29,239 nt of DNA from IMG/VR virus record IMGVR_UViG_3300031607_000014, positions 1-29,239 of that record. One strand, written 5' to 3'. Position numbers and translations under genes: made by a program. Source of the DNA: a virus. Lineage: Duplodnaviria > Caudoviricetes. Below, in pieces: positions 1-29,239 of the stretch; the first letter of the stretch is position 1; each line of letters starts with the position of its first letter. The notes beneath the pieces are model-generated. The model saw only the letters and a program-made list of their open reading frames with translations, was not told the origin of the DNA and searched no databases.

Positions 1-63
1 TCAAGTCGCTGCAACTATCCCTACGCCCGAAGTTAAATAATCAACACATCATATCCCATAACT

Positions 64-505
64 ATGAAAGACCGATACACAAGACAATGGATCACCGACA
101 ACAGCATCGAAATCGTATCCCAATACGAGGACGGCGAACTAACTATTCGTGCGCTACACTATCAGCTCGTGGCTATCGGGATGACTAACACCCTCCAGCA
201 CTATAAGCGAGTAGTCGGAGCAATGATCGCCTCAAGACGCGACGGAATCATTGGCTACTCTAAGTTTTCTGACCACCGACCGCGAGGCCATTGGCGAAAC
301 AGAATGGGAGCCAGTCAAACTCGAAGCAGAGATAAGCAAAGGGAAGCGTCAGATTGCCCTCTGGATGGAGAGCTATAATCGAAACCGATGGGAAAACCAA
401 GAAAACTACGTCGAAGTATGGATCGAGAAGAAAGCCCTGCAAGGTGTGTTCGCTCCGATCTGCGCTGCCAATGACGTTGCCCTCTGCCCATGCAAAGGCC
501 GTTAA
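64..505 (+). pseudogene. Frameshifted and truncated TopoVI-A/Spo11-like (wHTH + TOPRIM) protein
   Basis: ORF 64..378 has LTIRALHYQLV...HYKRV...SRRDG. ORF 251..505 continues with RWENQENYVEVWIEKKAL...LCPCKG. Removing one C at about 276 (GACCACCGACCGC) joins them as SDHDREAIG. The frame stops at the start of the TOPRIM domain. Confidence 0.65.
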
Positions 506-575
506 TGAAACCCTGTCTAAAAGGCAGAAGAGCTTCATCCTTAGATCAGTAGTGACCTATACTGATGAGTAAACC

Positions 576-1178
576 CTAAAGCTCCAGCTCTTCCGTCCAA
601 TCATCGAAGCCCTGCATAATCAAGTGCAGGGCTTCTTTGTGCTTAAATGCCCCGCTATGCCCTAGCTTGCGCAGTCCTAGCTTCTCGTATGCGACGTTCC
701 AGTAAACGGCCTTCTGGATTCCATTGTGTCCAAGCCTGCCCATACTACCCCACTTATGGAACGGCAACCATGAAGCGGCGCGAACGATCCAGTCGGACTT
801 GGTATGGAACACGAGGACTCCCGATACGATTGGCGACTGGCTTGCGTCTCGATCGAGTGCGGGATTCAGAAACATGCAGCGAACTTTGAAGGTCGGATCC
901 ATCTGTGCCAAAAGCCAGCAAGCCATCGTAATAACCGCACACCCGTTGCTATGACCTACGATCACGTCATCGGGACGTATAGCGCTGGCTAGGCGATCTG
1001 CTCGATTGCCGTTGCCAAAGCGCACACTAAGCAGGTCACGGAAGATTCCACGGCTCCAGCGGCTATCATGCTCAAGCACAGAAAAGCCCCGATCCTCAAA
1101 TGAAGAACGGAGCTTGTCGAGTGTTGAAGCGCCACCGTCGCTGACGTTGAAGCCGTGGACTAGGTGAGCTGTCGGCAT
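576..1178 (-). CDS. Alpha/beta hydrolase (esterase/lipase-like)
   Basis: N-terminal LVHGF oxyanion motif, nucleophile elbow VIVGHSNG, FLNPAL, HTKSDWIV, C-terminal GHS (catalytic His candidate). TAATG overlap with the upstream gene. Confidence 0.8.
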   Translation of the reverse strand: MPTAHLVHGFNVSDGGASTLDKLRSSFEDRGFSVLEHDSRWSRGIFRDLLSVRFGNGNRADRLASAIRPDDVIVGHSNGCAVITMACWLLAQMDPTFKVRCMFLNPALDRDASQSPIVSGVLVFHTKSDWIVRAASWLPFHKWGSMGRLGHNGIQKAVYWNVAYEKLGLRKLGHSGAFKHKEALHLIMQGFDDWTEELEL

Positions 1179-1597
1179 TACTCAGTTGCCCTTAGTAGCG
1201 GTAAGCCAGCACGAGCACGGTCGAAGTCACTAGATGGACTCGGGCTAGGTTGACCCTCAAGCACTGACGTAGCGTTATTGCCAAGAGCCTGCACTGCTAC
1301 GCTAAGAGCTTGCGCTTGCGCTAACGATGCTTGAGCTGTTACGGACTCACGCTCAGCCTGCGCCCGTGCTGCACTGGATGCTTCAGCTCGGAACTCGACT
1401 TGCTCAAGGATGCCAGTTTCGGGATGAGTGGAGGTTCGCTTGTAGAGAACGTCCTTTTCCGAGCTGTAGTCGAGCTGTGGAATGCCACTGGCATTAGCGG
1501 TGATACCAAGCTCGGTCTTGATTGGTCGCGGCGTTCCCACGCAGCCAGAGGCCAGCGCTAAGGCTAGCAGGGATAGGAGGAGTGTTATTAGTTTCAT
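1178..1597 (-). CDS. Lipoprotein, possibly o-spanin-like
   Basis: MKLITLLLSLLALALASGC is a signal peptide II with a lipobox. Ala/Gln-rich helix; lies in the post-tail-fibre membrane-gene cluster. Spanin role is inference. Confidence 0.6.
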   Translation of the reverse strand: MKLITLLLSLLALALASGCVGTPRPIKTELGITANASGIPQLDYSSEKDVLYKRTSTHPETGILEQVEFRAEASSAARAQAERESVTAQASLAQAQALSVAVQALGNNATSVLEGQPSPSPSSDFDRARAGLPLLRATE

Positions 1598-1612
1598 GGT
1601 TTTATTTATGGT

Positions 1613-2005
1613 TTACTGGAGAGGGAATCCCGCCAGTCTGGAGAGGTCGTCGTAAATAGGCCACGGGTCGCCGCGCCCAACTGATTTTCTCAATGCCTCA
1701 TAATGAGACTTCTTGAACAGAGCTGTATCGGCTTGTAGCGCTTGGAGAATCACGTAAATCTCGTCTACTTTGTCCTGCAACGGTTGCCTCTCCCGCGCTA
1801 CCGAAGCAAGAAGATTGGCTTCGGATTCTAACTGCCAAGCTCGGATGTTTCCACTAACTCCCCAGACCGCGAACGCAGAGAGTCCAGCTAAGCAAGCAAT
1901 AGTAAAACTTACAACCAGAACGGTTGGTATATGCGATTTTGATAGATCAGTATTTTGGGTCATTTTAGTGTCTCCAGTATTCGGTGCCTGTGAATTGTTT
2001 GACAA
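1613..2005 (-). CDS. Single-TM membrane protein (i-spanin-like or holin accessory)
   Basis: One hydrophobic helix (VLVVSFTIACLAGLSAFAVWGV) followed by a helical segment. The true start may be the second Met (MTQNTD), which is preceded by GGAGA. Confidence 0.5.
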   Translation of the reverse strand: MSNNSQAPNTGDTKMTQNTDLSKSHIPTVLVVSFTIACLAGLSAFAVWGVSGNIRAWQLESEANLLASVARERQPLQDKVDEIYVILQALQADTALFKKSHYEALRKSVGRGDPWPIYDDLSRLAGFPLQ

Positions 2006-2047
2006 GCTCGGCTCCGAGCACCTGTAAGGAGTCGTTTTGAATTGGTT

Positions 2048-2299
2048 TCACTTCCTTGCGGATTGAGTGCAGCGGTAGGCCGTTACTATTTCACGCACTA
2101 TCTTTTGATGCTCTTGATCCTTCCGCTCTAAGTGCGCAATCAGCATAGGAAAGAACTTGAGCAGCAGCAGGACAACCACCCCAGCCATGCCAGCTTGAAT
2201 TGCCAAGCTATGCCAGCTACCAGCAGCAGGCTGAACTTGACCGATGAACGAGGAGAAGGCAAAGAACCCGCTTGCGATGTAAGGTAGTGAGTTTGTCAT
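2048..2299 (-). CDS. Putative holin
   Basis: 83 aa, two hydrophobic segments, charged C-terminus (ERKDQEHQK...RK), downstream of tail fibre genes. Confidence 0.5.
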   Translation of the reverse strand: MTNSLPYIASGFFAFSSFIGQVQPAAGSWHSLAIQAGMAGVVVLLLLKFFPMLIAHLERKDQEHQKIVREIVTAYRCTQSARK

Positions 2300-2308
2300 T
2301 GTGTTTGT

Positions 2309-2827
2309 TTACAATTTAGCAGGGTCAATCAGTGCCGCTGCAATGAACAACTCATCAAGTTCTGTGGGGGAAAAACCCGCAAGTCCCCCAAGTGTGTTGA
2401 CCATACTTGCAGACCGAACAAAGAAATCAGAATCACTCACAAGGATATTTGCAACTTCCTTTGACTCATCTGGTAACTGGTCTAGGATTGCTGAAAGGTC
2501 CACACCTTTCAAAACTAAGGCAATTTTTAGCTGTGCTTTTGTGACACGTTCTGGGACAACAACAGGCGGAACAAAACCCAAAGCCGCGTTCAACTGTGCA
2601 TCCGAAAGAGTCAAAGTGTGCTCAGTGTCAACGACTGGGTTGCCCTCGGCGTCCGGTTCATTGGCCATGCTGAATGTCAGCGTGTTGGTCTCGGCGTCCC
2701 ATAGCAAGTCAATCGCCTCCATTGGGATCTCGACACCATCCGGCAAAGGTGACAAACGCTCATTGCCTCGGGCGCTTATCAAAACAAAGCCCTGTGGTGT
2801 AACTGTTTTAATGCTTAAATTTTTCAT
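2309..2827 (-). CDS. Tail-fibre-associated protein (chaperone-like)
   Basis: TAATG-coupled to the tail fibre. C-terminal VPERVTKAQLKIAL...LDELFIAAA resembles small proteins that commonly follow phage fibres. Confidence 0.5.
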   Translation of the reverse strand: MKNLSIKTVTPQGFVLISARGNERLSPLPDGVEIPMEAIDLLWDAETNTLTFSMANEPDAEGNPVVDTEHTLTLSDAQLNAALGFVPPVVVPERVTKAQLKIALVLKGVDLSAILDQLPDESKEVANILVSDSDFFVRSASMVNTLGGLAGFSPTELDELFIAAALIDPAKL

Positions 2828-5223
2828 TATGAGTTAAGTTTTTTAAAGTTCGCCCGCACATCGATGTTTGTGGCCCCTGAAGATGTTGCTGTGCGGAGGC
2901 GTTGATCATTGGCAATCTGCGCGGCAGTGGTCGCGGCTGAGATCGAGCCGTCAGCTGCTAATGCAACGCCTGAGTGTAGGCCATTGTGATTGGATCCGTC
3001 GCTCCGCTGGATGATCGTGCCAGAGGAAGTCTCACCCCCCTGATCGATGATCTGGAGGGAATCGATCACACAGTCCGCCGGGATTAAATCCACCGATGCG
3101 GACCCTACAAAATCGTTTGAGCTGGCATCGAGGCCGAATCCCCGAATGTGGCCTGCATCTTTTGGTATTAGGTGTTGTGTGCCTGTCGCCGATAAAATCG
3201 CGTCGTTGTGATTTGTGGATGCGTCGTGAAGTTGTAGGCCTATACCTTCGTCCATTGGGAGGTGGAGAGATGCGCCGATGCGTGTTATTGTCATGCTGTC
3301 AATATACATCGTGCCGTTGTTGATTCTTACCAGTAGATTTCCTGGGTTCCCAACTCCCGTCTTCCATTTAAAACTTACTTTTGTCCAAGCGTCCTTAGCA
3401 GTGACATCCCCTGAAAAATTAGTTTGGGGTTTGATTTCCATCGCGAAAGAGTTTGTCACATTGAAATTAGGATCCCCAGTTTTTATGTAAAACCACAACT
3501 CGCAAACAAAGGTGTAAGCCGCATTAGCCCCAGCTGATGAAATTTGAAACCCGTGGTTCCCTGTCGTGACAATCTTTGCACAAAAATCCCCTGCTTGAGC
3601 TCCGCCAATACTGTCAGCATCACCAGCACCATCGTAGTTAGTGTGAGTCCCATTAAAGGTGGTCGTATTAATTAACACTTGCGCTGTGCTCGCATTTTCC
3701 CCATTTTCGAAATCCTCAAATCCTGTGGCTCCCCACTTGTAATCAGGGTTAGAAGCAAGCCAACCGCTGACCCCTTGCGCGTAAATCTCAGCCGCTTGGG
3801 TTGCTGTTAATGCGGTGTTTAAAATTGCAAAATCGGAAATGATGCCATTCAGATATGTAGACGAAAACCGACCCCCAAACTGGTCAATTACTATATCACC
3901 TGCTAACGTTTCGGTTTCCCCCGCGATTCCGTTGACATACAAAGTCACTGCATCGTCAGCCTCACGGACTATGAGCAAGTCATACACGGTGTCCACTGCT
4001 ATCGTAGATGGAGTATTTAGATAAATAATTGTTGCAGCACTGTTCATCAGCTGCATGTTGGTTGATACATTAAAGCCAAACCGCCCGGCGTCACTGTTTG
4101 ATTTGCCCACGATAATCCCGCTACCGTCAAGCGCACCCGCAGACGCCCGAACAGACAAAGAAAACGCACCTGAGAGTGTCACATCTGGGAAACCCGCCCG
4201 ACCTGCTGTGTCATCAAAGGCCACACCGCCCGCAAACGATTTGTGGTTCAGTTGTCGTGCTGGAATTGCTACTGCTGCTGCTGCACTCGCTGCTGCTGCT
4301 GCTGCATTGATCCCGGTCAGCACCACGTCAGCATTAGTAGCAACCACGTCCAACCCTGTCAGCACCACATCAGCATTAGTAGCAACCACGTCAGCATTAG
4401 TAGCAACCACGTCATCATTAGTAGCAACCACATCAGCATTAGTCAGCACCACGTCAGCCGCTGCTTTAGCCGCATGATGGAGCGCTGAGAACTCAGTGGA
4501 ACCATCTCCACCCGCAGCGACACTCACAGGCGAATCCTCCGCTTTATTCGCCCACTCCTCAGCATAGCCCGCTGCATCCAGTATAGCACTACCATCGATG
4601 ATAATCGCTATATCCCCAGATGCCAGATCAGCCACGATACTATCAGAAGTGTGAGCAGTCAGAGCGTGATAAACGGAGGCAGTCGCAGACACTCGAAACA
4701 TATCATACTTATCATAAGCCGTAGCAGTCGACCACTCGCCTTTCCATTCGCCTAGCTCCCTAGTAAGTGTTAATGCGCCGTTCTGATCGAAGCGAATCAG
4801 CTTTCCAATCCTAGCTGCTGCATCTGGTAACACAAGTGCCGTGCCATCGCTCAAGCTAGACTTCAAGCAGCGAGCAAGCTCTTCGTCTGTCTCCTGCAAG
4901 ATACGAGTGATCTTGTCCAGCGCCTCGCCAATATCTGCAACGAAGAATTTACCATTCGTGCGCAAGGTAAGAAGCTGGCTTTTCGCTGTATTGCGGACGA
5001 TTGAAATGCGCTCGCCTGCGGTTGCTCCAACCATTGTGACTGTGCCACCAGAAGCATCACCTGCGCCTGCAACCGTGTAATGATTCGTGAGCGCAAGCAC
5101 GCCACGAGCATCGCTCACGACGAGCAATTCGCCGTCAATAGAAAACGGGTAAGCAAAGGGTATGCTGTCCGTTGAAGTGGATAATGTTGCGTCCACTCGT
5201 GGTGTTTGTTCGGGAAGGCTCAT
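2827..5223 (-). CDS. Tail fibre / receptor-binding protein
   Basis: T7 gp17-like N-terminal adaptor (FAYPFSI...YTVAGAG...ISIVRNT...EALDKITRILQE), WKGEWSTATAY CBM-like motif, heptad repeats, LamG/ConA-like domain (GIISDFAILNTALTATQAAEIY). Confidence 0.85.
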   Translation of the reverse strand: MSLPEQTPRVDATLSTSTDSIPFAYPFSIDGELLVVSDARGVLALTNHYTVAGAGDASGGTVTMVGATAGERISIVRNTAKSQLLTLRTNGKFFVADIGEALDKITRILQETDEELARCLKSSLSDGTALVLPDAAARIGKLIRFDQNGALTLTRELGEWKGEWSTATAYDKYDMFRVSATASVYHALTAHTSDSIVADLASGDIAIIIDGSAILDAAGYAEEWANKAEDSPVSVAAGGDGSTEFSALHHAAKAAADVVLTNADVVATNDDVVATNADVVATNADVVLTGLDVVATNADVVLTGINAAAAAASAAAAVAIPARQLNHKSFAGGVAFDDTAGRAGFPDVTLSGAFSLSVRASAGALDGSGIIVGKSNSDAGRFGFNVSTNMQLMNSAATIIYLNTPSTIAVDTVYDLLIVREADDAVTLYVNGIAGETETLAGDIVIDQFGGRFSSTYLNGIISDFAILNTALTATQAAEIYAQGVSGWLASNPDYKWGATGFEDFENGENASTAQVLINTTTFNGTHTNYDGAGDADSIGGAQAGDFCAKIVTTGNHGFQISSAGANAAYTFVCELWFYIKTGDPNFNVTNSFAMEIKPQTNFSGDVTAKDAWTKVSFKWKTGVGNPGNLLVRINNGTMYIDSMTITRIGASLHLPMDEGIGLQLHDASTNHNDAILSATGTQHLIPKDAGHIRGFGLDASSNDFVGSASVDLIPADCVIDSLQIIDQGGETSSGTIIQRSDGSNHNGLHSGVALAADGSISAATTAAQIANDQRLRTATSSGATNIDVRANFKKLNS
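4316..4462. repeat. Seven tandem 21-bp repeats (consensus GTAGCAACCACGTCAGCATTA) encoding NADVVAT/NADVVLT heptads
   Basis: Units start at 4316, 4337, 4358, 4379, 4400, 4421 and 4442. An adjacent (GCT)n poly-Ala run lies at about 4268-4305. Confidence 0.95.
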
Positions 5224-5268
5224 GCTTTTTAATTAGGTTGGAATGTGGCTATAGTCCACGGTTAAGGG

Positions 5269-8200
5269 TTAGGGCATTTGCACGCCCATCTCTCTCATAC
5301 GCCTACGGGTTTCCTTGCGCTCCTCTTCGCGTTGACGCTGTTCACCGCCGCCTGCGTGCCAGTAATACATGGAACCAACGAACGGAACAGAACGCCATAC
5401 TTCAGCGTTGCCTATCGACCAATCCGAATCACCAGTGACGATTGAACTGGAATCTCGGTATGTTTGCTGAAACCACGGAACAGGGAAGGACGTAAGCATT
5501 GCAAGCGACAACACTGGATTCTTGTGCCGCTGAAAATCGTAGTAAAGGAATCGGTTGACTCCTAATATCTTGATGGCAGATGCCGCCAAGGTGTCATCTA
5601 CTTTCGGCTCTTTGCCAGACAGCGTATCGCGAATGAAATCCACGGTTGCCCCGCCGACAAACCAAAGCATATAGAGCCACATCAGCTTGCGCATTCCGTC
5701 GCGGAATAATTTGTAGTCTCGCTTTTCAACTCCAAGTTTCATTTCGCGAATCCCTTCACGCCGCATAATGTCGAATCTCTTCAACATGAATGTCTTTAGC
5801 ATGTAGAAGATTCGGAGGTTCGGGTGCTTTGCATAGCCCTCTGGCATCTCGCTGTAATCTAGCGGCTGGAAGTCCAGAAGGATATTCCAACCAAGCAGAA
5901 CCACGTCTTCAGATTTTACGTTGTCGATCAAGTCTTGCTTGAGCTGTGCGATCCGCGCTGCGTCACCTCCGAAGTATTCCGTAAGCCTGCGCTCCTGTGT
6001 GTCCGTAAGGCGACCACGTTGCGCTGAGTCGCGATATGCACGTATGCCAGAGTTCACTTGAGTGTTCGCCCCTCCTCGACCAAAGAAGGCAACTCCCGCC
6101 TTCTTCATGCCCCAGTCCATAAAGCGACCCATACCTTTTTTCGCGTCGTCGTAATCTTGGCTGAACGACTCTTGCCCAAAGTCTCGAACCATTGACATTT
6201 CATCCTTATCGAAAAGGCTCGCGAAGTAACGAAGGTTTCCAAATCCACGACCCGTAAATACCGCTGTCGATATGTCCTCGATCTGAATCATTGCCACCTC
6301 GAATTTCATCATCGTTGTGATGTAGCCAAGCGAGCGCAACACTTGCAGTCCTTTTTGCATTGCCCCGTTCGTGTGCATTGCTTCCAAGATCGTTTGAACT
6401 TCGGCCTGCTCTGCGCCAACGAGTTCACCCTTAGACACCAAGTCAGCGACCACGGATGCGGCTGACTTCTCGACGTTAACCTTCTTTGTTCCGTTCACGT
6501 CTTCGACGATAGCGGACTGTCCGAAAAACTTCTTCTTCTCAACGTCATCAACTACTCGGTTTATGTATCTGTCAACAGCCTCGAATGGCGTAGAATAGAA
6601 CTCGTCGAACTGGCTTTGCTCAAGTGTTTCAATTGATCGAGCCTTGAAGTTTGGTGGAATGCCAGAACCTTTGTAAGTGCCAGCTAGAATTTGACCGATT
6701 ATCTTTTCCTTGTCAGCGTCCGTAAGCGTGTGTCCACGAGCAGATGCTTCTAGCTTTGCGGATTCAATCGCCGTGTCGAAGATACCTTTAACTTCCATGC
6801 CGAACTCAGCAAGTAAGCCGTCGCGATCTTGCAACCAGCGAGGCCAGTAATTATCGCGCTTTGGTATCTCGTATCCAGATGCAATTGCGTATCTACGGAT
6901 TTCATCCAGCACGATTCGGGTCTGACGGATCGCCTCCGTTAGTCCATCGACCTTATCCATGATGAGCATTGCCTGCTCTTGGTCTCCGTTCGCTAGGTGC
7001 AAGCCCAGCGCTTTACGGTCAGCTTTGTCGAGTTGACGGTATAGGTCACGAGCTGGCTGAACTCGATCACTGTAACGCATCTTGCGCTGACTTACGTTCA
7101 ATCTGTATTCGCGCATTCGGCTGAAGATGCGAACATGCACATTGCGGAGCCGTGAACCCATCGACAAGCCGTTGCGTGCGTAAAGCCATCCTAAGAGTCC
7201 TCTCTCGCTGAAATCGCCTTTAAGCTGTTCTAGGTTTTTCCGCTGGCGTGCCTGCTCTTCTGCGAAGTATGGCATATCCAGTTTTTCGCGTTGCTCATTT
7301 GACTCGCGCTCTGCGGCTTCCATTCGGACGACTTCAGCGCTGCCACCGTGGTGAGCGTTGAACACTTCATCGGAGACTGTAATCTGCAATGTCGGCTCTT
7401 GCGGAAGTGATTGTGACATGACAACACCAGCGCCTCCAACAGCTCGTGGCAATACCCCTGCTTCAAGTGACTCTGCAATCTCTCGATACTGCTCAAAAGT
7501 AAATGACATCGGAGACTCGCCAGACTCACCAGTTTTTACATTCTCAGGGGTGTCCAAATCGAATAGCGACTCTTGGCCTGCCAGCTTACCGAACTCAAGC
7601 GCTACAGCTCTATTCGCAGCGGGAACCACCACATTCAAGTCAATTAAAATGTCTGCCGAGTCGGGAAACTTGTATAGCCCGATCTTGGATGCGTTGCTAA
7701 AGATGACCTCACGGTTAGACTCCAAGAACGATTGAACCATTGCTGGGGTGATTGTCCACGAGTTTGTGTTCACGGAGTTGACGGTTATTACAAGGCCACC
7801 ACCTTCGTAGTTTGTTCCGTCAACATTGAGCGTTGCGCCGTCCTCGTCTTTTCGTGGAACCACTTTCAATCGGTCTAGTTGCTCTTGCACACGAGACGTA
7901 AAGCTCGCGGCCTTTCCTTCGCGGTAAGCCTTAATATCACTCCACCATTCAGAGGTAAGACTTTCGCCTGTAGGTATGCGGTGAAAGATTGCAGCCGCCT
8001 CACGACCCTTTACCACGTAACCCAGATACCCTGCGTCAATGATTTTGCGTTCAGCTATCAATCCAGCAGCACGGCTGTCGAATGGAGCATACTTAGTTTT
8101 GCGTTGGCGAACGTCCAAGGCCGCTTTTGATCGGAACTCTTCTGGGTCATTCTCGAAGTCGTAAAGCAATCCCTCTTCGATCTTCATTGCGTAAAAGTTG

Positions 8201-11200
8201 TCTGGAAGATTCGGCTCTTTTTCATAGTCGTCAGTTCCAATGTAAATGCGATCCATGAACAGGTCTGGATACTCCTGCTTTAGCCGCTTCTCCGTCCCGT
8301 TGATACCGCTTCCGTGGAAGTTAGGATCAAGGTAATCAAGGCCAGCGACTCGGCTGAAATGAACCATTGGAACAACTTGAAATGTCGGTTGCCCCTGCTG
8401 CACGGAATCGCGCATTGCGTCGGTGATGGTGACGCGATGGATGGGGGCGGTTACTGCGCCTTGATTGGCCGCTCGATAACCTTCTGACCATTTCATGCCA
8501 CGCTGTCTCATTACAACCATTGCGTCAGACTCAGAATTATAAACATCGTCAACGACTTGATTGCCTTTACTGTCAACAACAGACCAGCCGCCTACTTGTT
8601 CTTCAATAACACCAGCCTCGACCTTCGGCTTGTTCTTTGAATCAAGCTTCTTGAGGTATCCATTTACATCGTTGACCATCATACGGTCGTAGAACCCCTT
8701 CATGCCTTCGCCGCCGACTTTGAGTCCGTTTCCTTCTATCTTTTTGGTTTCCCCTTCAACTGCTGTATCGACGATCTTCTGCGCAAGCTCCTTGCCTATA
8801 GTGTCCGACAGTTCGGATACTGTAGCCTTATGGTTGTAATAGATCGATTGGCGACTCTGACCATTCACCCCAACAGTGTAATTTTCTCCGTTCTTCTTAT
8901 ATTCGATAGACTCAACCTGCTTACTCAAGTCATACCGACCCGCTTGCGTCTCGCCCGTAGTCCAGCCGATCCATGACTTGCCAGATGCTACGGCATCGCG
9001 CAGGGCGCGTTTAAACATTTGAATATGCCAGTCTTTGCGAAATGGCGCATCAGCGATGAGGTCTTGCACGGAAGTTTTTGGTTTCCATGCCTCCATTCGG
9101 CGAATGAATTCTTCGCGGCTTATTTCCCCCGCGTCGTGCGCCCTGTAAATCTCATCGCGTGTTGCTAAGGCTTCTTCAGCGGAAATTTCCGGTGTGTCGC
9201 CACGATAACCGCTCTTCCTTGCCGTCTGATGGCGATCCGATTGCAGCTCCTCGATGAACAGACCGCCATCGCGCTCATTTAATCGCATATGTGCGACGTA
9301 GTTCGGAATGTCAGCGAAGTGCGAGGATGTGTATTCGCTTGAACGCTTCTGCCTTGATTCCGCAAGCCGCTCATTGTGAGCGATTACATCATCCAAAGTA
9401 GCAAACTCAGTATATTCGTCCAATGTGGATCTTGCTGTCCCTGCTTCTGGATTGAAATCAACCCGTTGGACTCCGATACCATCCTTGACTCCAGCAACCT
9501 TGACCCCACTGGACAGGAGGGTTTTAGCTTTCTCAGCATCGAACGTCACAAGACCCTTAGTAACCACTGGCATGGTCAGCACGACCTCGCGGTAGTTCTC
9601 GCCGTTCGGCAGCACGTATCTGCTGTATCGGGTATCCGTCGCGTTGCCAGTTCCGTAGAACACATTCATCGCAACCGTCTCTGCCCAGTCTTCACGTTGC
9701 ACGATTTGAGGGTCGAGTGCCTTTAGTTGGTCAAATGCCTCGCGGTCGTTCTCGATTCGTAGCGCTAGCGCATCGTCGGCTTCGCCTTGCCACTCTTTGC
9801 CTAGCTCAATAACACGAGGGACAGCGAATGGGCTATCGTAGTCGATCTTCAAGTTGCCGTTGCCACGAGTCACCTCCTCGAACTTCACACGTCCTACATC
9901 ACGCAGATACGCCATCAAGTCATCCTTAGCGACTTTGCCTTTCGAGTCCTTGTTGTCGTCGAGCCACTGCTCAATCCCGCTCCACTTCACCTCGTCGGCT
10001 TTGATGCCGTGCTTCGGGTCTAGTAGTCCCTTGATTTGCTGTGCGGTTGCGGCCTTGCCTTGAATCTTTGCGTCCAGCGTGCGTTCAAGCTGGCTGTAGA
10101 ATGCGGAATCTTCGGCGTTGCGTGTGACTTGGAATGTTGCGTCAGACATTGGCGCTGCCCTTCCCTCTTCCCATGTCCACGAAGGCATCAGCCCTGTCTT
10201 CTGATCTGCAAAGATAGTGTCTTCGACCTTAGCGGTCTGATTGTGATCTCCGTGCTTGCCAAAGTTTAGCCACGAGTTCTGTCCACGAGTTTCGCTTGTC
10301 ATCGCTCCTACGGCTGAACCTTGGAATAAGCGGATGTGTGCCTGCCATGCGTTCTCCTCGCCTCGTGCGCGGAACCCAGAGCCCTCTAAGCCATGACCGA
10401 AAGCATCATGCACTGCGCGGAATAGATCGTTTGCCAAGACCCTACGCTTCTTGCCCTCACTCGATCCGTAAGCCCATTCAATGCCCGTATCTAGCATTAG
10501 CGGATTGTCGGATACGTCCAACTCTGAATCACCAGAACCGAAGCCTGCTTCAGTAGGATAGACTCCCATCGACTTGTTCGCTCGCAAGTCACGCATCGCG
10601 TTGTATGGCGAGTCTCCGTAACCTTTGTCGTTGGATGGATCAATGAACCAGAAGTCAAAGCCAGCGGCTTCTAGTGCTCGGTATTGATCCATTGTCTGCT
10701 GGATCAAATCGTCATACGCTTCACGGACTATTGGATCGCTTGGCGCGTGCTCCATTTCCTCGTATGCCTGCGCAATCCGTGCTGCTCTATCAACGTCAAC
10801 TTTGACGTATTCAGCCTGCCGCTTTACGTCAATTCCTATACTTCTTGCGTAGTCTTCTGCGACTTTGACGAGGGCTTCGTTTGGCCCTGTTGCGCCTTCG
10901 ATTTTTGGAGTGCCTTGAAGCGCCGTAAGCTGCCCACTCGTAGGCCGTCCGCTTCCGTCTCCTCTCGATTGTGATCTATTTGATTGGTCTGTTTCATAAA
11001 TATCGTATCCAGCAGCTCGAAGCGCTGCTTCATCTTTCATAGTGAAGTCACTCGGCATTCCAAGCAATTTCCGCATAGCACCTTCCATGTCTTGCGGAAG
11101 GTTTCCGTTTCGACGCATCTTCACCATTAGCTCTGCTTTGTCCCAGATGACCTTGGCGAAGCGACGAACTAGAGCCATGAAGCCTTTTAGCTCGTCTGGG

Positions 11201-13890
11201 AATAGAGCACGCTCTGCGGCCTTGTCATTCATCGCGTAGGTCGATGTGACGTAATCAATCGTGCGACTAGAAAACCATTCGATTAGTCCGCTGTCAGACT
11301 TGTTGTAGCCTTCGCCGCCATCGTTACCTGTCTCGGCTTCCCATTGCTCGCGCCAGCTCATCACCATGCTGCGGACTGCTGGGGATAGCGTGCCAGCTTC
11401 AGCGCCGTCTGCGATAGACAGAAGCTTCAGATACGACTCGGAAACTTCCTCGATAGGAGCCAGCGGTGAAGCTTTATTTGAAATGCGATTCACCGCTTTG
11501 CCGATCTTTGTGAAGACAGCCTGCGGACTCTTACCAAGCACTGCAATTCGCGCTACGTGATCCGCTGCACTTACCTCGCCACGACTACTCGAAGTCAACC
11601 CAGAGAGCCATGCGATCAGCTCAACGCCTTCTAGGGATGCTGTAGAGGTTCCCGCTACGCTCATGTTGTCGAGAACTTGATCGTCAGTCATGCCTTGCGT
11701 GATCTTTGGAGCTGAAGATCGCGCAGTAGAGACGGCTTGATCTCGTGTCATTTCACCAATGTCAACCATCGCTCGAAGGCTTTGATTCTTTACGACATCA
11801 GCAGATTGTCCACCGTGCAGGCCGATTAAATAATCAAGTGTGGACTTGGTAGCACCCGCTAGTTCATCAAGCTTAGTTTGTTGCCACTCCCATGCGGCAT
11901 TATTCGCGGCATCTTTCGTGTCAAATTCACCGATAGGCTCACTCGTGATAGGGTCAATTAAAAGGTGTTTGCCACCCTTCTCGGATTGAGCAGGCGCTTC
12001 GACTCGACCTGCTGGGATTCTTCCACCATCAGAGGAAGCTGGAAGGTCAACCATGACTGGAACAACGTATGTTCCTTTTGGCGCTTTAGCTTCGACTGCT
12101 TCATTGTGTTCGCGAACTGCTGCAAGCATAGGAGTTGCTTGCTGAAGGGCTTCAACCTGCTCTGCTGTCGTCGCATTCTCAAGGTCGATAGCAGTGCTAC
12201 CAGAGAACTCGTCAAACACGTAGGTCGAACCTTTGTGCGTGAATACAACTTGATCCGTATCGTGTCGGTTGCCTGCTACGATCTCTGTGTCGGGAATAGC
12301 TTCGAGCATACTGTCCTTGTAGGTGTCGTATGCTGCCTTGTCGCCGTTTGCCGCCTTTAGAATAGTGTCGCCTATGCCAGCGCTTTCACCCATTTGTCGA
12401 AGCTCTTTATCGCTACGAACTCTGCGCAACGATCCGCTCATTTCCTTAAAGCCGAAAGGAGTTCCGTCTTTAGCCATGAAATCGTGTTGAAGCTCAGCTT
12501 TGACATCTTGGTTGCCCTTGAATGTCACGGCTCCACCCATAACAAATCCCGCGATACCTCCGTAGAAGGCATCTACCCCACGAGCTTTAACAAACTCTTC
12601 AAGGGTCATGTCAAAGTCATCGTCAATAAACATATTCCGAAACTCCTCAGCCGCTCCCTGTAGAGGTTCTTCAACGGCTTCTTCTAAGCCAGACATTCCA
12701 GCGGCCTTTAATACTGCCTTTAAATTCTCAACTTTCCCCATGTAAGCAACAGTCTCGCGAACACTCTTGTTTTTAAACATAGAGAAAACTTTATCTGCCG
12801 CTCGATTCACACCTAGCTTACGTTCAATCGCAATTTGAACTGCCGTAAGAAATGCTCGGGAACCGTAGTTCTTTTTCGGATCGAAGACTTCGCCCTTTGC
12901 CTCTACCATTTCTTTTTCAGCTTGCCTTACATACTCATACATTGTTGCCGCTCCGAGCGGAGACGTAGCTGGATTCATCAATGAAATAATCATTGGCAAT
13001 GACTCGGAAATCACAGTAGTTGCTTTGCCTACGATAGACCTTCTGACGTTTTCACCGATGTATTCTAAGTCGCCATATTCTTTATCTATTTCGACTATCC
13101 AATCGCCAATCTTGCTGGCCTCTTCCCCATACTCTTTAACCCAATTCCCCGTTCGTGCAGTGAAATCAAGCGACCCTCCTACAATGCCTTCCTTACTTCG
13201 CGCTACGATCTCCTCAACCTTAGCAGTAAGCTTGCCTCGAAACTCTTCCTCGACGGCGTTCTGGGACGCTGACACATCTTCAAAAGTAGATACAGACATG
13301 TCTCCACCGAGCAAAGATTTTACGATGCCAGTTGTTGCCTCTTCGCTTGTAGCATTCCGTAATTTCTCACGGTAATCCATGAGTTCGATCCGATCTTCGT
13401 CGGTCATTTCTAGGCTGTAGGCAAGTGACTCTGCGCCCCTTTCAATGAAGTCTCCAACAACTTGGCTAGTGTCACCAATGGCGTGTTCTGTTGCAGCGGC
13501 AAGTTTACGGGTTCCCCTGCCTAAACCTTCGACACCTAGCGAAGGGACATCCCATGCGTATCGCGCTTTGTCTAAGACGGGAGTTTTGCTTTTAATAGGC
13601 CGCTTCCCTTGCATCTCAGCATACGTCTTCCCGATCTCTGCATAAACTTTGCTCGGATCAGAACTATCGAAGCTTTGCCCTGCGAAGTCGTCAAAGTTGT
13701 CCATCACGTCTTGGTAACGATTAACATCTCCGAACGCACGCTTAGCAAGCCACATAGAGGCGTGCCGCTTGTCCATCTCGGAATCGCGTGTCTCTGGGTC
13801 TTGAAGATCATAAAACTCCCTGCCTTTCGGAGAGAGTATATTGAATCGGTTATCACCAGAGGTGAAGTAGTCTTGAAGTTGGTCAGCCAT
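5269..13890 (-). CDS. Giant internal virion (ejection, gp16-position) polyvalent protein
   Basis: 2873 aa, located after gp14/gp15-like genes and before the tail fibre. Hydrophobic N-terminal helices and several enzyme-like modules (HDAFGH...GEENAW; FIEELQSD; VHFS...LDP...GSG; GQESLFDL). Confidence 0.8.
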   Translation of the reverse strand: MADQLQDYFTSGDNRFNILSPKGREFYDLQDPETRDSEMDKRHASMWLAKRAFGDVNRYQDVMDNFDDFAGQSFDSSDPSKVYAEIGKTYAEMQGKRPIKSKTPVLDKARYAWDVPSLGVEGLGRGTRKLAAATEHAIGDTSQVVGDFIERGAESLAYSLEMTDEDRIELMDYREKLRNATSEEATTGIVKSLLGGDMSVSTFEDVSASQNAVEEEFRGKLTAKVEEIVARSKEGIVGGSLDFTARTGNWVKEYGEEASKIGDWIVEIDKEYGDLEYIGENVRRSIVGKATTVISESLPMIISLMNPATSPLGAATMYEYVRQAEKEMVEAKGEVFDPKKNYGSRAFLTAVQIAIERKLGVNRAADKVFSMFKNKSVRETVAYMGKVENLKAVLKAAGMSGLEEAVEEPLQGAAEEFRNMFIDDDFDMTLEEFVKARGVDAFYGGIAGFVMGGAVTFKGNQDVKAELQHDFMAKDGTPFGFKEMSGSLRRVRSDKELRQMGESAGIGDTILKAANGDKAAYDTYKDSMLEAIPDTEIVAGNRHDTDQVVFTHKGSTYVFDEFSGSTAIDLENATTAEQVEALQQATPMLAAVREHNEAVEAKAPKGTYVVPVMVDLPASSDGGRIPAGRVEAPAQSEKGGKHLLIDPITSEPIGEFDTKDAANNAAWEWQQTKLDELAGATKSTLDYLIGLHGGQSADVVKNQSLRAMVDIGEMTRDQAVSTARSSAPKITQGMTDDQVLDNMSVAGTSTASLEGVELIAWLSGLTSSSRGEVSAADHVARIAVLGKSPQAVFTKIGKAVNRISNKASPLAPIEEVSESYLKLLSIADGAEAGTLSPAVRSMVMSWREQWEAETGNDGGEGYNKSDSGLIEWFSSRTIDYVTSTYAMNDKAAERALFPDELKGFMALVRRFAKVIWDKAELMVKMRRNGNLPQDMEGAMRKLLGMPSDFTMKDEAALRAAGYDIYETDQSNRSQSRGDGSGRPTSGQLTALQGTPKIEGATGPNEALVKVAEDYARSIGIDVKRQAEYVKVDVDRAARIAQAYEEMEHAPSDPIVREAYDDLIQQTMDQYRALEAAGFDFWFIDPSNDKGYGDSPYNAMRDLRANKSMGVYPTEAGFGSGDSELDVSDNPLMLDTGIEWAYGSSEGKKRRVLANDLFRAVHDAFGHGLEGSGFRARGEENAWQAHIRLFQGSAVGAMTSETRGQNSWLNFGKHGDHNQTAKVEDTIFADQKTGLMPSWTWEEGRAAPMSDATFQVTRNAEDSAFYSQLERTLDAKIQGKAATAQQIKGLLDPKHGIKADEVKWSGIEQWLDDNKDSKGKVAKDDLMAYLRDVGRVKFEEVTRGNGNLKIDYDSPFAVPRVIELGKEWQGEADDALALRIENDREAFDQLKALDPQIVQREDWAETVAMNVFYGTGNATDTRYSRYVLPNGENYREVVLTMPVVTKGLVTFDAEKAKTLLSSGVKVAGVKDGIGVQRVDFNPEAGTARSTLDEYTEFATLDDVIAHNERLAESRQKRSSEYTSSHFADIPNYVAHMRLNERDGGLFIEELQSDRHQTARKSGYRGDTPEISAEEALATRDEIYRAHDAGEISREEFIRRMEAWKPKTSVQDLIADAPFRKDWHIQMFKRALRDAVASGKSWIGWTTGETQAGRYDLSKQVESIEYKKNGENYTVGVNGQSRQSIYYNHKATVSELSDTIGKELAQKIVDTAVEGETKKIEGNGLKVGGEGMKGFYDRMMVNDVNGYLKKLDSKNKPKVEAGVIEEQVGGWSVVDSKGNQVVDDVYNSESDAMVVMRQRGMKWSEGYRAANQGAVTAPIHRVTITDAMRDSVQQGQPTFQVVPMVHFSRVAGLDYLDPNFHGSGINGTEKRLKQEYPDLFMDRIYIGTDDYEKEPNLPDNFYAMKIEEGLLYDFENDPEEFRSKAALDVRQRKTKYAPFDSRAAGLIAERKIIDAGYLGYVVKGREAAAIFHRIPTGESLTSEWWSDIKAYREGKAASFTSRVQEQLDRLKVVPRKDEDGATLNVDGTNYEGGGLVITVNSVNTNSWTITPAMVQSFLESNREVIFSNASKIGLYKFPDSADILIDLNVVVPAANRAVALEFGKLAGQESLFDLDTPENVKTGESGESPMSFTFEQYREIAESLEAGVLPRAVGGAGVVMSQSLPQEPTLQITVSDEVFNAHHGGSAEVVRMEAAERESNEQREKLDMPYFAEEQARQRKNLEQLKGDFSERGLLGWLYARNGLSMGSRLRNVHVRIFSRMREYRLNVSQRKMRYSDRVQPARDLYRQLDKADRKALGLHLANGDQEQAMLIMDKVDGLTEAIRQTRIVLDEIRRYAIASGYEIPKRDNYWPRWLQDRDGLLAEFGMEVKGIFDTAIESAKLEASARGHTLTDADKEKIIGQILAGTYKGSGIPPNFKARSIETLEQSQFDEFYSTPFEAVDRYINRVVDDVEKKKFFGQSAIVEDVNGTKKVNVEKSAASVVADLVSKGELVGAEQAEVQTILEAMHTNGAMQKGLQVLRSLGYITTMMKFEVAMIQIEDISTAVFTGRGFGNLRYFASLFDKDEMSMVRDFGQESFSQDYDDAKKGMGRFMDWGMKKAGVAFFGRGGANTQVNSGIRAYRDSAQRGRLTDTQERRLTEYFGGDAARIAQLKQDLIDNVKSEDVVLLGWNILLDFQPLDYSEMPEGYAKHPNLRIFYMLKTFMLKRFDIMRREGIREMKLGVEKRDYKLFRDGMRKLMWLYMLWFVGGATVDFIRDTLSGKEPKVDDTLAASAIKILGVNRFLYYDFQRHKNPVLSLAMLTSFPVPWFQQTYRDSSSIVTGDSDWSIGNAEVWRSVPFVGSMYYWHAGGGEQRQREEERKETRRRMREMGVQMP

Positions 13891-13892
13891 AA

Positions 13893-15350
13893 TTACTTAA
13901 ACATGATAGTGTCGAGGGCTTCTTGCGTAGCCTTTGACATGTGGCGATTCCATAAAGCAGGAACCTCCGTCTTGATGAATTTCTCGGCGTCTTTTTCGTC
14001 TAGCCCTTCGAGCGATTGCTCAAGCTCATCCATCGCTTCGACGAAACCTAAAAACGGCTCACTGCTTCGGCCTTCGCCTAGACCCTCAATAATCAGATCA
14101 GCCTCACGAGTGTATCGGGATACTAGCGACTCTTGAATCTTCTGCTTGAAAGCTGGAATGTCTGGATCGACAAAGAACCCCTTCATTCCGTTTCCGCGAA
14201 TCTCGTCTCTGCCAGCTCGCAGTTCTTCAACTGACAACATGCGGCGAACTAGAGCCATCTGCGCCGACTCAGAAAGCCCAGCCGACTCAATGCTTTTCCA
14301 TAGCTTTTTGCGATCCGACTCTTTCATCCCTAAATGATTTTCATCTTCGAGATACAGTGATTGCTCCTCGACTATTTGACGCTGCAACTGCATGAACTCT
14401 CCGCTAGACATTCCAAGCTTTCCCACGTCTCCGATCCTAATGTCTTCTAGCGACTCGCGAACATCAATTGGAAGGTTCGGGTCTAGCTGCATAATGTCTT
14501 CTTTGTAGTAAGTCTTGATAGCCTTGCGCTGGCCTCTGACGCTTGAAACTTCAAGACGTGAAATCTTTGAATCAATCTCCTCAATCGACTGGCGACGTGC
14601 TCCAATACTTAAACCTCCAGCAGCAACGTCCTGCCCATTGTGATTGATCGTGTATTCGTAAGCCGAATGGCGACCATCATCACCTTTAGCCTCAAGCTCT
14701 TCCTTGAGCATTTCGAGCTGCTCAATGTCCGTAGAATTGTAAGCTGACTGAATCCGGCTTCCCACCTCAAATGATACTCCCTCAGAGAAGATAGTTTCCA
14801 TCTTGTCGTGAAGCTCGGCATCGCTTACAGACATCTTCTTGAGCGCGTCAAATGCTGCCTGCGGATTGCCTGCACGTCGCATTGCTTCGGCCTGATTGAA
14901 GAACACAGCATTCGCGTTCTGGACTTCCATTTGCGTAACCTTGCCGTTGACCCCAATCTTGGTTCGCTCAGCTTGGTGTGCGTATTTTTGATTCAGCAAT
15001 TGGTATGCTTCGCCGTCAACCTTCTTTCGATCTACGCCATCCCAGACTCGGCCTAATCGTTCGTCGGCAAACGTGCGAATACTGTCTGGGTCTTGCTGGT
15101 TTTTTAAGGCGTATTCGTCGATCTCACCATTCGCTCGCATCATCTCTAAGTCGAGCTGTGACTCTGCGGCATCGTTGAGTAGCTTCTGGCGCTTCTCAGC
15201 AAACATATGAAACGTCTTTCCAGTCTCAGCAATAGCCCCGCCTGCCCCGACCAGTGCGCGGTAAGGCGCGGTTCCCGTCGATGGATCAACCTGCTGGTAT
15301 CCAGTGGCGCTCTTAACGTCAGAAGTTTTAGGTAATGGGATATTTGCCAT
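13893..15350 (-). CDS. Internal virion protein (gp15-position)
   Basis: Helical 485-aa protein between the gp14-like gene and the giant ejection gene. Synteny-based call. Confidence 0.6.
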   Translation of the reverse strand: MANIPLPKTSDVKSATGYQQVDPSTGTAPYRALVGAGGAIAETGKTFHMFAEKRQKLLNDAAESQLDLEMMRANGEIDEYALKNQQDPDSIRTFADERLGRVWDGVDRKKVDGEAYQLLNQKYAHQAERTKIGVNGKVTQMEVQNANAVFFNQAEAMRRAGNPQAAFDALKKMSVSDAELHDKMETIFSEGVSFEVGSRIQSAYNSTDIEQLEMLKEELEAKGDDGRHSAYEYTINHNGQDVAAGGLSIGARRQSIEEIDSKISRLEVSSVRGQRKAIKTYYKEDIMQLDPNLPIDVRESLEDIRIGDVGKLGMSSGEFMQLQRQIVEEQSLYLEDENHLGMKESDRKKLWKSIESAGLSESAQMALVRRMLSVEELRAGRDEIRGNGMKGFFVDPDIPAFKQKIQESLVSRYTREADLIIEGLGEGRSSEPFLGFVEAMDELEQSLEGLDEKDAEKFIKTEVPALWNRHMSKATQEALDTIMFK

Positions 15351-15351
15351 G

Positions 15352-15810
15352 CTAGAGTTTCATTCTTGCTAATTGATTGGCTCCACCGAGAAGCGTAGTT
15401 CCCACTGCAAGCGGTGCAGCGCGACGAATTGATTTCGATTGGTAACGATTCACTGCGCCCTGCTGCATGAGCGCCTGCGCTCTGGACTCCCCAGCATAGG
15501 CGGTATCCAGTGCGGCCAGTTCAAGGTCGGCTGCTGTCTGACTCATTACGGATAGCGGTGTGCCAGTCGATGTGATCCCAGATTTAGCGTATACTGCCCT
15601 CTGGCGCTTCTTGAAGCGGTCGTTCTCCTTGCGCTGGCGGCTTACCCTCTCAGAAGTTTCTAGGCGCGTCTGCTCGGCCTGAGACTCTGCAACTTGAGCG
15701 TTATATTTGGACATATCGCTCTGCTGCTGCATAGATTGATACGTCCCGTAAGCCGAAACTGCTGTTCCGACTACGGTAAGGATTGGAGCTAAAACTGCTG
15801 CGAATGCCAT
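15352..15810 (-). CDS. Internal virion protein (gp14-like)
   Basis: Hydrophobic Gly/Ala N-terminus, YNAQVAE, QRAVYAKSGI...GTPLSV motifs typical of this ejection protein class. Confidence 0.75.
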   Translation of the reverse strand: MAFAAVLAPILTVVGTAVSAYGTYQSMQQQSDMSKYNAQVAESQAEQTRLETSERVSRQRKENDRFKKRQRAVYAKSGITSTGTPLSVMSQTAADLELAALDTAYAGESRAQALMQQGAVNRYQSKSIRRAAPLAVGTTLLGGANQLARMKL

Positions 15811-15814
15811 ACGA

Positions 15815-16228
15815 TTAACCTTTTAAAAGAATTTCCACGCCTTTAGACGCAATTTCAAAACCATGCAGCTTCATTAGTTTAGAGATAGATGGAATTGCGG
15901 ACATCGAAACCATTACGCCGTAACCAAGGTTTTCGCCGTGGTCAGTAAGGTATCGAATACAATGGTTCAGTCCGTCGAACTTTTCCATAGAGCGAGCAGC
16001 GGGATTTACAATCATCCACGACATAAATGAAACTGGAACGCTATTGTCGAGATACAGCCAAGCTGCTGCACAGAGAACGCCATCCTCGTTAACTGCAATG
16101 CAACCTGTCTTTGGTAGCGCTGCATGTGGAATCGACATTGCTTCGTGAGCTATCCACCACGCTTCAATGGTTGCATGGTTGCATTCTTCGTATGGTTTAA
16201 GTTGCATCATATTATTCGCCCGTAACAT
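15815..16228 (-). CDS. GNAT-fold protein (gp13-position)
   Basis: WWIAH...LPKTG...AAAWLY...WMIVNP...KLHGF. Position directly after the nozzle gene. Confidence 0.6.
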   Translation of the reverse strand: MLRANNMMQLKPYEECNHATIEAWWIAHEAMSIPHAALPKTGCIAVNEDGVLCAAAWLYLDNSVPVSFMSWMIVNPAARSMEKFDGLNHCIRYLTDHGENLGYGVMVSMSAIPSISKLMKLHGFEIASKGVEILLKG

Positions 16229-19200
16229 CGTAGTGAATTATCAATCCAGCAAGAGTGAATGGCAGTGGCGCGTCGTGCTTTAAGATAAGAATCGGGTCAC
16301 GCTCGTGTCCTGTGTTCATTATCAACTCGACCTCACCATTGAATAGCTGAGGTGGTAATGACTGGTCTTGATTGCCCCCTCGAAACGTCACGTCTCGATA
16401 CTTTATAGCCCCATCAGCGCTCTTCGATCCGTCGCTATACTTCAGTCCTATCGTGTCGATCAAGTCAGCATAGACGGAACTCATAACCTTCGTGTAGCCA
16501 GTTGACGAACCGACTACGCTATCAGCATTAATCTGAAGCGGTTGAACGAATACTTCATATTTCAAGCCGACAAAGACGGTCGAGAATAAACTATCGAAAA
16601 CGATTGCCCCATTCGTCACGGTTAAACCTTGAACGTGATAGCCATCAGCCAGCACTTCTACGGCCTCTCCCTCAAGATGCCATAGCCCTCGAATCGTCAA
16701 GTCAGAGTTTTGATCGTAGTATTTAGAGCAATCAACGAAGCGCTTTTTAGAATCCGATTCGGGAACTGTCGTAGAAGTTTTAAGTTTTGATAGGAAGTCT
16801 TCTAAGCTATTGAAATTAAAGCCTCCCGTTTGATCCGACAAGAACTGGTATCCAGCGTTACTGACGGTTCCAAAATGGAATACAGCGTCAATCGAGTTAA
16901 GTGCGCTCAATGCTTGAGATTGCGTAGCTCCCCTTTCGTGGCTCGATTCGTCAGTAAACATAAGCACTTCGTGTGCGTATCGTTCGTTCCATGAGTATGA
17001 ATTACAAGCCTGCACGATTGATCCGTAGCCATTCTCTGGGCCATCTCCACCACCACTTGTGCTAATTCCCTCTAAAGCAATCTTAAATGAGGTATAACTC
17101 GTGAAGTCGAGGTTCGGCTCGAACACTGGACTGTCATCTTCATCTTTAAATCCGATCAAAGCAAATTGAACGTCTCGATAAGCTGAACCGTAAACAGATG
17201 CTATCTGGTCAGCTAACTCAAGAATGTCGGCAATAATCCCACTCATGCTTGCAGTCGTATCAACGCAGAATGCTATTTGAGCGTCCTGCTTAATGCTGCG
17301 GTCATCGAGCGATAACGAAGGATTGTAGTCTCCAGACATTCGTTCGAGGAAGCGGCGCGTGACTCCAGATATAGTGCGATTGGTTGCAACCCATACCTCG
17401 TCATCTTGCGATCCGTAGATAACTTCTACGCCCTCAAAGTCTCCGTCTGTATCATGCGGATTCCATGCGTAGACATTTTGATCTCGCTCGTATGTAAACG
17501 ACAAAAGCTTACCGTCTCCAGTGCAGCACCATACTATGGGGTCTGGCGTTGGCTGATAAGCGATAGACCGCAATCCACCTGCTGTTAAATGATCGCTGAA
17601 CTCTTGCATGTCGAGCGCGTGAAACTTGTCTCTCTCAATACTGAAAGACAGCGCACGGAGGCTCTGAGAGCTTCCACGCTGCACATACATCACAACATCA
17701 TCAACCGTCTCTGGACGGATTGCTTGAGAGCCTTTGTTCTCCTGTCTACGGGCGACGATGTTTGTAGGAGAGATTACAGAGTTCAAATCAGTTCCCGCTA
17801 GCGTCCACTCACTCCCAGAAGTGCCGATCATGAGCTTATCTTGGTCAACCATCCAGAGAATGTCATTTCGCTCTTTAGAATCCAGTTCAATGAATAGTGC
17901 GCTTGTGTCGTCAGTTCCAAGTTGAAAGCTGTCGAAGAGGTCTGTTTCCGATTTCCAGATGCCTTGAGGGTATGCGCTCGTGTTGGCAAACCAAATGGCT
18001 TTCTCAAATAAACACATTGCTCGTGGGTATCCTTGTAATCTGCTCCATGCGCCTTCAGACCAGTCTTCGGTTATGTCAGTAGATTCAAGCTCCCTTACGA
18101 TGTCCACCGTAACCTCTGTAGCGCTAGTGAATCCCGTAATCTTGACGGCTCCTTCGATCAATACTGCTTCAGACCGTAGGGTTGCCTTAGCGTCTCCCAC
18201 GCTACCGCCCATGTGATAGTATCGAGATTCATCATCTTGCGTAAATCTTACGTTGAAATTCTTACCGTCGCCATCTGTAGAATTATTAGAAGTATATGAA
18301 CCCACCTCAGTCCACTCGGAAGCCGTATAAGTCGCAAGGTTCGGAGACTGAACTTGAGCCTTATAGACGATGACGGTTCCGCTCCATTTGCCAGATGTCT
18401 CTAGTGTCAGATTGCCTATTGCCTTAATAGCGTTTGTCACTCCAGAAGCGGTGACTTCAGAAGACTTGCGAAAGTGGCGAAGAACCCAATACGATCCTAC
18501 ATGAGCAGAGCTAAATGGAGTATGCCCACCCGCAGTCATGGTTGCCCCTGTGCCAGTCTTTGCGTCAACTTCAAGCAGTTGCCCCGCTTCGACATTCGGA
18601 TCAAGCGCAGGAGGAAAGGCGAACTCGTATTCGCTGATCGTCCAGCTTGTGAGCCCAAATCGTATCATTTGCTGGACTGGATGCGCCCCATCGCAGAACC
18701 ACATCACGTCATTCTTCTGTGCATAGTCTAAATTGTATAAGTCGGCTTCAGTGTAGATCGAAGCAATCTCGTAAACCTTTTCAGCCGTCCCTCCAGTTGC
18801 CTCGGCTGTCCACGCGCTACCATCAATGTCATTTCCATCGCGGTCTTGAATCTCGAATGTATCGGACGTAGAACTGGCAACCTTTACCCAGCGTTCGTTC
18901 ATCTCTGGCATCTCGACAAATCCCTGCAAGTAAATCTCGTTTCCGTCACTGTAACCGTGACCCGTTGCAGTAGCTACGATTGGATTTGCAGCGCTCATAC
19001 TGCCGATGCCAGTAGGAGCTTCACGGACTTGTTGACCGTTCACATGGAAGCGGACATACTCATGCCCCATCTCAAGCAACATCGTGTCAGATTTGCTGAA
19101 GCGGAAGCGAACAGGACGACAAATCTTATCGTCATATTTCGTTGGTGCTACGAGTTCAAACCCTTTGCGCTTGCTTACAGCTCCGTGAGGCCAGCTTATC

Positions 19201-19316
19201 ACATTCCTTGCCTGCCTGCACGCGCTTGAATGCTTTTCGTGATCGACTCGACCGTAAACCTTGCGTGACCATTCACCAGCGTTTAGGTGATAAATATCTT
19301 TCCGTGATTTAGGCAT
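16212..19316 (-). CDS. Tail tubular protein B (nozzle, gp12-like) with FCCH-like and vWA insertions
   Basis: NAGEWS...GRVD...HGAVSKRKG, FRFS...LEMGHEYVRF, GYPRAMCLFE, GLWHLEGEAVEVLADG and PLPFTL motifs. vWA MIDAS DTTAS at about 17247-17261. Confidence 0.88.
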   Translation of the reverse strand: MPKSRKDIYHLNAGEWSRKVYGRVDHEKHSSACRQARNVISWPHGAVSKRKGFELVAPTKYDDKICRPVRFRFSKSDTMLLEMGHEYVRFHVNGQQVREAPTGIGSMSAANPIVATATGHGYSDGNEIYLQGFVEMPEMNERWVKVASSTSDTFEIQDRDGNDIDGSAWTAEATGGTAEKVYEIASIYTEADLYNLDYAQKNDVMWFCDGAHPVQQMIRFGLTSWTISEYEFAFPPALDPNVEAGQLLEVDAKTGTGATMTAGGHTPFSSAHVGSYWVLRHFRKSSEVTASGVTNAIKAIGNLTLETSGKWSGTVIVYKAQVQSPNLATYTASEWTEVGSYTSNNSTDGDGKNFNVRFTQDDESRYYHMGGSVGDAKATLRSEAVLIEGAVKITGFTSATEVTVDIVRELESTDITEDWSEGAWSRLQGYPRAMCLFEKAIWFANTSAYPQGIWKSETDLFDSFQLGTDDTSALFIELDSKERNDILWMVDQDKLMIGTSGSEWTLAGTDLNSVISPTNIVARRQENKGSQAIRPETVDDVVMYVQRGSSQSLRALSFSIERDKFHALDMQEFSDHLTAGGLRSIAYQPTPDPIVWCCTGDGKLLSFTYERDQNVYAWNPHDTDGDFEGVEVIYGSQDDEVWVATNRTISGVTRRFLERMSGDYNPSLSLDDRSIKQDAQIAFCVDTTASMSGIIADILELADQIASVYGSAYRDVQFALIGFKDEDDSPVFEPNLDFTSYTSFKIALEGISTSGGGDGPENGYGSIVQACNSYSWNERYAHEVLMFTDESSHERGATQSQALSALNSIDAVFHFGTVSNAGYQFLSDQTGGFNFNSLEDFLSKLKTSTTVPESDSKKRFVDCSKYYDQNSDLTIRGLWHLEGEAVEVLADGYHVQGLTVTNGAIVFDSLFSTVFVGLKYEVFVQPLQINADSVVGSSTGYTKVMSSVYADLIDTIGLKYSDGSKSADGAIKYRDVTFRGGNQDQSLPPQLFNGEVELIMNTGHERDPILILKHDAPLPFTLAGLIIHYDVTGE

Positions 19317-19953
19317 CGTAGCTTACTCCAGTATTTCCGTTCGTTGTTTCGTTCGTGCTCTTGCGTCTTGTCGAACCTGTCCACCTTGAAGAGCGCTGAA
19401 CCTTGTCGCGTGAGTTGTATCTACGGCTACTCTGAGCGGCCTTAGTGCTGGACTCTGAGGCTTTACGCTCGGACTGCACTAGAAGAGACTCAGCGCGTTC
19501 CTTATCGCCCCTGCGAGCATTCACGATCTTTGATGCCAGTAGTAATGCGAAGGCTTCGATAAACTCGGCTTCGTAGAGTGAGGTGTCAGTCTCGTATCGA
19601 ATATAAACGATCTTCGCCTGCCCCTCGTCGGTAAGCAGGTTGCGACCTTCGATCTCATAAAAGTCGTCGTTGACCATGACTTCATCACCGTTGAAGCGAA
19701 CCATCTCAACGTAGTCAGTTGGCAGGATAAACGAATGAGCGTATTCAAAGTCTGGAGACGCTGCATTCATTGCAAGACCTTTGCGGCCTTGAGCAAAGCG
19801 GGGGCGAACTCGGCCTAGCATCTCGCGGAGGGCTTGTTCGTAATGCAGCAGGACGGTTTCAGCCATCAGCTCGTCGGTTGTGTCCACATTGCCATTGAGA
19901 GACTGCTCTCGTGCGTGGCTAAGTGCTAGGTTGGCTATCTCGGTCTTGTTCAT
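19309..19953 (-). CDS. Tail tubular protein A (adaptor, gp11-like)
   Basis: TEIANLAL, FEYAHSFILPTD, YEIEGRNLLTD and FIEAFALLLASKI motifs. Follows the capsid genes. Confidence 0.85.
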   Translation of the reverse strand: MNKTEIANLALSHAREQSLNGNVDTTDELMAETVLLHYEQALREMLGRVRPRFAQGRKGLAMNAASPDFEYAHSFILPTDYVEMVRFNGDEVMVNDDFYEIEGRNLLTDEGQAKIVYIRYETDTSLYEAEFIEAFALLLASKIVNARRGDKERAESLLVQSERKASESSTKAAQSSRRYNSRDKVQRSSRWTGSTRRKSTNETTNGNTGVSYDA

Positions 19954-19966
19954 GTGATTCTGTTGT

Positions 19967-20004
19967 AAAAGTAAAAAGGCCGCAACCGTTTCCAGTTGCG
20001 GCCT
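19967..20004 (-). terminator. Rho-independent terminator after the capsid/decoration genes
   Basis: Minus strand reads AGGCCGCAAC-tggaaacg-GTTGCGGCCT-TTTTACTTTT: a 10-bp perfect stem plus U tract. Confidence 0.9.
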
Positions 20005-20029
20005 AAACTAACCCATTATGAAAGCGAAC

Positions 20030-20503
20030 TTAGTTCGCAGAGTTGATCGCCGTGTAGAAGTCAATCGTCTGGCCAGCGTTAGTGTTGCCTGTGACGGCTT
20101 TCACCTCGGCAACGATCCAGTATTCGTTCTGGACGGTTGGGACTGCTAAAGGACGTGCAGCGTAAACGCCGCCCCCCGCGAAGTCCACGCCATCAGCGAG
20201 GTTGTCACCGTCCACTTCTGCGCCGATACCACGGTCAGCAGCTACTTCGTAGATACCAACGTCAAGCCTCAGCTCGATAGCAAAGGTGTATTCAACGATG
20301 TCGGACAGGACAGGAAGGATTTCAGAGCCTCCCTGCACGATACGAACGCGAATCTTGTCGCCTGCTGCAAGTGCTCCTGCGCAAGTGAAGGTGTCAACTA
20401 CGACGCGATGATCTGGCGTTCCACGAACCGTGGAAAGCTTGTTCTTCGCGGTGGGCGCATTCTGCACTGCGGCAGTTGCGGTTGTGAGTGTTAAGTCTGG
20501 CAT
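20030..20503 (-). CDS. Putative capsid decoration/cement protein
   Basis: Beta-rich 157-aa protein immediately after the MCP, strong AGGAG RBS, co-terminated with the MCP. Confidence 0.6.
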   Translation of the reverse strand: MPDLTLTTATAAVQNAPTAKNKLSTVRGTPDHRVVVDTFTCAGALAAGDKIRVRIVQGGSEILPVLSDIVEYTFAIELRLDVGIYEVAADRGIGAEVDGDNLADGVDFAGGGVYAARPLAVPTVQNEYWIVAEVKAVTGNTNAGQTIDFYTAINSAN

Positions 20504-20536
20504 AATATGTTTCTCCTATGTTTCTAGGCCTAAGAT

Positions 20537-21445
20537 TTAGGCGGTTACGAGAGAGTTGATAGCCACGACAGCCTTCTCTTCGTTACGGTAAGCGCCCATT
20601 CGAGCGGTTGTGCGGATTTGTAATGCGTGACTGCGCTCTGGAAGCACATCAGCGTATGCGCGACGTTCGCCGTCTGCAAAGCGGATGTGATCCTTAGCCC
20701 ATGCCAAGTTGCGAACGATGTCGCCACCTTGACCACCACCACCAGCCACTTGAGTCAAGCCTGTGTGGGAGACCCACTGGAAGCCCATCCAAGTCATGCC
20801 TTCCATGCTGCCTGCTGTGATTGCGCCAGCGATGACGTAATCAGAGCTTTTCACTTCTTCAGCGGTCAGCAGGAGGTTGTCTTCTGCTTCTGGATCGAAG
20901 GCAAAGCAGCGAGCTGCACGCTTTAGATCGTTGTCCTTGAAGAAGCGGTTAGCGCGGATGACTTGCTTGAGCGACAAGCCTGCATCAGTTGCTCCATCAG
21001 CGTAGTCGGAATCGACAACCTGAGTGAGCGCTTGAGTGCTCGTGCCTTCAGCACCAACGGTTGCGAGTCCTTCGACCGCTTCCTTGATCGTGCGGTCAAC
21101 CTCGCGATTGTAGGCATCGACCTGTTGAGTCATGATGTCGGAATCTGGAAGAGCAATGTCTCCAAGGTTCTTTGCGTCCCACTCGTCAAGGACTTCAGCG
21201 AGGTCAACCTCGTGAGCCAAGAGCCAGCGGAAGAAGGTTTGACGCTCCGAGATGCGAGTCTTCTGAGCACGGCCTGTCTTGCGCTGCATATCCAGAATCT
21301 CGGACTGGTTGTAGCGCTTCTTGTAGCCATTTAGATCGACCTTCTTGACGAGTCCGTAGAAGTCAGAAACGCGACGTGCGATTCGTGCCTCCCATGTGGT
21401 CGAGAAATCTTCTCGGAAGTGTGCGGGTAAAGCTTTGTAAGCCAT
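20537..21445 (-). CDS. Major capsid protein (HK97 fold)
   Basis: 302 aa; AYNREVDRTI, EVKSSDY, WMGFQWV, LPERSHALQI...MGAYR motifs. AGGAG RBS; position after the scaffold gene. Confidence 0.88.
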   Translation of the reverse strand: MAYKALPAHFREDFSTTWEARIARRVSDFYGLVKKVDLNGYKKRYNQSEILDMQRKTGRAQKTRISERQTFFRWLLAHEVDLAEVLDEWDAKNLGDIALPDSDIMTQQVDAYNREVDRTIKEAVEGLATVGAEGTSTQALTQVVDSDYADGATDAGLSLKQVIRANRFFKDNDLKRAARCFAFDPEAEDNLLLTAEEVKSSDYVIAGAITAGSMEGMTWMGFQWVSHTGLTQVAGGGGQGGDIVRNLAWAKDHIRFADGERRAYADVLPERSHALQIRTTARMGAYRNEEKAVVAINSLVTA

Positions 21446-21600
21446 AGTATGTGTTCTCCTGTATTATTGATTAACGATTGTTGGATCGTCATCGGGTATC
21501 AGTCATTCGACTGGCCTACGACATACTGGAATCTCCCCCAGCAGGACGAAAGGCTTCAAGGCTGTAAACAGGTATCTTTCCGCTTCTCTCTGAAATCAAC
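21446..21600 (-). ncRNA. Candidate structured 5' leader of the capsid gene
   Basis: Several hairpins (CTGT-tt-ACAG; CTGG...CCAG; CAGTC-gaat-GACTG; ACGAT-ccaaca-ATCGT) and two GATACC copies next to hairpins. Confidence 0.35.
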
Positions 21601-21639
21601 GTGCAACCTCGAAATGTTTCGGTCAAGGGATAAGGCCAC

Positions 21640-21668
21640 AAAAAAGCCCCACCGATAAAGGTGAGGCT
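21640..21668 (-). terminator. Rho-independent terminator downstream of the HTH gene
   Basis: Minus strand reads AGCCTCACC-tttatc-GGTGGGGCT-TTTTT. Confidence 0.8.
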
Positions 21669-21690
21669 GTGTATGCAATGTTGCGTCGAG

Positions 21691-22173
21691 CTATACCGCT
21701 TCTGGGATAAGCGCTCTTTGTTGCGACATGTGTTGCTCGATCTCTCGAAGCGTAGGGCGGTTCGGCAAGCACTGGCTGTAGTTACGGGTTTCGTAGTCAA
21801 CAGCCTTCTTCGACTCAAGTATAGGGTGTCCGTCTGCGTCCTTATCGAACTCCCATTCACAAGCGCACTTGATGCTGTATTCCAGCGTCCACTTGTGATT
21901 GCTCGTCTGCTTAGTCTTCGGCTCGTAGAGTTTCACGCCTTTAGGCAATTCGTCGTCAGTCGCGGAGTCTTCCTTGCGGGATACGCCGTGAGCACGAGGA
22001 GCGATTGTGCGAGTCACTTTGTAGCCGATACGCTGAGCTGCATCCTTGACGGCTTTAATCGTCTCGATGTCGCCAGTGTAAGTGCCAGACAGTATCTTGC
22101 TCACAGTGTTGCGGTGAACGCCTCCACACGCTTCTGAAACGTCCGCTAGGGTTGCTTTCTTAGTGGTATCCAT
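21691..22173 (-). CDS. HTH DNA-binding protein (LacI/Cro-like N-terminus)
   Basis: KATLADVSEACGGVHRNTVSKILSG...ETIKAVKDAAQRIGY resembles a LacI-type HTH plus helix 3. TAATG-coupled to the scaffold gene with a GGAGGT RBS. Confidence 0.7.
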   Translation of the reverse strand: MDTTKKATLADVSEACGGVHRNTVSKILSGTYTGDIETIKAVKDAAQRIGYKVTRTIAPRAHGVSRKEDSATDDELPKGVKLYEPKTKQTSNHKWTLEYSIKCACEWEFDKDADGHPILESKKAVDYETRNYSQCLPNRPTLREIEQHMSQQRALIPEAV

Positions 22174-23069
22174 TATCGACCACCTCCAAGCGCATCAGAC
22201 AGATTCATCAAGCGGTTGAACTCAGCTTGCGCCTTCTTCTGGCGTGCTGGGTCTTCGCTGTTGAAGTCCGCATTGAACGGATTGGCTGGATCGGCCTTGA
22301 TCGCCTTCGCCTGTTCCTTGTAGGAGCCAGCATTGTTGCCAGCCTTATCGCGATTAGCCTCACGGCTCACAGTGTCCTCAGAGATGAGTTGCGTCATGCG
22401 CTGCCCTGCCTTGAGGATTTCTGGATAGCCGATCTTCAAGTCGGAGATGTTGCCCGACTCTGGAACCTGTATTCCGAGCGCTGCAAGCCCCTTCAAGCCC
22501 TCTTGACTGATTGCGGGTAGATCGTTACCGAACGCCTCGGCAAGCTGCTTGTTCACATCGTCGATGCGAGCCTGCTCTTGTTGTGGAGCCTTGGCAATCT
22601 CAGCCTCGAAGCCTGCCACTTGATGCGCGGCTAATGCCTTCACGAGTTCGGGCGATGCGTTGTGCTTGTGCAATATGCCCAGCAGCGCGTCTGTGCCTTC
22701 TTGATCCCAGACTTCATCGGGAATGTTTTCTGGCTTTTGAACACCGTAGCCATCGACCGCATCTGGAACACCGAAGTATTCTTTAACCATCGTGTTGTGA
22801 CGGTGAACCTCGGTGTCATCCGCATCAGCGGATAAGCGTTCAAGCCCTTTGCTGGATGCCGTAGCACGTAGATGCTGGATGCCCTTGTAAAGCTCGGCCT
22901 CACTTGGATACTTCTCGATCAGCGAGCGAATAGACTTAGCATCTTCGGGAAGAGCTTCGACTGCCTCACGGTTGACCCCAGATTCGTTGTAGAACGATCC
23001 GAACGGTGTAGAAGTGGTAGAGGGCTCAACGGGAGCGACTGGCTCCACTGGTGTTATTTCTTCAACCAT
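22173..23069 (-). CDS. Capsid scaffolding protein
   Basis: Pro/Glu-rich N-terminus, GVPDAVDGY motif, helical acidic body. Lies between the portal region and the MCP. Confidence 0.75.
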   Translation of the reverse strand: MVEEITPVEPVAPVEPSTTSTPFGSFYNESGVNREAVEALPEDAKSIRSLIEKYPSEAELYKGIQHLRATASSKGLERLSADADDTEVHRHNTMVKEYFGVPDAVDGYGVQKPENIPDEVWDQEGTDALLGILHKHNASPELVKALAAHQVAGFEAEIAKAPQQEQARIDDVNKQLAEAFGNDLPAISQEGLKGLAALGIQVPESGNISDLKIGYPEILKAGQRMTQLISEDTVSREANRDKAGNNAGSYKEQAKAIKADPANPFNADFNSEDPARQKKAQAEFNRLMNLSDALGGGR

Positions 23070-23206
23070 TATTTCGCACTCCCTTCTGCTTTAGCTGAAT
23101 CATCTGGCTCTTTAGCTTTCAGTGCTTCGGCGCGTTGGGCTTTTTCCGCTTGGCGTGCTGGGTTGCCTGTTCTGCGGTCGGATATTCTTTTATTCAATCT
23201 ACTCAT
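23069..23206 (-). CDS. Small 45-aa protein (MSRLNKRISDRRTGNPARQAEKAQRAEALKAKEPDDSAKAEGSAK), not in the ORF track
   Basis: Translated by hand. AGAGGA RBS, fills the gap exactly, and its TAA overlaps the scaffold ATG (TAATG). Confidence 0.7.
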   Translation of the reverse strand: MSRLNKRISDRRTGNPARQAEKAQRAEALKAKEPDDSAKAEGSAK

Positions 23207-23219
23207 GGGTTGTTTCCTC

Positions 23220-23534
23220 TTACTTTGTTACTGTTGGTTTCGCTACTTGGACTACAGGCTCGCGCTTGATGTCCGTTAGAAATGCTCTTGCTAGAGCGCG
23301 TTCGCCTTCACGCATAGCTGCATGAGTGGCATCGTATTCAAACGTGCGCGGATTCTGCTGAAAGGTCTGCTGGTCGATAATCTTCTCCAGCATCTCTACA
23401 ACGTGCTTCTGCGACGTGTTGCGGTCAGCATCATCACGCCCGAACACCCTGTGAAGGTGCTGAGTGTGGATGTCTGCCTGTTTCTCAGCCTCGGTGGGCT
23501 GGCGTTCGTTTTCTTTGGGTTGTTTCTCTGACAT
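23220..23534 (-). CDS. Bbp19-like conserved post-portal protein
   Basis: HRVFG...VVEMLEK...DATHAAMREGERAL pattern and position directly after the portal gene. Confidence 0.65.
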   Translation of the reverse strand: MSEKQPKENERQPTEAEKQADIHTQHLHRVFGRDDADRNTSQKHVVEMLEKIIDQQTFQQNPRTFEYDATHAAMREGERALARAFLTDIKREPVVQVAKPTVTK

Positions 23535-23540
23535 AAGTTC

Positions 23541-25220
23541 TTACACGTCGATAGCATCTGCGAACTCTTTACGTGCTCCCGCTGGGACTTGCCCTAGATT
23601 GCGAGCTGCTTCTGATCCCTGCTTAGCCATCTCCATTGCCTGCTGTTGCTCGGCCTGCTGTTGACGTGCTGCTCTGATCTCATTGCGCTGCTTCTCTGGT
23701 CGCTTGTATTCTGTAGGCAGTGAATTGTTGTCGCCGAACCCGCGCATCATTGCATCAAGGTTGTAGTTATCATAAAGCAACATTGGATCAACCTCAAGCA
23801 AGAATGCAACCTGCTGCAAGAAGTCCAGAGTGCTCTTATTTTCGAGTGCTCGCATTGCTCGTGCGATCTTGGAAACGTAAGTCGGCCTCGGTTCTGGAAT
23901 GGATAGCTCACCATTCGATTCGACGATCACCTCTGGTGGAACAGGAGGGAAGCGACCATCACGAAACGCCATCTTGAACATGCGCTGTAATAGCGTGTCT
24001 AGCGTCTCGCTCGTAAAGCGTGCAAAGGTAGGACGGAAGTTCACGAGCTTTTCCTGCACAAGCTCAAGAACTTCGGTTGCAGTCATGGTCTTCGTGCGCT
24101 CTGCTAGCGCTTTGAATAGATCGACGTGGTATGCGTCCTTAATCATTTCACGGAAGTCAGTCACGAGGTCTTTGCCTTCAGCATAACCACGAGGTTCGCC
24201 CCATACCTGCGGAGCATTAGCAGAGGAGTCTGGATAGACTGTAACGCCTCCAGCTTCCCACTGGATCACGTCCTTGAGCGTGTCAGGAACCATCGTGCGA
24301 GGCCATACCGAAATCTCACCAATAGTCACCAGTGATTTCATGATGTCCTGCAACGTGCGCACTGAAGGCATAATGAGAATCGCTGGACTCCAACCGAACT
24401 CTTCATCTCCCCATTGTGCGAATCGTGAACCAACGAACGGTTGCTCATCGTATCCAGACTCGTAGAGAACATGCTTTGCCTTCTCTTCGACCCAGACCGA
24501 TTCAAACTCCTTGTTCAGTGCGTCAATCTTACCTGCTTCACGAGCTTTGAGCGGACGTGGGGCAACCTTACGCCAGAGCTTGAACTTCTCTTTGGCTTTG
24601 CGGCTATCGTCCTTGTAAGCGTCCATAACGTCCGAGCTGACGTTATCCTCTCCGAACTTGTCCACGATCTTCTTAGCTGTCCAATCGTAGCAGTAGAACA
24701 TCGTGTCGATGTATCCGTCGTCATTAGACTGCGGAAAGAACTTGCCGACTTGAGTAGTGGCGAAGCTGTAGAGCGTTCCGTTCTTGCCCTGCTCCAAGTC
24801 GATGTTCGCAGTGCCGAACGTGTTGCGGTCTTGAAGGTGTTCTTGAATCTTCAGCGCCCAATTGGACTCGTTGATGAGCTCAAGGACGATTTCAGCGCAT
24901 TTGTGATACCAGTCTTTAGCAATAGGATTCGATACGCCATCCTTCTTTGGAGCCTCGAAGTCGAAGAACTCGCCACTCAGCATGTAGTCATAGCAACCTG
25001 CTGTGAACGTCTGCGCTGCATGGACTGCGGTCGTGTCGAAGATACCCTCCGTCCACCCTGCGGTGTCTGGAGTCTTGAGCGTGTTGATAGCGCTATTCTG
25101 CGGAATGTAGTAATCCCCGATAGCGCGGTGCAGCGTTGCCCACATTCCATCATAGTGAGACTTCGCGGCCTTCGCTTCGTCGATCACCACGGACGCATTT
25201 GCTTTGGTAGAGTTGCGCAT
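23541..25220 (-). CDS. Portal (head-tail connector) protein, 559 aa from MRNST
   Basis: IFDTTAVHA, FGTA, ESGYDEQPF...RFAQWGDEEFGWSPA and MTATEV motifs of T7/BPP-1-type portals. Start reassigned to the ATG at 25220, one base after the upstream small gene's stop. Confidence 0.92.
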   Translation of the reverse strand: MRNSTKANASVVIDEAKAAKSHYDGMWATLHRAIGDYYIPQNSAINTLKTPDTAGWTEGIFDTTAVHAAQTFTAGCYDYMLSGEFFDFEAPKKDGVSNPIAKDWYHKCAEIVLELINESNWALKIQEHLQDRNTFGTANIDLEQGKNGTLYSFATTQVGKFFPQSNDDGYIDTMFYCYDWTAKKIVDKFGEDNVSSDVMDAYKDDSRKAKEKFKLWRKVAPRPLKAREAGKIDALNKEFESVWVEEKAKHVLYESGYDEQPFVGSRFAQWGDEEFGWSPAILIMPSVRTLQDIMKSLVTIGEISVWPRTMVPDTLKDVIQWEAGGVTVYPDSSANAPQVWGEPRGYAEGKDLVTDFREMIKDAYHVDLFKALAERTKTMTATEVLELVQEKLVNFRPTFARFTSETLDTLLQRMFKMAFRDGRFPPVPPEVIVESNGELSIPEPRPTYVSKIARAMRALENKSTLDFLQQVAFLLEVDPMLLYDNYNLDAMMRGFGDNNSLPTEYKRPEKQRNEIRAARQQQAEQQQAMEMAKQGSEAARNLGQVPAGARKEFADAIDV

Positions 25221-25221
25221 A

Positions 25222-25401
25222 TTATCCAAGGACGTTTTCAGAACCGAAGTCATTGCCTCCAGAGAACACCGTTTGCTGGCGCTTCTTACGCTTGATCTCG
25301 TCTTGCTGGCTTGATCGTGCTGCTTGCGCTGTGTCGGCCTCGGTTGGCGTTGCAATTGGCGCTGCTTTAGGTGGTGGTTTTGGTTTTGATCCTTTGCCCA
25401 T
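25222..25401 (-). CDS. Small virion protein (T7 gp7.3-position), MGKGSKPKPPPKAAPIATPTE...NVLG, not in the ORF track
   Basis: Translated by hand (59 aa). AGGAG RBS; MG..PKPP start and ...LG end typical of the pre-portal small gene. Confidence 0.8.
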   Translation of the reverse strand: MGKGSKPKPPPKAAPIATPTEADTAQAARSSQQDEIKRKKRQQTVFSGGNDFGSENVLG

Positions 25402-25753
25402 GTGATAATCTCCTAATTCGTTCGTTACTGAAGACTCGAAGACAGTAGCTATCGAGCCTGTAATAGATTACCCACGGTAAATCTAAAGGTTGCACTGTCC
25501 ATAGTGAAGCGAGTGCATTACCAGCCGCCATGTAAACGAACCACGCATTGCAATGTTGCAACGGGAACTCGAAGTTCGGGTCAATCAACTCGCACTCTGG
25601 CGCGTCCTTGACGACTGGACGGGCGCAAATGAAATACTCTGTAGTGCTCACGCAGTAACCTTGCCCGAGGTGAGCGTTAATCATCTCGTCCCACGGATAC
25701 GGAGGCTCACACGCCTCGTATGCGGCTTTAGCTTTCCAGATTGGGGCTATCAT
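25367..25753 (-). CDS. Hypothetical protein, possibly GNAT-like
   Basis: ATGA overlap with terL; AWFVYMAAG...LPWVIYYR. Confidence 0.6.
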   Translation of the reverse strand: MIAPIWKAKAAYEACEPPYPWDEMINAHLGQGYCVSTTEYFICARPVVKDAPECELIDPNFEFPLQHCNAWFVYMAAGNALASLWTVQPLDLPWVIYYRLDSYCLRVFSNERIRRLSHGQRIKTKTTT

Positions 25754-27384
25754 CTCCTGCGCCTACCCATGCTCACCTGTGGCTTTGTAGGCAGTCCTTG
25801 GAGGCTTGTGATTGCAGTCCTGTCAACGAGCAAGCCTAAGTGCATTGCTTGATGAGCATAACCAAAACATGTGCAGTAGTGTGATGCCCAATTATGAACA
25901 GGAACCTCCTTGACTGATTGATTATCTCGTTCCATTGCGCAGTGCCAAGCTTCAGCGGAACCAATCAAGCCCACATCGTCCTCTCCGTTCTTTTCGATAA
26001 GACCATCAATCGAGAACTCGCATCGCCCGAACTGCATCTGTGCGATCTTAACGTTATCCCATACATCCATTGGCTTCGGAAGCGGCGGGGCAACAGACTG
26101 CATCCCCATTTGCTGGAAGATCGGATACCACAGTGTCTTTCCGTCATGCGGAAGGAAAATCCCGCCATACCTGTAAGGCTTTTCCGATAACCACTTGCCC
26201 CAGTCTTTAGGAGTTTGAATTTCACTTCCTCCAGACTTCCCCTCTAGGAATAGTATTCTATCTCCAACAGGCTGAAAGATTAAGCATTTAGTATTTTCAG
26301 CGGCTCCTAAGTCGAATACTGCGTAAGTTGGAACCTGCTCATGCCAGCGTATATTATTACTGATACGGCCTTCAGCCCTAGCCTTATCAATCATAGGTGC
26401 ATAAATCTGACCATCATCACGAACAGACCACATCTCTTCGAGTGTAGACGGATATTCGCGCTTCATAAGTGCTCCCTGTCTAGTGGTCTTCTCGACGTAA
26501 TACCAAAGCTTTTGACCTGCCGTTAATTCAATACCATCTGCCGCTAATAAATCAAAATACTCATTATGCTCCTTGTCGATACGATCAGGCGAGCCTTCTA
26601 GCGTGTAGTTAGGTTCCAGCCACCAAGCAAAGAACAACACTGTCCAATCCCGTTTAGTCCTAAGCTCTTCACTAACCTCCAACCCGCTGCGGATAATACC
26701 ATACCAGTCGCCCGCCTTACCGCCCTTGTAAGTGCTTTCAACGAAGCATACGGCATTACTGCCTGATGCGGACGGAATAGCACCAGACATTATCTCTTCA
26801 GACCTTCTAGGGTCTTCGTATGCTATCGGGCCAAGCTCTGAAATGTGGACAAGCTGATTCGTTCCACCGCGAGCATTCTTCCCAGCGGAAACGCTTGAAT
26901 CGTTCGACCACGCCATTTCGCTGTTACGATTCGTAATAAGCCCTGCACCTATCTTCAACTCATGATCGAGGTTATTAAACGCAAACTTGACCTTAGCTAA
27001 CTTTTCCTCCGCATCGTCTCTGGACTGGTCAACGATAGAACATTGCTGACCTTCATCCCAGTAGGATTTGTCGAACGCAATTAAAGCAATAAGAGTGCTA
27101 AATCCAAGCTGCCTTGCTTTTGGAATAGCAAGCCACTGCCTACCGAGAATGAAAACGTAATAAAGAACGACTCGCTGAGGCCAATTAGGGATAAATGGTT
27201 CGGCAGAACCGCCTTCCTTTATCTGAATGCTGTAAAGGTTGCAGATACGAAAAAGAGCGTCACTCACGCAACGCTCCTCGAACTGCTCGTCAGTCATGCC
27301 GTCAGTCACGGCATAGTCTGCGAGGTCAATAGATGGGTAGTCAGTCTTCATTACGCATCGTCTTATGCCACAATTGATAGTCAT
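25750..27384 (-). CDS. terL: Terminase large subunit
   Basis: IPKARQLGFST Walker-A-like motif, LVHISELG Walker B, VEST coupling motif, AVFDLG, FLPHDG and PVHNWASH nuclease motifs. Start may be 27351. Confidence 0.93.
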   Translation of the reverse strand: MTINCGIRRCVMKTDYPSIDLADYAVTDGMTDEQFEERCVSDALFRICNLYSIQIKEGGSAEPFIPNWPQRVVLYYVFILGRQWLAIPKARQLGFSTLIALIAFDKSYWDEGQQCSIVDQSRDDAEEKLAKVKFAFNNLDHELKIGAGLITNRNSEMAWSNDSSVSAGKNARGGTNQLVHISELGPIAYEDPRRSEEIMSGAIPSASGSNAVCFVESTYKGGKAGDWYGIIRSGLEVSEELRTKRDWTVLFFAWWLEPNYTLEGSPDRIDKEHNEYFDLLAADGIELTAGQKLWYYVEKTTRQGALMKREYPSTLEEMWSVRDDGQIYAPMIDKARAEGRISNNIRWHEQVPTYAVFDLGAAENTKCLIFQPVGDRILFLEGKSGGSEIQTPKDWGKWLSEKPYRYGGIFLPHDGKTLWYPIFQQMGMQSVAPPLPKPMDVWDNVKIAQMQFGRCEFSIDGLIEKNGEDDVGLIGSAEAWHCAMERDNQSVKEVPVHNWASHYCTCFGYAHQAMHLGLLVDRTAITSLQGLPTKPQVSMGRRRR

Positions 27385-27401
27385 GGCGAGGCGAATCTAA
27401 C

Positions 27402-27677
27402 TCATCGCTTCAGATTGAACCTTTGATCCATCGCCCTTAATAGGCTACAAAATGCTACTGAGTTAGGAGCGCCAAAAGACTCCTTCCCTTTATGCAAAAC
27501 CGTATCCGTGTCACCAAAATGAACAATAACCCCAGATGCAGCATATAAGCTGAGGCCGATTGCGAGTCTCTGCGAACGGTCTAAATCCTCTATTTTAGTC
27601 GTCATTAGATCGACGTAAACAGACTGTAATTCTTTGGGGCAAATTCTGTCCCACGCTTTTTTTTCTGATGCTTTCAT
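27402..27677 (-). CDS. Hypothetical protein (start reassigned to MKASEKK)
   Basis: ATGA overlap with the upstream 59-aa ORF at 27674-27677. Confidence 0.55.
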   Translation of the reverse strand: MKASEKKAWDRICPKELQSVYVDLMTTKIEDLDRSQRLAIGLSLYAASGVIVHFGDTDTVLHKGKESFGAPNSVAFCSLLRAMDQRFNLKR

Positions 27678-27853
27678 AATTTTGATTTCGTTGATGTTGT
27701 TGATGTTGCGGGATTCCCGCATAGATTGCGCTTGACGGATTCGTTTCGCTGTTTATTGCGAGGAGGCACGAGCGAGCATGTTAGGGCTGCTTCAGCCAGC
27801 GCGATGTAGCGGCATGCGATAAGCCACTCTCGATAGTATTCGTCCTGCGTCAT
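27674..27853 (-). CDS. Small 59-aa protein (MTQDEYYREWLIACRYIALAEAALTC...SKL), not in the ORF track
   Basis: Translated by hand. ATGA overlaps at both ends (with the terS stop and with the next start). Confidence 0.55.
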   Translation of the reverse strand: MTQDEYYREWLIACRYIALAEAALTCSLVPPRNKQRNESVKRNLCGNPATSTTSTKSKL

Positions 27854-28266
27854 TTGCTACGTCCTTTTTTCCTGATGCGGTCAACAAGCGATCCTGAGAC
27901 CTCCTGCTTTTCGGGCTCGTAGAAACCGCTTATCTTGCTGACTTCCCGAAGCGCTCCTGTTGCCTCTGACCCGCTAGACTGAGAGAAGCGCCCTCCACCA
28001 CTGGCAATCTGTGCGAGCGTCTTCAACACGTCCTCTCGGGTCATCACTGCGTTACTGGACTGCTTCTTCCTGCAAAGACTGATGTATTGACTTACTTTTA
28101 CATTATTCAGCGCGTGGCTCGTAGCGGACTCGGAAGCATACTCAGCAATCTTTCCAGCCTCCCACGGCCTCTCGCCGTCGAGGATCGCCTCACACAGCTT
28201 GAACTGCTTCGTGGTCATGGAATCGCGTAGCTCGGCTATGCGGGAGTCGTCGGTAATATTACTCAT
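27850..28266 (-). CDS. terS: Terminase small subunit
   Basis: MTTKQFKLCE...AGKIAEY...LNNVKVSQYI...MTREDVLKTLAQIA...ALREVSKISGFY pattern. GGGAGG RBS; upstream of terL. Confidence 0.85.
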   Translation of the reverse strand: MSNITDDSRIAELRDSMTTKQFKLCEAILDGERPWEAGKIAEYASESATSHALNNVKVSQYISLCRKKQSSNAVMTREDVLKTLAQIASGGGRFSQSSGSEATGALREVSKISGFYEPEKQEVSGSLVDRIRKKGRSK

Positions 28267-28314
28267 TGGTTAAATCCTCCCAGAATGTTGACTCATCGGT
28301 TGGCGTTGTCGAGC

Positions 28315-28370
28315 GTGTAACTAGCCGCTATCCGCAACTGCGTTCCTTGTGCGGAAGCTCTATATTCTCG
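28315..28370 (+). repeat. attC-like site D
   Basis: GTGTAAC-tagcc-GCT(a)TCCGC(a)AC-tgcgttcctt-GT GCGGA AGC-tctat-ATTCTCG. The GTT core is changed to ATT. Confidence 0.65.
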
Positions 28371-28546
28371 AAATAAAAATGAGTCTCGCAATTATTACAC
28401 CAGTCATTCCAAGCGCCCTCGATCTCCTCGGTGTCATCACAGCCGCAACCGGGGCATACGTGTCGAGAGCCAGTCGAGCGGATCAATTCCGAAGCCGCTG
28501 GTGAATTTGTGGCATCAGGTGCCGATTGTTGATTTTGATTATCCAT
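28328..28546 (-). CDS. Small zinc-ribbon protein
   Basis: CPGC...CNNC. GGAG RBS and ATG lie inside the loop of attC-like site C. Confidence 0.65.
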   Translation of the reverse strand: MDNQNQQSAPDATNSPAASELIRSTGSRHVCPGCGCDDTEEIEGAWNDWCNNCETHFYFENIELPHKERSCG

Positions 28547-28593
28547 AATTTTATCTCCGATCCTATTCGGAATTATCCCTCTCTACGTTCTGG
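28464..28593 (+). repeat. attC-like site C
   Basis: CGAGAGC-cagtc-GAG(c)GGAT(c)AATTCCGAA-72 nt-TTCGGAATT ATCC CTC-tctac-GTTCTGG. The AAC core is changed to AGC. Confidence 0.7.
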
Positions 28594-28838
28594 CAATTAA
28601 ACCTACGGGCTTTCCCTTTGTGCGAAGCAAGCAAACCATCTTGCCCACATCGTAGTTGACCTAGTGCGTTACCAATGGCCATTTCAGCGTCTTCCACGGT
28701 GAACAAGATTTGCCCATCCAGTAGCCAGCCGCAGACATATTCCGCTATCTCAAATTGAGAGAATCGCGGTTGATTTCGGCGAGGCTCAGAACCAATCGGT
28801 TGTATCAATTCCTTTCGTTCATTCTTCACTTCAGTCAT
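28563..28838 (-). CDS. Hypothetical cassette-borne protein
   Basis: 91-aa ORF starting within site B and ending within site C. Confidence 0.6.
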   Translation of the reverse strand: MTEVKNERKELIQPIGSEPRRNQPRFSQFEIAEYVCGWLLDGQILFTVEDAEMAIGNALGQLRCGQDGLLASHKGKARRFNCQNVERDNSE

Positions 28839-28858
28839 TATACACCCCCACGTTCGCA
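28786..28858 (+). repeat. attC-like site B
   Basis: TCAGAAC-caatc-GGT(t)GTAT(c)AAT-27 nt-ATT ATAC ACC-cccac-GTTCGCA. Confidence 0.7.
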
Positions 28859-29133
28859 GAAGAAACTTCGCGTAGGTGATACCACTGGTCTTCCATCCGT
28901 TTCGTTCGCCCTCCTCCGTCTAGGATATGGCTACAAAGCTCGCAGGAATCTTCTTCTTCTCTGTCGATCATCGTTTGCCTTAGTTCGTCGGGACTAGGTT
29001 TCTTGTGGAACCACGCGATGAAGTATTCCCCCATCTGGTCATAGTGATTGTATTCGGTAGTTAGTATATATGCTTTCATGGTATCAAAAAAAATGCGAAC
29101 AACGGGATGCACGTCAATTCCGCTATCGCTCAT
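28831..29133 (-). CDS. Hypothetical cassette-borne protein
   Basis: YILTTEYNHYDQMGEYFIAWF.KKP...GGGR...EDQWY.LRE. Starts within site A (alternative start MKAY at 29079) and ends within site B. Confidence 0.7.
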   Translation of the reverse strand: MSDSGIDVHPVVRIFFDTMKAYILTTEYNHYDQMGEYFIAWFHKKPSPDELRQTMIDREEEDSCELCSHILDGGGRTKRMEDQWYHLREVSSANVGVYND

Positions 29134-29154
29134 GAGTGATCCTTTCCGTTATCC
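29094..29154 (+). repeat. attC-like site A
   Basis: TGCGAAC-aacgg-GAT(g)CAC(g)TCA-16 nt-TGA GTG ATC-ctttcc-GTTATCC, with canonical 5/6-nt spacers. Confidence 0.72.
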
Positions 29155-29238
29155 AAAAGAATTAATGATCGCTCGCGCCTGATCGAACTTCTCTTTTTCG
29201 AGCAGTCCAGCGGCAAGTATGATCTCTTCAATCTTCCA
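29149..29238 (-). CDS. 3' end of an ORF running in from beyond the window (...WKIEEIILAAGLLEKEKFDQARAIINSFG*)
   Basis: Open frame from the window edge; its TAA stop lies inside the GGATAAC core of site A. Confidence 0.55.
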   Translation of the reverse strand, partial: WKIEEIILAAGLLEKEKFDQARAIINSFG

Positions 29239-29239
29239 A

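Follow-up and report, generated by a model that had tools for sequence, protein, structure and literature searches.

A phage CALIN with canonical attC sites and reversed genes, recently shuffled and most likely served by an integron integrase in trans

We found that a lake podophage carries, upstream of the gene for its terminase small subunit (terS), a short array of gene cassettes in which the polarity of the attC sites is normal and the genes are what is flipped. The array occupies the right end of the window, the whole stretch of 29,239 nucleotides that was analysed, and extends past its edge in a complete genome. In behaviour it resembles an integron cassette array, but it falls short of a complete integron and the orientation of its genes is atypical. 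Five sites lie on one strand within 1.09 kb, and no IntI accompanies them, an arrangement that corresponds to a CALIN, described as a cluster of at least two attC sites on one strand within 4 kb with no integron integrase (PMC4889954). We conclude, with considerable confidence, that the phage CALIN is genuine, combines canonical sites with reversed genes, has been shuffled recently and is most likely acted on by an IntI in trans.

The window spans the structural module of the phage: terS, the large terminase subunit (terL), a head-tail adaptor, the major head protein, tail proteins and internal virion proteins. Almost all of these genes lie on the - strand. The window constitutes the whole of its own record. 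A search with gene C led to a second record of 38,527 bp (G001), classed as complete with direct terminal repeats, which is 99.4% identical to the window overall and identical to it over 28201-29239. Coordinates in this genome are given as L007; adding 19616 converts them to window coordinates.

Among the 27 proteins of the window that were scanned we found no integrase, which bears out an earlier statement, made in a preliminary description of the DNA, that these 29 kb encode no tyrosine recombinase; the one weak PHROG label of "integrase" (E 1.5e-4) lies beneath a far stronger match to an internal virion protein. The same description had offered two sources for the enzyme, a phage gene beyond the right edge or a host protein acting in trans. 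The complete genome (100% complete) has no match to PF00589, TIGR02249 or PF00239, models that recovered 14/14, 14/14 and 12/14 positive-control genomes, respectively. This result speaks against the first source and supports the second as the likely one. A relative, G008 (97% complete), has no match to PF00589 or PF00239, and the other phage records searched for PF00589 were fragments. The early region of G001 encodes ERF, SSB, an exonuclease, a DnaC-like loader, NinB and RuvC, together with several unassigned ORFs, and the genome may encode a recombinase from an unknown family.

Table 1. The sites, cassettes and genes of the array and its left flank (window coordinates unless stated; boxes are given as R''..R').
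Feature	Coordinates	Strand	Details
terS, fixed left flank of the array	27850..28266	-	phrog_51, E 3e-9
attC S1	28315..28370	+	56 bp; GTGTAAC..ATTCTCG; extra bases A/A; A in place of the G of GTT
Gene A	28328..28546	-	72 aa, Cys-rich; GGAG and ATG in S2 loop; stop within S1
Cassette A	28365..28587	+	223 bp; TT..G unit including S2
attC S2	28464..28593	+	130 bp; CGAGAGC..GTTCTGG; extra bases C/C; decayed R'' triplet (this copy)
Gene B	28563..28838	-	91 aa; ATG overlaps the gene C stop within S3; own stop within S2
Cassette B	28588..28852	+	265 bp
attC S3	28786..28858	+	73 bp; TCAGAAC..GTTCGCA; extra bases T/C
Gene C	28831..29133	-	100 aa (ATG in S4 loop) or 82 aa from 29079; stop within S3
Cassette C	28853..29148	+	296 bp; ends match 7/7 (GTTCGCA / TGCGAAC)
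attC S4	29094..29154	+	61 bp; TGCGAAC..GTTATCC; extra bases G/G
Gene D, 3' end in window		-	60 aa; TAA within core
Cassette D, start	29149..29239	+	runs past the window to S5; 248 bp in G001
attC S5	L007 9726-9786 (beyond the window, G001)	+	GGATAAC..GTTCTCC

A pattern scan of the + strand recovered sites of the form R''-N5-L''(extra base at position 4)-loop-L'-N5/6-R', four in the window and a fifth, S5, in G001 (Table 1). Further sites past the right edge had been anticipated, with the next cassette predicted to end near GGATAAC, and S5 begins with these letters. In all five sites, of 56-130 bp (the published range for attC is 57-141 bp; PMC5371416), L'' pairs with L' with at most one mismatch, the extra base lies in the L'' arm and the spacers are 5-6 nt. 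The unpaired bases previously reported for the + strand left arms (A/A, C/C, T/C and G/G) were reproduced by the scan, and the claim of mostly GTTC-type cores agrees with xTTC in three of the four R' cores in the window, that of S1 beginning with ATT. The conserved triplet is intact in S3, S4 and S5 and changed in S1 (ATT) and S2 (AGC); undecayed variants of the S1 and S2 boxes are present in lake contigs. Beyond the core triplets S1-S5 share nothing, and an exact-repeat search did not reveal them. The variable core bases match the neighbouring site in 15 of 16 cases, against 9 of 20 for the site's own two cores. Only 48 nt separate the terS start from S1, with no promoter-like site on the + strand, and attI has no general consensus.

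Such a cluster is not expected by chance. After 400 dinucleotide shuffles of the 1.2 kb that holds the five non-overlapping sites, 315 sequences contained no site, 82 one and 3 two, and each of 30 other 1.2-kb segments of G001 contained at most one. A covariance model built from 27 bacterial attC sites detected S5 (E 4.6e-5), S3 (0.006) and, weakly, S4 (0.28), which are its top three matches in G001 and all lie on the + strand; S1, S2 and most of the relatives' sites were not detected by this model. Plain MFE folds were weak (-2.8 to -13.5 kcal/mol for the bottom strand, slightly below the top strand in 5/5) and sometimes left the R box unpaired.

The preliminary description had taken the array for a variant system of opposite polarity. 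That view is not supported: the ranking by the bacterial-trained model speaks against it, and the moving unit, which runs TT-body-R''-hairpin-G with the crossover at R' G|TT, is the canonical bottom-strand unit. GTTC cores and variable bulges, also held to be distinctive, were compared with bacterial cassettes. The regions adjacent to IntI in the bacterial genomes G005, G006 and G007 contained no core-matched cassette; the control comprises 29 core-matched cassettes at 7 loci, 15 of them from one locus, after 4 non-adjacent pairs had been dropped from 33. Control cores began GTTG in 15, GTTC in 12 and GTTA in 2 cases, only 5 of 29 had the form GTTRRRY, and the first extra base was G, T, C or A in 13, 9, 5 and 2 cases. 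We thus rejected GTTC cores or variable bulges as the sign of a new recombinase, both being ordinary in the controls, which are integron cassettes from the phylum of a Verrucomicrobiales genome.

What distinguishes the array is its genes. All four cassette genes are antisense to their sites, as had been stated earlier and as holds for the array ORFs, and the ORF that typically, if not obligatorily, stands on the top strand upstream of an attC site is absent; the genes lie on the bottom strand and follow the direction of the other phage genes. Among the 29 control cassettes, an ORF covering at least 75% of the body was sense in 20, antisense in 1 and neither in 8. The starts and stops inside the hairpins are predicted from the sequence: for genes A, B and possibly C an in-frame ATG falls within the gene's own hairpin, gene D would start just past R'', and an ATG overlaps a stop in S3 and S4. 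When 15 phage sites from G001, its relatives, L093 and L094 were tested (two being S3 variants), the frame in which the AAC of R' is read as a codon met a stop inside the site in 15/15, against 10/15 for each of the other frames, and it was the longest upstream open frame in 14/15. After FNCQN, protein B continues into a different C-terminal tail in each of four contexts, and more distant gene B homologs differ in the hairpin-derived N-terminus. S1 has no gene of its own and provides the tail and stop of gene A; it precedes different cassettes in L005 and in run X2. Beyond S5 in G001, gene E ends inside S5, and its homolog adjoins the single site of G008, so that E looks like the fixed right flank. 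Gene C matches phrog_6933, of unknown function, from the 29079 start (E 2e-9), and its homologs at 49% identity (L002, L003) have no flanking sites. Genes A, B and D had no function in Pfam or PHROGs, nor gene B in Atlas, and none of the RNA datasets among the runs listed contained the array sequence.

Since matching ends fit a canonical unit cut at R' as well as an opposite-polarity unit cut at R'', we used lake contigs to decide which unit moves; in attC the bottom strand is cut in R' and the top strand in R'' (PMC5027507). Contigs from 8 of the 24 runs listed were compared (7 from salt lakes, 1 from lake water), the best-matching run possibly being the source sample of the phage. The junction set consists of the listed loose ends (21 of 29 and 22 of 36) within L007 8690-9790, with repeats merged across runs, plus two joints. 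Among these 25 listed junctions, 15 fall within 6 nt of the R' G|TT and 4 at the R'' AAC; of the remainder, 5 are at other points within sites and one is at a secondary G|TT. Counted by place, 11 of the 20 listed lie at R', a target of 5.9% (P ~3e-9). The contigs give the presence of variants rather than rates or dates, and recombination is deduced from the junctions.

Individual contigs display the moving units. An 8,803-bp contig from run X9 contains exactly cassette A with S2 between foreign flanks on both sides, and variants of cassette A occur in which R'' reads CGAGAAC and the upstream G|TT is restored. In run X6, unit B reaches a depth of 120 with flanks near 0-6. Cassette C stands behind two other hairpins at G|TT (runs X6 and X9), S2 precedes at least six other cassette bodies, and one joint passes over B, C and D, at the cores. 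Hairpins are also found on new genes: near-identical copies of S2, S3, S4 and S5 precede other genes with the break at R'', and in run X9 an S4 hairpin with one mismatch sits on a different gene. In L005 the junction falls 8 nt short of the crossover, within the S1 right arm, and right arms in L005 and L093 are hybrid. Junctions at R'' (4) or inside arms (5), among those listed, point to attC swapping and homologous recombination. In run X4, a cassette B variant preceded by another hairpin begins at a secondary G|TT (L007 8980-8981), 9 nt into the body. A joint in run X9 that goes back 296 letters was considered as a circular form of cassette C and rejected, because 141 foreign letters precede it; these indicate a different cassette with an S4-like hairpin.

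The same cassettes occur in other phages. Cassette B is present in the IMG/VR phage contigs L093 and L094 at 95-96% identity, starting at the core G in both, which indicates that the gene travels with its 5'-end hairpin and is cut at the canonical point. The copy in L093 lies before a terL gene with no BLASTP similarity to the one in the window, at a bare GTT with no upstream hairpin; the copy in L094 lies between other reversed sites. Of nine related loci scanned upstream of terS, seven have one or two antisense sites, the other two (L072 and L073) lack a site, and no locus carries one in the sense direction; the L077 record has no DNA upstream of terS. Two of the seven have the same site. 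The site sequences otherwise differ between relatives, indicating that the position upstream of terS gains and loses cassettes. In viral contigs, the S4-loop pattern matched G001 alone, and the S5 pattern matched G001 and one further contig by chance.

In bacterial genomes the S5 pattern gave 27 matches, of which 25 lack the right arm and two are true attC sites. Both belong to one Verrucomicrobiales MAG (G005), which has an IntI over the cut-off; their genes are sense, and their arms agree with those of S5 at 21/23 and 18/21 positions. A similar pattern gave nine single matches in 151 genomes, and IntI is encoded in 39 of 151 genomes of the phylum of this MAG. The sedentary chromosomal integrons of that phylum share with the phage array the site anatomy, the side of the extra base, GTTC and GTTG cores and 5-6 nt spacers, and the G005 arms are about 90% identical to S5. 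The genes of these integrons, however, stand upstream of the attC on its top strand and beside intI, whereas intI and a recognisable attI are missing from the phage array, and its genes are reversed. The host of the phage probably belongs to Verrucomicrobiota, as judged from sequence comparison. Capsid matches in this phylum reach only 23-33% identity, in 28 of 401 genomes and with no control phylum compared, and no cassette body was found in the five bacterial genomes searched.

The use of the standard crossover in unrelated phages, together with the absence of a detectable recombinase from G001, suggests that an IntI from outside, probably the host's, acts on the array. In this mechanism an IntI from the probable Verrucomicrobiota host would recombine the bottom strand during infection, by attC x attC recombination or by insertion at GWT, the consensus at which IntI inserts cassettes (Loot et al., bioRxiv 10.1101/2022.09.11.507474). 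With neither attI nor Pc present, selection would retain the cassettes that phage transcription can read, and the hairpin would thereby become the start signal of its own gene and the tail and stop of its neighbour's. Rarer top-strand exchange at R'' and ERF-type homologous recombination would redistribute hairpins from gene to gene. Should the genes run in the direction of replication, as their common orientation and G-rich coding strand suggest, the bottom strand would be the lagging-strand template, the orientation in which recombination is higher (PMC5371416). Counted against the involvement of IntI are the 10 of 25 listed junctions away from R' and the decay of S1 and S2.

A rival proposal is that the sites are domesticated relics, kept as translation signals, and that present-day movement of units relies solely on homologous or microhomology recombination (phage ERF, NinB, RuvC). 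This is rather unlikely in our judgement. G001 does encode ERF, SSB, exonuclease, NinB and RuvC, five of the 25 listed junctions are inside sites, the right arms in L005 and L093 are hybrid, and S1 has both a decayed core and no gene; yet cassette B stands at a bare G|TT in L093, where the upstream hairpin is absent, units A, B and C each lie behind unrelated hairpins with the break at the G, and variants of A with intact cores persist in the same lakes. Very unlikely, in turn, is a recombinase for the opposite strand, phage-encoded or Xer-like, that would cut R'' and move each gene with the hairpin at its 3' end. Such an enzyme would account for the four of 25 listed junctions at R'' with near-identical hairpins on other genes, for the gene B homologs with different hairpin-derived N-termini and, like the canonical cut, for the matching unit ends. 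Against it, R' junctions outnumber R'' junctions by 15 to 4 among those listed, A and B move with the hairpin at the 5' end of the gene, and the complete genome has no recombinase match. Xer sites are double-stranded and 28 bp long, unlike these variable hairpins, and the array differs from Xer/dif and phage tyrosine-recombinase systems in having neither PF00589 nor a conserved double-stranded site.

We give still less credence to the idea that the hairpins are RNA-level elements, for translation coupling or attenuation, with an incidental likeness to attC. On the mRNA strand they do overlap start and stop codons as well as ribosome-binding motifs. However, the neighbour-matched cores, the DNA junctions at G|TT and the near-identity to chromosomal attC need DNA recombination, an Rfam search of the array gave no match, and promoter and terminator scans stayed at chance level, with no terminator-like site coinciding with a hairpin. 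An additional RNA role alongside IntI-driven exchange is compatible with the data.

Phage CALINs are already known, and the present array is a variant of them. Qi, Rajabal, Ghaly, Tetu and Gillings (2023) described 17 of them and found IntI1 active on 5/6 sites, including two H101 sites at which the bottom strand recombined better than the top (PMC9892861). Like the present array, these CALINs have several attC sites, short ORFs and no intI. Re-examination of the H101 record (KR534323 75919-77987) placed the top strand of four sites on + and the annotated genes on -, and MW202573 (~2069-3738) has at least three reversed sites; the TJE1 array has the canonical orientation, and P12002L has one canonical site and one reversed site with an 8-nt spacer. 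The latter, attC1, failed the IntI1 assay (PMC9892861). In the main text of that paper the words "antisense", "opposite" and "reverse" occur 0 times, and the layout of H101 (there PH101) is termed typical. Our search, in literature mostly outside subscription journals, found no description of reversed phage cassettes. The phage studied here differs in that its genes start and stop within sites, whereas H101 genes do not overlap theirs, and in that natural exchange between phages is visible. Insertion at attG and the resulting SALINs would fit cassette B at the bare GTT of L093, the single sites of G008 and other relatives, and the array end in E, but have been described, in the text available, on bacterial chromosomes with ordinary cassettes (10.1101/2022.09.11.507474). 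Cleavage of the attC top strand at the R'' AAC, at lower frequency (Nivina et al. 2016, PMC5027507), could explain the four R'' junctions among those listed; top-strand recombination inverts gene and site together, whereas here the gene alone is reversed, array-wide.

The integron chemistry thus appears to serve phages for gene swapping, with the gene flipped. Integrons are regarded as bacterial, often anti-phage devices, and attC strand choice is conventionally tied to the sense insertion of promoterless genes behind Pc. The natural variants reveal where cuts fall and offer small testable substrates for strand choice without attI; they also offer a way to account for part of the mosaicism of phages at short genes whose ends are unusual, and annotation that assumes an ORF followed by its attC would mis-assign such cassettes. 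One hairpin on different genes, and one gene with different hairpins, gives a handle on cassette genesis. More tentatively, and as a proposal that we think more likely wrong than right, phages of this host group might keep their own reversed cassette pool, circulated among unrelated phages by the host integrase, with attC as a portable translation module and R'' exchange attaching hairpins. If so, attC would give a start to its own gene and a frame-locked tail and stop to its neighbour's, and R'' exchange of hairpins onto new phage genes would be a visible route to cassette genesis, an unsolved problem.

Elsewhere in the genome, other exchanges and irregularities were seen. The terL gene (window 25750-27384) is 56% identical to its counterpart in L005 (2072-3733) between flanks that are 98% identical on both sides, indicating that most of terL was exchanged. 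In the 798-aa tail protein (window 3823-4216, G001 3183-3580), about 130 middle residues are replaced by a divergent segment, adjoining a short repeated peptide, while the genomes are otherwise 99.4% identical; this looks like the swap of a putative receptor-binding domain. A stretch of 344 bp (L007 10521-10866), about the length of a phrog_554/Kyano_Gp96-like gene and away from any attC site, is absent from one contig of run X2. A gene matching phrog_6247 ("DNA topoisomerase"; window 64-505, L007 18824-19265, + strand) is divided between two frames and cut short close to the end of the genome, in the same way in G001 as in the window, and a pentapeptide-repeat protein (L007 18270-18800, + strand) is among the few genes against the main direction. 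The virion protein of 2,873 aa (window 5269-13890) has a single short PHROG match.
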